64,000 nt of DNA. Source: Nitrososphaerota archaeon. Its GTDB lineage: Archaea > Thermoproteota > Nitrososphaeria > Conexivisphaerales > UBA164. The stretch is taken from assembly GCA_023381255.1 (NCBI GenBank), contig JAMCTX010000022.1, forward strand, positions 19,302 through 83,301, in the 5' to 3' direction. Positions 1 through 64,000 of this stretch are shown here, piece by piece. The position numbers and the translations under genes were made by a program. The stretch's first letter is position 1, and every line of letters begins with the position of its first letter. The notes below the pieces were generated by a model that saw only the letters and a list, made by a program, of their open reading frames with translations, was not told the origin of the DNA and ran no database searches.

Positions 1-129
1 GATGATGCGCTGCCAGGAGAGATAGTTAGTTGCCCAGATTGTGGGCTTGAGTACGAGGTTGTTTCAATAACCCATGGCAAGGTAGAACTGAAGCTTGCAG
101 AGGACGTAGGAGAAGACTGGGGAGAATAA
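1..129 (+). CDS. lysW: LysW/ArgW amino-group carrier protein, C-terminal part (5' end lies outside the window)
   Basis: Frame 1 is open from base 1 to TAA at 127-129. It translates to DDALPGEIVSCPDCGLEYEVVSITHGKVELKLAEDVGEDWGE*, giving a CxxC zinc-ribbon half and the acidic EDWGE C-terminus typical of LysW. It sits directly upstream of lysX/Y/Z/J. Confidence 0.8.
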   Translation, partial: DDALPGEIVSCPDCGLEYEVVSITHGKVELKLAEDVGEDWGE

Positions 130-136
130 TATACAA

Positions 137-994
137 TTGGCTGAAGTAACAATTATTTTTGATAGACTGAGATGGGAAGAGAAGGTGCTATATGAAAAGG
201 GCAGGGAACTGGGGCTCAACGTAAGCCTAGAGGACATAAAGGACAGGCCGCTGGATATAACAAAGCAGGGAACTGTGGATGGAATAGCGGAGGTCGTTTT
301 GCAGAGAACGATAAGCCATTACAGAGGGCTCTACTATTCTGCCATACTGGAATCTATGGGACATACAGTGATCAATTCGTTTATTGCGTCGCTGCTCTGT
401 GGAAACAAGCTTCTGACCACGCTTTTGCTTGCAAAAAACGGCATACCAACCCCAAAGACCAGCGTGGCTTTTTCCATGGATTCTGCAATTAAGGAAATGG
501 AGCAGATGGGGTTTCCAGTTGTGCTCAAGCCCATCGTGGGAAGCTGGGGAAGAATGATAGCCAGGGTCAATGACCATGAACAGGCGGAGTCGATACTGGA
601 AACAAGGGAATTGCTAACGGACCCGCAGCAGCAGATATACTACCTGCAGGAATACGTCAAGAGACCTCCTCGTGATATACGTGGCATCGTAATAAACGGG
701 AAGGTCTTTACGACAATTTACAGGTACCAGCCAGACGACGACTGGAGGACAAACATAGCAAGGGGCGGCAAAGCCGGTGTGTTGAAGGCAGACAGCGAGC
801 TTGAGGAACTTATGATAAAATCCGCGCAGGTTGTGGGCGCAAAGGTGGTTGGGGTTGATGCCATGGAAACAGATGAAGGATACGTGATTCACGAAGTAAA
901 CAACAACCTGGAATTCAAAGGCGCAACGGAGGCAAGCCAAAAAGACATCGCAAAGGAAATAATGGGATATATCAAGGAGATTGTCAGGAAATGA
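137..994 (+). CDS. lysX: RimK/LysX-type ATP-grasp ligase (alpha-aminoadipate or glutamate--LysW ligase)
   Basis: 285 aa with ATP-grasp motifs GSWGRMIARV, YLQEYVKRPPRDIRG and DWRTNIARGG. TTG start 8 nt after the lysW stop. ATGA overlap with the next gene. Confidence 0.85.
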   Translation: MAEVTIIFDRLRWEEKVLYEKGRELGLNVSLEDIKDRPLDITKQGTVDGIAEVVLQRTISHYRGLYYSAILESMGHTVINSFIASLLCGNKLLTTLLLAKNGIPTPKTSVAFSMDSAIKEMEQMGFPVVLKPIVGSWGRMIARVNDHEQAESILETRELLTDPQQQIYYLQEYVKRPPRDIRGIVINGKVFTTIYRYQPDDDWRTNIARGGKAGVLKADSELEELMIKSAQVVGAKVVGVDAMETDEGYVIHEVNNNLEFKGATEASQKDIAKEIMGYIKEIVRK

Positions 995-2046
995 GCATAA
1001 AAGTTTCGGTCGTAGGAGCGTCAGGCTATGTGGGTGGGGAAATACTGCGAATTTTGGCCCAGCACCCGCATGCAGAAATAGTTTCGCTCACATCCAGGCA
1101 GTATGCCGGGGAATACGTGCACAAGGCGCATCCCAACATGAAGGGAATTATAAGCGCAAGATTCACCGGCGACGACCCTGTAAAGGCATCTGCAAACGCC
1201 GACGTAGTATTTCTGGCACTGCCGCACAAAGCTTCCGTTAAGGTTGTTCCAAAATTAATTGAAACCGGGATTAGAATAATTGACATGAGCGCGGACTTCA
1301 GGCTGAAGACGCCAGAATCTTATGTAAGGTGGTACGGTTATGAGCACCCAAATCCAGAACTGCTTGAAAAATTTGTCTATGGCCTGCCGGAACTGCACAG
1401 GGAAGAGCTAAAGGGGGCAAAATATGTTTCAGCGCCTGGCTGCATGGCCTCCGCATCAATAATAGGCCTGGCGCCGCTGGTGAAAAAATATACGCCCTCG
1501 AGCCCGATCATAGTTGACGCAAAGATTGGATCTTCGGGGGCCGGGGGCAAGCCGTCACCCTCAACGCACTTTTCTGAAAGGTATGGCGTGATCAGGCCCT
1601 ACAAGCCAACCGGGCATCGGCACACCGCTGAAATTGAGCAGGAACTAAGGTTTGTCTCCGGCAAAAATATAGGCGTTGCAATGAGCGCGCACGCTGTGAA
1701 CCAGGTCCGGGGCATCCTGACCACGTCACATTTTATTACAGATACTGGCACAAAGTTGCCTGATGTGTGGAAGGCGTACAGGGACTTCTATCCATCAGAG
1801 CCGTTTGTCAGGTTCATGATGGACAAGACCGGAATTTACAGGTTCCCGGACCCCAAGGTGGTAATAGGGTCCAACTTCGCCGATATAGGCTTTGACATAG
1901 ACCCTTACATTAACAGGGTTGTGGTGCTGACCGCAATAGACAATCTTTTGAAAGGGGCTGCAGGCAGCGCCGTGCAGTCGATGAACCTCATGTTTGGTTT
2001 CAATGAAAGGGAGGGCCTGAACATGGCAGCGCTTCACCCGGTGTGA
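991..2046 (+). CDS. lysY: [LysW]-aminoadipyl/glutamyl-phosphate reductase (ArgC/LysY family)
   Basis: 351 aa with an N-terminal VVGASGYVGGEILR Rossmann motif and active-site SAPGCMASA. Position in the operon supports the call. Confidence 0.9.
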   Translation: MSIKVSVVGASGYVGGEILRILAQHPHAEIVSLTSRQYAGEYVHKAHPNMKGIISARFTGDDPVKASANADVVFLALPHKASVKVVPKLIETGIRIIDMSADFRLKTPESYVRWYGYEHPNPELLEKFVYGLPELHREELKGAKYVSAPGCMASASIIGLAPLVKKYTPSSPIIVDAKIGSSGAGGKPSPSTHFSERYGVIRPYKPTGHRHTAEIEQELRFVSGKNIGVAMSAHAVNQVRGILTTSHFITDTGTKLPDVWKAYRDFYPSEPFVRFMMDKTGIYRFPDPKVVIGSNFADIGFDIDPYINRVVVLTAIDNLLKGAAGSAVQSMNLMFGFNEREGLNMAALHPV

Positions 2047-2050
2047 AAAA

Positions 2051-2857
2051 ATGAGCAAAACAAGCGTGATAAAGATTGGCGGGAGCCTTGTTTCTGAATC
2101 AGCTTACTCAAATGTAATAAATGACCTGAAGGAGTCCGGCCTGAAGGATTTCATTATAGTTCACGGGGGCGGAAATGAAGTTACGAAATATTCCAAGGCG
2201 CTTGGGAAGGACGTGGTGTTTGTAACATCTCCAGAAGGCATCAGGAGCAGATACACCGATTTGGAAACGGCGGCTATATATAATATGGTAATGAGAAAGA
2301 TATCGTCAGACCTCGTCCTTTCCCTCAACGCGCGGGGGTTCAGGGCAATCGGGCTTTCGGGGATAGATGCTGGTCTGATGAAGGCGGAAAGGAAGAAAAG
2401 GCTGATAATTGTTGACGAACGGGGAAGGAAAAGGGCAATTGAGGGCGGTTACACTGGCAAGGTTAAGGAAGTGGACTCTGACTTGCTCCTTAAAATAATT
2501 GGTTTGGGGATAACGCCGGTGATATCTCCGGTTGCTCTGGGCTATGACGGGGAAATGCTAAATGTGGACGGGGATCGCGCCGCATCCGCTGTGGCTTCAG
2601 CCCTTAATGCAGAAAGGCTTATAGTATTTACCAACGTTGACGGGGTAATAATCAACGGCAGGGTAAAGGAAAGGATGAACCTTAAAGAGGCCAGGGAAGT
2701 GCTTAAGGCAGTCGGTCCTGGAATGGACAAAAAGTTGATTGCATGCATTGAAGCCGTTGAGGGCGGGGCAAAGGAGGGGGTCATTGCCAGCGGAAAGGTA
2801 GAAAGGCCAATAAATAATGCTATTAACGGGTTGAGGACAGTGGTAGAAGGGCAATGA
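2051..2857 (+). CDS. lysZ: [LysW]-aminoadipate/glutamate kinase (ArgB/LysZ amino-acid kinase family)
   Basis: 268 aa with IKIGGSLV and VHGGGNEV motifs. ATGA overlap with the downstream aminotransferase. Confidence 0.9.
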   Translation: MSKTSVIKIGGSLVSESAYSNVINDLKESGLKDFIIVHGGGNEVTKYSKALGKDVVFVTSPEGIRSRYTDLETAAIYNMVMRKISSDLVLSLNARGFRAIGLSGIDAGLMKAERKKRLIIVDERGRKRAIEGGYTGKVKEVDSDLLLKIIGLGITPVISPVALGYDGEMLNVDGDRAASAVASALNAERLIVFTNVDGVIINGRVKERMNLKEAREVLKAVGPGMDKKLIACIEAVEGGAKEGVIASGKVERPINNAINGLRTVVEGQ

Positions 2858-4023
2858 GCGAAATAGAGGAAAGGAGGCTGTTTAACACTTACCAGAGATA
2901 TGGAATAAAGCTTGTTAGGGGCAAGGGGGCAAGGGTATGGGATACGTTAGGAAAGGAATATGTTGACTTTATGGCCGGCTTTGGTGTTGGAATTCTCGGT
3001 CACGGCCACCCAGATGTCGTTAAGGCCATTGAGGATCAGCTGGAAAGCATATTTATATGCCATGGCTCGATCTACAATGAATCCAGAGAAAGGTTCTTGG
3101 AAGAGCTTTTCCGGGTTGTGCCAAGCCACCTTTCCCGGGCCTTCATGTCAAACAGCGGCGCAGAAGCTAATGAACTGGCGCTGAAACTTGCAAGAAAGTA
3201 CACTGGCAGAAAGGGGTTCGTTGCCTTCACCGGTGCATATCATGGGAAAACTGCTGGGGCGCTTTCAGTAACCTACTCCCAGAAATACAGGGAAGGATTC
3301 GAGCCGCTTCTTGGGCCGGTAAAGTTTCTAAAGTATGGAGACAGCCAGGCACTGGATGGTGTTGATTTTAATGAGGCAGCCGCAGTCATAGTGGAACCCA
3401 TACAGGGTGAATCAGGGATAATTGTGCCACCCGACGACTTTTTGCCCAGATTACAGGAAAAGGCCCATGCCGCAGGCTCGCTGCTTATCGTTGACGAGGT
3501 TCAATCGGGAATGGGGAGAACTGGCAAATGGTGGGCTCACCAGAACTGGAAAATCGAGCCTGATGTGATGACGGGCGGGAAGGGCATAGGAGGCGGCGTG
3601 CCCATGGGAGTTACAGTCGCCACCGAAAACGTGGCGCAGGTGCTTAAGGTGGGGGAGCACAGCAGCACGATGGGGGGCAATCCATTGGCATCGGCCGCTG
3701 GCGCAGCCACAATAAGGGCCGTGAGCGGCCTTCTGGGCGAAGTGGAAGGCAAGGGCAGGGAAATAATGGACGGAATCAGCAAAATCAACAGCCCTCTTGT
3801 AAGGGAGGTGCGCGGGAGGGGCCTGATGATAGCAGTGGATTTAAAGGTCAGGTTCAAGGATGTGCTGCTGCAGGCAATGAGCAACGGCCTTATACCTTTA
3901 TATTCAGGCCTCACGGTGATAAGATTCCTGCCCCCATATGTTATAAACAGCGCAGACATTAGGGACGCAGTGGAAATTTTCAGCAGATCCATTCAGGAAA
4001 TCGAGAAAAAAATGTCGGTTTAG
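2854..4023 (+). CDS. lysJ: class-III PLP aminotransferase (ArgD/LysJ)
   Basis: 389 aa with SNSGAEANE and DEVQSGMGRTGKWWA motifs typical of acetylornithine/LysW-gamma-semialdehyde aminotransferases. Confidence 0.9.
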   Translation: MSEIEERRLFNTYQRYGIKLVRGKGARVWDTLGKEYVDFMAGFGVGILGHGHPDVVKAIEDQLESIFICHGSIYNESRERFLEELFRVVPSHLSRAFMSNSGAEANELALKLARKYTGRKGFVAFTGAYHGKTAGALSVTYSQKYREGFEPLLGPVKFLKYGDSQALDGVDFNEAAAVIVEPIQGESGIIVPPDDFLPRLQEKAHAAGSLLIVDEVQSGMGRTGKWWAHQNWKIEPDVMTGGKGIGGGVPMGVTVATENVAQVLKVGEHSSTMGGNPLASAAGAATIRAVSGLLGEVEGKGREIMDGISKINSPLVREVRGRGLMIAVDLKVRFKDVLLQAMSNGLIPLYSGLTVIRFLPPYVINSADIRDAVEIFSRSIQEIEKKMSV

Positions 4024-4026
4024 AAA

Positions 4027-4036
4027 CTTTTTTAAG
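4027..4036 (+). promoter_or_regulatory. TATA-like box (CTTTTTTAAG) about 23-32 nt upstream of the Lrp-family ATG; suggests a leaderless or short-leader transcript
   Basis: An AT-rich T/A hexamer at the spacing expected for an archaeal TATA box relative to ATG 4059. No SD-like motif lies between them. Confidence 0.3.
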
Positions 4037-4058
4037 CCATATATTCTAATTTATTAAC

Positions 4059-4469
4059 ATGGACGACATAGATTTAAAGCTGCTGGAGTTGCTGAAAGAT
4101 GACGGTCGCGCATCGTACATAGACCTGGGCAAGAAGTTGAGCCTTTCGGAGGCTGCTGTTAGGAGGAGGGTACGGAAGATGGTAGATGACGGGACAATCA
4201 AGAGGTTCACGCTGGAAATAAAGGAGCGCGAGCGCGCAATGGCGCTCACTCTACTGTCTACCGCGCCAAACACACCGACATATGACGTAGCGGGCAGGAT
4301 AACCAAAATAAACGGCGTGGAAAAGGTATATGAAATAACAGGGCAGTATGATATAGCAGTGCTCATGTCTGGTCCTAATATAGCAGAAGTTAACAAAGTA
4401 ATTGACGAAATAAGGAAGGCTGACGGGGTTATAAATACCAATACCGTAATAATTCTTAGAGAACTTTAA
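4059..4469 (+). CDS. Lrp/AsnC-family transcriptional regulator embedded in the Lys/Arg cluster
   Basis: 136 aa. HTH_AsnC N-terminus (DLKLLELLKDDGRASYIDLGKKLSLSEAAVRRRV) followed by a RAM/ligand-binding domain. Confidence 0.85.
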   Translation: MDDIDLKLLELLKDDGRASYIDLGKKLSLSEAAVRRRVRKMVDDGTIKRFTLEIKERERAMALTLLSTAPNTPTYDVAGRITKINGVEKVYEITGQYDIAVLMSGPNIAEVNKVIDEIRKADGVINTNTVIILREL

Positions 4470-4507
4470 CAATTAATACGAAAAACGTTTTTAAATACAC
4501 AGGTTTT

Positions 4508-5704
4508 TTGGTCTGCATGGAAATAAATGGCCTGAACAGCGACCCGGACAGGGTTGGTTATTCGTCTGTTTACAATGGAGGGAATTTTCAGAAAAAGGTG
4601 AAAATACTGGATTCTACTCTGAGGGAGGGTGAACAATCCCCGGGGGTTTCATTTACAACCAAGCAGCGCCTGCAGATAGGCTGGATGCTGGATTATTTTG
4701 GGGTTGATGCAATTGAGATAAGCCCCATCGTCTCCGAATCCCACTTTGAATCATGCAAGAAGTTGATCAAGGCAGGATTGAGCGCTCAGATAGTGTCACA
4801 TGGAAGGGCATTAAAGGAGGACGTTGATGTGGCGCTGAGCTGCGGAGCAAGCTTCTTTGCAATGTACCATTCGATATCTGACATTCATCTTAAGTACAAA
4901 CTCAAGGTTTCCAGGGAGCAAGCTTTGCAAAGAACGGTTGAAGTGGTGGAGTACGCGAAATCCCACGGGCTTGGCGTAAGGGTTACGCTGGAGGATGCCA
5001 GCAGGGCTGATCCCGCATTTGCAAGGTCCTTTGCCAGGGCAATTTATGAGGCTGGCGCTGACAGGATAAGCGTGCCAGACACGGTCGGTGCAATGAGGCC
5101 TGCAGGAATGTACAGGCTTGTATCAAACATAAGGGAAGCAGTACCGATACCGATTGACGTTCACTGTCACAATGACCTGGGGCTGGCCCTGCCAAATGCG
5201 CTTGCCGGATATGAAGCTGGGGCAGATCAGATACACACAACAATAGGTGGAGTGGGTGAAAGGACAGGGATTACTGACCTGGCGCAGCTGGTGATAGCGC
5301 TGTATTTCCTTTACGGTCTTGAACTTGATGTAAGATATGAAATGATAGGCGATATATACCACTTGCTCGAGGAATATACATCATACAGCATTCCCGCGTC
5401 TGCCCCCGTCGCAGGAGCAAACGCGTACAAGCACAAGGCAGGCACCCACATAGCGGCCATTTTAAAGAGCCCTCACGCATATGAACTTGTGCCGCCAGAA
5501 CTGACGGGCAGCAAAAGGAGGGTTGTGTTTGGGGACCTGCTGGGCAAAAACGGGTCGCTTTTCCTGATGAAGATGCTTGGGCTAAATGCTGATGAATCCA
5601 TGGCCAGGTCACTGGCTGCAGGGGTTAAGAAGCTTCAGGCTGGAGACCTTTTTGAACTGGAACTGAACGAAGAGCTGGTAAAGAGGATAATGGAGGAGAG
5701 CTGA
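4508..5704 (+). CDS. homocitrate synthase / short-form 2-isopropylmalate synthase family (DRE-TIM aldolase)
   Basis: 398 aa with LDSTLREGEQSPGV and HCHNDLGLALPNALAGYEAGA motifs, and no LeuA C-terminal regulatory domain. Context favours homocitrate synthase. The start may be ATG 4517 rather than TTG 4508. Confidence 0.75.
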   Translation: MVCMEINGLNSDPDRVGYSSVYNGGNFQKKVKILDSTLREGEQSPGVSFTTKQRLQIGWMLDYFGVDAIEISPIVSESHFESCKKLIKAGLSAQIVSHGRALKEDVDVALSCGASFFAMYHSISDIHLKYKLKVSREQALQRTVEVVEYAKSHGLGVRVTLEDASRADPAFARSFARAIYEAGADRISVPDTVGAMRPAGMYRLVSNIREAVPIPIDVHCHNDLGLALPNALAGYEAGADQIHTTIGGVGERTGITDLAQLVIALYFLYGLELDVRYEMIGDIYHLLEEYTSYSIPASAPVAGANAYKHKAGTHIAAILKSPHAYELVPPELTGSKRRVVFGDLLGKNGSLFLMKMLGLNADESMARSLAAGVKKLQAGDLFELELNEELVKRIMEES

Positions 5705-5706
5705 AA

Positions 5707-6555
5707 GTGAAGATTACCATACTTTATGACATAGTGAGGTGGGAAGAAAAGGCGTTGCTGGAGGCAGGCAAGAAAAGGGGCATAGAAACTGGGCTTCTGG
5801 ACGTAAGGGGGCAAGTATTTGACCTCTCATCACGCGAAGGCGCGTATGGCGACGTGGCATTGCAGCGCGCAACAAGCTACTACCGCGGCTTACATGCAGC
5901 CGCAATAATTCAGAGCTATGGAACTCCGGTGGTGAACAGCAGGGAAATACTTGAGATCACAGGAAACAAGGCATTCACTTTGCTCAAATTAAGGGAGCAT
6001 GGCGTGCCAGTGCCTCACACTTATGTGACATTTGACGTGCCGAAGGCGCTTGAATCGTTCAAGTCACTTGGCGGCAGGGCCGTTATAAAGCCGGTTATGG
6101 GCTCTTGGGGGAGGATGGTTGGCCTACTTGAAACTGAGAATTCTGCAAAGGCTGTTCTTGAAGACAGGCTTTACATGGACCCCCTGTATCAGGTGTTTTA
6201 CCTGCAGGAATACGTCAAGAGACCCCCGCGGGACATAAGGGCATTTGTTGTTGGCAACAGGGTCGTAGCTGCTATTTACAGGTATCAGCCTGAAACAGAC
6301 TGGAGGACAAATACAGCCCTGGGTGGCAGGGCCGAAAACTGCCCTGTGACTGGGGAGATTGAGGATATTGCATTGAGGGCGGCAAGCGCTATAGGCGAGG
6401 GGGTTTATGGCGTAGACATAATGGAAAATGAAAACGGCATGGTTGTGCATGAGGTTAACGGCACGGTGGAATTCAAGAACTCCGTTCCAGTCACAGGCGT
6501 TGACATACAGGGTAAAATAGTGGAATACCTGATTGACAGGGCGAGGGAAAAATAG
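5707..6555 (+). CDS. argX: second RimK/LysX-type ATP-grasp ligase paralog (ArgX-like)
   Basis: 282 aa with the same YLQEYVKRPPRDIR and DWRTN motifs as 137-994. GTG start 3 nt after the preceding stop. Confidence 0.8.
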   Translation: MKITILYDIVRWEEKALLEAGKKRGIETGLLDVRGQVFDLSSREGAYGDVALQRATSYYRGLHAAAIIQSYGTPVVNSREILEITGNKAFTLLKLREHGVPVPHTYVTFDVPKALESFKSLGGRAVIKPVMGSWGRMVGLLETENSAKAVLEDRLYMDPLYQVFYLQEYVKRPPRDIRAFVVGNRVVAAIYRYQPETDWRTNTALGGRAENCPVTGEIEDIALRAASAIGEGVYGVDIMENENGMVVHEVNGTVEFKNSVPVTGVDIQGKIVEYLIDRAREK

Positions 6556-7619
6556 TGGAAAAAGACCCGGTCAAGTTTCTTACTGGATTGATAAAAGTGT
6601 ATTCACCCAGCACAAAGGAAAAGGCAGCTTCTGATTACATACTTGATTACATAAGGTCGGTTGGCGGCTATCAGGATGTAAGGCAGGACAACTCCAACAA
6701 TGTCATAACGAGGATATCGACGGGCAAACCTGAAGTGTTTCTGGTGGGGCACATGGATACTGTGCCTGGAGAACTGCCGGTGGTCAACGACGGCAAGAGC
6801 ATCTACGGCAGGGGCGCTGTGGACGCCAAGACTTCACTTGCGGCGTTGCTTCATGCGGCACTGGAGCTTGCGGATGTAGGCTGCGGGCTGGTGTTTGCGG
6901 CTGTCACGGACGAGGAAAGGGCCAGCGAAGGAATGAATGGCTTGCTTAAGGGAGGCGCAAGGCCTGACTTTGCGGTATTTGGTGAGCCAACAGGCCTCAG
7001 TTCCGTTGCGATATCATATAAGGGCAGGCTGCTTGCGAGGCTTGAATATTCTGCGCCATCATACCATTCATCGTCACCATGGCTTGGCAAGACCGCATTT
7101 GACCTGATGTGGGAGGATGTTGAAAGGATCAAAGGCGAAGCCAGGTCTCTGAATGAAGGCGCAAAATCCAATTTCGACAGCATCACTGCTCAGGTTGTGA
7201 AGTGTGACTGCGGTGACAGCCTGAACAAAACGCCTGCAAGGGCCACCATGCATATGGATGTGCGGTTCCCGCCGGGGCTCAGCAGTCAGGAACTTGAAGA
7301 AAGGCTGTTCACTGCGGAGCACAGCATTGAGGACCGCCTTGAGCCATTCAGCACTCCACCCAGCAGCATACTTTCCAGGTCATTCTATCATGGAATATTC
7401 AAGGTGCTTGGCAGGAAGCCAAATTACGTTAAGAAAATGGGAACGTGCGACGGCAACGTGCTAAAGTCATACTATGATGTCCCAATAGTTGCCTATGGCG
7501 CGGGAGATTCAAAGCTTTCTCACACAGAACTTGAAAGAGTTACCACAGAGGACTTCCTGAGGTCGATTGAAGTGATAAAGGAATCCGTGCGATTCCTTTG
7601 CCAGAGCAAATTGTCTTAA
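6555..7619 (+). CDS. lysK: [LysW]-lysine/ornithine hydrolase (M20 peptidase, ArgE/LysK family)
   Basis: 354 aa with GHMDTVPG, GRGAVDAK and FGEPTG motifs. The GTG start overlaps the upstream TAG by 1 nt. Confidence 0.8.
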   Translation: MEKDPVKFLTGLIKVYSPSTKEKAASDYILDYIRSVGGYQDVRQDNSNNVITRISTGKPEVFLVGHMDTVPGELPVVNDGKSIYGRGAVDAKTSLAALLHAALELADVGCGLVFAAVTDEERASEGMNGLLKGGARPDFAVFGEPTGLSSVAISYKGRLLARLEYSAPSYHSSSPWLGKTAFDLMWEDVERIKGEARSLNEGAKSNFDSITAQVVKCDCGDSLNKTPARATMHMDVRFPPGLSSQELEERLFTAEHSIEDRLEPFSTPPSSILSRSFYHGIFKVLGRKPNYVKKMGTCDGNVLKSYYDVPIVAYGAGDSKLSHTELERVTTEDFLRSIEVIKESVRFLCQSKLS

Positions 7620-7667
7620 AACGCTAATGCAAACTGCAACATGTCCATTCCGTTATATGTTGGGTTT

Positions 7668-8528
7668 TTAGGATAGCAGAGCTATTACAAGCGCTACGCC
7701 GTATATCATATATATGATTGAGCTGATTTCCACTCCAAGCTTCCACCCATTTTTATGCAGCATTATCATTCCCCTTGCCGCAAACGGAAACGTCACAAGC
7801 GGTAAGTTTAACCAGACATTTCCGGTCAGCACATACATAAGCGGCAGCCAGGCATATGATAGAGCAATCATCGTAAAATAAAGGACCTGAGAATATCTGT
7901 CGCCTAGAATAACAACCAGTGTTTTTCTGCCAACTTTACTATCCTTGCCTATATCGCGTATATTGTTTGCCACAAGGACAGCTGCTACAAGCAATGAAAT
8001 TGGAACAGAAACGAGGTAAGCGGAAAACGTTATCCTACTACAGGACACAAGTTCGGTAGCAATGACCTCAGTTAGGCCCATGATTATGCCCACAAATATC
8101 TCTCCAAGGGGCGTTCTGGAAAGCGGCAGAGGTCCCTCGGAATATAGAACACCAACCGCTGCCGCGGCCAATCCCATCACAAGCACATATACGCCTCTAT
8201 CCAGCACCAGGGGCACTGCAAGGATTGCTGCGGCAGCATAAAAAGCTATGGCGATTATAAGCACCTCGTTTGCCGTTGCTTGGCCCTTTACTATTATTCC
8301 AGCAAATCCATGCGATGCCGACTTGTCTATGCCGTTAATGAAATCGCCGTGCTCGTTGAATACGTTTGTAGCAATTTGCATGAACAGCGCAGCCGCAAGC
8401 ATGACCAGCCAAAACACCGCATCAAACCCCCCAATTTTTAGGGCCAAGGCCCCTCCTGTGAACAGCGGCACAGCCGTAGCAGTAAGAGAGGGGACCCTTA
8501 TCAGCGCAATGAATTGCCTGAAGTTCAA
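7668..8528 (-). CDS. UbiA-family aromatic prenyltransferase, MenA-like
   Basis: 286 aa polytopic membrane protein with an NEHGDFINGIDK aspartate-rich motif and a second NNIRDIGKD motif. Confidence 0.75.
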   Translation of the reverse strand: MNFRQFIALIRVPSLTATAVPLFTGGALALKIGGFDAVFWLVMLAAALFMQIATNVFNEHGDFINGIDKSASHGFAGIIVKGQATANEVLIIAIAFYAAAAILAVPLVLDRGVYVLVMGLAAAAVGVLYSEGPLPLSRTPLGEIFVGIIMGLTEVIATELVSCSRITFSAYLVSVPISLLVAAVLVANNIRDIGKDSKVGRKTLVVILGDRYSQVLYFTMIALSYAWLPLMYVLTGNVWLNLPLVTFPFAARGMIMLHKNGWKLGVEISSIIYMIYGVALVIALLS

Positions 8529-8769
8529 TACTGATAAAATTTAATTTACAAATATTAATTTTTTTCCTGCTCTAAATTTGGCAGGCAAGCAGGCATAGGC
8601 GGTTTTTTCTAGACACTGATCTGGATAATACACCAGTTTGGTGATGATGAAACTGTTGTTGCATGTGATAAATGCTTAGCGTAACTATGCTGCGCAAACC
8701 AATAAGGAGCCCGCAATTGAATTGAAACATCGAAAACACTTTAATATAAAGGCTCGCATTATCTCTGCC

Positions 8770-9711
8770 ATGTCAACTGAATTTTCGCCTCAATTGAAGC
8801 AGGCATTCGAGGACATAAAAAGCATGAAAGTGAGGGGCGCTGGTAGGATAGCTAGGGCTGCAGCAGCCGCGTTAAAGAATGAAGCGTTTTATGTAAATGA
8901 TGACGACCCGGGCAAATTCTTCGAACGCATCCAGAAGGCGGGGGATTATCTAAAGTCATCAAGGCCAACTGCGGTGTCTCTGCCAAACTCAGTCAACACC
9001 GTAGTTAAGAGCGCACAGAAGGGGCTTCTGATGAAGCTTGACGTAAATCAGCTTAAAGAATTTGTATCAAAGGCCGCTGAAGATTTTATAACGAAAAGCA
9101 TTGAAGCTCAAAAAAAGATTGGCGAGATAGGTGCAAAGAGGATAGTTAGCGGGGACATTATACTGACCCACTGCAACAGCCAGTCAGCAATAAGCGTAAT
9201 CAAGACCGCCTTCAACGAGGGCAAGAGTTTCAAGGTGTTTGCCACGGAGACCAGGCCCAGGTTTCAGGGCAGGCTCACTTCGGCATGGCTTGCCGATGCC
9301 GGCATAGATGTTACGCTGATACCGGACAGCGCAGCCAGGCTTTACATGAGGAAGGTGGACAAGGTGGTTGTGGGGGCTGATGCAATAGCAGCAAATGGCG
9401 CTGTGGTTAACAAAATAGGCACTTCAACCATAGCAGCGATTGCCAAGGAGTCCAGGACCAGGGTTATGGTTGCGGCAGAAACCTATAAGATAAGCCCGCA
9501 GACTTATCTTGGGGAGCTAATAGAAATAGAAATCAGGAGTCCCTATGAAGTCGCGCCCAGAGCATGGCTGGAGAAACACCCTAAGATCAAGGTGCTAAAC
9601 CCAGCATTTGATGTTACGCCCCCAGAATATATTGACTTCATAATCACAGAAAGGGGGATATACCCTCCCCAGGGAATAATAATGCTGTTTAAGGAGCTCT
9701 ATGAGCTCTGA
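8770..9711 (+). CDS. ribose-1,5-bisphosphate isomerase (eIF-2B alpha/beta/delta family, aIF-2BII type)
   Basis: Contains VRGAGRIARAAAAAL, SRPTAVSLPN and VVVGADAIAANGAVVNKIGT motifs. The ORF track starts at TTG 8722; ATG 8770 (MSTEF...) is the more plausible start. Confidence 0.75.
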   Translation: MSTEFSPQLKQAFEDIKSMKVRGAGRIARAAAAALKNEAFYVNDDDPGKFFERIQKAGDYLKSSRPTAVSLPNSVNTVVKSAQKGLLMKLDVNQLKEFVSKAAEDFITKSIEAQKKIGEIGAKRIVSGDIILTHCNSQSAISVIKTAFNEGKSFKVFATETRPRFQGRLTSAWLADAGIDVTLIPDSAARLYMRKVDKVVVGADAIAANGAVVNKIGTSTIAAIAKESRTRVMVAAETYKISPQTYLGELIEIEIRSPYEVAPRAWLEKHPKIKVLNPAFDVTPPEYIDFIITERGIYPPQGIIMLFKELYEL

Positions 9712-10445
9712 TGCGAGGAATCGGGCTTCACGGAAACAAGTGCATCCATAGCTATGGATGCAACATTGTCCAGATAGCTCCTGAGCTTTGACGCGTCATA
9801 AAGGGGGGTGTTCAGCGCAATGTTATTGCTAACCATGAAAAGCGCTCCCGCCTTAAATCCCCTTAATGAGGCCAGCGCAAAGAGCGTCCCCGCCTCCATT
9901 TCCGCCCCAATATAACCCAGCGTTGAAAGCCTGGCGGAATGGTCGCTGCCCTCCGCGTAGAATGCATCACCCGAGTGAACTGGTCCAATATACACGGCAG
10001 TCTTGGAGATTCTTGAAGCATTTACCAGCGAACTTAACACGTCATACGATGGAACTGTTGGCGGTATGACGCTTTCACTGTACTGGTTCATGATGTTGCC
10101 CTGGGGCAGGAAGGCGCCGTTTGCAATTAGCACGTCTCCATACTTCATTTCTTTCAGTAGCCCGCCTGCTGTGCCAAGCCTGATCATAACCTTAGCCCCG
10201 AGCATATGCAATTCCTCTATTACTATTGCCGCAGAAGGTGCTCCAATGCCGTGGCAGGCAATGGTGACGCGCTCCTCCCTGTAAAAGCCGGTATATGTTA
10301 TATAGCCGCGATTTTCATTCACAACAGTCGCATTTTGCAGCATGTTTGACAGCTGTCTCACCCTGTCTGGGTCGCCAGCAAGCAAAACCCTTTCAGCTAT
10401 GTCTCCAGCTTTAGCCTTTATGTGTTGAGGTTCAGGCATGCACAT
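9699..10445 (-). CDS. PNP/UDP-family nucleoside phosphorylase (DeoD / hexameric MTAP type)
   Basis: 248 aa with CHGIGAPSAAIVIEEL, RLGTAGG and GAEMEAGTLF motifs. Confidence 0.8.
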   Translation of the reverse strand: MCMPEPQHIKAKAGDIAERVLLAGDPDRVRQLSNMLQNATVVNENRGYITYTGFYREERVTIACHGIGAPSAAIVIEELHMLGAKVMIRLGTAGGLLKEMKYGDVLIANGAFLPQGNIMNQYSESVIPPTVPSYDVLSSLVNASRISKTAVYIGPVHSGDAFYAEGSDHSARLSTLGYIGAEMEAGTLFALASLRGFKAGALFMVSNNIALNTPLYDASKLRSYLDNVASIAMDALVSVKPDSSHQSS

Positions 10446-11014
10446 CAGTGGCTGTCTGGCATATTTAAATTAGACCCCCAGATGGCGATCCAGTAGGCCT
10501 TGAGCTCTATGTCCAGCTCCCTGTAATATGGATATTTGTTCCTAATGAGGCTTTTGAATCTGGCGTTGTGAGACATCTCGATCGTGTGGCACATCTCATG
10601 AAAGATTATATATCTGATAAGCCTTTCCGGCAGGAGGCCAATTGACGTGTTCACGGTCATTATGTGGTTTGAATTCATGCTGGCCCACTTCCTTTTCATC
10701 TTCCTGAACCTGATAACCGGCATGCCGATGCCCGTTTCCCTGCTCAGTGACTGGGTTATTTCATGTATGACTTTGTAAAATTCAGCGCCACCCCTGTGCT
10801 CCAGCTTCACAGCTTTGGATTTTTCAAGCAATAGCTCATATTCGCCCAGCTTTTTCTCTATCCATGTAAGGTGTTTTTTGACCAGGGCATCAATTTCATT
10901 ATAATTGTATGGGACGGTTATGTTCACCGTTTTTCCCCTGACTTCTATTCTTGCATATTTTACTCTTGCGCGCCGTATTTTGTATGGGACCAGCCTGCGC
11001 CCCAAGTTAAGCAA
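10445..11014 (-). CDS. DUF45 / YgjP-like (M48-related) zinc metallohydrolase
   Basis: 189 aa with RKWASMNSN...IGLLPERLIRYIIFHEMCHTIEMSHNARF, which carries an HExxH motif in the DUF45 context. TTG start. Confidence 0.65.
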   Translation of the reverse strand: MLNLGRRLVPYKIRRARVKYARIEVRGKTVNITVPYNYNEIDALVKKHLTWIEKKLGEYELLLEKSKAVKLEHRGGAEFYKVIHEITQSLSRETGIGMPVIRFRKMKRKWASMNSNHIMTVNTSIGLLPERLIRYIIFHEMCHTIEMSHNARFKSLIRNKYPYYRELDIELKAYWIAIWGSNLNMPDSH

Positions 11015-11043
11015 CCTAAATCAGCTGAACCGCATGTGTTAAT

Positions 11044-12384
11044 TTAGAGCACTTCAATCCTTTCCTTGGCCTTAGACAGCCTTCTCCAGTAATCATTTAC
11101 CATATCACCTGCCTTTTTGTTAGCTCTTTCTATGTCTAACTTTATTGGGACCCCATTTTCAAGCACCACTTCGCCATTGACTATAACCGTGTCAACATCT
11201 TTTCCATTAACGCCGTTTATAAGGTAGGCATATGATGTTGCAGGAGTGAGAGGTGTTGGCCTGACCTGCGGCCTTATTACCACCACATCAGCCGCCTTAC
11301 CTGGCTCAAGCGAACCGAGTTCCTTGTCCAGGCCATAGGCCTTAGCTGCGTTAACAGTGCTCATCTCAAGCACGTCCATAAAGCTCATAACGCGTGGGTC
11401 CAGCCTGTTCAACTTGTGCATCAGGAATGCAGCCCTCATGTTTTCAAACGTATCAAATATGTAGCCATCGTTGCCCAAACTCAGGTTTATGCCCATTCTT
11501 TTCATTTCAGGAACCGGGGCAACCCCTACTGCGTTAAGCATGTTGCTCAACGGGTTATGAACGATGTTTGTGTGGGTTTTGTTTATTATTTCCAGCTCAT
11601 CTTCGTTCACATTGACCGCATGCGCAACAACAGCCCTTTCGCTTAGAACCCCCAGGTCGTTAAGCCTTTCGAATGTCCTTTTGCCATACCTTTCCAGATT
11701 ATGATACAGGTCCCATTTTCCCTCAGATGCATGAATGGTGAACGGCACATTCAATTCAGATGCCGTCTCCGCCGCCTCCCTTAGAAGCTCATCCTTAACG
11801 GTGAACGATGCATGCACGCTTATCATTCCCTTTCCGGAACCCTTTATGAACCTCACGTTCTCCTTCAGACCCCTGTATCCTTCCTCCAGGTTCCTTCTCT
11901 GTGTGGATTCAAATGAGAGGATTCCCCTGATTCCAGTTTCGCTGACGCCCCTGTTGATGTGGTCAAGCACGCCATCTATCGCGTTGGGGCCGGAAAAGGT
12001 GTCAGCAAATGTTGTTGTGCCAGCCCTCAGGAGCTCAAGTGAAGCCATTAGCGCGCTTATGTACGCATCCTGCGCACTCATTTCTTCATCCATGAGCCAC
12101 CATATCCTTTGCAGGTTCTGAGTGAAGTCGGTGGGGGGTTTGATATTCAGTGATGCGCCCCTAAGGAGAATGCCGTACAGATGGGTGTGAGCGCATATGA
12201 ATCCTGGAGTAATGATGCCGCCTTTGGCGTCAATTTCCACATCAGCCTTCGGGCCCAAATGTCCCCTGTAGACGCCGGCTATCCTGCCGTTTTGGATAAG
12301 CAGTGAACCTTCAAAAACCTCCCTGTCCTTGTTCATCGTCACTATTATTCCATTCTTAACCACAAGTTCCCTGTTCATTGGCAT
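11044..12384 (-). CDS. amidohydrolase, MTA/SAH (MtaD) or related nucleobase deaminase family, paralog 1
   Basis: Metal-binding CAHTHLYG, later HASE and HAV motifs, and a C-terminal GSLEPGKAADVVV. The start is set at the ATG for MPMNRELVVKNGIIV (12384). The track's 60-aa N-terminal extension overlaps the next gene and looks non-protein-like. Confidence 0.8.
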   Translation of the reverse strand: MPMNRELVVKNGIIVTMNKDREVFEGSLLIQNGRIAGVYRGHLGPKADVEIDAKGGIITPGFICAHTHLYGILLRGASLNIKPPTDFTQNLQRIWWLMDEEMSAQDAYISALMASLELLRAGTTTFADTFSGPNAIDGVLDHINRGVSETGIRGILSFESTQRRNLEEGYRGLKENVRFIKGSGKGMISVHASFTVKDELLREAAETASELNVPFTIHASEGKWDLYHNLERYGKRTFERLNDLGVLSERAVVAHAVNVNEDELEIINKTHTNIVHNPLSNMLNAVGVAPVPEMKRMGINLSLGNDGYIFDTFENMRAAFLMHKLNRLDPRVMSFMDVLEMSTVNAAKAYGLDKELGSLEPGKAADVVVIRPQVRPTPLTPATSYAYLINGVNGKDVDTVIVNGEVVLENGVPIKLDIERANKKAGDMVNDYWRRLSKAKERIEVL

Positions 12385-12425
12385 TCCCTTCCACTTGGCA
12401 TAATAAAATGTTTTGGAGATGATAA

Positions 12426-13061
12426 TCAGCAAGTAATTTTGGGCAGGTAGAGAAGTCCCTCCCCTGGGTCGCCAAGCGCAACGGCTTTTCCGTCTAGGTA
12501 TAGTAAACCCAGGTATCCCATAGTTGCGGCGTCCAGCTCGTGCTCGCTGTCTGAGTTTGTGCATCCATTTAGGCCGTTTTTTATCAGGCCATCGAGCAGG
12601 CCGGCCATATCCTTGTGCCTTGGTATCTTCAGGACATCCTGTATCCCGCCTGGGAATGATTCTATCACGTCAAAGCCAAGTCCCTGAAGCTTTAGCTTAA
12701 GCGAGATGCCCCTCTTTGTAAGCTGCCTCATTGCCCCCAGCGTTATAGGGAAGAACCTGATTTTCAGGCGCCTGAGTTCAAGGTCGCATTTCCTGAAATG
12801 GGGGCCTGTCCTGTCATCTATATCCGACCTGCCACGGGGCACGCTCAGCGGGGCATCTATGACAACCACATCTGGTGAGCTGGCTGAAACAAGGCTGGTG
12901 ATTTCGTCATCGCCGTATACTGTTGACACAGTGCATCTCAGGGAGCGGTCAACTATAGCTAACCCTGTAGGCCTGCGAACTGAAGCGGCAAGGTCAATTC
13001 CCGCTGCCTTCAGGGCCAGACCACCTTCTGAACAGGTTGTGCTGTATCCCCAGCAGGTCAA
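12426..13061 (-). CDS. DUF429-like protein (predicted RNase H-fold nuclease); start uncertain
   Basis: Contains AAGIDLA...PTGLAIVD...VVVIDAPLSVP...D(x)ELDAATMGY, as remembered for DUF429. The annotated start overlaps ubiX by 68 nt, so the true start is probably internal. Confidence 0.45.
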   Translation of the reverse strand: MTCWGYSTTCSEGGLALKAAGIDLAASVRRPTGLAIVDRSLRCTVSTVYGDDEITSLVSASSPDVVVIDAPLSVPRGRSDIDDRTGPHFRKCDLELRRLKIRFFPITLGAMRQLTKRGISLKLKLQGLGFDVIESFPGGIQDVLKIPRHKDMAGLLDGLIKNGLNGCTNSDSEHELDAATMGYLGLLYLDGKAVALGDPGEGLLYLPKITC

Positions 13062-13566
13062 GCACCTTTCCCACCTGGAAGTTGATCAGATCGTCTACGG
13101 TCCTTGGATTACCGTAGAAGCCTGGGGAAGCAGGAACTATTATAGCACCGCCAATGGACGCCTTCAGCATGTTCATTATGTGCAGGGTTGAAAGTGGCGT
13201 CTCCCTGAGCAACAGTATCAGCGGTTTCCTTTCTTTCAGCTGGACAAGCCCTGCGCGCGAGACCAGGTTTTCCTCGAGTCCGTTTGCTATCGAAGCAAGA
13301 GTTTTCATGCTGCACGGTGCAACAACCATGCCGTCAAACCTAGCTGAACCGCTTGCCATTGGAGCGTCAAGCTCATTTTCGTTAAATACAGCCTTGGACG
13401 ACTTGCCAACCCTCTCAATGGCATCGCCAAGCTCGTATTTTGCGGTTGCCTTTGCCCCGTTGGTAAATATGGCATAAACATCGTGCCCCATATTTCCAAG
13501 TTCCTCTGCCAGCCTTACGCCATATATTATACCGCTGGCGCCTGTGATTGCCAGGATGTATTTCAT
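12994..13566 (-). CDS. ubiX: flavin prenyltransferase UbiX/Pad1
   Basis: 190 aa with MKYILAITGASGIIYGVRLAEEL and VVAPCSMKTLASIANG motifs. Confidence 0.9.
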   Translation of the reverse strand: MKYILAITGASGIIYGVRLAEELGNMGHDVYAIFTNGAKATAKYELGDAIERVGKSSKAVFNENELDAPMASGSARFDGMVVAPCSMKTLASIANGLEENLVSRAGLVQLKERKPLILLLRETPLSTLHIMNMLKASIGGAIIVPASPGFYGNPRTVDDLINFQVGKVLDLLGIQHNLFRRWSGPEGSGN

Positions 13567-13649
13567 ATAGTGGAAAGTTGCGTAACTATTAATAAACTAT
13601 TTCCTTCGGGCTACGATAATATTTTAAATGATGCATAGGAGGTAAACGC

Positions 13650-15014
13650 ATGAGCGGTACTATTCTTATAAAGGATGCCACAGTTGTAACCGCTAACAGC
13701 AGAAACGAGATAATAAAGGGCGGTTCTGTTCTTATAGAAAACGGGGAAATTGTCGATGTGGGCAAGCGTATTCAGGCAAATGCGGAGTTTGTGATAGATG
13801 GTAAAGATAGGGTCGTATTTCCTGGGCTTGTTAACACCCATGTGCATCTGGCGCAGGGAATACTGAGGGGGCTTGTGCCTGACAACGTGGCGCTCATAGA
13901 GTGGCTTAAGGACTACGTCTGGCCGCTTCAGGGCAGCATGACCGAAGAGATAATGGACATAAGCACAAAGCTGACTCTTCTGGAAATGATTAATACCGGG
14001 ACATCATCGTTTGTAGCTACTTCAATAAATGCCAGGTACAACGTAGACAGGACGGTCGAAAATGTCTACAAGAGCGGCATGAGGGCAGCAATAGGCAAGC
14101 AGGTGATGGACACGCCAGGCTACGCTGACAAGCCACAGATACTGCACCAGGGCCTGGTTGAAGATGCGGAGACATCGTTCAAAATTTATGAGCAGATGTA
14201 CGGCAAGTGGCACGGCAGGGATAACAGAATCTGGATGTGGTTTTCACCCAGGACACCTGGCGCCGTAAGCGACGAGCTGTTCAGGAGAATAGCGGATACA
14301 GTGAGGGAGCACGGGTCAGGCGTCACAATGCACCTGGCTGAGGTGAGAGATGACATCAGGTACTTTGCAGGCAGGGGCAAGTCGCCAGGCAAATTCCTAA
14401 AAGATTTGGGGATGGTAGGCAGAAACTATGTTTACGTTCATGGAGTTTGGCTGAACTACGATGATATGGAGATATTTGCCAAGAGTGGCACAAGCGTTTC
14501 GCACAACCCGTCGTCCAACAGCAAACTCGGTTCAGGCATAGCGCCAGTTACCAAGATGATAAAAAATGGCGTCAACGTTACGATAGGCACTGACGGGGCT
14601 CCAAGCAACGACGACTATGACCTGATAAGGGAAATGAAGCTGGCTTTGCTTCTGCAGAAGGTAAACGACCTGAACCCGCAAGCAATAAGCGTGCTTGACA
14701 TGATAAAGATAGCCACCATAAACGGCGCGTGGTCGATGGGGATTGAAAATTTTACAGGGTCAATTGAAAAGGGAAAAAGGGCAGACATTGCGGTCTTCAA
14801 CATGAGAGCACCCCACCTTGTCCCTCCCGTGGCCCCCGTTTCAAACCTGATCTACTCCGGCACTGGCATGGATTGCACTGACCTGATAGTTGACGGCCGC
14901 TTCCTGAAAAGGGATGGGAAGGTTGTCACTGTGGACGAGAATGAAGTATACGAAAAATCAGGCAAGCTAGCAGCTGAACTTTTAAGTAGGGCTAACCTTA
15001 AGGAATGGATGTAG
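13650..15014 (+). CDS. amidohydrolase, MTA/SAH (MtaD) or related deaminase family, paralog 2
   Basis: 454 aa with GLVNTHVHLAQG, MHLAE and HGVWL motifs, and a C-terminal GSIEKGKRADIAVF. AGGAGGT lies 7 nt upstream of the ATG. Confidence 0.85.
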   Translation: MSGTILIKDATVVTANSRNEIIKGGSVLIENGEIVDVGKRIQANAEFVIDGKDRVVFPGLVNTHVHLAQGILRGLVPDNVALIEWLKDYVWPLQGSMTEEIMDISTKLTLLEMINTGTSSFVATSINARYNVDRTVENVYKSGMRAAIGKQVMDTPGYADKPQILHQGLVEDAETSFKIYEQMYGKWHGRDNRIWMWFSPRTPGAVSDELFRRIADTVREHGSGVTMHLAEVRDDIRYFAGRGKSPGKFLKDLGMVGRNYVYVHGVWLNYDDMEIFAKSGTSVSHNPSSNSKLGSGIAPVTKMIKNGVNVTIGTDGAPSNDDYDLIREMKLALLLQKVNDLNPQAISVLDMIKIATINGAWSMGIENFTGSIEKGKRADIAVFNMRAPHLVPPVAPVSNLIYSGTGMDCTDLIVDGRFLKRDGKVVTVDENEVYEKSGKLAAELLSRANLKEWM

Positions 15015-15098
15015 CCGGGGTCCCCTAATCTGGTATGGGGCAGGCCTTGAGAGCCTGTGGCTGTCTCAGCCTTGCGGGTTCAAATCCCACCCCCGGCG
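15014..15098 (+). tRNA. tRNA-Ser (anticodon TGA), class II with a long variable arm
   Basis: Hand fold: acceptor GCCGGGG/CCCCGGC, anticodon stem CAGGC/GCCTG with loop CT-TGA-GA, variable arm GGCTG-TCTC-CAGCC, T loop TTCAAAT, discriminator G. One C-A mismatch in the T stem (GCGGG/CCCAC). Confidence 0.85.
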
Positions 15099-15154
15099 AT
15101 ACCACTTTGAGTTGGGCGCCTACGGCTTTTAAAGGTTCTTTGCAGGAACTAAAC

Positions 15155-16156
15155 ATGATCGATATACACGACAGGAAAAGGAAGCTCCTGAACCACCTCA
15201 AGCGTGAAAAGGACCCTGACGTGATTTCCTTCATAAATGCGCTTAACGTATCCAACTACTCCGTTGCAAGAATGGAACGCTACCTTGAAGTTTTGCCCCT
15301 TATCGAAAGGATAATCGGGAAGCCATTGAGGGAGGCAAATAGGAAGGACATCGAAAAGGTTGTTGCGGAAATGGGCAAGCGGGAGCCTTGGACAAGGGTC
15401 ACGTATCTTCACATGGTCAAGGTGTTTTACAGGTGGCTGGTAAACGGCACTCTCGAAAAGGGCATAATCACGAACGTCCAGCTCGAGGAGGACAGGAACC
15501 CCGTTTATACGCTGAAGGGAACAGGACCGCCAATGACACCCGCGCGATGGACCGTTCTTACCACGCTGTTTCTTCGCGGACCGCAAATCGCTTATGAGTC
15601 GCTGAAAAACGAGCTTTTCAAGAAATACGCCTGGGACGAAAGCATAACACTTTCTGCCGTGAACTTTCTTCTGGATATGGGGTATGTAAAGTCAAGCAGG
15701 TCGGTCAGCAGCGTCTACTATGCGCTTACACAAAGGTCCATTGACAGGTTCTTTGGTTCAACCGAGACCATCGTTTCGCCAAGGGCTGGAGGGGCGATGC
15801 ACAATGAAATCATAAGGAAGCTGGTAAGGCAGTTCTGGGAAATGGGCTACTTTGTTGACGTGGACACCGGCAGCGAGGCTGGAGAAAAGCCGGACATGCT
15901 GGTGTTCAAGCCTGCCGAAACGATGCAGAGGTTCCGGGAGCTGACAAAGACAATGAGGGACCCCATAGAATGGGAAAAGCCAGTGGCTTACGAGGTTGAA
16001 ACCATGAGTAACTCTGCGGAACAGATCAGGCGCAATTTGGAGAAGAACCTGGAAAAGGGATACGAAGTCGTGTTCGTGGTTCCCGACGAGGACAGCGTAA
16101 AGAAGCTGGAGAGCATGCTTGGAAAGGCGGAATATTCGGTAATTGCAGTAATTTAA
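15155..16156 (+). CDS. chimeric protein: integrase N-terminal SAM-like domain + wHTH-like middle + PD-(D/E)xK-like C-terminus. No tyrosine-recombinase catalytic domain recognised.
   Basis: The N-terminus (...SVARMERYLEVLPLIERIIGKPLREANRKDIEKVVAEM...YLHMVKVFYRWL) matches the archaeal Xer/integrase N-domain pattern. The C-terminus has HNEIIRKL...GEKPDMLVFKP...VAYEVET, spaced like a restriction-endonuclease-fold core. The ORF frame stays open upstream into the tRNA (from 15035). Confidence 0.55.
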   Translation: MIDIHDRKRKLLNHLKREKDPDVISFINALNVSNYSVARMERYLEVLPLIERIIGKPLREANRKDIEKVVAEMGKREPWTRVTYLHMVKVFYRWLVNGTLEKGIITNVQLEEDRNPVYTLKGTGPPMTPARWTVLTTLFLRGPQIAYESLKNELFKKYAWDESITLSAVNFLLDMGYVKSSRSVSSVYYALTQRSIDRFFGSTETIVSPRAGGAMHNEIIRKLVRQFWEMGYFVDVDTGSEAGEKPDMLVFKPAETMQRFRELTKTMRDPIEWEKPVAYEVETMSNSAEQIRRNLEKNLEKGYEVVFVVPDEDSVKKLESMLGKAEYSVIAVI

Positions 16157-16593
16157 GACACCTCAAAGCATTAGAGTTTTACAAATGATTGAGCAAGAAA
16201 GCTCAGGGTCATTTATGGCGTAGATGAATTGCGAATGGATGGTAGTCTTAAAATAAATGGCTTTGCGAAATAATAGTGGAATGAGTGAGACGCTATAGGA
16301 AAGTGAGCAGAACCCGGATTTCAAGTGTAGCACATCGGCTCCCGTACTCACTGGTTCCAAAGTTAGCAAAACGGGACTTGTGGTGCGTAAGTCCATGGGT
16401 TCACAAGAACCCTTAATGCCCGCGGATGGCAGAACCTCTACCTCCATGGTGGAATACAAGGGCATTCCATATGTGACGGCAAGTTTATCCAATGAAACGG
16501 GAAGCTCCGAAGCATTTCAGCTGAAGAGTAGCTCACTCAAGCATCCATAGATCATTGAAAAACTTATAAAAACAGTTTATCTTTATAAAGTAT

Positions 16594-17412
16594 ATGAAAG
16601 AAAACCAAGTATCGCTGGAGGAGATTGCTAAATACACTAAAATAATGCCGCCGTTGTTGGGTTATAACCAGCCCGCAATAACGGCTGCTTTTCTGCTTGC
16701 CGTGGCAAAGGCAAATGATGCCATGATTCTGGGGGAAAATGGAGATATAATTGGTAGCGCAGGATCGGTCTCTCTTATAGAGGGAATTCTTCAATGGAGA
16801 AGGGAACTGTGGAAGAACATGTACGTTCACACGCTTGGTGAAATAGTTACGCCTGTGAAAGTTTTTTATCCTGGCGCGATGCTTTCTGACTATTTATCAT
16901 GCATTTCAACATCCAAGTTTTCCTATTCTGTTTACATGGACAACAGAACGTCCTACCTTATAACGCCCCTTACGCTTTTACGGTTCTTTCATGACCATGG
17001 CATGATCGAAAATGCACCTCCATACAAATATGCGTCAAAATTGGTCTCAGCTGAGCCGTCGCTCAGGATTCTGGAGCTGCTGGAACTTATGGTTACCAAA
17101 TGGATAAGGAAGGTTGTAATTGGCAAAAAGCTCATAACTGACAGGAGCCTGGCTGAATGTTACCTGTTTTCAATGTACAATTTGGGCAAGCTTGCGCATG
17201 ATCCTGATGAAGTGCTTGACAATTCCATTAATGATATGCAGGGGTGCCTGACAGACCCTCCAACGTTTTCCCTAAATGATGATGCAGTGGCAATTGCTGA
17301 GAAGATTCTTTCTTCTGACTCCCAGGCATGCGTATCTAGCAATTACGACCTCATTTTAACCCCATATGACCTGGCGGTTAAGCCGTTGCTGCAAAAATAT
17401 CCTCAATTTTAA
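16594..17412 (+). CDS. hypothetical protein with about four divergent CBS-like repeats
   Basis: 272 aa. Repeated segments ending in ...GDIIGSAG, ...SYLITPLTLL, ...KKLITDRSL and ...DLILTPYDL resemble CBS beta-alpha-beta units. No other motif was recognised. Confidence 0.4.
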   Translation: MKENQVSLEEIAKYTKIMPPLLGYNQPAITAAFLLAVAKANDAMILGENGDIIGSAGSVSLIEGILQWRRELWKNMYVHTLGEIVTPVKVFYPGAMLSDYLSCISTSKFSYSVYMDNRTSYLITPLTLLRFFHDHGMIENAPPYKYASKLVSAEPSLRILELLELMVTKWIRKVVIGKKLITDRSLAECYLFSMYNLGKLAHDPDEVLDNSINDMQGCLTDPPTFSLNDDAVAIAEKILSSDSQACVSSNYDLILTPYDLAVKPLLQKYPQF

Positions 17413-17430
17413 TGATAAATCAGCGTTTGT

Positions 17431-17900
17431 TTAAATTTTCCATGAGAGCGTCATCCCGTTTCCAACCGCGGTTATGTTGTAATACGATGAAACGGCATTT
17501 GAGTAGGGTATCGAGAACGTAACTTCCATCACGGTTGAAGGGTTAAAGCCTGAAACGGGAGAACCGCTTTGTGCATCTGTTAGCGAAAACGACGTAACCG
17601 TGTATTGCCCCTCGTTTGGCATGTAAACTATGAACTCCGAAGGCGTGAAAGCGTATTTCCCGTAATTATAGAAATACACGTAGAACACGGTTTGCCCGTT
17701 TGACGCGGTTCATAAGAATAAACAGGCGCAACGAGGATTTGCGACTCGACGGACTGTTTCTCCTGCGTTGTCAATGCGCTGTTAGCCGATGACTGATAAT
17801 GGAGAACAAGCGGGTAAACTATTCCAGCGAATACAACAAGGACTATTGCCACCAATATTACGGCAGCGATAATGTCCGAAACTGTCTTCTTCATAACCAA
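17431..17900 (-). pseudogene. archaeal type IV pilin-like (class III signal peptide, DUF361-like) gene split by a frameshift
   Basis: ORF 17628-17900 begins MVMKKTVSDIIAAVILVAIVLVVFAGIVY, a pilin-type signal and hydrophobic helix. A second frame, open from 17709, continues ...TASNGQTVFYVYFYNYGKYAFTP... to 17431. The 470-nt span is not a multiple of 3. Confidence 0.6.
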
Positions 17901-17916
17901 GCGTTTGAAAATTTGT

Positions 17917-18174
17917 TTAAAACACGACTCCTGCTAGATCATTGGTAAAATAGATCATTTTTCCATTAATTTTGATTAATTTTTTCTTTTGTAATTTTAA
18001 AATAACTTGTTTATAATGGCTCCTATCCCAGTTTGTTTTTGCGATAATTTCCTTCTTCTTTACTATCCGCTTCTTCCCGGCGATAATTAGCAGGAAGACC
18101 ATTTCATCAAACGAGATGGAATCTGTGTTTTGTTCCACCAATGTCAATGATTTTTCCATCCTCTTCCACCTCAA
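17917..18174 (-). CDS. small putative winged-helix DNA-binding protein
   Basis: 85 aa with ...KKEIIAKTNWDRSHYKQVILKLQKKKLIKINGKMIYF, which resembles an HTH followed by a beta-wing. Co-oriented with the ParB-like gene upstream. Confidence 0.4.
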   Translation of the reverse strand: MRWKRMEKSLTLVEQNTDSISFDEMVFLLIIAGKKRIVKKKEIIAKTNWDRSHYKQVILKLQKKKLIKINGKMIYFTNDLAGVVF

Positions 18175-19149
18175 CGACTTTTATTTCAGGCTGTGGACCG
18201 TTATGAAACACATAAGTTACGCCGTTTTCCGTGTAAACTGCGAACTTGTTTCTTGGCAAGGAGTGTTCTACGATGCGCTCTTCTGGTTCGGTTATTTCTT
18301 CGCTGGTAGTTTGTTTTGCTTCGGTTGCCTGTTTTTCTTCAGCGACAGTTTGCTCCCCAGTTGTTTCTTTTTGTTCGTTTTCATGCTGGGGTTCGGCTTT
18401 CGATGCCTATTCTGGCTGTTTTGCTTCGGGTTTCTTTGTTTCGTTTTCCTCGACCTCTTTTGCGCCTACAACATATCTTTTCGGCTTTGTCATCCCGAAT
18501 TCACGCATTTTTGATGGGTCGAGTTTGACGCTTGTAAGCCACCTGTCAATTTCATAGACCTGCGTTGCTGAAGCCTGATACAAAAGAAATGCAAGAACAG
18601 CGTAATCCTTTTCCTCTGGTGTCATATCGTCCTTTAAGAGCTGGAAATGCGCCAGAGTTAGCGTTGTTTCGTTATTTAACTGCGTGTCCCATTCATACCA
18701 TTTCCGCAATTCTTCCACCGTGATTCTGTCGCGTAGTTGGGATGCCCTGAGTTTAAACTTGAAAGCAAGCCCTCTTCTGCCATTTCCTCAACAAGCGGAC
18801 TGTCCTGCCACACCAGCCAGATTTTGTCATAAACGGTAAGGTTTTTGCGCGCCTTTTCGGAGTTTTCCTCAATTATGATTTTTCGTTTTGTTTCCCTGTC
18901 TAGTTCCGCCGTAATTTCCGCCTTTATTGTTTCAGGCTTTCCTTTCGTTTCATAAAGATTCTTTATCGCGTAAAGCCTTCTCATCCCCACATAAACGTAG
19001 TATTTCCCGCCCTTTTCGTAAGCGAGAACCGGCTCAAGTTGCCCTACCGTTTCTATGCTTTTCATCAGGTCTTTAACGTCATAAATGATGCGGGATTGGG
19101 CTTCAGGGTCCGCCTCCGCTTTTCCGATTGGAATTTTCTGATAACTCAT
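18107..19149 (-). pseudogene. ParB/Srx-fold nuclease-like gene disrupted by one frameshift and one in-frame TAG
   Basis: The N-terminal ORF (18676-19149) has ...GQLEPVLAYEKGGKYYVYVGMRRLYAIK, a ParB-like GxxR box. Reading continues in another frame (18407-18718), and that frame is open upstream of its GTG. After TAG at 18407-18409 the same frame stays open for 99 more codons, to TGA at 18107-18109. GGTGA lies 8 nt before ATG 19149. Confidence 0.6.
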
Positions 19150-19156
19150 ATCAAAT

Positions 19157-19357
19157 TCACCCCAAGCTGGTTAACAACCATACGCAGTGCTTCTCTCGAG
19201 ATAGTGCTTGGCTTATTCCCTGGCTTGTTTCCTTTAGCTGCCAGTAATATTTTTCGTAAAGCTGGTTTGCCTTTGAAAGCAATCTGCATTTAAACAAGAA
19301 GTTGCTTGTCTGCGGGTAAAAGTAAATGATGTCGTTAAAACTTATATCGTTACGCAT
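19157..19357 (-). CDS. small hypothetical protein, possibly translationally coupled to the ParB-like gene
   Basis: 66 aa. Its stop (TGA) lies within the GGGGTGA that precedes the ParB-like ATG. No motif was recognised. Confidence 0.3.
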   Translation of the reverse strand: MRNDISFNDIIYFYPQTSNFLFKCRLLSKANQLYEKYYWQLKETSQGISQALSREKHCVWLLTSLG

Positions 19358-19563
19358 GGCGTTTAACTTATACTGGTATGTCAGTGAAAAAAGGTCGGTT
19401 GTCGTGTTCGAGTTTGAAGATGGGTTGATAAGGAAAGAGAGGGAGTATTACGATGACGTGCTATGGCTAGAATCAGGAGGAAAATCTTAGAAGCTGGAAA
19501 GAACATCTGAATCGCAAAAAGATATTACGCATCAGTTTGCAAGGATTTCTGCAGTGAAAATTT

Positions 19564-20328
19564 TTAGCTCACAATCAGCTCCCCGTACATTCCTGATTCG
19601 GCATGTCCCGGGTATTCGCATATATAGTAAAAGGTGCCGGGGTAAGCAAGCACGGTGTTGAAGGAGAACCCGTAAGCGGTGCCGCTCTGATAGCTGGCCG
19701 GAGGCAGCATGGGGCTGACCCCGAGCACGTTCATCATTACATCCATCATTGAGTAGTACGGATACGGCGGTGGCACGGGGGTTATGGCTATGTTGTGGTA
19801 GTCGTCCGGGTCCAGGTTTATGAGCGTGAACGTGACCGTCGCGCCCCTGGGAATCGCCAGCGTGGGGTTGACAAGCCCGTAAATCACAAAGACGTTTTCC
19901 GTTGCCGATGACGACGGCGGCATGTCCGTCAGGTTCACTGCCCTGCCCAGCTCAGAAGGGGTAACCATGGTGGCTATGGCAACTATATTCACGTTGGTTG
20001 AATTTAGCACGATCGTGTCATTCCCCGGGAATACCCTGGCGTATCCAGGAACATCATTCATCATGCTTATCGCTTTATTTATGGAAAACTCCTGGCTGTA
20101 TTCAGTGAGATATCCGTTGTAGTAACCCATCATATGGTATCCCATCATCCCTCCCGGGCCGCCTGCAAGGCCCAGCTGCCTGTTATAATAGCTGACCGAT
20201 TCATGCTCATACTCGAAGGGCAGGTATACCATGTACCAGGAGCTCGCTATAGCGCCTGCTGCTACAATAGCTATTATGATCGCAAGGGCAAAAGCCTTTT
20301 TCATAAATGACCCCTCGCCATGTGCCAA
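19564..20328 (-). CDS. membrane-anchored type-1 blue copper protein, sulfocyanin-like cupredoxin
   Basis: 254 aa with an N-terminal TM helix (AFALAIIIAIVAAGAIASSWYMVYL). Type-1 Cu ligand pattern: YHNIAI ... YYICEYPGHAESGMYGELIV (H...C-x4-H-x4-M). Confidence 0.8.
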   Translation of the reverse strand: MAHGEGSFMKKAFALAIIIAIVAAGAIASSWYMVYLPFEYEHESVSYYNRQLGLAGGPGGMMGYHMMGYYNGYLTEYSQEFSINKAISMMNDVPGYARVFPGNDTIVLNSTNVNIVAIATMVTPSELGRAVNLTDMPPSSSATENVFVIYGLVNPTLAIPRGATVTFTLINLDPDDYHNIAITPVPPPYPYYSMMDVMMNVLGVSPMLPPASYQSGTAYGFSFNTVLAYPGTFYYICEYPGHAESGMYGELIVS

Positions 20329-20337
20329 TTAAGCAAT

Positions 20338-20502
20338 TCAGTCAACCATTCTCGGGCCATTCTTGAGCCAGCACTCGGGATCCATACTAAACTCATCCCT
20401 GCATTTTTTGCTGCAAAAATAATATACACTATTATTATAGACGGCACGGTAAATCGCATTCTCGTCTACAAACATTCCGCAAACTGGATCAACAAAGTCC
20501 AT
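20338..20502 (-). CDS. small YHS/TRASH-domain metal-binding protein (54 aa; below the ORF-track size cut-off)
   Basis: Hand translation: MDFVDPVCGMFVDENAIYRAVYNNSVYYFCSKKCRDEFSMDPECWLKNGPRMVD*. Carries the DPVCGM...YYFCS..C..F signature of YHS domains. Confidence 0.7.
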   Translation of the reverse strand: MDFVDPVCGMFVDENAIYRAVYNNSVYYFCSKKCRDEFSMDPECWLKNGPRMVD

Positions 20503-20536
20503 AGAACAGTGTTATAAAACCGCATTTAAATTAATT

Positions 20537-20558
20537 GTTCTTAACATCTGTTAAGAAC
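20537..20558. promoter_or_regulatory. perfect 10-bp inverted repeat GTTCTTAACA-TC-TGTTAAGAAC in the divergent cop intergenic region (candidate operator)
   Basis: The two arms are exact reverse complements. The repeat abuts a TTTAAATTAA TATA-like element about 25-35 nt upstream of the minus-strand YHS gene start (20502). Confidence 0.4.
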
Positions 20559-20717
20559 CCGATTTTTGCGCACCACGCAATTTTTAACCCAACTTTGTAT
20601 CGCATTTACAGAATAGACCTTGGGCGTAATTGAATTATGATGCCGGTCAATATGTTTACAAACGTAAATAAAAATCTCTTTAACCTTCATGGCAACTAAT
20701 TAAAGCGGCGATAAAAT

Positions 20718-20867
20718 ATGGAATCTAAATTTAAGGATCCAGTTTGCGGGATGTCTGTGCAAGGTTCCGAATACAGGACATCGTTTAAAGGAAAAGAGTA
20801 TCTTTTCTGCAGCGCCAGTTGTAAACAGAAGTTTGATTTGAACCCTGATAAATATGTCAGACAATAA
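20718..20867 (+). CDS. small YHS/TRASH-domain metal-binding protein (49 aa; below the ORF-track size cut-off)
   Basis: Hand translation: MESKFKDPVCGMSVQGSEYRTSFKGKEYLFCSASCKQKFDLNPDKYVRQ*. Overlaps the next ORF start by 14 nt. Confidence 0.7.
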   Translation: MESKFKDPVCGMSVQGSEYRTSFKGKEYLFCSASCKQKFDLNPDKYVRQ

Positions 20868-21186
20868 GCGCACCCTCACCGTTAATTATGTTAGCCTGAC
20901 AGAAAGGGCAAAAGAGGAATTAAACAGGCTAAACGAGAGTGCCCTGATAGTGAGGCTAAGGTATAAAAGCGGTCCATGCGAAGATGACTGGTGCCCACTT
21001 GTACCCGAAGTCCTAGTTGAACCGTTCGCTGGCACACCGCCTTCGCAATACGTGCCTGCAAATGGTGACACGCATGTTTTCTTTTTCGATAAGGTTTACA
21101 AATCAATGGAACTTGAAAATAATGGAATTGTGGTGGATTACATTAAAGGGCATTTTACCCTTAAGGGCGCAGTATTCAGGTTGTAG
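20854..21186 (+). CDS. hypothetical protein with a CEDDWC cysteine pair, placed between the YHS protein and CopA
   Basis: 110 aa. The layout (short N-terminal strand/helix, ...RLRYKSGPCEDDWCP..., C-terminal ...VVDYIKGHFTL) loosely resembles HesB/IscA-like small scaffold proteins. The call rests mainly on operon position. Confidence 0.45.
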   Translation: MSDNKRTLTVNYVSLTERAKEELNRLNESALIVRLRYKSGPCEDDWCPLVPEVLVEPFAGTPPSQYVPANGDTHVFFFDKVYKSMELENNGIVVDYIKGHFTLKGAVFRL

Positions 21187-23319
21187 GTGCCAGAATTGGC
21201 CAAGGATCCAGTTTGTGGAATGTATGTGGATGAAAAGACAGCGGCCTATCAGTACACCTTAAATGGCTACACCTACTATTTTTGCAGCGAAAACTGCCTG
21301 AAACGGTTCGCCAAACCGCAAGTTGAACTGAAAAGGTTAAGGGAAACAATGATGCTTTCATGGATCCTTGCGCTGCCCATACTAGGCATAACCATAATAT
21401 ATTCATACTTGGGCTTGCGCATTTTTAATCTGACAACCTTTCAGGTTGACCTGCTTATGATGATCCTTGCAACCCCGGTGCAGTTTATAGGAGGTTGGAG
21501 GTTTTACAAGGGAACATGGAGCGCAATAAGAAACAGGATGGGAAACATGGATACTGAGATAGCCCTGGGCACTACTGTGGCTTGGGGGTTCAGCGTAATT
21601 GCGACATTCTTCCCCTCTTCAATTTCTAGCCTTGGGGGGTCAAGGCTTGTTTTTTTTGACACGTCCAGCCTCATAATAGCGTTAATACTTACAGGAAACA
21701 TGCTGGAGCATTTGATGAAAGCCAGAGCCTCAGCCGCAGTCAGGAAGCTAATGGACATCCAGCCATCAACAGCCACAGTTGTAAAAAATGGCAAAGAGTC
21801 GGAGGTACCCATTGAAGAAGTTGTGGTTGGAGACGCTGTTGTTGTAAAGGCCGGGTCAAGAATACCAGTTGATGGCGTCATTACAGGTGGCCATTCATCA
21901 ATAGATGAGTCTATGGTTACCGGGGAAAGCGTTCCAGTTGACAAGGGGCCTGGTGATGGAGTAATAGGCGGCACGATAAACAGGTCAGGCTTGTTATATG
22001 TAAAGGCAGCAAAGGTGGGTCAGGACACAGTTCTTTCAAACATAATCAGGTTAGTGGAAGAAGCGCAGGCTGGCAGGGCCCCTATCCAGAGGTTTGCCGA
22101 CAGAATATCGTCTTATTTTGTGCCGTCTGTGCTTGGCATAGCATTCATTTCATCCCTGATCTGGTACTTTTTGATTCCCTCCACGTCATTTGGCATAGCC
22201 TTCCCCATACTGGTCTTCATAACGGTCGTAATAATTGCCTGCCCGTGCGCCCTCGGCATAGCAACACCGGCAGCATTGATGGTTGGGACATCCAAGGGAG
22301 CTGAGAACGGGATTCTGATCAAGGGTGGAGAAAACTTGGAAATTGCTGGGAAAGTAAATACAGTTGTGTTCGACAAGACAGGCACGCTGACAATTGGCAA
22401 GCCGGTTGTTACAGATGTTATAGACATAAAGGGCGATACCCTGTCATTGGCAGCATCAGTTGAAAGTGTATCAGACCACCCGCTTGCAAAAGCCATAGTC
22501 AATGAAGCCTTGCTCAGAAAAGCCAAACTGCACAGGCCGGCATCTTTTCAAGAAACCGCGGGAATGGGCGTCATGGGGGTGGTTAACGGCCATAATGTTT
22601 CTGTAGGCAGCCCGAGGCAGTTCAAGGATTTACCAGCATCAGTCAGTTCGTCAATAGATAAGCTGGAGAATGAAGGAAAAACAGTGGCAATCATATCAAG
22701 CGACAACTTAATAGCTGGGCTGATAGGGTTGGCCGACAGGCCAAAGGCTGATGCGGCAAAGGCTGTGGAATTGCTGCACAAGTTAAAAGTGGAAACTGTT
22801 ATGATAACGGGAGATAATGAAAGGGTCGCAGCGATGATAGCCAGGGAACTCAACATAGACAGGTATATGGCAAATGTGCTGCCTGAAGGGAAGTCGGAAA
22901 TCGTAAAAAAGCTGAGGGCTGAGGGCAAGGTAGTGGCAATGGTGGGGGACGGCATAAACGATGCCCCAGCGCTGGCTGCGGCCAACATAGGCATAGCAAT
23001 AGGAAGTGGCACTGATGTTGCAGTTGAAACTGCTGGAATAGTGCTCATAAAGGATAACCTGATAAATGTGCCAACTGCCATAAACTTGAGCAGGGCCACG
23101 TTAAGGAAAATAAAGCAGAACCTGATGTGGGCCTTTGGTTACAACAGTGCCCTGATCCCGATTGGGGCAGGAGCTCTCATACCTGTATTTGGGCTAAACA
23201 TATATCTGTTCCTTCCAATACTTGCTGGCCTTGCAATGGCACTCAGTTCCACGTCTGTGGTTACTAATTCTCTTTTTCTACGCAGGTTCAAGCCGTTCAA
23301 TGTTGTGCTGGGGAGGTAG
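21187..23319 (+). CDS. copA: Cu(I)-translocating P1B-type ATPase with an N-terminal YHS/TRASH domain instead of an HMA domain
   Basis: 710 aa. N-terminus KDPVCGMYVDEKTAAYQYTLNGYTYYFCSENCLKRF; transmembrane CPC (ACPCALGIATP); DKTGTLT; MITGDN; GDGINDAPAL. GTG start directly after the upstream stop. Confidence 0.9.
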   Translation: MPELAKDPVCGMYVDEKTAAYQYTLNGYTYYFCSENCLKRFAKPQVELKRLRETMMLSWILALPILGITIIYSYLGLRIFNLTTFQVDLLMMILATPVQFIGGWRFYKGTWSAIRNRMGNMDTEIALGTTVAWGFSVIATFFPSSISSLGGSRLVFFDTSSLIIALILTGNMLEHLMKARASAAVRKLMDIQPSTATVVKNGKESEVPIEEVVVGDAVVVKAGSRIPVDGVITGGHSSIDESMVTGESVPVDKGPGDGVIGGTINRSGLLYVKAAKVGQDTVLSNIIRLVEEAQAGRAPIQRFADRISSYFVPSVLGIAFISSLIWYFLIPSTSFGIAFPILVFITVVIIACPCALGIATPAALMVGTSKGAENGILIKGGENLEIAGKVNTVVFDKTGTLTIGKPVVTDVIDIKGDTLSLAASVESVSDHPLAKAIVNEALLRKAKLHRPASFQETAGMGVMGVVNGHNVSVGSPRQFKDLPASVSSSIDKLENEGKTVAIISSDNLIAGLIGLADRPKADAAKAVELLHKLKVETVMITGDNERVAAMIARELNIDRYMANVLPEGKSEIVKKLRAEGKVVAMVGDGINDAPALAAANIGIAIGSGTDVAVETAGIVLIKDNLINVPTAINLSRATLRKIKQNLMWAFGYNSALIPIGAGALIPVFGLNIYLFLPILAGLAMALSSTSVVTNSLFLRRFKPFNVVLGR

Positions 23320-23876
23320 CTGTACAAGGGGACCAGCGCGATGAATGATGAGGCCATAATTTGGGAATGTGCGGACCCGGGCCAGACTACTTGAATATCT
23401 CACGCGATAAGCTTGTTCTAGGCCTTTGCAGCCAGCTTTCCCACCGCTCATGCCATTTACCACTTATCCCGCGCCCAATTTTTCCATTTCTTAGACTGAG
23501 GAATAATGTCAGGGCGTTGAGGGACAGGCCCGATGAGCTTGGATAAGTGCATGTTATTGGCACGCTGCCTGTGTCGCTGATTGTCCCGCTTGAAGGCGAT
23601 GGCGTTGCGCCCTGCTGCAGCTGCAGTTACTTTATCTTTCATATCCTTTGTTTGGTTAAGCGGGAAATTTTCCGCGAAGGTTTCAAACGGTAGTAGTATC
23701 GGCAACGCATAACGGGACAGAAGCTAACCATGTAACCCCTGATGTCACCAGTTATAGGGTTGGTATAACGCATATCATTGCGTATCAATGACGTAGCACG
23801 TAAGGCCGTTATGTATAAGTTTATATATAAAAAGCAAGGAATAAAATATTTATACAAAAAATTATCATTAATTTTT

Positions 23877-25286
23877 ATGAAAGTCCCCAGCTGCAAGTTT
23901 ATGCTAATTTGGACCTTTAGTTGGGCAGTTGCATTAACCGCAATAATTCCTGTAATAAATTATGTGACCCCCCTGCTCAATCCGTCGTATAACAATGTTT
24001 ACACGCCTGATGTATTTTGGCGGCTTGTGCTTTACTGGCACGGCGCAATCTTCATACCGTTGATAACTTCACTTGCAGTTCTCATGTGCTCCATTTTTGG
24101 CCTTTATGACATAAAAGGATGGCCAGGTGCTCTTATAAGGGATTCAGTTTTTATTGGCGGGGTAGTAGCGGTTCCTTTGGCCGGGATAGCTGGAATATTT
24201 GATGTTTACGACAGGTTTGCATTTGGGTTACCCCTGTGGTCGCAGATAGCTGCATTTCTTATAGGCGACGAAATGGCGGTTGCTCTTATAGTTGCATTTC
24301 TGTCGAAGGTTGGAAAAAGCAACAGGCTAAATTCAGCGGTTAGTGCCTTTATGGGGTTTGCTGTATTCCTGACTTTGATCTCTGCTTTCATGGGACACAT
24401 TGCGGGCTGGATAACCTGGTTTGGGCCTTGGCCCAGCTTTGCAAGTTCATACATAAACCAGACAATGTACCCTGTGCTTGGCTTTTACAACACTACGTCA
24501 GTGGCTACATTTACTGAAAATGTTGTTACCTCACATTCACACCTGATGCTCCCAGTAATAATGGCCGGGATCGTCGTGATGGTGGCAGCCGTGTACGGTT
24601 TCGGCTCAAGCTGGAAGGGGATTGAAAAAAGGCTCACCGTTGCCGGCATTGCTATCATGGCGCTCGCTATGTTAACCGCCGCGGTAATATACATAATTTC
24701 TGGCGTTGGTAACTACGTAATTCCCACGCTGTTTTCCTCCGGTCCAAATGGCGTAAATGGCCTGGCCATGGATGACTTGATTACAGGAATAATAGGGCTG
24801 GGCGCGCTGTTTGTGTTTGCTGCCCTTGTAATTAACAGGAGGAAAAATTTGGTCAGCGACCCGCTCTTTCTAAGCCTGATCGTCGGGTGGCTGCTCATAT
24901 ACCTTACAATACCGGTTACGGGGTACTGGATAGAATTTCATGAAGCCTTTTACGGTGCCGCGGGGGCGCTGCCCGGGGCCGCAGGAGCATTATTCGATGC
25001 CGCATACACGAGGTTCCACCAGGATTTTGCGTTTTTCCTGCTTCCTTCACTGGTAACCGCGATAATGGCGTTTGAAATATACGGCATATCTGGCAGGAAC
25101 AGAACAATAGTTGGGTACCTCTTTCTCTCTGGAGAAATTATAGCGTTTGTGTTTGGGGAGCTTTATTCATTGATTTTCCTGTCATTGCCATTTATCGTTG
25201 GTGCTGCATTTGGCCTAGCATTGATTATGGCGGGCGTGGTAATTGGCATAATCTACCTTCATAATGTGCGGGAAAATAATACATAA
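23877..25286 (+). CDS. polytopic integral membrane protein of unknown function with several intramembrane histidines
   Basis: At least 12 hydrophobic segments, with YWHGAIF, FMGHIAGW, TSHSHLMLP, EFHEAFYG and RFHQDF motifs. The start is taken at ATG 23877 (MKVPSCKF...). The track's 23778 start lies in AT-rich, promoter-like sequence. Confidence 0.55.
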   Translation: MKVPSCKFMLIWTFSWAVALTAIIPVINYVTPLLNPSYNNVYTPDVFWRLVLYWHGAIFIPLITSLAVLMCSIFGLYDIKGWPGALIRDSVFIGGVVAVPLAGIAGIFDVYDRFAFGLPLWSQIAAFLIGDEMAVALIVAFLSKVGKSNRLNSAVSAFMGFAVFLTLISAFMGHIAGWITWFGPWPSFASSYINQTMYPVLGFYNTTSVATFTENVVTSHSHLMLPVIMAGIVVMVAAVYGFGSSWKGIEKRLTVAGIAIMALAMLTAAVIYIISGVGNYVIPTLFSSGPNGVNGLAMDDLITGIIGLGALFVFAALVINRRKNLVSDPLFLSLIVGWLLIYLTIPVTGYWIEFHEAFYGAAGALPGAAGALFDAAYTRFHQDFAFFLLPSLVTAIMAFEIYGISGRNRTIVGYLFLSGEIIAFVFGELYSLIFLSLPFIVGAAFGLALIMAGVVIGIIYLHNVRENNT

Positions 25287-25319
25287 TTACCCAAGTTTTT
25301 AGCCGTTTTTATACACTAG
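25287..25319. repeat. left terminal inverted repeat of the IS
   Basis: A 33/33 match to the reverse complement of 26711-26743. Confidence 0.9.
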
Positions 25320-25447
25320 GTTCCTTATCTCTGACTGCTTTTTGGAGAGCTCTACAAGCGCATCCCGTTTCAGCCCGCTTTCCCTGTCAGTCAGCATAAC
25401 CCTGTACCCTGTTGACAGTGTTTCAAGAGCTTCCGTGCCTGATATGC

Positions 25448-26646
25448 TTACCCTGATATCCTGTATTCAAGCAGGGAAAGCATCGCATAGGCCATGTAGC
25501 ATATCCTGACATGGGCTTCAACATGGGACCTGAGCCAGACCCTCACCGGCCTCAGGGATATTATCCCCTTCATCTTCCTGAACGACCTTTCCACTGTGTC
25601 CTTTTCAAAGTACTTCCTGACAACATCTTTATCATTAATGTCTTTGTTGTGGTATATCAACGAATAGCCCAGCAGCTTTGCCGCATTTTCATCGGAATTG
25701 CTTTCATAGTAGTGTTCCCTCCTTATTGCTTCAAGGTACGGGTTGTACACCACTATCAGCCTTCCTTTCATGTAATCAATGGCCTTGCAGCAAACAGTGG
25801 TGTTCCGGAGCTTTACCATGTTTTTTCTTGCATATATAGAGCCCACGTCAAGCCTGTCAAGCATTGGCCTGAACGACCTGTCCTTTACCACGCCGCATAT
25901 CAGGTTAAGGGAGAGCACATCGTTGAGGTTCTTTTGCGAGTAAAAGCCCCTGTCCATTATCATCCCCTTATAGCCGCTCTTTTCAAGTGTTGCAAGCATG
26001 TCAGTAAACATCCTCTTTGATGGCACGTTTCCGCCATAAATCCTGTGAAAAATCTTGAACCCCTTCCTTTCGATTACTGCCATGGATATCTGGAGGAGCT
26101 TCCTAACCTTGCCGTCCTTGCCCCTCCTTGGCTCGTCCTCCATCGACTCCCCTTCAAAGTAGGTGCCGGTTACGTCTATTATGAGCGATTTCATTTCTTC
26201 ATTCTCAATTGCCCTTTCCCTGATTGCCCCCTCAACCCTGGTGAAGTCCATTGCCCCAAGCTCCTCCAGCGCATCATACAGCTGGACAGTGGTTATCCTG
26301 TCTATGCCGAGAGTTTCAAGCACATCAGTTCCTTTAAGCCACTCCTCCATCCTGTTTATGCTTGGCCTTTCAAGCAGCTGGGAGTAAACCATAACCATTG
26401 CCTCCTTTGGCACGAATCCTTTATCCCAAGGTCAGAGGCTAGTTTGTCAATTATTTCGACATCAAGGTGCTTCCTCACCTCAGTTACAGGTATGCTACTG
26501 TTTGTCACCTTCTTCACAGGCTTGCCCTCAACTTCCTTGCCCAGGTATTTTATCACGTGCTGCCTGGGCTTGCCATTCTCCCACCTGGACTCAACCAGTG
26601 CAAGGTAAATTCCCGAAGGCTTCTTTATGCGCCTTATGAATACCAT
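25448..26646 (-). pseudogene. IS transposase split into two frames by a single frameshift near 26415-26430
   Basis: The N-terminal frame begins MVFIRRIKKPSGIYLALVESRWENGKPRQHVIKYLGKE. The catalytic frame has IIDVTGTYFEG, MDRGFYS and TVERSFRKMKG. The 1199-nt span is not a multiple of 3. Confidence 0.75.
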
Positions 26647-26710
26647 AGTGTATACACTATGCCAATAAACATGGTGCTTAATGCATTTGAACGAAACGGT
26701 CAAATAATTT

Positions 26711-26743
26711 CTAGTGTATAAAAACGGCTAAAAACTTGGGTAA
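26711..26743. repeat. right terminal inverted repeat of the IS
   Basis: A 33/33 match to the reverse complement of 25287-25319. Confidence 0.9.
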
Positions 26744-26783
26744 TTTCATAATATTTAGTTTTTAGAAGCCCCTTAAGGCCTAA

Positions 26784-27029
26784 TTACCATTTTTTTATAA
26801 TGATCTTCCACGTGCAGGTATCAACTTTTTCCGCCAAAATGACTGAAAACTTGTATTTAAATGCCATATTTTTTATGATTCCTACTGATGGAGGGCTATC
26901 AAGCACCATTTCAAGGACGTCATTTGTGTGCATTTCCCTTAATTTTATGGCAGTTAGTACCTCAGGATATGGACATGGCAGGCCTAAAAGGTTGAGTTCA
27001 CCGTTTTTCCTTGATCGATGTATTGTCAT
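26784..27029 (-). CDS. TusA/SirA-family sulfur-carrier protein
   Basis: 81 aa with an LLGLPCPYPEVLTAIKL motif (conserved CP-x-P). Abuts the sulfite reductase gene. Confidence 0.75.
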   Translation of the reverse strand: MTIHRSRKNGELNLLGLPCPYPEVLTAIKLREMHTNDVLEMVLDSPPSVGIIKNMAFKYKFSVILAEKVDTCTWKIIIKKW

Positions 27030-28532
27030 CTAGGCCTCCATCAGTACCTTTAGTTCTGAAAGCGTCCTTTTTTTGCAAAAATCGCTAAAACTTTCATTGG
27101 AAGTGCTTTTACATAGATATGCTGAAACAAGCTTTTCAAGGAAGACCTTAACATTTTCCTTATCCACTGCCTGCTCTACTAGTCTACCAAATCTAGGACT
27201 GTGTCCCAGCCCCCCACCGACGTAAATGTTATAGCATTCATGTATAACTCCATTTTCTGTATGTCGTACAGCTTGTAAACCAATATCCGCGATTGGGTAT
27301 CTGCTGCAGGCGCTCGGGCAGCCGCTGATCGATAACTTTATATCCAAACTACCAAGCTTAATTGAAAACTTGTTTTCTAAGTGCCTGATTATCTCGTCCA
27401 ACCTCTGACTAACACTATCTGATGTCACAGAAAGCCTGCAAAACTCCTGGGCGCAAGCCAATGCCATACACCGCATGGGCGAATCACTAAAGTGAAATCC
27501 CAGCTTTTCAATTTTTGATAAAACTACATTGAAATCTTCTCTTTTAATCCCTGTGATGATGAAGTTTTGAAAAGGGGTTAACCTTATTTCGTGCCAACCG
27601 TATTCTTCAGCTATACCAGCTATACCAACCAACTGATCATATGTCAACCTCCCCCTTACAGTAGGAACATTCATATAATACAGCCCCATTTGCTTCATCG
27701 GGTTAATACCAATGTGCTCACGCCCGCTAATTTCTGGAAATTTCTGGTCAAACGTACCAAGTGAAAATCCACGCTTGTGCAACGCTTCTCTTATCTTATT
27801 GACCCCCCATTCATCAACAAAATACTTGAACCTGCTCAGAGCCTTATTTTCTCTTTTTCCGTAGTCTCTATAAACTTCTAGCAAGGCTACAATCACGTTG
27901 ATCAACTCGTCCTGTGGGATAAATAAGCCAAGAGGCCTACCAATGCGGGGGGCAGGTCCCGTACCACCTCCCAAAAATGCTATAAATCCAGCCTGACCCA
28001 ATTCATTTTTTAAAGCTATAAGCCCTAAATCCTGTATTTCAGGGGAAACACAATTGATTGAGCACCCAGAAATAGAAATCTTGAACTTTCTGGGCAAATC
28101 CAAAAAGTCCACATTACCAGTAACAACTTCCTTTATTTTTTTAACAAATGGATAGCAGTACAAGGTCTCTTTTGGGTCTATGCCAGTGGCCGGGCATCCA
28201 ACGATGTTCCTGACATCGCCGTACCGTGCAATCGGTCTGGCCTGTCCGCATTTATCCGTGGTTAATCTAAGCTCTTCCAAAATTTCAAATGCCTCAATCG
28301 CATTTTCTCCCGTAATATAATGCATCTGTATATCCTGCCTAGTAGTTATTTCAGCATAACCATTGCAGAACTTCTTCGAAATTTCAGCTATTTTTTTAAA
28401 CTGTTCAGTTGAGATTATGCCGTTTGGAATAAGAATACGCAAAAAATATACGGATTCCTTCCCACTATCACACCCCAAGGAATAACGTGGCACAAGGCTT
28501 ACGATCTGGTCATAACTGTAGCTCTCTAACAA
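27030..28532 (-). CDS. ferredoxin-type sulfite/nitrite reductase hemoprotein (siroheme, 4Fe-4S)
   Basis: 500 aa with duplicated NIR_SIR halves and cysteine clusters ISGCSINC and ISGCPSACSRYPIADIGL. Confidence 0.85.
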   Translation of the reverse strand: MLESYSYDQIVSLVPRYSLGCDSGKESVYFLRILIPNGIISTEQFKKIAEISKKFCNGYAEITTRQDIQMHYITGENAIEAFEILEELRLTTDKCGQARPIARYGDVRNIVGCPATGIDPKETLYCYPFVKKIKEVVTGNVDFLDLPRKFKISISGCSINCVSPEIQDLGLIALKNELGQAGFIAFLGGGTGPAPRIGRPLGLFIPQDELINVIVALLEVYRDYGKRENKALSRFKYFVDEWGVNKIREALHKRGFSLGTFDQKFPEISGREHIGINPMKQMGLYYMNVPTVRGRLTYDQLVGIAGIAEEYGWHEIRLTPFQNFIITGIKREDFNVVLSKIEKLGFHFSDSPMRCMALACAQEFCRLSVTSDSVSQRLDEIIRHLENKFSIKLGSLDIKLSISGCPSACSRYPIADIGLQAVRHTENGVIHECYNIYVGGGLGHSPRFGRLVEQAVDKENVKVFLEKLVSAYLCKSTSNESFSDFCKKRTLSELKVLMEA

Positions 28533-28761
28533 TTTAAACGTAAATCAATCTTAATATTTAAAATGTTATGGTATAATTTAGGTTTGCCGTGTCCAAAAAA
28601 TATTAACGCTTGGTTGTACATAGGACACGGAAAGGAACAAATGTGTAGCAACTACGATAAGTAATTAGTAGTTGGTCAGTTCCCCTCCAATAATGTTGAA
28701 GTATAGCATTAACAATCCAAAGGGCTGAACACTATGGCCTATACCATTTAACATAAGTGCT

Positions 28762-29573
28762 CTAACACGCTCCCTTGGTCAAATAGTTCCTGACGTTTAG
28801 CTTATACCTATTTGTCCTCAGGCATTCTCCCACGCCTTTCCTGAATTTGCTGAATTACGAATAACGGTGCAAAACCTGCAGGTGGCCCTTGGATATGTTC
28901 CAGCACTCTTCAACCGGCATGAACTCGGGCGAAGCTGTGGGCTGCCAGACTTAAATGAGAGAATCCCTGCGCTCATTAAAACAATCCTGAACCTTCCTTA
29001 ATTTATAGTGAGGCGGTGCTTTATCGAGAAACAAGTAGCACTTTGGGAACTTGGCATGTAACTTCTTCAGGTAATCAAGAAAAGTGTCCTCATCGAAGTT
29101 ATCATACTGCCTGAACAGCTGCCTCCCGTCGATGCTCAGCGCACCGAATACAGTTGAATGCTCATGCGAGCCGGTTACGTGTGCAACTGGCCTCATGTCC
29201 TCCCTTATCCACACCTTCCTTATTATGGCATCATATGTGAAGAACGATTCGTCTTCGGCGACTACGGTGAAGCCTTCCTGGAGGTTGTCCAGTATTTCTG
29301 CTGCTTTTTTTTAAACTCCTCCTTTTCCTCTTTTGATGCCGTGTTGACGTGCTCCTTTCTGGGGACTTTCTGCCTGAAGCCCCATTTGTGCTTGAGCCTT
29401 GATACGTGGTTTATGTGGTAAACTATGCCGCTCCTTTCGGTTATGAGCTGGGCAACCTGCTTTGTGGTCCATCCCTCCCTGCTTTCTGAAAGCTCTTTTG
29501 TTATCTCCGTCACCACTTCTGTTGGAATCTCATCCGGCCTGCCGCTCCTTGGCTTGTCCTTCAACCCCTCCAC
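28762..29573 (-). mobile_element. IS630/Tc1-mariner-family transposase remnant (5'-truncated, with two in-frame TAA codons and an A8 slippery run)
   Basis: HTH frame: GLKDKPRSGRP...WTTKQVAQLI. DDE frame: VVAEDESFF ... LFLDKAPPH ... SPEFMPVEECW. In-frame TAA at 28951-28953 and 28855-28857. The two frames join by a -1 shift at TTT AAA AAA AAG (T8 on the plus strand, 29305-29312). The first ~45 codons are missing. Confidence 0.7.
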
Positions 29574-29574
29574 G

Positions 29575-29928
29575 CCTTCTCAGGGATTCATTGATCTGCC
29601 TAAAAATGTGCTTTCTAGAAAGACCGCTGTCGTTTGGTTTTTCGCCGGTTGGAAAATAAACCTTTGTGGCTATGACAGCATCATCCCTCCTGCCCTGCAT
29701 GAACTCCCCAAGTATTTCCTCAGCCTTCCCCATGGAGTACACGTTTGCAGTGTCATAGAAATTGATTCCAAGGTCCCATGCCCTTTTCATAACTTTAAAG
29801 GCATCATCCTTGCCTGATATCCAGCCGCCCCCGCCATTATGTTGCAGAGTCGGGTCCCCAAACGACATTGTCCCCAGGCAAATTTTAGAAACCTTTAGAC
29901 CAGACCAACCTAGACGCACATATTCCAC
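29575..29928 (-). pseudogene. aldo/keto reductase, N-terminal fragment only (about 117 aa), joined to the IS630-like remnant
   Basis: Reads MEYVRLGWSGLKVSKICLGTMSFG...INFYDTANVYSMGKAEEILG...SRKHIFRQINESLRR, then runs into transposase-derived sequence. No AKR C-terminal half is found downstream. Confidence 0.7.
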
Positions 29929-30111
29929 GCATTATTATATCCAAATAATAATAGATAAGTATTATGCAGTGGCTTGGCCTCTTATCGCAAACGTTGAAAA
30001 GGCAAGCGGAAACCCCAACAGTGCTGTTGACTAAAAAGAACTTTTATATTTGAGCAGTCAAGGATTGTTAGGCATTTGAGGGAAGCGAAAAATATGGCTG
30101 GGTGCTATTAA

Positions 30112-31155
30112 ATGAACACGAATGATCTTTTTGTATATGATTGCCCGGCATACCCGCTGCCTCACATAGCTGGAAAGGATTCCGAATTTGTAGCGACAGT
30201 GTATTTAACAAGCCGATGCAACATGAATTGTGCAGCCTGCTACCTCTCAGCTGGTTCCGGGGGGCCAGAGCTTGGCACTGATCAATGGAAGCATATAATA
30301 GCTGCCCTTCACGGCGCAGGTGCCAGGCACATTTACTTTTTGGGCGGCGAGCCAACACTGAGCCCGCATCTGCCTGCGCTTGTAAAATTTTCAAGAGAGC
30401 TTGGATTATCGCCGTCGCTGTCAACAAACGGTCTTGCCGCATCATCCGGGATAGCTGAAAAACTGGCAGAGTCAGGCATTGAAAACGTCCAGGTGAGCAT
30501 TGATGCTCCAGATGAAATTGTAAATGATGCATTGAGGGGCTCAGGAAGTTTCAGGATGGCCAGTAAGGCGGCAAGAGAATTTAGTAAAATTGGATTACCG
30601 GTAAATATTTCCATGACCGTTTCAGATAGAAATTTTGATAGCGTTGCCGCGATGATTGAGCTTGCAGATGAACTAGGCGCAGTGGGGATTAACTTTATAG
30701 CGGTGCAGAGCTTTGGGAATGCCGAAATAAACCATTTAATGCTTTCATATAAAAATGCCAGGGCCGCAATTGAACAGATGCTTGCGTACAGGGGACGTTT
30801 GAGGGTAACTGCCAACGGATTCAGGTTTTACCTAAAAGCAAACGAATTCTCCAAGGCCAGCACAGCGGTCACGTGCCCAGCTGGTAAAAGTTACATCGTT
30901 GTGGGCATGGATGGAAAGGTTTACGGATGTGACCTGCTTATGGTGAAAGGGATTGTTGCTGGCAATGCGCTTGCTGAGGACATGCAGTTCATAATTGAGA
31001 ACCGGTTCAGTGACCTTGAGGAAAGGAGATTAGCTAGATTCAGTCCGTGCTCCTCATGCAGGTTCAGTTCAAGTTGTCAGGGCGGGTGTCCGGCTAGGGC
31101 ACTAAATGCGTTTAACACCATTTATGCAGCCGATCCGCTTTGTACTATGAATTGA
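30112..31155 (+). CDS. radical SAM enzyme with a C-terminal SPASM/twitch-type auxiliary cluster domain
   Basis: 347 aa with SRCNMNCAACY (CxxxCxxC), and C-terminal CPAG...DGKVYGCD...CSSCRFSSSCQGGCPARA. Confidence 0.8.
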   Translation: MNTNDLFVYDCPAYPLPHIAGKDSEFVATVYLTSRCNMNCAACYLSAGSGGPELGTDQWKHIIAALHGAGARHIYFLGGEPTLSPHLPALVKFSRELGLSPSLSTNGLAASSGIAEKLAESGIENVQVSIDAPDEIVNDALRGSGSFRMASKAAREFSKIGLPVNISMTVSDRNFDSVAAMIELADELGAVGINFIAVQSFGNAEINHLMLSYKNARAAIEQMLAYRGRLRVTANGFRFYLKANEFSKASTAVTCPAGKSYIVVGMDGKVYGCDLLMVKGIVAGNALAEDMQFIIENRFSDLEERRLARFSPCSSCRFSSSCQGGCPARALNAFNTIYAADPLCTMN

Positions 31156-31192
31156 GTCACTCATGCGCTTTAAACCAGCAATTTCAGGATAA

Positions 31193-32011
31193 TCATATCA
31201 TGACGTCGTGCACAACCTGCAGTAACCTGGGCCCAACTTCTCTCACGATTACAGTGTTAATAACTTTCCCTGCCGGTATTGATGCAGATGACCTGACTGC
31301 GGCCTCGGTTGCGGACTCACCCTTTGAATATGGGACATGCATGTAAACGTGGATCCAGCCAGAATTGCCGATGCTCCTGATGGCGCAATCAAAAAATTCA
31401 AGTGCCCTTTCCGGCAGAGGCATCAGCACCCGGTTGATCTTGCCATTTAGCGATATTGACACGTCACACGCGTCACCCAAGTATGGTATAACCCTGTCCT
31501 TAACTTTATTCAGCTCAATGTTCCTGATCATGTACTGGTGCGCGGTTGGATTGATCTCGCTGCTGTGGACAGTTACCCGCTTCCTTTTTGCCATGACAAT
31601 TGAAAACGTACCGATTCCAGCAAACATGTTGAACACGGTTTCGCCATCATTTACCAGCTGTGCAATCCTAAGCCTTTCATGGGCAAGCCTGGGCGAAAAG
31701 TAGACTGAGGTTATGTCCAGTTCAAACCTGCATCCTGATTCGCGATAAACGGTAATGCTTCTCTCCTCCCCGGCAACATGCATCAATTTTCTTATCCTGT
31801 AATCCCCTTCCACAGGCCCGACTTGCGCCCACACGCCATGGATGGATTTGTTCAGTTTCATCAGCGCATTGCCTACTATTTCCAGCTTATCCTGAAATCC
31901 ATCGGGAACCCTTATGATGGCCAGGTCTCCTATCAGGTCAAAGGAGCCATATGCCCTGCTTGCCTCCTCTCCCAGCTCTTCTCTTAGAATTTCCTTTAGT
32001 AACCTAACCAT
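31193..32011 (-). CDS. Trm5/Taw2(TYW2)-family class I SAM-dependent tRNA methyl/aminocarboxypropyl transferase
   Basis: 272 aa with FDLIGDLAIIRV, VYFSPRLAHER, VFNMFAGIGTFSI and EINP motifs. Confidence 0.7.
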   Translation of the reverse strand: MVRLLKEILREELGEEASRAYGSFDLIGDLAIIRVPDGFQDKLEIVGNALMKLNKSIHGVWAQVGPVEGDYRIRKLMHVAGEERSITVYRESGCRFELDITSVYFSPRLAHERLRIAQLVNDGETVFNMFAGIGTFSIVMAKRKRVTVHSSEINPTAHQYMIRNIELNKVKDRVIPYLGDACDVSISLNGKINRVLMPLPERALEFFDCAIRSIGNSGWIHVYMHVPYSKGESATEAAVRSSASIPAGKVINTVIVREVGPRLLQVVHDVMI

Positions 32012-32075
32012 TCCCTGTACAAAGCTTTATGCCCAAAATAAAAGTTTAACCTCTGAATTGGAAAAACCTGACAGG

Positions 32076-33587
32076 TCACTGCGGGTACGATTTTAACAGC
32101 ATTCCTTCAAGCACGATTGGCGGCGAGTAGCTTGCAAGGTTTACCGCATCTGAAAGCCTTGAACCCCTTTCGGCATATATCTCAAACAGCACATCCCCCT
32201 TCTTGACCTTATATCCCTGTTTCTGGTGCAGCACAACTCCGGCACCCCTGTCTGTGGGCGTGCCTGCTGCGCGCGATATCTGGACAATCGATTCGTTGTC
32301 AACTAGGGTAACGTAGCCATCGTTTTCCGCAACAACCTGGTGCCTGTATGTCCCGACAGGCAGGTCATCTGGCTTTATATCAGGATTTCCACCCTGCGCC
32401 TCGATTATTTCCTTCATCTTTGACAGTGCCTTGCCTGACCTCATGATGTCCATTGCCGTGCTGTAACCCTGCCCCTGCTGGCTTATTCCGGATGCCTCCA
32501 AGATTATTCCTGCAAGTGAAGCCGACTTTGACAGAAGGCTCATGCTTGCTTCATTTGGGCTGATCAGCGCCGCAAGCGCTTCCCTTGCCTCCAGCGCAGG
32601 GCCTATGGCTCTCCCTACAGGCTGCCCTCCGTAGGTAAGGCCAGCCCTCACGTTTATCCCGAGGCTCCTGCCAAGCTCCACAAAGTCTCTGGCGAGTTTC
32701 TCCCCGTCTGTCATGTCAGCTACCTTCGTTCCCCTTCCCACTGGCATATCAAGCGCTACAATTTTGGCGCCAACTCCCAGCTTTTTTGCCATCACGCTCG
32801 CCAGCATCAATCCGCGCGGGTTTACCCTCAGCGGATTTTCAACGCGGATCAGCATGTCATCTGCCGGGGCCAGGTTCAGGGCGCCGCCCCACACAATGCA
32901 GCCGTGTGTCTTCTCCACTATTTCCTTTATTTCCTTCAGGCTAAATTTAACGTTAGCAAGCACAGACATGGTGTCGGCTGTTCCGGAAGGACTGGTTATT
33001 GCCCTGCTGCTTGTCTTAGGTATGTACAGATCTGTAGATGCCACAATTGGAATTATTAGCAGGGAAACCTTGTTGCCTGGGACGCCGCCTATCGAATGTT
33101 TATCGACCACAAATCCGCTGAGTTCCAGCTTTTCCCCGGAGTTTAGCATCGCAAGCGTGAGGTTCCTGATTTCCTCCATATCCAGACCCTTATAGTGCAC
33201 TGAAAAAAGAAACGACGCAATATCCAAGTCACTTAGTTCATTAGAAATCAGATCCCCTATTATGCCATTTATCTCGTTTTCACTCAATTTTTCCCCCGCT
33301 ATCTTCTTCCTTATTACTTCTACAGACTTGGGTGAGGGTTCATAGGCTACATCTACATACTCCCCATTCTCCAACCCCAGAGCTTCAGCTACGTCCCTGT
33401 AAATGGCCACGGTTCCGCGCTTCACAAGCGTCTTTGTTGTCTCCGTAATGCACACGGTGCTTTTGCCGTCTACTGTTAGCCTTGCCCTTTCATTGAGTTC
33501 AAGCCCAGTTTCGCTGGCATCGTCCTCATTAATTATAATGGATTTCTTTCCGGCCTTTACATCAAGCACTGCGGTGTTAAATTTCAC
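32076..33587 (-). CDS. AMP phosphorylase (archaeal DeoA-type, thymidine phosphorylase family with an N-terminal extension)
   Basis: 503 aa with the ~85-aa archaeal N-terminal domain, then DKHSIGGVPGNK, TSSRAITSPSGTADT and the pyrimidine-nucleoside phosphorylase C-domain. Confidence 0.8.
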   Translation of the reverse strand: MKFNTAVLDVKAGKKSIIINEDDASETGLELNERARLTVDGKSTVCITETTKTLVKRGTVAIYRDVAEALGLENGEYVDVAYEPSPKSVEVIRKKIAGEKLSENEINGIIGDLISNELSDLDIASFLFSVHYKGLDMEEIRNLTLAMLNSGEKLELSGFVVDKHSIGGVPGNKVSLLIIPIVASTDLYIPKTSSRAITSPSGTADTMSVLANVKFSLKEIKEIVEKTHGCIVWGGALNLAPADDMLIRVENPLRVNPRGLMLASVMAKKLGVGAKIVALDMPVGRGTKVADMTDGEKLARDFVELGRSLGINVRAGLTYGGQPVGRAIGPALEAREALAALISPNEASMSLLSKSASLAGIILEASGISQQGQGYSTAMDIMRSGKALSKMKEIIEAQGGNPDIKPDDLPVGTYRHQVVAENDGYVTLVDNESIVQISRAAGTPTDRGAGVVLHQKQGYKVKKGDVLFEIYAERGSRLSDAVNLASYSPPIVLEGMLLKSYPQ

Positions 33588-33759
33588 AAAGCTCTTAAAA
33601 CCAATAACCCGTTAATAAACTTATCCAGCGACATTTCATGAGAACAGGGCATTAAAAGTTCAAATCAATTATTTTTGCACATTTAGGCAATTGCTCAAGC
33701 CAGCACCATGTAATGCACACCGGTTGCCTTTTTTAACGCCAAATTCTATTAGGTGAACC

Positions 33760-35907
33760 ATGAGCTACGACGAACTTGTTAAATTGCGGGAAAATGCTAG
33801 GGCAGACCCCGCTCATAACATATCCTTCTATATGTCGTTCTATGAGCAATGGAGGAAAATTGGCCCCGATAAAATAAAAAGTGCACAAAATATAAACGAA
33901 CTCAACACCTGGCTTACAGGCGAACTAGAAAGGGTCACCGGGGGCCACCATGAAAATTTGAAATTCTACAGTGAACATGGCGCCTACCAGGAGCCTTTAA
34001 AATTATTCGGTACTGACCTGCACCGCATAACCGGTAAAATCAGGAGCATATATGCAGGAGAAATAGCGCATCCGGAATTTAGGCCTGCAAACAGGATTTA
34101 TCTGCCGGGTCCGTTTAGGGCGGAATTTATGGATTACAGCGCGGATGCCGCATTTATAAATTCAGACATAGCGCGTCGCATTAACCTTAAATCTAGTTCA
34201 TATTACATCAAAATAGCCGGTGTTGGGCTGAGGCTGTATTTTTCGCCTGATGTCAGAGGCCCGCTGTGCAGTTCAAATTATGATATATATCCATGTGAAA
34301 AGAAGTCGCAGCTGATAAATCTAGGGAATATAATTCTACCTGCAAAATTGGCAAGGAGAATTGCAGGGTATGGGATTAAAGGGGAAATTCCCAGCACACC
34401 AGATGAGGCTATAGCCTCTGGACTTGAGAACGGAACGCTGCACCCCAACTACGCAATTCCTCAGCCTCCTCCTGACGTTGAAAAACTTAGGATACGCGAC
34501 CTGGAATTCCGGCCATCCCCTGCGGTTTTAACATACCTTGTGAATTCGGGCATGCTTGCATCTTTAAAAAAGGATTCCATAGTTGTTGATGATGAGATTT
34601 TTGGTCCAATACTTCAGGCAGCGCTGGACGGTAAACTGAAAGGCGTGAACATGCCGGACAATCGCATTTGGTCAATTGAAATAATTGAGCAAATGGGCAA
34701 TGGGAAGGACATCAACATCTACCATGGCATCGTGCCAGTCAGGGGGCAGGTAATACCCAGGATTGCCACAAGGTACTGCACCAGATGCCAGAGGATAACC
34801 CCGTTCAGGAGGTGTGAATCGTGCGGATCAAGGACGGTCAAGCTGTACTTTTGCAACAAGTGTGGCAAGCCGATTGTTTCACAGACGTGCCCCACATGTG
34901 GCTCAGCTGCCAGCAGCATGCCGGATAACGACGCAGAACTGTCGGAATCCCTGAGGCTTGCAAGCAAAAAGCTTAATCTGGACATGCGCCTTGACCTGGC
35001 ATTTCCAGATAAATCGGTTGGAGAAATTGAGGACATAAGAAAGGTCATCCTAAGGCGCCGCGCATCTATACTGGCTTCAGAATGCGGGGTAAGCGCATTT
35101 CTTGCCCATGGTGAGGCAGCAAACCTGAATCCTGACGAGATAATAATACCCCATAGGCTAGCGTCTTCCCTGCTTGACGTAGCCAGGTTCATTGATGCGG
35201 AAATTGAAGAAATATACGGGGGAAAGAGGATATTTTCCGAATATTCACCCAAAGAGCTGATAGGCCGCGAACTAATTTTGCTCAACAGGGATTTAAGCGC
35301 CGGCATAAGGTTAAAGGTTAGGGAAATAGGCAGCGAAGTTCTGGTAAATCCAGGGGTGCTGAAAAAGCTGTGTATGGGCCTTAGAAACAATAGCCTATAC
35401 GTTTCCCTTGAAGAGGACGTGATATTAAACTATTCTGGGAAATACTGCGACCCGCCAAGGTACCTTAACATATACGGTGCTGGCTCGAGCAAAACGCTGC
35501 CCAAAATCAGGATCGACTATTCCGCCAAGCAATCCAGAGAAAGCATTGTCGACCTTTCCAAATCTCTTATGCAGCTCATCATATCATTGAAGGATAAGAA
35601 GGTCGCTGTTCCTCAACTGGTAAAAACGCTAACTGCAGTGGAAATCATGTATAACAATCAGGCTCACTCTTGCCCAAAGTGCGGATTGCGTTTTTTGCTT
35701 CCCCCGCTAAGTTACCGGTGCCCCATATGCGGTTCAGAGCTGTCGCCCGAGTTTGACACGGAAATGCTCAATACGATCATCATATCTTTGAGAAATGTTG
35801 CAGATATGCTTGAAAACGATGAAAAAGAAGAAATAGAATTGATTCTGGAAAGGTTCCAGGGCATGTTCAAATCGGACAGCCAGCTGTCGCTCTCTGAATT
35901 TTCATGA
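33760..35907 (+). CDS. 715-aa multi-zinc-ribbon protein. The C-terminal half resembles the PolD large subunit (DP2), but the acidic catalytic motif is degenerate.
   Basis: Four CxxC pairs lie at aa 340-380 and a CPKCG-x12-CPICG ribbon at aa 638-657. The tail ...ILERFQGMFKSDSQLSLSEFS parallels the remembered DP2 C-terminus (FRCxKC..YRRxPLxGxCxxCGG ... SLF...QxSLxDF). LAHGEAANLNPDEIII sits where DP2 has AHPYFHAAKRRNCDGDED. GGTGA lies 5 nt upstream of the ATG. Confidence 0.5.
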   Translation: MSYDELVKLRENARADPAHNISFYMSFYEQWRKIGPDKIKSAQNINELNTWLTGELERVTGGHHENLKFYSEHGAYQEPLKLFGTDLHRITGKIRSIYAGEIAHPEFRPANRIYLPGPFRAEFMDYSADAAFINSDIARRINLKSSSYYIKIAGVGLRLYFSPDVRGPLCSSNYDIYPCEKKSQLINLGNIILPAKLARRIAGYGIKGEIPSTPDEAIASGLENGTLHPNYAIPQPPPDVEKLRIRDLEFRPSPAVLTYLVNSGMLASLKKDSIVVDDEIFGPILQAALDGKLKGVNMPDNRIWSIEIIEQMGNGKDINIYHGIVPVRGQVIPRIATRYCTRCQRITPFRRCESCGSRTVKLYFCNKCGKPIVSQTCPTCGSAASSMPDNDAELSESLRLASKKLNLDMRLDLAFPDKSVGEIEDIRKVILRRRASILASECGVSAFLAHGEAANLNPDEIIIPHRLASSLLDVARFIDAEIEEIYGGKRIFSEYSPKELIGRELILLNRDLSAGIRLKVREIGSEVLVNPGVLKKLCMGLRNNSLYVSLEEDVILNYSGKYCDPPRYLNIYGAGSSKTLPKIRIDYSAKQSRESIVDLSKSLMQLIISLKDKKVAVPQLVKTLTAVEIMYNNQAHSCPKCGLRFLLPPLSYRCPICGSELSPEFDTEMLNTIIISLRNVADMLENDEKEEIELILERFQGMFKSDSQLSLSEFS

Positions 35908-35955
35908 TTTGCTGTTGCAGAAACATATATAACGATCAACTTACAAGCATTTGGC

Positions 35956-36885
35956 ATGATTTCTGTAATAGGTGCCGGTAAGGTAGGAGCAACCACGGCG
36001 GCTTTCCTAATGATGGGAGAAGCAGACAGCAAAATAGTTCTGGTGGACATTGTTGAGGGATTGCCTCAGGGCGAAGCGCTGGATATGAACCATGCAGCGG
36101 CGATACTTGGAAGGTCGGTAAGCGTAACCGGATCAAACAATTATGAAGACATAAGGGGCAGCGACATAGTTATAATTACCGCAGGCCTTGCGAGAAAGCC
36201 TGGCATGACACGCGAAGAGCTTGCTGCAAAGAACTCTGAAATAATATCAGGAGTTGCTGACCAAGTTCGCAAAAACGCTCCAAATGCCATTGTAATAATT
36301 ACGACAAATCCGCTTGACGCGATGGTCACGGTGCTATACAACAGGCTGAAGTTCCCTAGGAACAGGGTAATAGGGTTTAGCGGCGTTCTGGATTCAAGGC
36401 GCATGGCATATAATGCGTCACGCTATATCGGGATTTCCCCATCTTCAATAATTCCACTGGTGCTGGGGCAGCACGGTGAAAACATGTACCCGGTTCCAGA
36501 GCTTTCATCGGTTTACGGCAAGAACCTGAAGAACTTCCTGTCGGAAGAGCAATACAGCAGCGTGGTAAAAGATACCATTGATGCTGGCGCGCAGATAACC
36601 AATCTAAGAAAGTTCAGCAGCAACTGGGGTCCAGCAGCCGGGCTCCTGGTGATGGTTGATGCCATTAAAAAGGACAGAAAAACAGTGGTGGAGGCAAGCG
36701 TGTACCTGGACGGTGAATATTCAACCAGAGGGATCTTTGCTCAGGTGCCAGTTGTCCTCGGAAAGGAAGGGGCAGAAAAAATTGTCGAAGTTGACCTTAC
36801 TCAGGAACAGAAGGAGAAGTTCAATAAAAGCATTGAAGCAATAAAGAGCAACCTGAAACAGGTTCCATCCCAATATTTGGGTTAA
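35956..36885 (+). CDS. mdh: malate dehydrogenase (LDH-like MDH family)
   Basis: 309 aa with MISVIGAGKVGATTA, ITAGLARKPGMTREEL and GQHGENM motifs. Confidence 0.9.
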   Translation: MISVIGAGKVGATTAAFLMMGEADSKIVLVDIVEGLPQGEALDMNHAAAILGRSVSVTGSNNYEDIRGSDIVIITAGLARKPGMTREELAAKNSEIISGVADQVRKNAPNAIVIITTNPLDAMVTVLYNRLKFPRNRVIGFSGVLDSRRMAYNASRYIGISPSSIIPLVLGQHGENMYPVPELSSVYGKNLKNFLSEEQYSSVVKDTIDAGAQITNLRKFSSNWGPAAGLLVMVDAIKKDRKTVVEASVYLDGEYSTRGIFAQVPVVLGKEGAEKIVEVDLTQEQKEKFNKSIEAIKSNLKQVPSQYLG

Positions 36886-36904
36886 TTTTTTTTAGCTTAG
36901 TTCA

Positions 36905-37138
36905 TCACTGTTCTACAACTAACATAGTAAGGGTTGATTTAACGTTTTCAACCTTCCTCACTTTCCATGTGATAATTTCCTTAAGCTTTTCGGGCGTTGG
37001 CGCATTTACCTTTACAACCGTATCATAAACGCCGTAAACCCTGTGAGCTTCCATAATTTCGGGCAGCGTTTTAAGCTTGTTCAATACATCTTCCTCTTTT
37101 CCAGGTTCCACAGTCAAAAGTACAAAGGCTATTGGCAT
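36905..37138 (-). CDS. stand-alone Lrp/AsnC ligand-binding (RAM) domain protein
   Basis: 77 aa, reading AFVLLTVEPGKEEDVLNKLKTLPEIMEAHRVYGVYDTVVKV. No HTH is present. Confidence 0.7.
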   Translation of the reverse strand: MPIAFVLLTVEPGKEEDVLNKLKTLPEIMEAHRVYGVYDTVVKVNAPTPEKLKEIITWKVRKVENVKSTLTMLVVEQ

Positions 37139-37184
37139 GCAGTTTAATTAGCAGCTTTATTTAATAAATATTTCTAAAATATGT

Positions 37185-38204
37185 TCACTTGGGCAGGTTA
37201 CTGATTACTTCGTTCCCGATATCTTCGGTTTTTCCGGAGCCACCCATGTCGGGCGTCAATTTTTTGCCCTCCGCCAGCGTTTGATTTATTGCAGATTCCA
37301 GGGCGTGAGCGGCTTCGGGGTACCCCATCCATTCCAGCATCATTTTAAATGACAGAATAGCCGCCACGGGATTGGCTATCCCCTTTCCTGCTATGTCAGG
37401 CGCAGAGCCATGAACCGGTTCGAACATGGCATATTTGTCGCCAAGGTTTGCAGAAGCCGCAAGCCCAAGCCCTCCAACAAGCGCAGCAGCCTCGTCAGAA
37501 ATTATATCGCCGTAGAGGTTTTCTGCAACTATGACGTCATAGGATTCCGGCCTCAAAATGAGCCAGTGGGCAAGGGCGTCTATGTGAGCCTCCTCTGCCA
37601 GAACTTCAGGGTATTGTCTGGCCTGATTGAGGAAAACCTCCTTATAAAGCCCGTCAGTTGCCTTCAATACATTGGCCTTGTGCGCCAAAGTTACCTTCTT
37701 TTTGCGCTTTTCTGCCATGCCAAACGCCACTTTAAATATTTTCTCCGCGGCGCTTCTGGTGGTTACCCGGATTCCAAGCGCAATCTGGTCTGAAACCCTG
37801 TACTCGAGTCCAGAATAAGATCCCTCGGAGTTTTCCCTCACTATCAGAGCGTCAAGGTTTACCAGGCTGCTTGCCCTCGGCAGAGGCTTGAATGGCCTGA
37901 TGTTTGCATAAAGGTTAAACATCTTTCTTATTTTGACAGGCACCCCAAGTTCAGTCCCAAATCCCTCTAGGGATGTGGTTGGTCCCTTCAGGACGCAATC
38001 TGCACCGAACAGCTTGTCCTGGGACTGCTTTGGGAGGTTAGTGCCGTACTTTTTATAGGCTCCAAGGCCGGCTTCCAAAAATTCAAGCTCAATTGACAGC
38101 TTGTACGTTTCATTCAGAGCATTTATAACCTTCACTGTCGAGGAAATAACCTCAGGGCCTATCCCGTCCCCCTCAATTACAGCCACTTTCCACAATTTTA
38201 TCAA
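37185..38204 (-). CDS. beta-decarboxylating dehydrogenase (isocitrate / homoisocitrate / 3-isopropylmalate dehydrogenase family); substrate not assignable
   Basis: 339 aa with VIEGDGIGPEV, IVRENSEGSYSG, NLYGDIISDEAAALVGGLG and HGSAPDIAGKGIANP motifs. ATGA overlap with the aconitase gene. Confidence 0.8.
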   Translation of the reverse strand: MIKLWKVAVIEGDGIGPEVISSTVKVINALNETYKLSIELEFLEAGLGAYKKYGTNLPKQSQDKLFGADCVLKGPTTSLEGFGTELGVPVKIRKMFNLYANIRPFKPLPRASSLVNLDALIVRENSEGSYSGLEYRVSDQIALGIRVTTRSAAEKIFKVAFGMAEKRKKKVTLAHKANVLKATDGLYKEVFLNQARQYPEVLAEEAHIDALAHWLILRPESYDVIVAENLYGDIISDEAAALVGGLGLAASANLGDKYAMFEPVHGSAPDIAGKGIANPVAAILSFKMMLEWMGYPEAAHALESAINQTLAEGKKLTPDMGGSGKTEDIGNEVISNLPK

Positions 38205-40816
38205 GACCCAGTCATTCTGGACAACACAAAGTTCAATATCCCACCGGCTGTCACATAATCCATTTCAAGCTCCGAATCTATTCTTGAAATCAGCTCTACA
38301 TTTCCACCCCGGCCATCCTTTTTGGTATACTCCATTACAGCCTTTCCCCTTGGCTTCTTTTCAATGCTTATTGAAATTGGCTTGGAAGGATCAATATCCA
38401 GGCTGCTGTATGATTCATTGGGCTTAAACTGCAAGGGAACTATGCCCATGCCTACAAGGTTTGACCTGTGTATTCTCTCAAAGTTTTCGGCTACAACTGC
38501 CCTCACGCCCAGTAGGGCTGGCCCTTTTGCAGCCCAGTCCCTTGAACTTCCTGACCCATATTCCTTGCCAGCAATTACCACAAGCGGGCGGCCTTCCCCC
38601 CTGTACTCCATCGCAGCATCGTATATGCTCATTAGCTTCTTATCTGGAAAATGAAGCGTGAACCCGCCTTCGGTATTTTCAAGCAGGAGGTTCCTGATAC
38701 GCCTGTTTGCAAAAGTGCCACGCATCATCACCTCGTGGTTGCCTCTCCTTGCACCATATGTATTGAATTCAACCAGCGGAATTCCCAGGGATTTCAGGTA
38801 TCTTCCGGCCGGGCTTTCTGGCATTATTGCCCCTGCCGGAGATATATGGTCAGTAGAAATTGAATCCCCAAAAACTGCCAGCACTGCGGCATTTGATATC
38901 TTTTCGATGTTTTGCCCTTTTAAACCGCCCTCAAAAAATGGTGGCTTCCTTATGTAGGTGCTATTATCTTCCCAGCTGTAAGTTATGCCCGAAGGCGTCG
39001 CAAGCCTGTTCCAGAACGGATTGACGTTAAAAATGCCTTGACCATACACCTGCCTGAAAAGGCTTTCGTCGAGGGAATTTTTCACTATTTCATTTACCTC
39101 CTTGGACGACGGCCATACATCCTTCAGGTAAACCTCGTTTCCATCGTTAGAAATGCCAATTGGCTCTTTTGTTATGTCTTTCAGGATGTTTCCGGCAATG
39201 GAATAGGCAACTACCAGTGGCGGCGACATCAGATAATTTGCTCTTACGTCGTTGTGTATTCTTCCTTCAAAGTTCCTGTTGCCGGAAAGGGCACTGACAA
39301 CTGCCATGTTACCCTCGTTTACAAGCCTGCTTAGGTCATCTGCCAGCGGCCCGCTGTTGCCTATGCAGGTGGTGCACCCATATGCAACAACATAGAAACC
39401 CAGTTTCTCCAGGTACTTGAGGAGCCCAGACCTTTTTAGGTATTCTGTGACAACCCTGGACCCTGGTGCGAGGCTGGTCTTCACCTTGCTGGTATCAACG
39501 CGTAATCCCTTTTCCACGGCCTTTTTAGCCACAAGGCCAGCCATGATCAGGACAGAGGGGTTGCTCGTGTTTGTGCAGCTCGTTATTGAAGCTATCACTA
39601 TGTCACCATCTTTTAGGCCTTTTGATGATTTAGGTTGCTGGCTTTGAAGCACCTGCTTTACGAAGCTTTCGGGCGCGCCCTTTAACTCCATCTGCTGCTT
39701 TGGCTGGCTGGGACCTGAAAGGCTTGGCTTTACGCTTCCGAGGTCAAGCTCTATAACTTCGCTGTAGTCCGCGGGTTCGTACATGCCCTGTTCCCTGTAG
39801 TAGCTCTCTATCAGCTCTATCTGCTCCTTGCTTCTGGCGGTGAGCTTCAGATACTCAAAGGTCATTCTGTCAACCGGGAATAGCGCAACAGTGGCACCAT
39901 ATTCCGGGCACATGTTTGACACTGTAGCCCTGTCTGGAACGCTAAGGTTTCCCACACCGTCCCCAAAGAACTCCACAAATTTTCCCACTACGCCCTTTTC
40001 ACGCAGCAGCCTCGTCAGGGTTAGCGCCAGGTCAGTTGCCGTCACGCCGTCGTTGAGCTTGCCCGTCAGCTTAACTCCAACAACCTGCGGCATGATAAAT
40101 GAAACAGGCTGCCCGAGCATTGCAGCTTCAGCTTCTATCCCACCAACTCCAAACCCAACCACCCCAATCCCGTTGATCATCGTAGTGTGGGAATCTGTCC
40201 CAACCAGAGAATCAAAGTAAGCCACGCCGTCTGGTGAAAGCATAACAAGCTTGGCCAGGTATTCCAGGTTTATCTGGTGGCATATGCCAGCAGAGGGCGG
40301 AAAGATCCTCAGCCCCTGAAATGCCTGCCCAGCCCATTTCAGGAAGGTGTACCTTTCGCTGTTTCTTTTTATTTCATATTCAAGGTTCGTCTCAAAAGAC
40401 CCGGCGGAATTATATTCGTCTATCTGAACCGAATGGTCAATTATGAGGTCCACGGGCACGCCGGGCTTTATGATCTCGGGGGCCGCAGACCCTGATTTGA
40501 CGTAATCCCTCATTGCGGCAAGGTCAACAAGCGCCGGGACTCCCGTGAAATCCTGCATCAAAATCCTCGAAACCACTAGCGGTATGTCCCTGTCCTCTGG
40601 GCTTTTCGGGTTCCAGCTGGCAAGCGCCTTTATGTCATCCCATGTAACAGCCTTGCCGTCAAGATTTCTTAGCATTGACTCGAGCACGACCTTCAAAGAA
40701 TATGGCAAACGGGAAACCTTCCCGTACCCCATTTTTTCCAGCTCCATTATGGAGTAGTACTTTATCCTGGCGCTTCCTGGAAGCTGGAATTCCTTCAGAA
40801 ACTGTCCTTTATCCAT
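38201..40816 (-). CDS. acn: aconitate hydratase (AcnA/IRP type)
   Basis: 871 aa with DHSVQID, GTDSHTTM, SCTNTSNP, CTTCIGNSG and a C-terminal swivel domain. Confidence 0.9.
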   Translation of the reverse strand: MDKGQFLKEFQLPGSARIKYYSIMELEKMGYGKVSRLPYSLKVVLESMLRNLDGKAVTWDDIKALASWNPKSPEDRDIPLVVSRILMQDFTGVPALVDLAAMRDYVKSGSAAPEIIKPGVPVDLIIDHSVQIDEYNSAGSFETNLEYEIKRNSERYTFLKWAGQAFQGLRIFPPSAGICHQINLEYLAKLVMLSPDGVAYFDSLVGTDSHTTMINGIGVVGFGVGGIEAEAAMLGQPVSFIMPQVVGVKLTGKLNDGVTATDLALTLTRLLREKGVVGKFVEFFGDGVGNLSVPDRATVSNMCPEYGATVALFPVDRMTFEYLKLTARSKEQIELIESYYREQGMYEPADYSEVIELDLGSVKPSLSGPSQPKQQMELKGAPESFVKQVLQSQQPKSSKGLKDGDIVIASITSCTNTSNPSVLIMAGLVAKKAVEKGLRVDTSKVKTSLAPGSRVVTEYLKRSGLLKYLEKLGFYVVAYGCTTCIGNSGPLADDLSRLVNEGNMAVVSALSGNRNFEGRIHNDVRANYLMSPPLVVAYSIAGNILKDITKEPIGISNDGNEVYLKDVWPSSKEVNEIVKNSLDESLFRQVYGQGIFNVNPFWNRLATPSGITYSWEDNSTYIRKPPFFEGGLKGQNIEKISNAAVLAVFGDSISTDHISPAGAIMPESPAGRYLKSLGIPLVEFNTYGARRGNHEVMMRGTFANRRIRNLLLENTEGGFTLHFPDKKLMSIYDAAMEYRGEGRPLVVIAGKEYGSGSSRDWAAKGPALLGVRAVVAENFERIHRSNLVGMGIVPLQFKPNESYSSLDIDPSKPISISIEKKPRGKAVMEYTKKDGRGGNVELISRIDSELEMDYVTAGGILNFVLSRMTGS

Positions 40817-40860
40817 GGTATCCCTTTAAACAAAGCGCTTAAAAATATTAACTTTAAAAG

Positions 40861-41238
40861 TTGGTTATGGAAGCAATTTTAAGCGCAGAGATACACCCCT
40901 CTGAGGATCCGCAGAAAGTAAAGCAGGCTGTACTGAACATAGTTGATCCAGGGGACACGTCGGAAATAAGCTTGCAGGATGACAGGATAACTGCAAGGGT
41001 TGGTTACCTCACGCTGGATCGAATCGTGAAATCTGCCAAGGACAAGAACACGGTTCCAATGTTTTTGAAACTGGTAAATGCAGGTGCAGGAGGCGTTCAC
41101 AGGCTGATGTTTAACAGGCAGGCCGCGCATGCGGGCAGGATAATCATGTGCGACGACCCCCAGGAGTCGCCTCTGGGACCCATATACCTTGGGCTGAACG
41201 ATGAAGCCCTGAAGTACATAATTTCGCATACACAGTGA
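40861..41238 (+). CDS. UPF0201 (COG1931) family predicted RNA-binding protein
   Basis: 125 aa with AEIHPSEDPQKVKQAVLNI and FNRQAAHAGRI...SPLGPIYL, as remembered for UPF0201. Confidence 0.55.
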   Translation: MVMEAILSAEIHPSEDPQKVKQAVLNIVDPGDTSEISLQDDRITARVGYLTLDRIVKSAKDKNTVPMFLKLVNAGAGGVHRLMFNRQAAHAGRIIMCDDPQESPLGPIYLGLNDEALKYIISHTQ

Positions 41239-41277
41239 CCTTTGCGCTACGCTTAAATTTTCAGGATAAAGCAGTTA

Positions 41278-41796
41278 ATGCATCTTATGATTAAGGACAC
41301 AAAAAAATGCAATGAAGTGATAAACCAGCTGAGGGATGCCCTAAAGAAAGCCATAAAAGAAAGGGACGATTTAAGTTCAAAGCTTCTATACCTGCAGGCC
41401 GATTTTGAAAATTTCGCAAACAGGAGCAGGAAGAACACCGAGGAACAAGTTGAAAAAAGGGAATTCGAAGTTATATCTGAAATGCTTGAAATTCTCGACG
41501 AACTTGAAATAACTTACGAAAGGGCCAGGGGCAAAATAGATGACAGGGAATTCTTGGAGGGCTTGGGCATAATTATATCCAAGTTCAATAAAAAGCTGGG
41601 AGCCTTGGGGGTAACCCCAATTGACCCTGCCGGGAAGAAATTTGATCCAGCGCTTCACGCAGCAGTATCGACTGTGCGCGTTGACGACCCAAAACAGGAG
41701 GGCGTTGTAGTGGAAGTTTTAAGAAAAGGTTATATGGTAAAGAGAAAGCTGATAAGGGCAGCTGTGGTTAAAGTGGGCGTAATAAAGGGTGATTAA
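41278..41796 (+). CDS. grpE: nucleotide exchange factor GrpE
   Basis: 172 aa with LYLQADFENFANRSRKN, and positioned immediately upstream of dnaK. Confidence 0.9.
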   Translation: MHLMIKDTKKCNEVINQLRDALKKAIKERDDLSSKLLYLQADFENFANRSRKNTEEQVEKREFEVISEMLEILDELEITYERARGKIDDREFLEGLGIIISKFNKKLGALGVTPIDPAGKKFDPALHAAVSTVRVDDPKQEGVVVEVLRKGYMVKRKLIRAAVVKVGVIKGD

Positions 41797-41799
41797 AAA

Positions 41800-43677
41800 A
41801 TGGCATCTTCACAAGGTCAAAAGGAAAAGATCATTGGCATAGATTTAGGCACTACTAATTCAGCTGCTGCTGTAATGGAGGGCGGAAGGCCTGTAATAAT
41901 ACCTAGCGCTGAGGGGCCGACAATTGCAGGGAAGATGTTTCCCTCGGTTGTCGCATTTACGAAGGACAACCAGCTGCTTGTAGGCGAATCTGCAAAGAGG
42001 CAGGCCGTCACAAATCCCGAAGGGACAATATTTGAGGCAAAAAGGAAAATGGGCCTTGATTTTAAATTCAGGATCTACGGCAAAGAGTTTAGCCCTCAGC
42101 AGATTTCGTCGTTTATTCTGCAAAAGATAAAGAAGGACGCAGAAACTTATCTTGGATACCCGGTAAAGAAGGCGGTAATAACGGTGCCGGCTCATTTTAA
42201 TGACAATCAGAGGCAGGCCACAAAGGATGCCGCTGAAATAGCAGGGCTTGAAGTTGTAAGGATAATCAACGAGCCAACTGCCGCGTGTCTGGCCTTTGGC
42301 GTAGACAAGCAGGAAAGCGAAATGAAAATACTTGTATTCAGCTTTGGCGGCGGAACTCATGATGCCACACTGATGGAGTTTGGCGGCGGAGTGTTTCAGG
42401 TTCTTGCTACAAGCGGCGATAACGAGACAGGAGGTTCGGACATAGACCGGGCTCTCATGAACTACCTGCTGGAAGAATTCAAAAAGGACGCGGGAATAGA
42501 CCTGCGCTCTGATACAATGGCCATGATGAGGTTAAAGGAGGCCGCGGAAAAGGCAAAGATAGAGCTTTCAAACCTGCTGACAACGGACATAGACCTGCCG
42601 TTCATAGCGACCGTTAACAGCCAGCCAAAGCACCTGCACTACACTCTAACAAGGGCCAAGCTGGAGGAGCTGTCGATGCCAATTATAGAAAAAATAAGGC
42701 CCACGATACAGAGGGTGCTTGCAGATGCCAAGCTTACCCCTGAAAACATCAACAAGGTAATATTGATAGGTGGCATGACAAGGATGCCGCTGGTTAGGAA
42801 GTTTGTGGAGGACACCATGGGCAAGCCCGCAGAAAGGGGCGTTGACCCAATGGAGGCCGTGGCCATAGGTGCGGCAATACAGGGGGCAGTACTTGCCGGA
42901 GAAATAAAGAACATAGTGCTGCTTGATGTAACACCCGTGTCGCTGGGGGTGGAAACGCTTGGCGGTATTTTCACAAAGTTAATTGAGAAGAACACCACAA
43001 TACCCACCAAAAGGTCTGAGATATTCACGACCGCAGCTGACTTCCAGACAACCGTCACGATACACGTGCTTCAGGGTGAAAGGGCAATGGCAGCGGATAA
43101 CGTGTCCCTGGGAATGTTTAATCTTGATGGTATACCTCCTGCCCCGCGCGGCGTTCCAAAGATTGAAGTGACATTTGATATTGATGCAAACGGCATTTTG
43201 CATGTATCCGCCAAGGATACGGCAACCGGAAAGGAGGCCAAGATCACAATAACCTCAAGGATGAGGCTTTCAGAAGAAGAAAAGCAAAAAATGGTAAAGG
43301 AAGCGGAAGAGTATGCGGAGCAGGACAAGAAAAAGCTTGAGCTGGCAACGCTGAGAAACGAGTCAGATACGCTGCTGTACACTTCAAAGAAAATGAGGGC
43401 AGATATGAAGGATAAAATAAGCGAGTCAGACGCAAAAAGTCTGGAACAGGCTGAAAACGAGCTTAGCGAAGCGCTGAAGGGCAATGACTCAGAGGTCATA
43501 AAGCAAAAAATTGAAAGCATAAAATCCCTGATGGAAAAGATAGGTTCCAGCATGTATCAGTCAAGCGCCCAGCAGGCAGCCGGGCAACAAGCCGCCGGGC
43601 AGCAGGCAAATGAGCAGCAACAACAGCCAGGCGAAAGCAAAAAAACCTACGATGTAAGCGGCGAAAAGGTGTCCTGA
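41800..43677 (+). CDS. dnaK: Hsp70 chaperone DnaK
   Basis: 625 aa with [18 protein letters not shown]-like FSFGGGTHD and [11 protein letters not shown] motifs. Confidence 0.95.
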
Positions 43678-43683
43678 CTCTGA

Positions 43684-44766
43684 ATGAGTTATCAAGGAAA
43701 AAAGGACTATTACGAGATACTTGGCGTCTCTAAAAGCGCAAGCCAGGAAGAGATTAAAAACGCTTACAGAAAACTTGCGCTAAAATACCACCCCGATGTA
43801 AATAAATCGAAGGAAGCGGAAGAAAAATTCAAGGAGATAACTGAAGCATATGCCGTGCTTTCAGACCAGGAAAAGAGAAAGAAGTATGACATGTACGGGG
43901 AAGAAGGCATCCATGCGCAGTACTCAGAAGAAGATCTTTTCAGGAACGTTAATTTTGACGACATTTTTCGGGGATTCGGGTTTAATTTTGACGACATTTT
44001 CAAGAACTTCTTTGGAAATTATGGCGGTTACAGGCAGGAAAGCCTGGACATAGGCTATGACCTGGACCTGGAGCTTGAGGACTTGGTTTCGGACAGGCCT
44101 AAAATAATAGAGCTTAACAGGGTCGACCCATGCCCCGTTTGCAAGGGCACCGGTCTTGAGCCGGGAGGAAGGTGGGTAACGTGCCCTGAATGCAACGGAA
44201 CGGGCCAGAAGAGGGTCGTAAAAAGGGCCGGTTTTGCAAGCTTCGTAACCGTGAGCACATGCGAAAGGTGCCATGGGACAGGTAAAATTGCCGACAAGCC
44301 TTGCAGGTCATGCGGGGGGACAGGCAAGGTCAGGGAAAATGTGAAAATAGAGGTCAAGATACCCGCAGGCGTTGAAGATGGCGACCAGCTCAGGATAAAG
44401 GGCGAGGGCAATTTTGGAAACGGAAGGCGCGGGGACCTTTACCTGATGGTGCACATAGTGCCCCACCAGAGATTCACGAAGGACAGGCAGGACCTCATTG
44501 CGCCTCTGAGCGTAAATTTTCTAGATTCAATTTTAGGAAACGAAATTGAAACAGAAGGATTGAACGGTGAAAAGATCAGGCTGAAGATAAAGCCATATAC
44601 GCAGTCTGATGATTTGATTAAGGTGAAGGGCAAGGGGCTGCCGAAGCCGCACGGATTTGGCCGGGGTGACCTGATTTTTAAGGTGAAGGTGGCAATGCCG
44701 ACTAGTTTGAACGACAGGCAAAAGGAACTGCTGGAAGAGCTGAGACGTACAATCCAAAACAACTGA
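43684..44766 (+). CDS. dnaJ: Hsp40 co-chaperone DnaJ
   Basis: 360 aa with a J domain (YYEILGV...KYHPD) and four CxxCxGxG zinc-finger repeats. Confidence 0.95.
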
Positions 44767-44846
44767 AGGTATAACGCGTTTTTTAAATTTCAAATGATGT
44801 TTTTTTGATAACAAATAAATAGCATTAAAATGGTAAGGTTGCGTCA

Positions 44847-47258
44847 ATGAGTGCCAGTAATCCACAAAAACCGGTCAATGATGTCATAACTGAATTGGGT
44901 GTAGATGTAAAAAGCGGCCTTTCAGAAGATGAAGTTAAGAAGAGGGTTCAGCAGTACGGCTATAACGAAATAGAAGAAAAGAAGGAATCGTCTGTAAAGC
45001 GCCTTGCAAAAAAGTTCTGGGGTCTCACTTCGTGGATGCTTGAAATCACGATGGTTTTGACACTAGTTCTTCATCGATATTTGGATTTTTATGTTGTCAC
45101 TGCCCTGCTGCTTCTTAACGTGATTCTTGGGTTTGCCCAGGAACAGAGGGCCAGCTCGGCGCTTGAGACACTAAAGCAGAAACTGCACGTGATGACAAAG
45201 GTGATAAGGGGCGGAATCTGGAAATCTGTTTCTGCAAGGGAGCTTGTTCCAGGGGATATAATAAGGGTGAGGGCGGGGGACTTCGTACCAGCCGACCTGA
45301 GGATAATAGAAGGAAATGTGGAAGTTGACCAATCAGCCCTTACGGGGGAATCGCTGACTGTTTCCAAGGAAAAGGAGGACCAGGTATTTTCAGGGTCAGT
45401 AATAAGGAGAGGAGAAATAACCGGCATAGTGGTGGGCACTGGAGCGCGCACGTTTTTCGGTAAAACCACCGAACTGGTAAAGATAGCCAAGCCAAAGCTC
45501 CACATGGAAGAAGTGATATCGCAGGTGGTAAAGTGGCTGCTTGTAATGGTTGTTGTTTTGCTTGGAGCCGCCCTTGCGTTTTCCGCAATAAGGGGGCAGA
45601 GCCTGTTTGACCTTTTGCCTCTTGCCCTGGTTCTCCTTGTGTCGGCAATACCCGTTGCGCTCCCGGCCATGTTCACAATAACCATGGCCCTGGGTTCAAT
45701 GGAACTTTCCAAAAAAGGGGTGCTGGTGACCAGGTTAAGCGCATCAGAAGATGCCGCAAGCATGGATACGCTGTGCGTTGACAAGACCGGAACAATAACC
45801 CACAACACCCTGTCAGTTGTTGACGTTGTTCCAGCCAACGGGCACAGCCAGGACGACATAATTGCTTACGGCACACTAGCATCCCAGGAAGCAAACCAGG
45901 ACCCAATAGACCTGGCGTTCATCAACGATGCGAAAAACAGGAAAGTAGACCTTTCTGGATATACAGTAAAGCAGTTTGTTCCTTTTGACCCTGCCACAAA
46001 AAGAACCGAAGCAGTAGTAAATTTTGACGGACACGAAGTCAGAATTGTGAAGGGCGCAGTTAACATCATATCGCAACTGTGCAATATGGATAAAAAGACG
46101 CAGGAGCAGGTTAACGATGCAGTTAACAGAATGGCCAACAACGGATACAGGAGCCTGGGCGTTGGACTGATTGACGGAAATAAAACGGAGCTTTTAGGGG
46201 TTGTTGGGCTCTATGATAAGCCCAGGGAAGATTCATCAAAGCTCATTACAGAGTTGAGAAGCCTGGGGGTGGCTGTAAAAATGCTTACCGGTGATGCAGC
46301 TCCAATTGCCAAGAGGATGGCAAGCCTTGTGGGGCTGGGCGATAAGGTTGCTGAGGCGCCTGAATTCAGAAAGATAACAGATGATACCAAGCTGGCCGAG
46401 GTAATAGAAAAAAGCGACGGCTTCGCAGAAATATATCCGGAGGATAAGTACAAGATCGTCAAAGCATTGCAGCTCAAAAAGCACATAACCGGCATGACTG
46501 GAGATGGAGTTAATGATGCGCCTGCACTGAGACAGGCAGAAGTTGGTATAGCCGTGAGCAACGCCACGGACGTCGCAAAGGGAGCAGCCAGCGTGGTGCT
46601 TACCCAGGAGGGCCTGATCAACATAGTCGACCTTGTAAAAATCGGCAGGATGATATTTCAGAGAATAGTGACGTGGATATTTAACAAAGTAGTCAAAGTG
46701 TTTCAGATAGTTGTATTTGTAGTTGCTGCATTTTTTATATGGGGCAAATTTATAGTTGGAACCTTTGACGTGCTGCTCCTGCTCTTCCTGATAGATTTTG
46801 TAACATTATCAATCTCAACCGACCACGTCAGGTGGTCAAAGAACCCAGACAGGTGGGACGTGAACTGGCTTGTCAAGGTATCAATGGTTCTGGGCGTAGC
46901 TGTCGTGCTTGAATCGCTTCTGATAGAGTACCTGGGGATAAACTACTTTGGCCTGCTGAGCAATTTAAGCAAGCTGCACACATTTGGGTTTGACATACTG
47001 CTTGTTTCAGGAATGTTCACCATATTTGTTGTCAGGGAGAGGGGCCATTTCTGGAATTCCAGGCCAAGCAACGTGCTGCTGGTCGCAATAATTGCGGACA
47101 TAATTTTAAGCAGCGCCATATCGATTATCGGAATTCCGGGGCTTGCGCCAATTCCGGCAATTGACGTGCTATCGGTAATAGGATTTTCAGTGATATTTTC
47201 GCTAATAGTAAATGATTTTATAAAAATCATAACTCTTAAAAAGCTGACCAGCAAGTGA
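44847..47258 (+). CDS. P3A-type plasma-membrane H+-ATPase
   Basis: 803 aa with VDQSALTGESL, CVDKTGTITHN, MLTGD and MTGDGVNDAPAL motifs. The N-terminal GLSEDEVKKRVQQYGYNEI is typical of the fungal/plant/archaeal P3A group. No heavy-metal CPC motif is present. Confidence 0.85.
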   Translation: MSASNPQKPVNDVITELGVDVKSGLSEDEVKKRVQQYGYNEIEEKKESSVKRLAKKFWGLTSWMLEITMVLTLVLHRYLDFYVVTALLLLNVILGFAQEQRASSALETLKQKLHVMTKVIRGGIWKSVSARELVPGDIIRVRAGDFVPADLRIIEGNVEVDQSALTGESLTVSKEKEDQVFSGSVIRRGEITGIVVGTGARTFFGKTTELVKIAKPKLHMEEVISQVVKWLLVMVVVLLGAALAFSAIRGQSLFDLLPLALVLLVSAIPVALPAMFTITMALGSMELSKKGVLVTRLSASEDAASMDTLCVDKTGTITHNTLSVVDVVPANGHSQDDIIAYGTLASQEANQDPIDLAFINDAKNRKVDLSGYTVKQFVPFDPATKRTEAVVNFDGHEVRIVKGAVNIISQLCNMDKKTQEQVNDAVNRMANNGYRSLGVGLIDGNKTELLGVVGLYDKPREDSSKLITELRSLGVAVKMLTGDAAPIAKRMASLVGLGDKVAEAPEFRKITDDTKLAEVIEKSDGFAEIYPEDKYKIVKALQLKKHITGMTGDGVNDAPALRQAEVGIAVSNATDVAKGAASVVLTQEGLINIVDLVKIGRMIFQRIVTWIFNKVVKVFQIVVFVVAAFFIWGKFIVGTFDVLLLLFLIDFVTLSISTDHVRWSKNPDRWDVNWLVKVSMVLGVAVVLESLLIEYLGINYFGLLSNLSKLHTFGFDILLVSGMFTIFVVRERGHFWNSRPSNVLLVAIIADIILSSAISIIGIPGLAPIPAIDVLSVIGFSVIFSLIVNDFIKIITLKKLTSK

Positions 47259-47306
47259 CCCGCAAATATTTTTAAACCAAGGCGTGTGAGGTTATAAAAG
47301 CTTAAA

Positions 47307-50300
47307 TTGGAATCATCAAATTTGCTAAAGGACTTTGAAAATATCCAGCGTGCGCAGTGGGAGAAATGGAAGAGGGCACGCGCGCTTGTTGACAGCCAGG
47401 GCAGGGAAACTGTCGGGTTCATAGAGGGGCCTCCAACAATGAACGGCGAACCCCACATAGGGCACGTCAGGGGCCGCGTAATCAAGGACATGTTTTACAG
47501 GATAGAGACGCTTAAAGGGAAAAGGGTTGTTTTTAGGGCAGGCTGGGATACTCAGGGGCTGCCAGTGGAGCTGGAGGCGGAAAAGGAGCTGGGCATTACC
47601 GGCAACAAGAATCAGGTCCTGAGCAGTGTTGGGGAGGACACGCTTGTTAAAAAGTGCAAGGAGATAGTGCACAAGTACAATGAATTCTGGGTCAACGCTG
47701 ACCATGCCCTTGGAATGATGTTCGATTATGAGCAGGCATACTGGACCTACCGTGACGAGTACATTGAGAGGGAATGGGAAATACTGAAGGCGGCACACGA
47801 AAGGAGGCTGCTTTACGAAGACTACAGGGTTGTGGCATACTGCCCCAGCTGCCAGACCAGCTTGAGCAACAGCGAAGTTGCCTTGGGTTACAAGGAAGTA
47901 ACAGACCCAAGCCTGTTCTACAAGGTCAAGCTAGTGGACAGGGATTTATACCTTGTAGTATGGACAACCATGCCTTTTACAATAGTAACTGACGAAGCCG
48001 TAGCAGTAAACCCAGATGAAACATACAAAAAATTAAAGGTAGGAGAAGAAACCTGGCTTGTGGGCAGCACCTCGCTTGAATCGTTCCTTAAAACAACTGG
48101 AATAGAACCGGCAATACTGGGCGAAGTGAAGGGCAGCGAACTTGAAGGCAGCAGGTACGGGCCCCCCCTCCTTGAATTCATACCGGCCCAGCAAAAGATG
48201 TTCAGCGAGGGAAAGGCACACAGCGTACTGGCTGAAAGTTTTGTAGATGTGACAGCCGGAAGCGGAATAGTGCACCTAAGCCCGGCAAACGGTGAAGAGG
48301 ATTTTGAAGTAGGCAAAAAGAGAAGCCTGCCAGTATTCAACCCGATAGACGACCAGGTTAGGTTCACAGACGAGGCGGGAAAATATGCGGGGTTATTCGT
48401 AAGGGACGCTGACGATATAATAGCCGAAGACCTGAAGGCCAAGGGGCTCCTGGTTAAGTACGGCAAAATAAAGCATTCATATCCCACATGCTGGAGGTCC
48501 GGGCACAAGCTGATATATATGGCTAGGAAGGAGTACTTCTACGATATAGGAAAGATAGGGGAACAGGCGCTGGACCAGGCTTCCAGGGTTGAATATTTCT
48601 ACGAGCAGCCAAGGAACAGGTTCCTTGACATAATAAGGGAGAAGAAGCCCTGGTGCATAAGCAGGGAGAGGGTTTGGGGCACGCCTCTGCCAGTGTGGAC
48701 ATGCAAAAGCTGCGGCAGGAAGATTTACCTCTTCAGCAGGAAGGATATAGTAGACAACGCAGAAAGCCTTCCTGATGGCCAGGGCTTCGAGCTTCACAAG
48801 CCCTGGATAGACAGGGTTGTGGTTAAATGCCCGTACTGCGGGGGAAGCGCATACAGGGAGCCGTTTGTCCTGGACACCTGGCACAACAGCGGGGCCGCTC
48901 CATACGCCTCTCTCAACAAAGAAGAATACAGCAGGATAGTGCCGGCAGATTTCCTGACCGAGGCAATAGACCAGACAAGGGGGTGGGCGTACACTCTTCT
49001 GATCGAGGGCGTGATGCTAAACGGCAAGTCACCGTACAGCTCATTTCTGTTTACTGGGCACGTGGTTGACGAAAAGGGCGAAAAGATGAGCAAGAGCAAG
49101 GGAAACGTGGTCTACGCCAGGGACATTCTCAGCAAGTACCCGGCTGACCTTGTGAGGCTGTACTTGATGTGGAAGGCAAGCCCCATAGATACGCTTAATT
49201 TTGACAAAAAGGAAATGATGGAAAGGCCTTACCAGATACTTAACACGCTGAGCAACCTTCACATATACTACTCGCTAAATGCAAAATATGATGGCTACAG
49301 CTGGTCAGAGGAAAACAGGGGAAAAATTTCCGAGAAGGAAAGATGGATCATAAGCGAGCTCAGCGAAGTTGCCGAAAGCTACATGGAGTATTATGAGAAA
49401 AGAAAAACAAACGAAATGATAAGATTATTGGACAGGTTTCTTATAGAGGAAGTAAGCCAAAAGTACGTTCCGGTGATAAGGAACGAACTCTGGGATGATT
49501 CACCGGAAATGGCCGAAAGGAGAAACGGGATTTACTGGACCCTTGGAAAGCTGCTCAGGTCGCTTGATATACTTTTGCACCCCATTGCACCCTATTTGAC
49601 CGACAGCCTCTTTGAAAGCACATTTGGGGCCAGGGAATCGATAATCATCTATGGGTTTGAGCCTGTTGACTCGGGGCTTGTTGACAGGCCATTGATAGAT
49701 AAGTACAGTTATGTATGGAATGTAGTATCTCTTTCAAACAGCGCAAGAATGAAGGCCAGGCTCAAGAGAAGGTGGCCGTTAAATAAAATGCTGCTATTCT
49801 CGGGGAAAGATAGCATAGATAAATCATATTTTGAGCTGATAGGCCAGCTGTCAAATGTGAAGGAAGTGTTTGAAGCTAAAATGCTTGATGAGCTGCCCAT
49901 TGACATAAAGGTGACTGTGAGAAAGGGGGAACTTGGCAAGGCATTCAAAAGGGAGGCGCTGGACGTGGAGAAAGCCATTCAGAGCATATCGGAGGGCAGC
50001 CTCATCGAGCAGATTATAGCTACTGGCAATGTTGCAGCAGGCAAATACATGGTTCCCGCGTCTTTGTTTGACATAAAGTACCTGCCAAGGGAAGGCTATG
50101 AACTGGCTGCTGACAGAAACCTGGTTGTGGTCATAAGTCTGGACAGGGACGAAGAACTGGTAAAAGAAGGGTACGTCAGGGATGTGGCCAGAAGGGTACA
50201 GTATGCCAGAAAGGAAATGGGATACAACCCTACTGACATCATAGATAGCGCGGAACTTTACATCGACGACGCAGAGCTTTATGGTGCCATTCTGCACAGG

Positions 50301-50420
50301 GAAGACATCCTGGGGGGCTTAACGAGGGTCAAAAAAGTAACAGTGCACCAGGGAAAACCGGATGGTGAAAAATTCATAAAGATGGACCTTGACGAAAAAA
50401 CACTATACATAAAAATATGA
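47307..50420 (+). CDS. ileS: isoleucyl-tRNA synthetase
   Basis: 1037 aa with PPTMNGEPHIGH (HIGH), GWDTQGLPVE, KMSKSKGN (KMSKS) and an editing-domain insert. TTG start. Confidence 0.95.
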   Translation: MESSNLLKDFENIQRAQWEKWKRARALVDSQGRETVGFIEGPPTMNGEPHIGHVRGRVIKDMFYRIETLKGKRVVFRAGWDTQGLPVELEAEKELGITGNKNQVLSSVGEDTLVKKCKEIVHKYNEFWVNADHALGMMFDYEQAYWTYRDEYIEREWEILKAAHERRLLYEDYRVVAYCPSCQTSLSNSEVALGYKEVTDPSLFYKVKLVDRDLYLVVWTTMPFTIVTDEAVAVNPDETYKKLKVGEETWLVGSTSLESFLKTTGIEPAILGEVKGSELEGSRYGPPLLEFIPAQQKMFSEGKAHSVLAESFVDVTAGSGIVHLSPANGEEDFEVGKKRSLPVFNPIDDQVRFTDEAGKYAGLFVRDADDIIAEDLKAKGLLVKYGKIKHSYPTCWRSGHKLIYMARKEYFYDIGKIGEQALDQASRVEYFYEQPRNRFLDIIREKKPWCISRERVWGTPLPVWTCKSCGRKIYLFSRKDIVDNAESLPDGQGFELHKPWIDRVVVKCPYCGGSAYREPFVLDTWHNSGAAPYASLNKEEYSRIVPADFLTEAIDQTRGWAYTLLIEGVMLNGKSPYSSFLFTGHVVDEKGEKMSKSKGNVVYARDILSKYPADLVRLYLMWKASPIDTLNFDKKEMMERPYQILNTLSNLHIYYSLNAKYDGYSWSEENRGKISEKERWIISELSEVAESYMEYYEKRKTNEMIRLLDRFLIEEVSQKYVPVIRNELWDDSPEMAERRNGIYWTLGKLLRSLDILLHPIAPYLTDSLFESTFGARESIIIYGFEPVDSGLVDRPLIDKYSYVWNVVSLSNSARMKARLKRRWPLNKMLLFSGKDSIDKSYFELIGQLSNVKEVFEAKMLDELPIDIKVTVRKGELGKAFKREALDVEKAIQSISEGSLIEQIIATGNVAAGKYMVPASLFDIKYLPREGYELAADRNLVVVISLDRDEELVKEGYVRDVARRVQYARKEMGYNPTDIIDSAELYIDDAELYGAILHREDILGGLTRVKKVTVHQGKPDGEKFIKMDLDEKTLYIKI

Positions 50421-50424
50421 TTTT

Positions 50425-51483
50425 TTGCAGCGCAATAAAACTTACACAACGCTTTTTTTTAACAGCCGTTTAAAAATACCCGTGCAAATACTTTACATAT
50501 CTTCAAGCGTGGGGCTTGGGCATGTAACGCGAGATTACAGGCTGGGCTTAGAACTTAAAATGCGGGGCCACAGATTGACGTGGGTTTCTTCGGGCGTTGC
50601 GCTTGATTACCTCAGGTCCAAGGGAGAAATCCTGCACCCGGTATCCGGAGAATTGGAGAGCCTTGGCGACAAGTTCGAAAAGTTCTTCAAGGCAGGCAGG
50701 CTTGCGCCCGGTGTAAAAAATCTGGCCGGGCTCTACGGGGCATTTTCCCATAACAGAAAGAAGATGAAGGAGATAAAGCCAGAAGATTATGATGCAGTTA
50801 TAAGCGATGAAGGATGGGAGTTTCTTGGAAACCACCATACGCTATTCATAACAGACTTTGAAGGCTTCTCCGGGAGATTTGGAACCGTGGGAAACTACCT
50901 TGTTAAAAGGCTTAACGGCTGGTACCACAGCGCAATGGCAGGCAACGCCGTAAATTACTATGTGGGGCTGATTCCCCCGGTATCGAAGGAATTCAGGTAT
51001 TTCGGGCAACTATTCACGCACGAAGGAAAGTACCCTGCACCCGGAGATAAAAATTATGCGTTAATAACGCTGGGTGGAACAAGGGCCGCTATGGATATTG
51101 CTGAAAAAATAAAAAGCCTGCAGCTTGGCATCCCCTCAATATTCCAGAGCCCGGATAGCAGCAAAAACTGGTTTGACCCATTGCCTGTAATGGCAAACGC
51201 ATCTCTCGTTGTCTGCATGGCTGGCTATGGAACGCTGCTTGAAATTTCGGCTATGAAAAAAAGGGCCATAATAAACGTGCCGTTCAACGACTTCGAGCAG
51301 GAATCTAATGCTGAAATTTTCAGGGGAAGAAAAGGATACAGGGTGGTATATATGAACAGTAACACAGATTACAAAAGGGCTATAGAGGAAATAATGGGGG
51401 AGGAACCAGACCCACCCCAATTCAGGGATTCAGCCGCAGAGCTGGCAGATGATATCGAGGCAACCGTGAAAAGCATCAGGTAA
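50425..51483 (+). CDS. GT-B fold glycosyltransferase (MurG/GT28-like); start uncertain
   Basis: ILYISSSVGLGHVTRD near the N-terminus and C-terminal ...CMAGYGTLLEI... resemble GT28/UDP-glycosyltransferase motifs. GTG 50482 is an alternative start. Confidence 0.55.
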   Translation: MQRNKTYTTLFFNSRLKIPVQILYISSSVGLGHVTRDYRLGLELKMRGHRLTWVSSGVALDYLRSKGEILHPVSGELESLGDKFEKFFKAGRLAPGVKNLAGLYGAFSHNRKKMKEIKPEDYDAVISDEGWEFLGNHHTLFITDFEGFSGRFGTVGNYLVKRLNGWYHSAMAGNAVNYYVGLIPPVSKEFRYFGQLFTHEGKYPAPGDKNYALITLGGTRAAMDIAEKIKSLQLGIPSIFQSPDSSKNWFDPLPVMANASLVVCMAGYGTLLEISAMKKRAIINVPFNDFEQESNAEIFRGRKGYRVVYMNSNTDYKRAIEEIMGEEPDPPQFRDSAAELADDIEATVKSIR

Positions 51484-51611
51484 AAAATAAATTTTGTTAC
51501 GCACATTGTGGAAAATGGTTATATACAATATGTTATATATACATTGTATGACGCGCACTTCTATTTTATGTCAAACGTCCAAATATGCCGGCAGTGTTTT
51601 GATGCATAAAA

Positions 51612-52769
51612 ATGGTGAAGGATCAGATGGACCAAATTAGCAAGGGTTTAGAGGATGTAAATTTAAAATGGACCAGGCTGACCTCGATAGATGGCGAAAA
51701 GGGAATCCTGAAGTACGGCGGTTACAGGGTTGAAGACATAATAAAAGGTGGGGCTCTGGTCGAGGAGGTGCAGTACCTGTTCCTCAATGGCGAGCTCCCC
51801 AATAAAAAGCAGTTGGCTGATTTTCAGGGGAAGATCCGGGAGGGATATTCAGTCCCAAAATACGTGATAGACGCAGTAACTAACCTGCCGCCTGAATCGG
51901 ATTCAGTGGCTTTGCAGATGAATGCGTTCGCTGCCCTAGCAGCAACAATGAAGTTCAAGTGGGACAAGCAGACTGACAGGGATGTGGCAGCGAAGGTGAT
52001 TGGGAACATGGCAGCGATAACGGCAGCAATCTACAGACATACATCTGGCATGCAGCCCCTGGAACTGGAGCCAGGCAACAGCTATGCTGAAAGCTTTCTT
52101 AAAGCCACCTTTGGCAAGAAACCATCGCAGCAGGAAATTGATGCAATGAACACAGCGCTGATTCTTTATATGGACCATGAGGTTCCAGCATCCACTACCG
52201 CTGGCCTGGTTGTTGTTTCGACCCTTGCAGACATATATTCCGGCATCGTGGGTTCATTGGCAGCTTTAAAGGGCCCGCTGCATGGCGGGGCGGCAGAGGC
52301 TGCAATTGCCCAGTTTGCGCAGATAGGTGACCCCGCCAAGGTAGAAGACTGGTTTAACCAGAACATAGTTACGGGAAAAAGCCGCCTTATGGGGTTTGGC
52401 CACAGGGTTTACAAGACTTATGACCCCAGGGCCAAGATATTCAGGTCGATTGCAACGGACCTTGTAAAAAACAACACTGAAGCAGAAAAAATGTATAAAA
52501 TAGCTTTAAAGGTGGAAGAACTCGGAATAAAAAATATGGCTAGCAAAGGGATATACCCGAACACTGACTTCTTCTCGGGGATTGTGTACATGTCGCTTGG
52601 GTTCCCATTGAAAAATGATATCTACACAGCGCTTTTCGCATTGTCCAGGGTTACAGGGTGGATGGCGCATTTCATTGAATATGTTGAAGAGCAGCACAGG
52701 CTGATAAGGCCCAGGGCAGTTTACACGGGGCCGGAAGAAAGAAGCTTCGTTCCAATTGACAGAAGGTAA
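51612..52769 (+). CDS. gltA: citrate synthase
   Basis: 385 aa with LYMDHE, GPLHGGA and GFGHRVYKTYDPRA motifs. Confidence 0.95.
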   Translation: MVKDQMDQISKGLEDVNLKWTRLTSIDGEKGILKYGGYRVEDIIKGGALVEEVQYLFLNGELPNKKQLADFQGKIREGYSVPKYVIDAVTNLPPESDSVALQMNAFAALAATMKFKWDKQTDRDVAAKVIGNMAAITAAIYRHTSGMQPLELEPGNSYAESFLKATFGKKPSQQEIDAMNTALILYMDHEVPASTTAGLVVVSTLADIYSGIVGSLAALKGPLHGGAAEAAIAQFAQIGDPAKVEDWFNQNIVTGKSRLMGFGHRVYKTYDPRAKIFRSIATDLVKNNTEAEKMYKIALKVEELGIKNMASKGIYPNTDFFSGIVYMSLGFPLKNDIYTALFALSRVTGWMAHFIEYVEEQHRLIRPRAVYTGPEERSFVPIDRR

Positions 52770-52921
52770 CCAATAACACAATAAATGGCTGCGTGTTAGT
52801 ACAGCCGGCTATGATGAGATTGAGGTTTGGCTGATTTAACCATGAAGTGGATCTTGAGCTCTGAGCCGTTTTTGCTATTAAGTTTAGCAAAGTTTTTTTA
52901 TTCAGCTGATGCAGTCCAGTC

Positions 52922-53161
52922 ATGATGCCAATTAAGAGCGAGATAATGGAAATCGTATCCAGGCAAGGCAATTTAACTGATACAGAGCTTTTCAACTCAG
53001 TCCAAAAGAGATATTCGTGGCTAAACCTTAAGGAATTTAACAGGGAACTTATGGAGCTTGAAATCCAGGGCCTTATACACGTGTTTCAGATAGGAAAGGA
53101 CAAGAGAAGGATAGAGCTTGTCAAAGACCAGCAGTACGTTTCTGGAGAATTTGATTTCTAA
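52922..53161 (+). CDS. small putative winged-helix protein
   Basis: 79 aa, reading ...EIMEIVSRQGNLTDTELFNSVQKRY...LMELEIQGLIHVFQIGKDKRRIELV. Confidence 0.4.
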   Translation: MMPIKSEIMEIVSRQGNLTDTELFNSVQKRYSWLNLKEFNRELMELEIQGLIHVFQIGKDKRRIELVKDQQYVSGEFDF

Positions 53162-53209
53162 ACAGCTTTTGCATAAAGGTTTAAATAAATAATTTATGTA
53201 TCGGGGAAC

Positions 53210-54388
53210 ATGCAACAGAAAACCAGATCCCTGATCTTCACGTCACTGGGGCATTACCTTAACGACTCATTTCTGGTGCTTTTCCCCATTTTGTCAATAT
53301 ACTATCTCGGGCTTGGCATCAGCGCCATCGCCATAGGGATATTTGGCGGCGTGTATAATGTCATGTCAGGGGCGCTGGGGGCGCCCATCGGCCAATACGC
53401 GGACAAAAAAGGCAACTATGCCTATCCAATGTTTCTCGGGTTTTTGCTGATTGGGGCTTCAATATTTGCCTTTTCCATAGCTTTTCTCGACATTGGCATA
53501 GTTATGCGGTACATAACTGTTGCAGTTGCCGCAATACTGCTTGGCACAGGGTTGGCATTTTACCACCCGCTGGGTGGCGCTATACTCCAGAGCGAATACG
53601 CAAAGGAGGACGCTCCAAAGGCCCTGGGAATAAACGGGTCGTTTGGAAGCTTGGGCAGGGCAATAGCGCCATACGCCTTGGTTGTGATCATTGGAATTAT
53701 AGGGACATTTACCGGCATGATAATGCTTACCGTCATAGACCTGCTGGTTGCAATAGTCGTTTTTGCCGGGTTGAGGGGTGTAAGGCACCCCGTTGCCAGA
53801 AAGGCCACCCAGCAATCAGGAAACATAAAACCGTACATGTACATCATACTGCCCCTTACAATAATAGTGTTTACGAGGTCCATATTCATATCGGGGGTTC
53901 AGCTATTTTCGCCGTCCTTTATTGATCTCATTTACAAATCAACCAATTTAACGGGATTGTTTCTGACCGCGTCTTACTCAACGGCCATAATCGGGCAGCC
54001 GCTTTTTGGCAGCCTCACTTCAAGATATGGCGGAAGGTCGATCATTATAATTACAACTGCATTTTCGACACTGTTTTTCATACTGTTTCTTCTGATAAGG
54101 GGAATTTACTTCCAGCTCCTGTTTTTCTCGCTTTTTGCATTTTTTGCGTTCAGCGGGTTCCCCAACCTTCTGGGCTATGTATCGCAGGTCGTGGACAGCA
54201 GCGTTTATGCAAGGGCGAACGGCATTGTGTGGAGCTTTGGGAACATGATGGGGGGCGCGCTGGGAATGGTAATCGGGGGCCCGTTAATAGAATATATTGG
54301 TTTCACAGGCACAATGTGGATATATGCAGCAGTGGCCCTTATATCAGTAGCAATGCTGGTGCTGCTGCCCAGGAAAAATAGAAATTGA
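53210..54388 (+). CDS. MFS transporter
   Basis: 392 aa with about 12 TM segments in a two-halves organisation, and a GQYADKKG loop after TM2. Confidence 0.75.
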   Translation: MQQKTRSLIFTSLGHYLNDSFLVLFPILSIYYLGLGISAIAIGIFGGVYNVMSGALGAPIGQYADKKGNYAYPMFLGFLLIGASIFAFSIAFLDIGIVMRYITVAVAAILLGTGLAFYHPLGGAILQSEYAKEDAPKALGINGSFGSLGRAIAPYALVVIIGIIGTFTGMIMLTVIDLLVAIVVFAGLRGVRHPVARKATQQSGNIKPYMYIILPLTIIVFTRSIFISGVQLFSPSFIDLIYKSTNLTGLFLTASYSTAIIGQPLFGSLTSRYGGRSIIIITTAFSTLFFILFLLIRGIYFQLLFFSLFAFFAFSGFPNLLGYVSQVVDSSVYARANGIVWSFGNMMGGALGMVIGGPLIEYIGFTGTMWIYAAVALISVAMLVLLPRKNRN

Positions 54389-54400
54389 TTCTATAGGCAA

Positions 54401-54958
54401 TTACCTGAGCTTCTCAACAACGCTCAGAGCCTTTATTGAATCTGACCTTGACATGAAGAAATAGATGTTCCTGTCAAACCTGAAGGCGTGTATGATATTA
54501 ATGCCCATGGTGTTAAACATCATTATCAGCGGATGATAAGGTATGTTCTTTACGCTCCCGGAAAAGCTGACCCTGAGCAGAACCATTCCCTGTTCCGACC
54601 CAGGCTCCTCCCCCTTCACTACGGCCTTTACCTTGCCTTCGTCAATTATTGCGAGCAAAACATTCGAGAAATCCAGCTCATTTAAACCTTTAATATCATA
54701 TACTTTTTCGGTAACCCCAGATTCTAGCGAAACATTTGTGCCCCTTGTGGAAATATCCTCGATTGCGGCTTTTTTGCTTGCTAACTTGGTAAGCGCCTTT
54801 TCTATTGTATTCAGCTTAACGTCTTCATTTGAAAGGGAATCCACTATATTTTTGATCTGCCTGGAAAGGGCATTAAGATTAGCCAGCCCGCTGCTGAGCA
54901 GTATCTGATAAAGTATATTTTCATCAACCACTTTTTTTACAGCGTCAGTTACCTTCAT
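54401..54958 (-). CDS. hypothetical protein (helical N-terminal half, ACT-like C-terminal half)
   Basis: 185-aa ORF with coding-like composition. No diagnostic motif was recognised. Confidence 0.45.
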   Translation of the reverse strand: MKVTDAVKKVVDENILYQILLSSGLANLNALSRQIKNIVDSLSNEDVKLNTIEKALTKLASKKAAIEDISTRGTNVSLESGVTEKVYDIKGLNELDFSNVLLAIIDEGKVKAVVKGEEPGSEQGMVLLRVSFSGSVKNIPYHPLIMMFNTMGINIIHAFRFDRNIYFFMSRSDSIKALSVVEKLR

Positions 54959-55276
54959 AATCCGGAATTAATTTCCATAATATATAAAATTTATCATAAT
55001 TATTTATTTTTCCAAAAGCTCACGAATAATATCAGAATGCTCAGATATTTTTAGCGATAATTCTCGGGCAATTTAGTGAAGACCTATGATTCTTATAGCC
55101 CTTTTAAAGACAGCATTGGGGATGCCAATTTTAGCCGCTCTACAGTAGCCAAACCTACATGCTTGGAAAGGAGGATTCAATGCTCAAGTGTCGCAATGAA
55201 TACAAACAGAGGATTATATACGAGTGACTCTTTGGCGCGGGTAATGTTAAAAAATGATTGATGAGTTGTTTAAGGC

Positions 55277-56416
55277 ATGGCCCTGATAAAGGACGAGGAA
55301 GCAGAGAGGTTGATTGAAGGCTTGGATCTGAGGGCGCCTAGGGAGAAAAGCGTTGCTGTGTGCAGCGCAGCAAACATGCTGGCTTCGGCTGATGTGATAT
55401 CTCCAGTTAACCTGCCTTCAAACGATATAGCTGCCCAGGATGGATATGCTGTAAGGATCATGGAAGGCGCAAAAAGTTATACTATAACGGATTCAGCAGG
55501 CGAGTTAAATGCGGGTGAAGCGGTGTACACGGGAACAGGATGGCCCATTCCCAAAGGTGCAAATTCAGTGGTGAGGATAGAATCGGCAAGGGTTGACGGA
55601 AAGCTGCTCATCCCGGCAAATGAGCCCAAGCTATGGGGTGACATTGAAAGGGCGGGTGAAGATTTAACAAAGGGAACAGCTGTGTTAAGGAGGGGTAACA
55701 TCATAACCCCGTACCACGTGTCACTTCTTTCTGCTCTAGGGGTAATGGATGTGAAGGTGTTTGATATTTGCGTTGGAATTCTAAGCGTGGGAGACGAGAT
55801 AATTCCATGTGATTCCACAGGAGAAGGGATAAGGGACTCCTTAACGCCGCTGATAAAGGGGCTGATGCCCTTTGTACGGTTCATGGAAGCGCACGCCCCG
55901 GACACCAAAAGCGAAATCAGCTCGGTGATAAAGGAGTTTTCCAGAAAATGTGATATGGTGATAACAACGGGCGGTTCGTCAGTGGGGAAAAAGGACCTGA
56001 CCAAGGACGCGATAAATGATGCAGGGGAAATGGTATTCGAAGGCGTGCAGACAAATATAATCAAGAGGGGTGGAGTGGGCCTTGTTAATGGGGTACCTGT
56101 GCTTTCTCTTCCTGGCAGGGTGGTTTCTGCAGTTACGGTGTTTCATGCCCACGGGCTTCACATCATTTCAAGGCTGATTGGGTCTGAGCTTAGAAAATAC
56201 GGTGAAGTAGGGTTAGCAGAGGACATGAGGGTAAAGCACAGCATGAACTCCACTTTCCTTTTCAGAATTGAGGGCGAAAGCGCAGTGCCGCTAAAGTGGG
56301 GCTCAGGGCTCTATGGGCAAATGGTAAATGCTGATGCGTTTGCCAGGCTCGAAAGGAACAGGGAGTACAGGAAGGGGGAGAAAATCAGGGTTCAATTTCT
56401 AATAAATCATAAATAA
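55277..56416 (+). CDS. moeA: molybdopterin molybdenumtransferase MoeA
   Basis: 379 aa with AAQDGYAV, VGDEI and VITTGGSSVGKKD motifs. Confidence 0.85.
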   Translation: MALIKDEEAERLIEGLDLRAPREKSVAVCSAANMLASADVISPVNLPSNDIAAQDGYAVRIMEGAKSYTITDSAGELNAGEAVYTGTGWPIPKGANSVVRIESARVDGKLLIPANEPKLWGDIERAGEDLTKGTAVLRRGNIITPYHVSLLSALGVMDVKVFDICVGILSVGDEIIPCDSTGEGIRDSLTPLIKGLMPFVRFMEAHAPDTKSEISSVIKEFSRKCDMVITTGGSSVGKKDLTKDAINDAGEMVFEGVQTNIIKRGGVGLVNGVPVLSLPGRVVSAVTVFHAHGLHIISRLIGSELRKYGEVGLAEDMRVKHSMNSTFLFRIEGESAVPLKWGSGLYGQMVNADAFARLERNREYRKGEKIRVQFLINHK

Positions 56417-56556
56417 TAATATCCAATCCTGAAGCATTTAACAATTCAGGCTGCAATAAACAATGGTTAGCATTTTTGTTATTTTGCACATTTGGATTAA
56501 CGAAATTCCAGAAAAACATTAACAAATATTATAAATAGGAAAAAAAAGAAAATATT

Positions 56557-57201
56557 GTGCCAAGGTCTAACATAGCAGTTGACAAGCAGCTGGCCCAATG
56601 GCTTGCAAACACAGCTGAAAGCAAGAATAAACCAATTTATGCCCTTACAAATGAAATAATCAAAATTGGGCTGGACCTGATTGATGGTAAGGTTGAAATA
56701 AACGAACTGCCAACAACTGTGAAAATTATGAAAATGATGAAAGACCTGGATGTGGTGCCTGTTCCTGGCGACTTGATGGATTTGATGATAAAAATGCTCT
56801 ACTTGAGCGACAGGGAACAGCTCATGCAAATTGGATTCAGGGAAGGGGAAGAGCTTGGCAATTACTTTTCAACGTTTTACAAATCAATGGTTGAACTGAT
56901 TTCCAGCAGCAAAGATGTGCTGGTGCAGATCTTTCCGTTAAAGAGGCTTGAGCTTGAACCAACTTCAGTTAACGGGGAAAAGGCGGTTTACACCTTAAGG
57001 GCCATCGGTGTTGGAAGGTCCAGGGAAACCACGGAGTTTGTAAAGGAGGTTATGAGGGGGATGCTTTCAGTGTATAAGGAAGTTCGGGTAATTGACATAA
57101 GGTCAAACAACGGCTTTCTGGAGCTGGAGTTCCAGATGAACGTCGATGAACTAAATAAGATAGCCGGGCGCAATTTTGAAACTGAAGATTTTAGGATTTA
57201 A
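56557..57201 (+). CDS. hypothetical protein (possible RHH-like N-terminus)
   Basis: 214 aa with a GTG start. The N-terminal ...IAVDKQLAQWLANTAESKNKPIYALTNEIIKIGL resembles a ribbon-helix-helix. No firm call can be made. Confidence 0.4.
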   Translation: MPRSNIAVDKQLAQWLANTAESKNKPIYALTNEIIKIGLDLIDGKVEINELPTTVKIMKMMKDLDVVPVPGDLMDLMIKMLYLSDREQLMQIGFREGEELGNYFSTFYKSMVELISSSKDVLVQIFPLKRLELEPTSVNGEKAVYTLRAIGVGRSRETTEFVKEVMRGMLSVYKEVRVIDIRSNNGFLELEFQMNVDELNKIAGRNFETEDFRI

Positions 57202-57330
57202 CACGCTGTTAATGCTTAAAAATTTGTCAGTTTACATTGAACAAAAGTTTGAAATGTTGAACTTGGTTCGTTCAGAATAAACAAGATTTGCAGCAGCTTT
57301 AGTATGTAGAAGTTAGTAATTTTAAAAAGG

Positions 57331-57427
57331 CGCCGGGGAAGGGATTCGAACCCTTGAGGGCCGAGGCCCACTGGCTTTCCTGTTCGGGATCTCGAGGCCA
57401 GCCCTTTAACCACTCAGGCACCCCGGC
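57331..57427 (-). tRNA. tRNA-Ser (anticodon CGA) with a ~14-nt intron at the canonical 37/38 position
   Basis: Reverse-complement fold: acceptor GCCGGGG/CCCCGGC; anticodon stem CTGGC/GCCAG enclosing 21 nt (CT-CGA-G + ATCCCGAACAGGAA + A); variable arm GGGCC-TC-GGCCC; T arm AAGGG-TTCGAAT-CCCTT. A T5 run follows immediately downstream. Confidence 0.8.
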
Positions 57428-57431
57428 ACGG

Positions 57432-57731
57432 TCAACCCTTCCATAGGCCTATGGCAAGGCCTACAAGGAAAAGCACAGGAAGGCCCACAGCAAAGCTTGG
57501 CGCCCTGCTGAGAAGGTATCCCAGAAAGGTCACAAGCTTTGAAATCAGCAAACTGGCGGAAACTCCTGGGAGCGATATCCCCACATATGTGGCTATCACG
57601 GCTCCTATTATGAACAGGATGAATGACATAATGCCCTTTTTTATCGCTACCCCAAAAAGCAGCCCGTCGGCAAACGTCAGAATAAGGTAAAGAATGCTCT
57701 GATAGCTGGACGGAATGGCAAACGCTGTCAT
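57432..57731 (-). CDS. small membrane protein (3 predicted TM helices)
   Basis: 99 aa, strongly hydrophobic, with no motif recognised. Confidence 0.45.
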   Translation of the reverse strand: MTAFAIPSSYQSILYLILTFADGLLFGVAIKKGIMSFILFIIGAVIATYVGISLPGVSASLLISKLVTFLGYLLSRAPSFAVGLPVLFLVGLAIGLWKG

Positions 57732-57779
57732 GCTGATTCCATAATAAACTAACGCCTTAAAAACGTTTATGAACGCCTG

Positions 57780-58733
57780 CTAAAAAAGCGCCAGAAAAAG
57801 GAATCCCACCGCCATGACAATAATGAGCGCATAGTACATGTTCTTCCTGTTCCTGGATAAAGGCGTAACTGTGTCCAGCGGATTTGTAAAGCCCATCGAT
57901 CCCTGCGCAAAGATAATGATCAGAGCAAATACAAAAAACCCCATCAGAGACATCAGCATTACGCTGAGAAGGTCCATTCCCAGGCTCCTGTTTCTTACGC
58001 TGTCAACCATCAGCCCGCCGTCCAGCTGCCACGTGGGAAGGAAATTTACAAATGTTATTGTAAATGCAAACAGCGAACCGGAAATCAGCGGGTTGCCAAA
58101 ATTGATGTACTGCCCTATAAGGTACGACATTATGGTTATGCCGGGCTTTGATATTGAAGCCAGGGGCAGAAGGTTGCCGACCAGGATATAGGGGATGACC
58201 GAAACCAGGGCCAGAACTATGCTGGTAAAGCCCAGGTCGAACTGCTGGTCCCTGTTAACCGGGAAGGCACTGGGTGAAGTTATAAATCCCATGAACGGCA
58301 CTATGGCAGGAATGCCGGGCACCATGTATGAAAAGCCGCCGGGCCCCCACTTCCTGTTTGCCACGATCCTCCCAGCTTCATGAAGCGCTAATAGGGAAAG
58401 CACGGGCAGGGAAAAAAGCAGCAGCAATCTGTATGAATCACCCACCTGAAAATAACTGTATACCATCAGGGCCGCAACTGATACAGCAAGGAGCGCTGGC
58501 TTCAGCTTTGAGACCCTTTCTCTGGGCGCGGGCGAAACGGTTAGCGAATAGTTTCTGCCTGACTGCCTAAGCCTGGGCAAAGCTCCCGCTCCCTGAATAT
58601 CATGATAAAGCGAGATGAAAGCCTGGCTCACCTGGTCCGCGTTGACAACATACTCAAAGCCGTCTTCAAGCCTGTAAAAATCTATCACCTTAAAGTGCCT
58701 TCTAACAGCCTCTTCAACCCTAACTTCATCCAT
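57780..58733 (-). CDS. M50 (site-2 protease) family membrane protein with a non-canonical HEAGR in place of HExxH
   Basis: 317 aa with LLALHEAGRIVANRKWG and NFLPTWQLDGG (the NxxPxxxLDG motif). The Arg codon AGG was verified on the DNA. Confidence 0.65.
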   Translation of the reverse strand: MDEVRVEEAVRRHFKVIDFYRLEDGFEYVVNADQVSQAFISLYHDIQGAGALPRLRQSGRNYSLTVSPAPRERVSKLKPALLAVSVAALMVYSYFQVGDSYRLLLLFSLPVLSLLALHEAGRIVANRKWGPGGFSYMVPGIPAIVPFMGFITSPSAFPVNRDQQFDLGFTSIVLALVSVIPYILVGNLLPLASISKPGITIMSYLIGQYINFGNPLISGSLFAFTITFVNFLPTWQLDGGLMVDSVRNRSLGMDLLSVMLMSLMGFFVFALIIIFAQGSMGFTNPLDTVTPLSRNRKNMYYALIIVMAVGFLFLALF

Positions 58734-58817
58734 GGTTGTAATTCGCCATCCCGGGCATTTAACCGTTACGAAGGCTTTAAAGCAGCGCTTATATCTGTGG
58801 GTTTTTTTAGTTGGTTC

Positions 58818-59744
58818 ATGAAAATAACCGTTCTTTCTGGCGGCACTGCCGGCGCAAAGATGGCGTATGGCTTTAAAAGCGCCGGCGCAGATTTTAACGT
58901 CATAGTTAATACAGCGGACGACGAAGATGTCCTCGGGCTTTATATTTCACCGGATTTTGACTCCGTGCTTTACTCTCTCATGGACACGTTTGACTTTGAC
59001 CGGAACTGGGGGATCAAGGACGATACATTTAACTTTTTTGACTGGCTGGACCGTTATTCTTCAAAGCCGTATATAGCGCTGGGCGACAGGGACCTGGCGG
59101 TGCACGTCCTGCGCTCGTTCCTGCTTAAACGTGGGAAAACGCTTTCAGAGGCGTTCACGGAAATTGCTGCCCTCAGCGGGGTGGGGGTAAAAATACACCC
59201 CCCAAGCAATGACAGGTTAACAACGGTCGTAAAAGTTGGCGGCAACGAGCTTACATTTGAAGAGTACTTTGTAAAGAGAATTGGCGGCAGGCTGGAAAGC
59301 ATCTATGTCAAAGGATCGGAAAGGGCCAGGGCATCTCCTGAAGCTATTAACGCTATTAACGAATCGGGGGCTCTTGTGATTGCCCCGAGCAACCCGCTTG
59401 CTAGCATTTACCCAATACTGTCTGTAAGGGGGATAAGGGAAGCGGTGAGGAAATTCAAAGGCCCCAGGGTGGCAGTTTCTCCACTCAGGGGCAACGTCGC
59501 ATTTAAGGGGCCGGCAAGCAGAATGATGGGCGACCTTGGGCTCGAGGCAAATCCATACGGCGTTGCACTGCTTTACAGCGGATTTATAGATAAAATGGTG
59601 ATCGACAGCAGTGACGCCGGGCTTGCTGATTCTATCCAAAGGGCAGGAATTGAGCCCGTTATTTTTGACAGCATATACATGAAAGACAAGGGCGAAATAA
59701 GCGAATTTGTCCGAATGTTCCTCTCAAAAATCTTACTTGGTTAA
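58818..59744 (+). CDS. cofD: 2-phospho-L-lactate transferase CofD (CofD/YvcK family)
   Basis: Contains MKITVLSGGTAGAK, VNTADDEDVLGLYISPDFDSVLYSL, VIAPSNPLASIYPIL and VAVSPL motifs. The track's upstream extension (58602-58817) overlaps the M50 gene and was discarded. Confidence 0.8.
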   Translation: MKITVLSGGTAGAKMAYGFKSAGADFNVIVNTADDEDVLGLYISPDFDSVLYSLMDTFDFDRNWGIKDDTFNFFDWLDRYSSKPYIALGDRDLAVHVLRSFLLKRGKTLSEAFTEIAALSGVGVKIHPPSNDRLTTVVKVGGNELTFEEYFVKRIGGRLESIYVKGSERARASPEAINAINESGALVIAPSNPLASIYPILSVRGIREAVRKFKGPRVAVSPLRGNVAFKGPASRMMGDLGLEANPYGVALLYSGFIDKMVIDSSDAGLADSIQRAGIEPVIFDSIYMKDKGEISEFVRMFLSKILLG

Positions 59745-60056
59745 GTTGAGCTGGTTTTCCACAAAAAATGTGTCTATAAGCGTCAGGTAAGACAGGAGGA
59801 AGAACTCCAGGAATCCTGAATCACTTTCCGTGTCAAGGTTCACGTCCTCGCCCCTCATTATTTTTATGTATTTTTTTCGGCAGCGGGAGTAAATTGTCCT
59901 CAGGTTCCTTTCGCTAAGATTTATGCCAGCGCCGGCCAGTGCTTCAGAGAAACTTCGCGCAAGCCTTGTATCATAAACGCCGACCCTTATAACCTCAGAA
60001 AATGCCGTAATATAATCATACAGCTCCCCTATACCCTCAAAAGAATCGTAGTTCAT
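59733..60056 (-). CDS. hypothetical protein
   Basis: 107-aa ORF with no motif recognised. Its 3' end overlaps cofD by 12 nt. Confidence 0.35.
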   Translation of the reverse strand: MNYDSFEGIGELYDYITAFSEVIRVGVYDTRLARSFSEALAGAGINLSERNLRTIYSRCRKKYIKIMRGEDVNLDTESDSGFLEFFLLSYLTLIDTFFVENQLNLTK

Positions 60057-60157
60057 AATAGTTTACAGTTAATTGTTGCAAACAGTTTATAAACGTATAT
60101 ATTAAATAACAAAAGCCATTACAAACATTTTTTTATTTGCATTCAGTTAACTAGCGC

Positions 60158-60994
60158 ATGATAGAGCTGCAGGACCTTAGGAAAGTGTACGAAAACGGGC
60201 AGGTTGCATTAAATGGCGTGTCGGCTTCATTTAAAGGGAGGGTAACGTCCATAATAGGCAGGAATGGGGCCGGAAAGACCACCATGATGCGCATACTGTC
60301 AACGCAGCTCATTCCAACTTCAGGGTCTGCAACGATCAACGGCATGGACATATTTCATGAACAGGGCAGGATCAGGCGAAGCCTGGTCAGCATACCCCAG
60401 GAGGGGAGACCGATAGGTTTGCTTACCCCGCTTGAGCACCTGAAAATCTACCTCGCTGCAAGGGGGATGTCATTTAAGGATGCCTCAGAAGCTGCTTCAT
60501 ACGCGTTAAAAAAGCTGGAACTCTGGGAATTCAGGAACAGGCCTACCGACACCCTCTCAGGTGGAATGAAAAGAAAGCTGTTTGTGGCAATGGCAATAGC
60601 AGCAAATGCGGAAACAGTCTTCCTGGACGAGCCAACAACAGGCCTGGACCCCGTTTCAAGGCTGGAGGTCTGGTCAGCAATAAAGGAGCTCAGCTCGGAG
60701 GTTCTTTTAACGACACACTACATGGAAGAGGCCCTGGCGCTTTCAGACGAAGTGGTGTTCATGGACAATGGCATGATTATAAAGAAGGGCAAGATAGCCG
60801 AGCTTCTCAGCGATTTTGAGGGCAAAATCAGGGTTGAATCAACCCAGCCCGTGCACGGCTGGACCAGGATAGGCAACACATACATTTCCTATGCGGATAC
60901 AGACAGTGCAAGCGAATATGTCAGGAAGGGATATTCGGTTAAGCAGGTAACGCTTGAAGACCTGTTTGTGCGATATGGTGTTCAGCTTGAATAG
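60158..60994 (+). CDS. ABC transporter ATP-binding protein (ABC-2/DrrA-like), with no adjacent permease gene
   Basis: 278 aa with Walker A GRNGAGKTT, signature LSGGMKRKL, Walker B VFLDEPTTGLD and an H-loop TTHYMEE. Confidence 0.85.
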   Translation: MIELQDLRKVYENGQVALNGVSASFKGRVTSIIGRNGAGKTTMMRILSTQLIPTSGSATINGMDIFHEQGRIRRSLVSIPQEGRPIGLLTPLEHLKIYLAARGMSFKDASEAASYALKKLELWEFRNRPTDTLSGGMKRKLFVAMAIAANAETVFLDEPTTGLDPVSRLEVWSAIKELSSEVLLTTHYMEEALALSDEVVFMDNGMIIKKGKIAELLSDFEGKIRVESTQPVHGWTRIGNTYISYADTDSASEYVRKGYSVKQVTLEDLFVRYGVQLE

Positions 60995-61002
60995 TTATAG
61001 CT

Positions 61003-61287
61003 ATGGGCATAATGTTCAATGGAAATCGCATTAATTATAGTATGGTCGACATCCATAACTATGTTATGCGGTATAAATATGCAAAGCATGAGCTTGAACG
61101 TGCGGCGTTTAGCAATGATGACAAGAAATTAATTTTGCAATATTTGTCGAAACTGGAAAGCCGTGGCGTTGGCCCCGGCAGGACTGCCAAAATTAGGACA
61201 AGCCTTAACGGCTTAATGAATTTAATTCCAGACCTAAAAAAGGAAACAATTTTCTGGCTTAACGCCAGAGTAAGGCAAAGCAATTAA
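61003..61287 (+). pseudogene. integrase N-terminal (SAM-like) domain fragment; no catalytic domain follows
   Basis: MVDIHNYVMRY...DKKLILQYLSKLESRGVGPGRTAKIRTSLNGLMNLIP parallels the N-terminus of 15155-16156 (MIDIHDRKRK...). The ORF ends in AT-rich sequence full of stop codons. Confidence 0.45.
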
Positions 61288-61395
61288 GCGAATAGTAATT
61301 AATTAATTGGTGTTGGTAGCACATTACGGCAATTAGCCTTAATGGCTTTTATTATAATGCGTGGCGCTCTGTTTTAAGGCAGAGCCTTAACGGCT
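61201..61395. repeat. three copies of the 13-bp quasi-palindrome AGCCTTAAYGGCT, interleaved with GCAATTA(A/G)G repeats
   Basis: Copies lie at 61201-61213, 61335-61347 and 61383-61395. GCAATTAAG/GCAATTAGG-type strings start at about 61280, 61329 and 61400. There is also a TTAAGGC-AGA-GCCTTAA hairpin around 61374-61390. Confidence 0.7.
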
Positions 61396-61798
61396 CCAAG
61401 CAATTAGGCATTAATTCAAAAGCGTTGTTGGTAATTAAGTTAGGCGGTAATTAATTAAATAAAGTAAATAAATTAAATGAAATGCACGCCGCCTGCTTAA
61501 GTGTGTTATAAATTAGGTAAACAATGGTGACTAAAAAAAGAACGTTAGTTGCTGGCTTGATGGCAGCTTAATGCGGGGAAACCCCAAAAAACATAAAATA
61601 AAATATAAATATATTTGGGCGTATGCGCCCGCGATGAAGTGGTTGAACTCACGACTAATAAGTTCATCTATTATAACACCGTTATAGCTTATAAAGAGAC
61701 AACATTATGCATTCAGAAAAAGTCATCGTAATTTTATTTTGTATTTTTATAATTGTTTATCCATTTACAATGATTTATTATCAAAAACTTGGTTTAGT

Positions 61799-62398
61799 TC
61801 AGTAATGAGTAATCCCTACATCCTTCAAGTCGTTCTTTGTTATGGCACCTATGCTTAGCATGTACCTTATCAGACCTTCTGGCGTTTCTGGGTAGCCAAG
61901 GAAAGCACGTGATTTAGGCACGGAAAACCACAGTGCGTTCCGCTCCACAGCCTGAAATGCATCAAGGACAAGCATTCTCCTTTCAAGGTCGGTAAGCTCA
62001 TAGCCCCTTGCCTGCTCAATCTTCCCTTCAAGGTCTGTGGGAACGCCAAGGCTCACCGGCGTTGGCAATACATTTTGTTGCTGTTGTTTAGTGTCCTTTG
62101 CGTTAACCTTCAGCTTGTTTACCAGCTCTTCCGTCAGGTCAAAGTTGTTCATCTGGGCAAACCTTAGTACAAAATATAGAATATTGCCAAGTCCTTCTCC
62201 TATTTCCTTCCTTTCCTCCTTTATTATGGATTTCATTTCATCATCAGACTTAAACATAAAAAGGCCAAGGAGTTTCGCCTCCGCAGATACCCCTATTGCG
62301 AGATCCTTTGCGTTATGAACCTTCTCCAAGCCACCCTCGTCAGAGACATTCTTTGCAAGCACCTTCAGGTATTCAACCATGGTGTCTTTATCATTCAT
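61799..62398 (-). CDS. MazG-like all-alpha NTP pyrophosphohydrolase domain fused to an unknown ~90-aa C-terminal domain
   Basis: 199 aa. The N-terminal half (...AEAKLLGLFMFKSDDEM...EERKEIGEGLGNILYFVLRFAQMNNFDLTEELVNKLKVNAK) follows the MazG/dimeric dUTPase-like helix pattern. The C-terminal half has no recognised motif. Confidence 0.55.
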   Translation of the reverse strand: MNDKDTMVEYLKVLAKNVSDEGGLEKVHNAKDLAIGVSAEAKLLGLFMFKSDDEMKSIIKEERKEIGEGLGNILYFVLRFAQMNNFDLTEELVNKLKVNAKDTKQQQQNVLPTPVSLGVPTDLEGKIEQARGYELTDLERRMLVLDAFQAVERNALWFSVPKSRAFLGYPETPEGLIRYMLSIGAITKNDLKDVGITHY

Positions 62399-62438
62399 AT
62401 TGCAATTGATGAAATACTAGCTTATAATGTTAACTTTT

Positions 62439-62684
62439 CTAAGAAAATGTAGTATGTCGCCGTAAACGGGGAAACATGGCACCAGCCTCAATAACCATAG
62501 CACCAACGTCATCAAAAACTATACCATTCCCTGATTTTGGGCAGTACACCAAGATTGGCTTTTTAACAAGCAATGGCAACGTGTTCTGGGTTGCCCCATC
62601 GCCGTTCAACCCCGTAACCCAATGAATCAGCCCACTTATCGTATTATAACAAATTAAATTACTGAATTTATTGAGGTTAAACAT
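62439..62684 (-). CDS. small hypothetical protein between the OLD-like and MazG-like genes
   Basis: 81 aa, co-oriented, with 31-nt and 40-nt gaps to its neighbours. No motif recognised. Confidence 0.4.
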   Translation of the reverse strand: MFNLNKFSNLICYNTISGLIHWVTGLNGDGATQNTLPLLVKKPILVYCPKSGNGIVFDDVGAMVIEAGAMFPRLRRHTTFS

Positions 62685-62715
62685 ATTATAAAAGACTGCG
62701 AATTGAAGTCAATTG

Positions 62716-64000
62716 TTACAAAGCATTTTTTATATCATTAGCGTTTAATTTTTCCACTAATTCCCCAACTTCTTTAGGCGGGTCAATATTTTCAGCAAGA
62801 CATTTCACATCCTCAAGGTAAATATGATTACCGCCGTGTTCGTAATGACATATTTTAGCCGCCTCATTAAATTTTGGTTGACTTTCAAGTAATCCTGCAA
62901 TATCATCATGATTATATGTTATAGAATTAATGTTTGCTAATGTATCTGAGTTCTTGCGGTCATTGAATGTTATATATTCTATTCCCCATTTATTAAGAAT
63001 TTCAGCCAAAGAAGGCAAATTGCCTGTACCATTACCTTCTATTAAGAGCCTGTCTGTCATGTCAAAATTCATTCTATTTAACCAAATATTTAAAGCGGCA
63101 ACCTCATGAGGCCCCTCTCCAACTATTACCTGCTTAGCGAACAGCGAATTTATTAAATTATTGCACAACGTGGGGTTATTTTTAAAGTTCTCAAAATCTG
63201 AATAATTAACTGTGAATATTTGTGTGTTGTCGTTCTTAATAACAAAACGGATTATTTTTTTATCATGCTTATAATCAATCATATATGGAGAGTGAGTTAT
63301 AATTATGAATTGGTTATTTTCAGAGTGTTCTTTAATTATTCCCAAAATTTGGGTCTGCATAGTTGGGTGCAAATTTGCCGCCGGTTCATCAAGAAATATT
63401 GTTTTTTCGGTATTCCCGATAATGACTGTCAATAGCATAATTAGTTCAAGGTCACCCGCCGCCAGAAAATCACTTGAATAAATTTTCTTTCTAGTTGTAT
63501 CAATGAAAGATAACCTTGCCTGTGGTTGTTTCACGTCATTAATAAATCGAACATTATATTGGCGCTTGGTTAAACTGTTAAATTTTTCAAAAATGTCATT
63601 GTATATTTTATAATTATTACTGTTACTGCTATTATAAAGTCCGTAAAGTACCTTAATCGCGCGTTCTCCATCAAATTGGCTTAACAGGCTAGTATTACTT
63701 GGCGTGCCACCTTGTTGTAAGCTTATAGTATCTGCAAGAGGAGCACGCGGGTTCTTTAATATCATCATGGATGTAATAAAAAGTCGGGATAAAATACTGA
63801 CCAAGCCCATATTTGATGGAGATTGAGGAGACCATAAAAAGTCATAAATTTGTTTTGAGGTTTCTACAACATCCCTAATATCTACTTGTACGACGTTTTT
63901 CGGTATTTTATTTATTATTTGATTTACTGACATTTCTATATTCTCAACAAAACTTATATCAACGACTGTATTTATTCCCAAAACCATTGTTTTTACATGG
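62716..64000 (-). CDS. OLD-family (ABC-type ATPase + TOPRIM) nuclease-like protein; N-terminus lies outside the window
   Basis: The frame is open to the window edge (…HVKTMVLGIN). Contains LAAGDLELIMLL (signature-like), IFLDEPAANLHP (Walker B), IIITHSP (H-loop), then VIVGEGPHEVAAL and LLIEGNGTGN (TOPRIM-like EG..E / G.G). The Walker A motif is presumably upstream of 64000. Confidence 0.7.
   Translation of the reverse strand, partial: HVKTMVLGINTVVDISFVENIEMSVNQIINKIPKNVVQVDIRDVVETSKQIYDFLWSPQSPSNMGLVSILSRLFITSMMILKNPRAPLADTISLQQGGTPSNTSLLSQFDGERAIKVLYGLYNSSNSNNYKIYNDIFEKFNSLTKRQYNVRFINDVKQPQARLSFIDTTRKKIYSSDFLAAGDLELIMLLTVIIGNTEKTIFLDEPAANLHPTMQTQILGIIKEHSENNQFIIITHSPYMIDYKHDKKIIRFVIKNDNTQIFTVNYSDFENFKNNPTLCNNLINSLFAKQVIVGEGPHEVAALNIWLNRMNFDMTDRLLIEGNGTGNLPSLAEILNKWGIEYITFNDRKNSDTLANINSITYNHDDIAGLLESQPKFNEAAKICHYEHGGNHIYLEDVKCLAENIDPPKEVGELVEKLNANDIKNAL

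Follow-up and report, generated by a model that had tools for sequence, protein, structure and literature searches.

At the right-hand end of the window (the whole stretch of DNA analysed, 64,000 nucleotides from a Nitrososphaerota archaeon), three open reading frames, referred to here as gene 1, g2 and g3, lie beside an ABC transporter gene. They belong to an island of 4.9 kb, of which the window shows the right-hand 3 kb. The features are as follows:

60158..60994: ABC transporter ATPase gene, flanking the island
60981..60991, minus strand: right-hand direct repeat, TTCAAGCTGAA, within the final codons of the ABC ATPase gene
61003..61287, plus strand: N-terminal remnant of a tyrosine integrase, ~90 aa, with homology from Met14 (61042)
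61288..61798, no strand: AT-rich spacer, non-coding, that separates g3 from the integrase remnant, holding two of the three AGCCNTTAAGGCT palindromes
61799..62398, minus strand: g3, a 199-aa protein with a MazG-like N-terminal half and an X domain
61802..62038, minus strand: X domain (named so in this analysis), a rare domain of five helices at residues 121-199 of g3
62099..62398, minus strand: MazG-like part of g3 (residues 1 to ~100), a degenerate DCTPP1/YpjD-type four-helix module
62439..62684, minus strand: g2, an 81-aa orphan ORF of uncertain coding status
62716..63987, minus strand: gene 1 (OLD) ORF, 3' part, the gene continuing past 64000
L001 6455-6465, outside the window: left-hand direct repeat, TTCAATCTGAA

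The ORF coordinates agree with an earlier, sequence-only reading of this DNA, which had described three co-oriented minus-strand genes with gaps of 31 nt (gene 1 to g2) and 40 nt (g2 to g3), and every motif that it quoted is found in the translations. Its description of the island as AT-rich applies to gene 1 and the spacers, with a GC content of 0.29-0.38 compared with 0.45-0.52 in the backbone, but not for g3 (0.42-0.48). The codon usage comparison gives a GC3 of 0.30 for the OLD gene and a host-like 0.50 for g3, which points to different origins for the two genes. The island is 100% identical in six independent assemblies, without polymorphism.

In three related Nitrososphaeria species (L012, L013 and L014), whose ABC ATPase is 82-89% identical, the ABC ATPase and permease genes overlap directly, so that the site is empty there and the island is an insertion. 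The junction sequences carry an 11-bp direct repeat, TTCAA(T/G)CTGAA, on both flanks. The locus thus combines an empty site, a direct repeat and an integrase at one end, as in an integrated tyrosine-integrase element, with an integrase that is not intact, and the horizontal acquisition of the island is supported.

The integrase fragment and the repeat cluster that had been noticed at the border both proved genuine, as judged by homology scores and repeat counts. The integrase remnant aligns with the first 55 residues of a tyrosine integrase of 396 aa (BLASTP E value of 2e-7), with a Smith-Waterman score of 82 against 29.5±4.5 in 2000 shuffles. It has no catalytic domain, and no further integrase pieces are left in the island. 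An SSV-type split integrase was considered and rejected, since the remnant points from the junction into the island and a C-terminal piece is absent. Terminal inverted repeats, as in a transposon or casposon, were likewise rejected: 16 of 26 positions match by eye, and the repeat search did not recover them. The AGCCNTTAAGGCT palindrome occurs three times within 61201-61395, the expectation for the whole window being 0.5; two copies (61335-61347 and 61383-61395) lie in the spacer and the third (61201-61213) inside the integrase remnant. The 511-nt spacer matches no Rfam family (E <= 1) and has an RNA folding z-score of only -2.2.

The island resembles integrative elements of archaea whose tyrosine integrases bear a Zn ribbon (as in L007 and L002), with which it shares a homologous integrase N-terminus, a short flanking direct repeat and an OLD gene as cargo. 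It differs from them in that the integrase is cut to ~90 aa, the replication genes are gone, and insertion was at an operon junction instead of a tRNA gene.

The full length of gene 1, known from the six assemblies, is 656 aa. The N-terminal 233 aa lie beyond position 64000, and the window holds the C-terminal 423 codons together with four more in-frame codons (62716..64000). The Walker A motif (GPNGSGKT) is located upstream of the window, whereas Walker B (FLDEP) and the H-loop (ITHSP) are inside it. The Pfam matches to AAA_21 (45.7 bits, gathering score 27) and OLD-like_TOPRIM (31.9 bits, gathering score 23.2) both exceed their thresholds, bearing out the previous assignment of gene 1 as an OLD-type ATPase/TOPRIM protein. 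The best PDB match is the Thermus scotoductus (Ts) OLD protein (PDB ID 6p74), and the PADLOC matches are diffuse (GajA, Old, AriA and mad3), none of them being dominant.

The Ts OLD active site is described to be composed of the catalytic glutamate E377, the metal-A DxD motif D431/D433 and the metal-B residues D381 (+4) and distal S478/E480 (PMC7049728). In gene 1, E524, E528 and D576 are retained and the glycine motif reads IEGNGTGN, while the DxD motif has become D576-R577-K578 (DxK; K578 codon at 62953-62955). The DxK reading is seen in a sequence alignment and in the profile alignment to Ts OLD, which pairs D576 with D431 and K578 with D433. The segment IYLEDV resembles the xLE motif of the homologues by eye only, its alignment to S478/E480 being of low confidence. 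In total, gene 1 keeps four of the five TOPRIM ligands that can be assigned. The clade member P0125 likewise lacks the second Asp of the motif, which reads DGQ. From its sequence, the metal-A site of gene 1 is non-canonical, and the chemistry may therefore be weakened or altered.

We compared gene 1 and its surroundings with the known OLD-containing systems. Like the Class 1 OLD proteins (P2 Old and Ts OLD), the gene 1 product has an N-terminal ABC ATPase that contains a long insertion and, at the C-terminus, a TOPRIM domain; it is encoded by a single gene lacking a helicase, RT or DUF4435 partner, and this gene is carried on a mobile element, as old is on P2. Gene 1 has the single-gene arrangement of Class 1, having no helicase, RT/ncRNA or DUF4435 neighbour, with two uncharacterised ORFs following. 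It differs from Class 1 in being very divergent (phmmer E value of only 3.8e-6; 62 bits to the PADLOC Old model), in having K578 for the second Asp, in its Nitrososphaeria host and in the two co-oriented ORFs downstream. Whether a single-gene Class 1 protein alone gives broad defence is unsettled in the OLD family.

The other systems share the ATPase or the ATPase-TOPRIM protein and differ in the partners. Gabija (Class 2 OLD GajA with UvrD-like GajB) has an ATPase-TOPRIM protein, and the GajA models are among the best PADLOC matches (58-70 bits), but no UvrD/PcrA-like helicase lies downstream of gene 1, where the ORFs are of 81 and 199 aa and give no helicase signal. In PARIS (AriA with the DUF4435 TOPRIM protein AriB), the ABC ATPase is similar, the AriA models scoring 73 bits, whereas in gene 1 the ATPase and TOPRIM are fused and a DUF4435 gene is missing. 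Retron type I-B (Class 3 OLD) differs in its RT and ncRNA: no RT ORF is found in the island and no Rfam retron ncRNA (E <= 1). The whole 4.9-kb island thus holds no UvrD-like GajB, DUF4435 AriB or retron RT, in line with the previous remark that the known OLD partners are missing.

The closest OLD homologue, P0122, has 31% identity and is a solitary cargo gene on an archaeal element with integrases and a PrimPol/D5 primase-helicase. More distant OLD relatives adjoin STAND NTPases, not MazG, and the neighbours of the homologues P0122, P0124 and P0127 include no MazG or X-domain partner. The OLD pattern scan found no match in IMG/VR and one partial match (L083) in the JGI metagenomes, and tblastn with the OLD protein yielded no match in the phage database or the plasmid database.

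On balance, we favour the reading that the locus is a Class-1-like OLD gene on a decaying integrative element, to which lineage-specific add-ons have been joined. The element would have entered the overlapping stop/start junction of the ABC-transporter ATPase and permease genes, most likely by tyrosine-integrase recombination, leaving the 11-bp direct repeat, and most of the integrase would have been lost later. The main cargo would be the single-gene Class-1-like OLD, in which an ABC-ATPase dimer would control a TOPRIM nuclease that, by analogy to P2 Old and Ts OLD, may nick or degrade the DNA of competing viruses or plasmids. The two downstream ORFs, g2 and g3, would be lineage-specific additions rather than conserved partners. 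Against this interpretation, the tight spacing and co-orientation look operon-like, the intactness of all three ORFs in AT-rich DNA argues for recent selection, and the absence of conserved partners rests on one close OLD homologue. The locus is a clean example of an element that integrated at an operon junction and carries an OLD nuclease, and it gives the OLD family a highly divergent archaeal protein whose metal-A motif is DxK. Little is known about immunity and mobile elements in Nitrososphaeria.

The first alternative, which we regard as unlikely, is that the whole island is a non-functional relic, with a dead OLD (DxK), a dead MazG-like protein, a g2 that is no gene and a truncated integrase, the ORFs being just not yet interrupted. 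The reduction of the integrase to ~90 aa and the metal-A Asp to Lys replacement in the OLD TOPRIM are consistent with this, as are the orphan status of g2 and the 11 changed invariant residues of g3 described below. The Ts OLD triple metal-A mutant shows a 12- to 15-fold loss of activity, and recBC-deficient hosts are not killed by P2 Old mutants in which ATP hydrolysis or DNA cleavage is perturbed (PMC7049728). However, a 656-codon ORF at 33% GC is unlikely to stay open by chance, none of the ATPase motifs and only one of the five assignable TOPRIM ligands has been lost, and the lack of the second Asp in P0125 suggests that this position may tolerate change. The island is, moreover, fixed and identical in the six assemblies.

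The 81-aa ORF g2 matches only itself among 5.8 billion proteins and has no Pfam, PADLOC, NCBIfam or PHROGs match. The gene callers disagree on it, and its codon score is weakly best in its frame; we consider g2 an orphan whose coding status is uncertain.

The N-terminal half of g3 was previously described as a MazG-type module, which is right by homology, with E values from 1e-29 to 1e-10 to MazG-like proteins of ~120 aa with PF03819/PF12643, though the Pfam MazG score of 20.2 is below the gathering score of 27. Residues 1-100 have 42-60% identity to family members of 110-125 aa. The Foldseek matches (PDB IDs 4qgp, 7mu5 and 2oig) are weak and come from a full-length model of low confidence (pLDDT 61). 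Homology and weak fold matches therefore place this half with the MazG-like/DCTPP1-type all-alpha NTP pyrophosphohydrolases (Pfam IDs PF03819 and PF12643; AF1178, PDB ID 4qgp; RS21-C6, PDB ID 2oig).

These enzymes and g3 differ at the active site. Eleven of the 35 family-invariant residues are changed in g3, including three of the four metal-binding acids, which confirms the previous observation that acidic metal ligands are substituted. The family motif STEANELL reads SAEA-KLL, removing the second Glu of ExxE, and EELADV reads EGLGNI, where GLGN replaces ExxD and both the Glu and the Asp are gone. The ExxD motif is needed for Mg2+ binding (PMC4491611). The aromatic segment RDWDQF and the KYP tail are missing, and, unlike these enzymes, g3 carries an unrelated domain at its C-terminus. 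The core of the MazG fold is nevertheless kept (ILYFVLRFAQMNN and HNAKDLAIG) despite the lost catalytic residues. Canonical NTP hydrolysis by g3 is very unlikely because of these substitutions, as far as the sequence indicates, and the proposed nucleotide depletion or signal degradation is disfavoured by the loss of these three acids, the second Glu of ExxE and both acids of ExxD. Even a dead MazG fold could retain nucleotide binding. In the reading that we favour, the bundle is probably retained only as a fold or an oligomerisation scaffold.

The neighbours of the closest MazG-like homologues (P0002, P0005, P0009 and P0010) include no OLD gene. One of these four homologues adjoins McrBC in convergent orientation.

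For the C-terminal half of g3, the X domain, a set of 1.84 billion representative proteins yields only four homologues, and pattern scans of IMG/VR and the JGI metagenomes were empty. Its predicted structure is of high confidence and finds no structural neighbour in the two libraries searched. In P0148 the domain is joined to a Zn ribbon, and in the 345-aa protein P0152 it makes up the C-terminus. Contexts were recovered for two homologues; neither holds an OLD gene, and one is a short, mobile-element-like contig of small Zn-ribbon genes. The entire g3 protein has no PADLOC, NCBIfam or PHROGs match and no tblastn match in the phage database. A TATA-like sequence (TTATAA) is found 29 nt upstream of the g3 ATG, suggesting that g3 probably has its own promoter. 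Taken as a whole, g3 is a one-off chimera of a dead MazG-like half and a rare five-helix domain.

The sequence-only reading had proposed the three genes as a functional module, with their co-occurrence in other genomes set beforehand as one of the tests. The survey does not support the proposal: OLD, MazG-like and X-domain genes are not found together elsewhere, as far as can be judged from the single OLD homologue that is close enough to compare for conserved partners. In the contexts recovered, the two halves of g3 each occur in unrelated surroundings and never with an OLD gene. The PADLOC check is positive for gene 1, which matches OLD-family models with none dominant, but gives nothing for g2 and g3. 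On present evidence, the locus does not define a new defence system.

A new defence operon is improbable, in which the OLD nuclease would have the 81-aa protein and the MazG-like fusion as partners and the fusion would deplete or degrade nucleotides or, being catalytically dead, respond to a nucleotide or viral cue by turning on the OLD nuclease. The 31- and 40-nt spacing on a common strand and the absence of the known OLD partners fit this idea, and a fold core kept without its catalytic residues is what would be expected for a pseudoenzyme retained for binding. Such a system would also be new, the literature search having found no description of an OLD+MazG system. However, the trio co-occurs nowhere, g2 is an orphan and its coding signal is weak, and g3 is preceded by a TATA-like box and has a composition unlike that of the OLD gene. 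The hydrolysis version is, in addition, contradicted by the lost metal ligands of g3. A singleton immune module of OLD, the 81-aa protein and g3, with the MazG bundle as a sensor of a nucleotide or viral product gating the DxK OLD via the X domain, appears very doubtful.

The least probable alternative makes g2 and g3 counter-defence or regulatory genes of a mobile element (for example, an inhibitor or regulator) that have no functional tie to the OLD gene and are placed beside it only by cargo clustering; no homologue has a functional annotation and the idea largely overlaps with the explanation that we favour, even though g3 has its own TATA-like element and differing codon usage, and the X domain recurs on a Zn-ribbon-rich contig of small genes typical of archaeal viruses or plasmids. 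The X domain represents a previously undescribed small domain, and g3, its catalytic residues gone, exemplifies the decay or repurposing of a MazG-like enzyme.

The locus is a divergent member of the OLD family in a Class-1-like context, and on balance we lean towards reading it as part of an integrative element, now immobilised, whose cargo is a Class-1-like OLD nuclease followed by two lineage-specific ORFs. The sequence-only reading had described three minus-strand ORFs (gene 1, g2 and g3); their coordinates match, the computed intergenic gaps are 31 and 40 nt, and all the motifs that it quoted are found in the sequence. Gene 1 is partial, as described, with the window stopping inside it, and the reference copy of the complete island (L001) supplies a 656-aa ORF (L001 7713..9683) with the Walker A motif GPNGSGKT. 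Coordinates convert as window = 72399 - L001.

60158-60994: ABC-transporter ATPase gene, flank of the island
61003..61287, plus strand: integrase remnant ORF, 94 aa (ORF prediction, BLASTP)
61799..62398, minus strand: g3, 199 aa (ORF prediction)
62439..62684, minus strand: g2, 81 aa (ORF prediction)
62716..63987, minus strand: gene 1 (OLD), in-window ORF (ORF prediction)
L001 5736-6458: ABC-2 permease gene, other flank of the island

An exact-protein look-up with the 199-aa product yielded 19 contigs. Of these, L001-L006 were fetched; three come from NCBI MAGs and the others from a Logan run, an ENA assembly and a JGI metagenome. The island is 100% identical among these six, with no difference between L001 and the window. 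The proposed AT-rich island holds for gene 1 and the spacers (GC 0.29-0.38 versus 0.45-0.52 in the backbone) but not for g3, which has a GC3 of 0.50 and a host-like codon score of +0.34 (ABC ATPase, +0.33). The OLD gene has a GC3 of 0.30 and a codon score of -0.12, differences which show that it and g3 have different histories. Beyond the window, the left end of the island carries a further cargo gene (L001 6523-7065), a 180-aa ORF with a hydrophobic helix at the N-terminus, a body rich in Thr and Ser, and only weak matches, to the pilin UpsA (E 0.017, using the 210-aa form, L001 6433-7065) and DUF2393 (E 0.036).

The island is an insertion, now decayed. Its flanks in L001, the ABC-transporter ATPase (278 aa) and the ABC-2 permease (240 aa), lie 4.9 kb apart. 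The ATPase is 82 to 89% identical in three related Nitrososphaeria species (L012, L013 and L014), each of which lacks any intervening DNA and has an overlap of about 20 nt between the two genes. The junction comparison gives the empty site as AAGATTCAATTTGAACACC, the left junction as ...AAGATTCAATCTGAA followed by the island, and the right junction as the island followed by TTCAAGCTGAACACC, with a nearly palindromic direct repeat of 11 bp flanking the island. Both host ORFs are still open. The C-terminal residues of the ATPase were replaced (VQIES to VQLE), the stop codon being supplied by the island, and the permease lost its native start and translational coupling.

The integrase fragment and repeat cluster reported at the island border are genuine. 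The 94-aa ORF matches residues 1 to 55 of a 396-aa Zn-ribbon tyrosine integrase (L007; BLASTP E 2e-7), with a Smith-Waterman score of 82 against 29.5±4.5 for shuffled sequences, none of 2000 reaching 82. Two other Zn-ribbon integrases were not matched, and the island contains no further parts of an integrase. The palindrome AGCCNTTAAGGCT, of the form AGCC(N)TTAAGGCT, occurs in three copies (61201-61213, 61335-61347 and 61383-61395) inside and beside the remnant, where 0.5 would be expected across the whole window; these may have served the former element as sites bound by a recombinase or regulator. The spacer matched no Rfam family, and its RNA folding is weak (z = -2.2). A 97-nt tRNA gene (57331-57427, minus strand) was found by Rfam (50.7 bits) and missed by ARAGORN, and is therefore likely to have an intron. 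In a different strain (L002), the equivalent site lies some 150 nt from the start of an element encoding a 381-aa Zn-ribbon integrase, which makes this tRNA an apparent second hotspot of integration.

Gene 1 is an OLD-type ATPase/TOPRIM protein, as proposed, with Pfam AAA_21 and OLD-like_TOPRIM both above gathering scores. The PADLOC search returns mad3, AriA, AbiLi, GajA and Old at 60 to 75 bits, but none matches the full length. The known OLD partners are indeed absent, with no helicase, RT, DUF4435 gene or retron RNA at the island, and by gene context, following the definition in PMC10568477, gene 1 is a Class 1 OLD. Among solved structures, the closest is that of the Thermus scotoductus Class 1 OLD (Ts OLD, PDB ID 6p74). 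A TOPRIM profile built from the gene 1 product and 11 homologues aligns with 6p74 residues 366 to 437 (E 1e-11), and also with GajA and Class 2 structures, its DxD column falling on D431/D433. In Ts OLD, metal A is bound by E377, D431 and D433 and metal B by D381, S478 and E480, and the triple mutant in the metal-A ligands loses activity 12- to 15-fold (Schiltz et al., PMC7049728). E524, E528 and D576 are retained in gene 1, but Lys takes the place of D433 (F-N-D-R-K, codon 62953-62955); this position is Asp in 10 of the 12 profile sequences and Gln in one (P0125). With this ligand changed and the ATPase motifs intact, nuclease activity can be neither assumed nor excluded. That the locus is a fully inert relic, for which the Lys substitution and the decayed island would speak and the intact ATPase motifs would not, appears rather unlikely. 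As cargo, the OLD protein would be an ATP-controlled DNA nickase or exonuclease acting on invaders. Directly before Walker A lies an acidic, Lys-rich insertion of about 25 aa, lacking in the closest OLD homologue (P0122), which contains a tandem 21-nt duplication encoding EKQDKPD/EKQDKPN (L001 7809-7850, in the 5' part of the gene outside the window).

The N-terminal half of g3 is MazG-like, as was suspected: residues 1 to 100 are homologous to free-standing 110- to 125-aa pyrophosphohydrolases (PF03819/PF12643), with E values down to 1e-29 and up to 60% identity. The substitution of acidic ligands is also real. The alignment shows a one-residue deletion and the loss of the second ExxE Glu (STEANELL to SAEA-KLL), the ExxD Glu and Asp changed to Gly and Asn (EELADV to EGLGNI), RDWDQF replaced by GGLEKV, and the KYP...GSNKKY tail absent; the structural core is kept and the functional residues are replaced. 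Mg2+ binding by members of the family requires ExxD (PMC4491611). By a leave-one-out count, 11 of 35 family-invariant positions are changed in g3, compared with none to two in 9 of 11 canonical members, three in P0002 and seven in the truncated P0009. The model of the full-length protein has low confidence (pLDDT 61) and weakly matches AF1178, DCTPP1 and RS21-C6, in the MazG-like half only. A TATA-like TTATAA 29 nt upstream of the g3 ATG suggests a promoter of its own; g3 would be a scaffold or accessory protein that is transcribed separately.

The interpretation of the sequence-only reading is borne out in part, its observation being confirmed. The three-gene module is unsupported, as the synteny of the trio is not conserved in the relatives examined. 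Among 5.8 billion proteins, P0122 is the one moderately close OLD homologue (31% identity over 89% of the length), the rest being far more distant. It is a solitary gene, with no co-oriented gene downstream, on an archaeal element that also encodes two Zn-ribbon integrases along with a PrimPol/D5 primase-helicase. Two distant bacterial relatives (P0124 and P0127) each have a STAND NTPase gene, not MazG, directly upstream on the same strand, and this pair may be recurrent; the partners are an NB-ARC protein of 870 aa and an HTH plus AAA_16 protein of 1394 aa (L009 111-4875, L079 554-7088). The phage, plasmid and IMG/VR collections yielded no relative, a metagenome scan gave one partial match, and tblastx of the island against all compared loci gave the expected single-gene matches only. 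No OLD gene accompanies the nearest MazG-like genes, which lie after a sugar-biosynthesis cluster, beside convergent McrBC or on short contigs; the McrBC neighbour is the canonical P0010, 51% identical to g3 (L078 22-3962). The 81-aa g2 has, as claimed, no recognisable motif; it matched no profile library, and the search for homologues returned itself alone. Gene callers sometimes skip it or predict an antisense ORF in its place, its codon score is highest in its own frame by a small margin only, and it may not be a real gene. The literature searched contained no paper on OLD and MazG in one system; such a combination, if real, would be a new one, although it is without comparative support. 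That the three genes are a singleton system in which the dead MazG domain acts as a sensor is improbable.

The C-terminal part of g3 (residues 121 to 199, the X domain) has only four true homologues among 1.84 billion representatives searched exhaustively with HMMER: P0148 (Zn ribbon plus X domain, 54% identical), P0149, P0150 (a rearranged form) and P0152 (C-terminus of a 345-aa protein, on a 1.7-kb contig too short for classification). The g3 protein is a chimera of two unrelated pieces. This pseudoenzyme fusion of a MazG-like half and the X domain, and the undescribed small domain itself, are side results of the locus. Small Zn-ribbon genes crowd the 3.2-kb contig on which P0148 lies, as is typical of archaeal mobile elements; that g2 and g3 are unrelated mobile-element accessory or counter-defence genes is nevertheless very improbable in our view. 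P0150 combines the first X-domain half with the C-terminal segment from a 210-aa protein; in L074 (126-1301) the gene for that protein precedes P0148, two genes away on the upstream side. This indicates that the family of element genes recombines.
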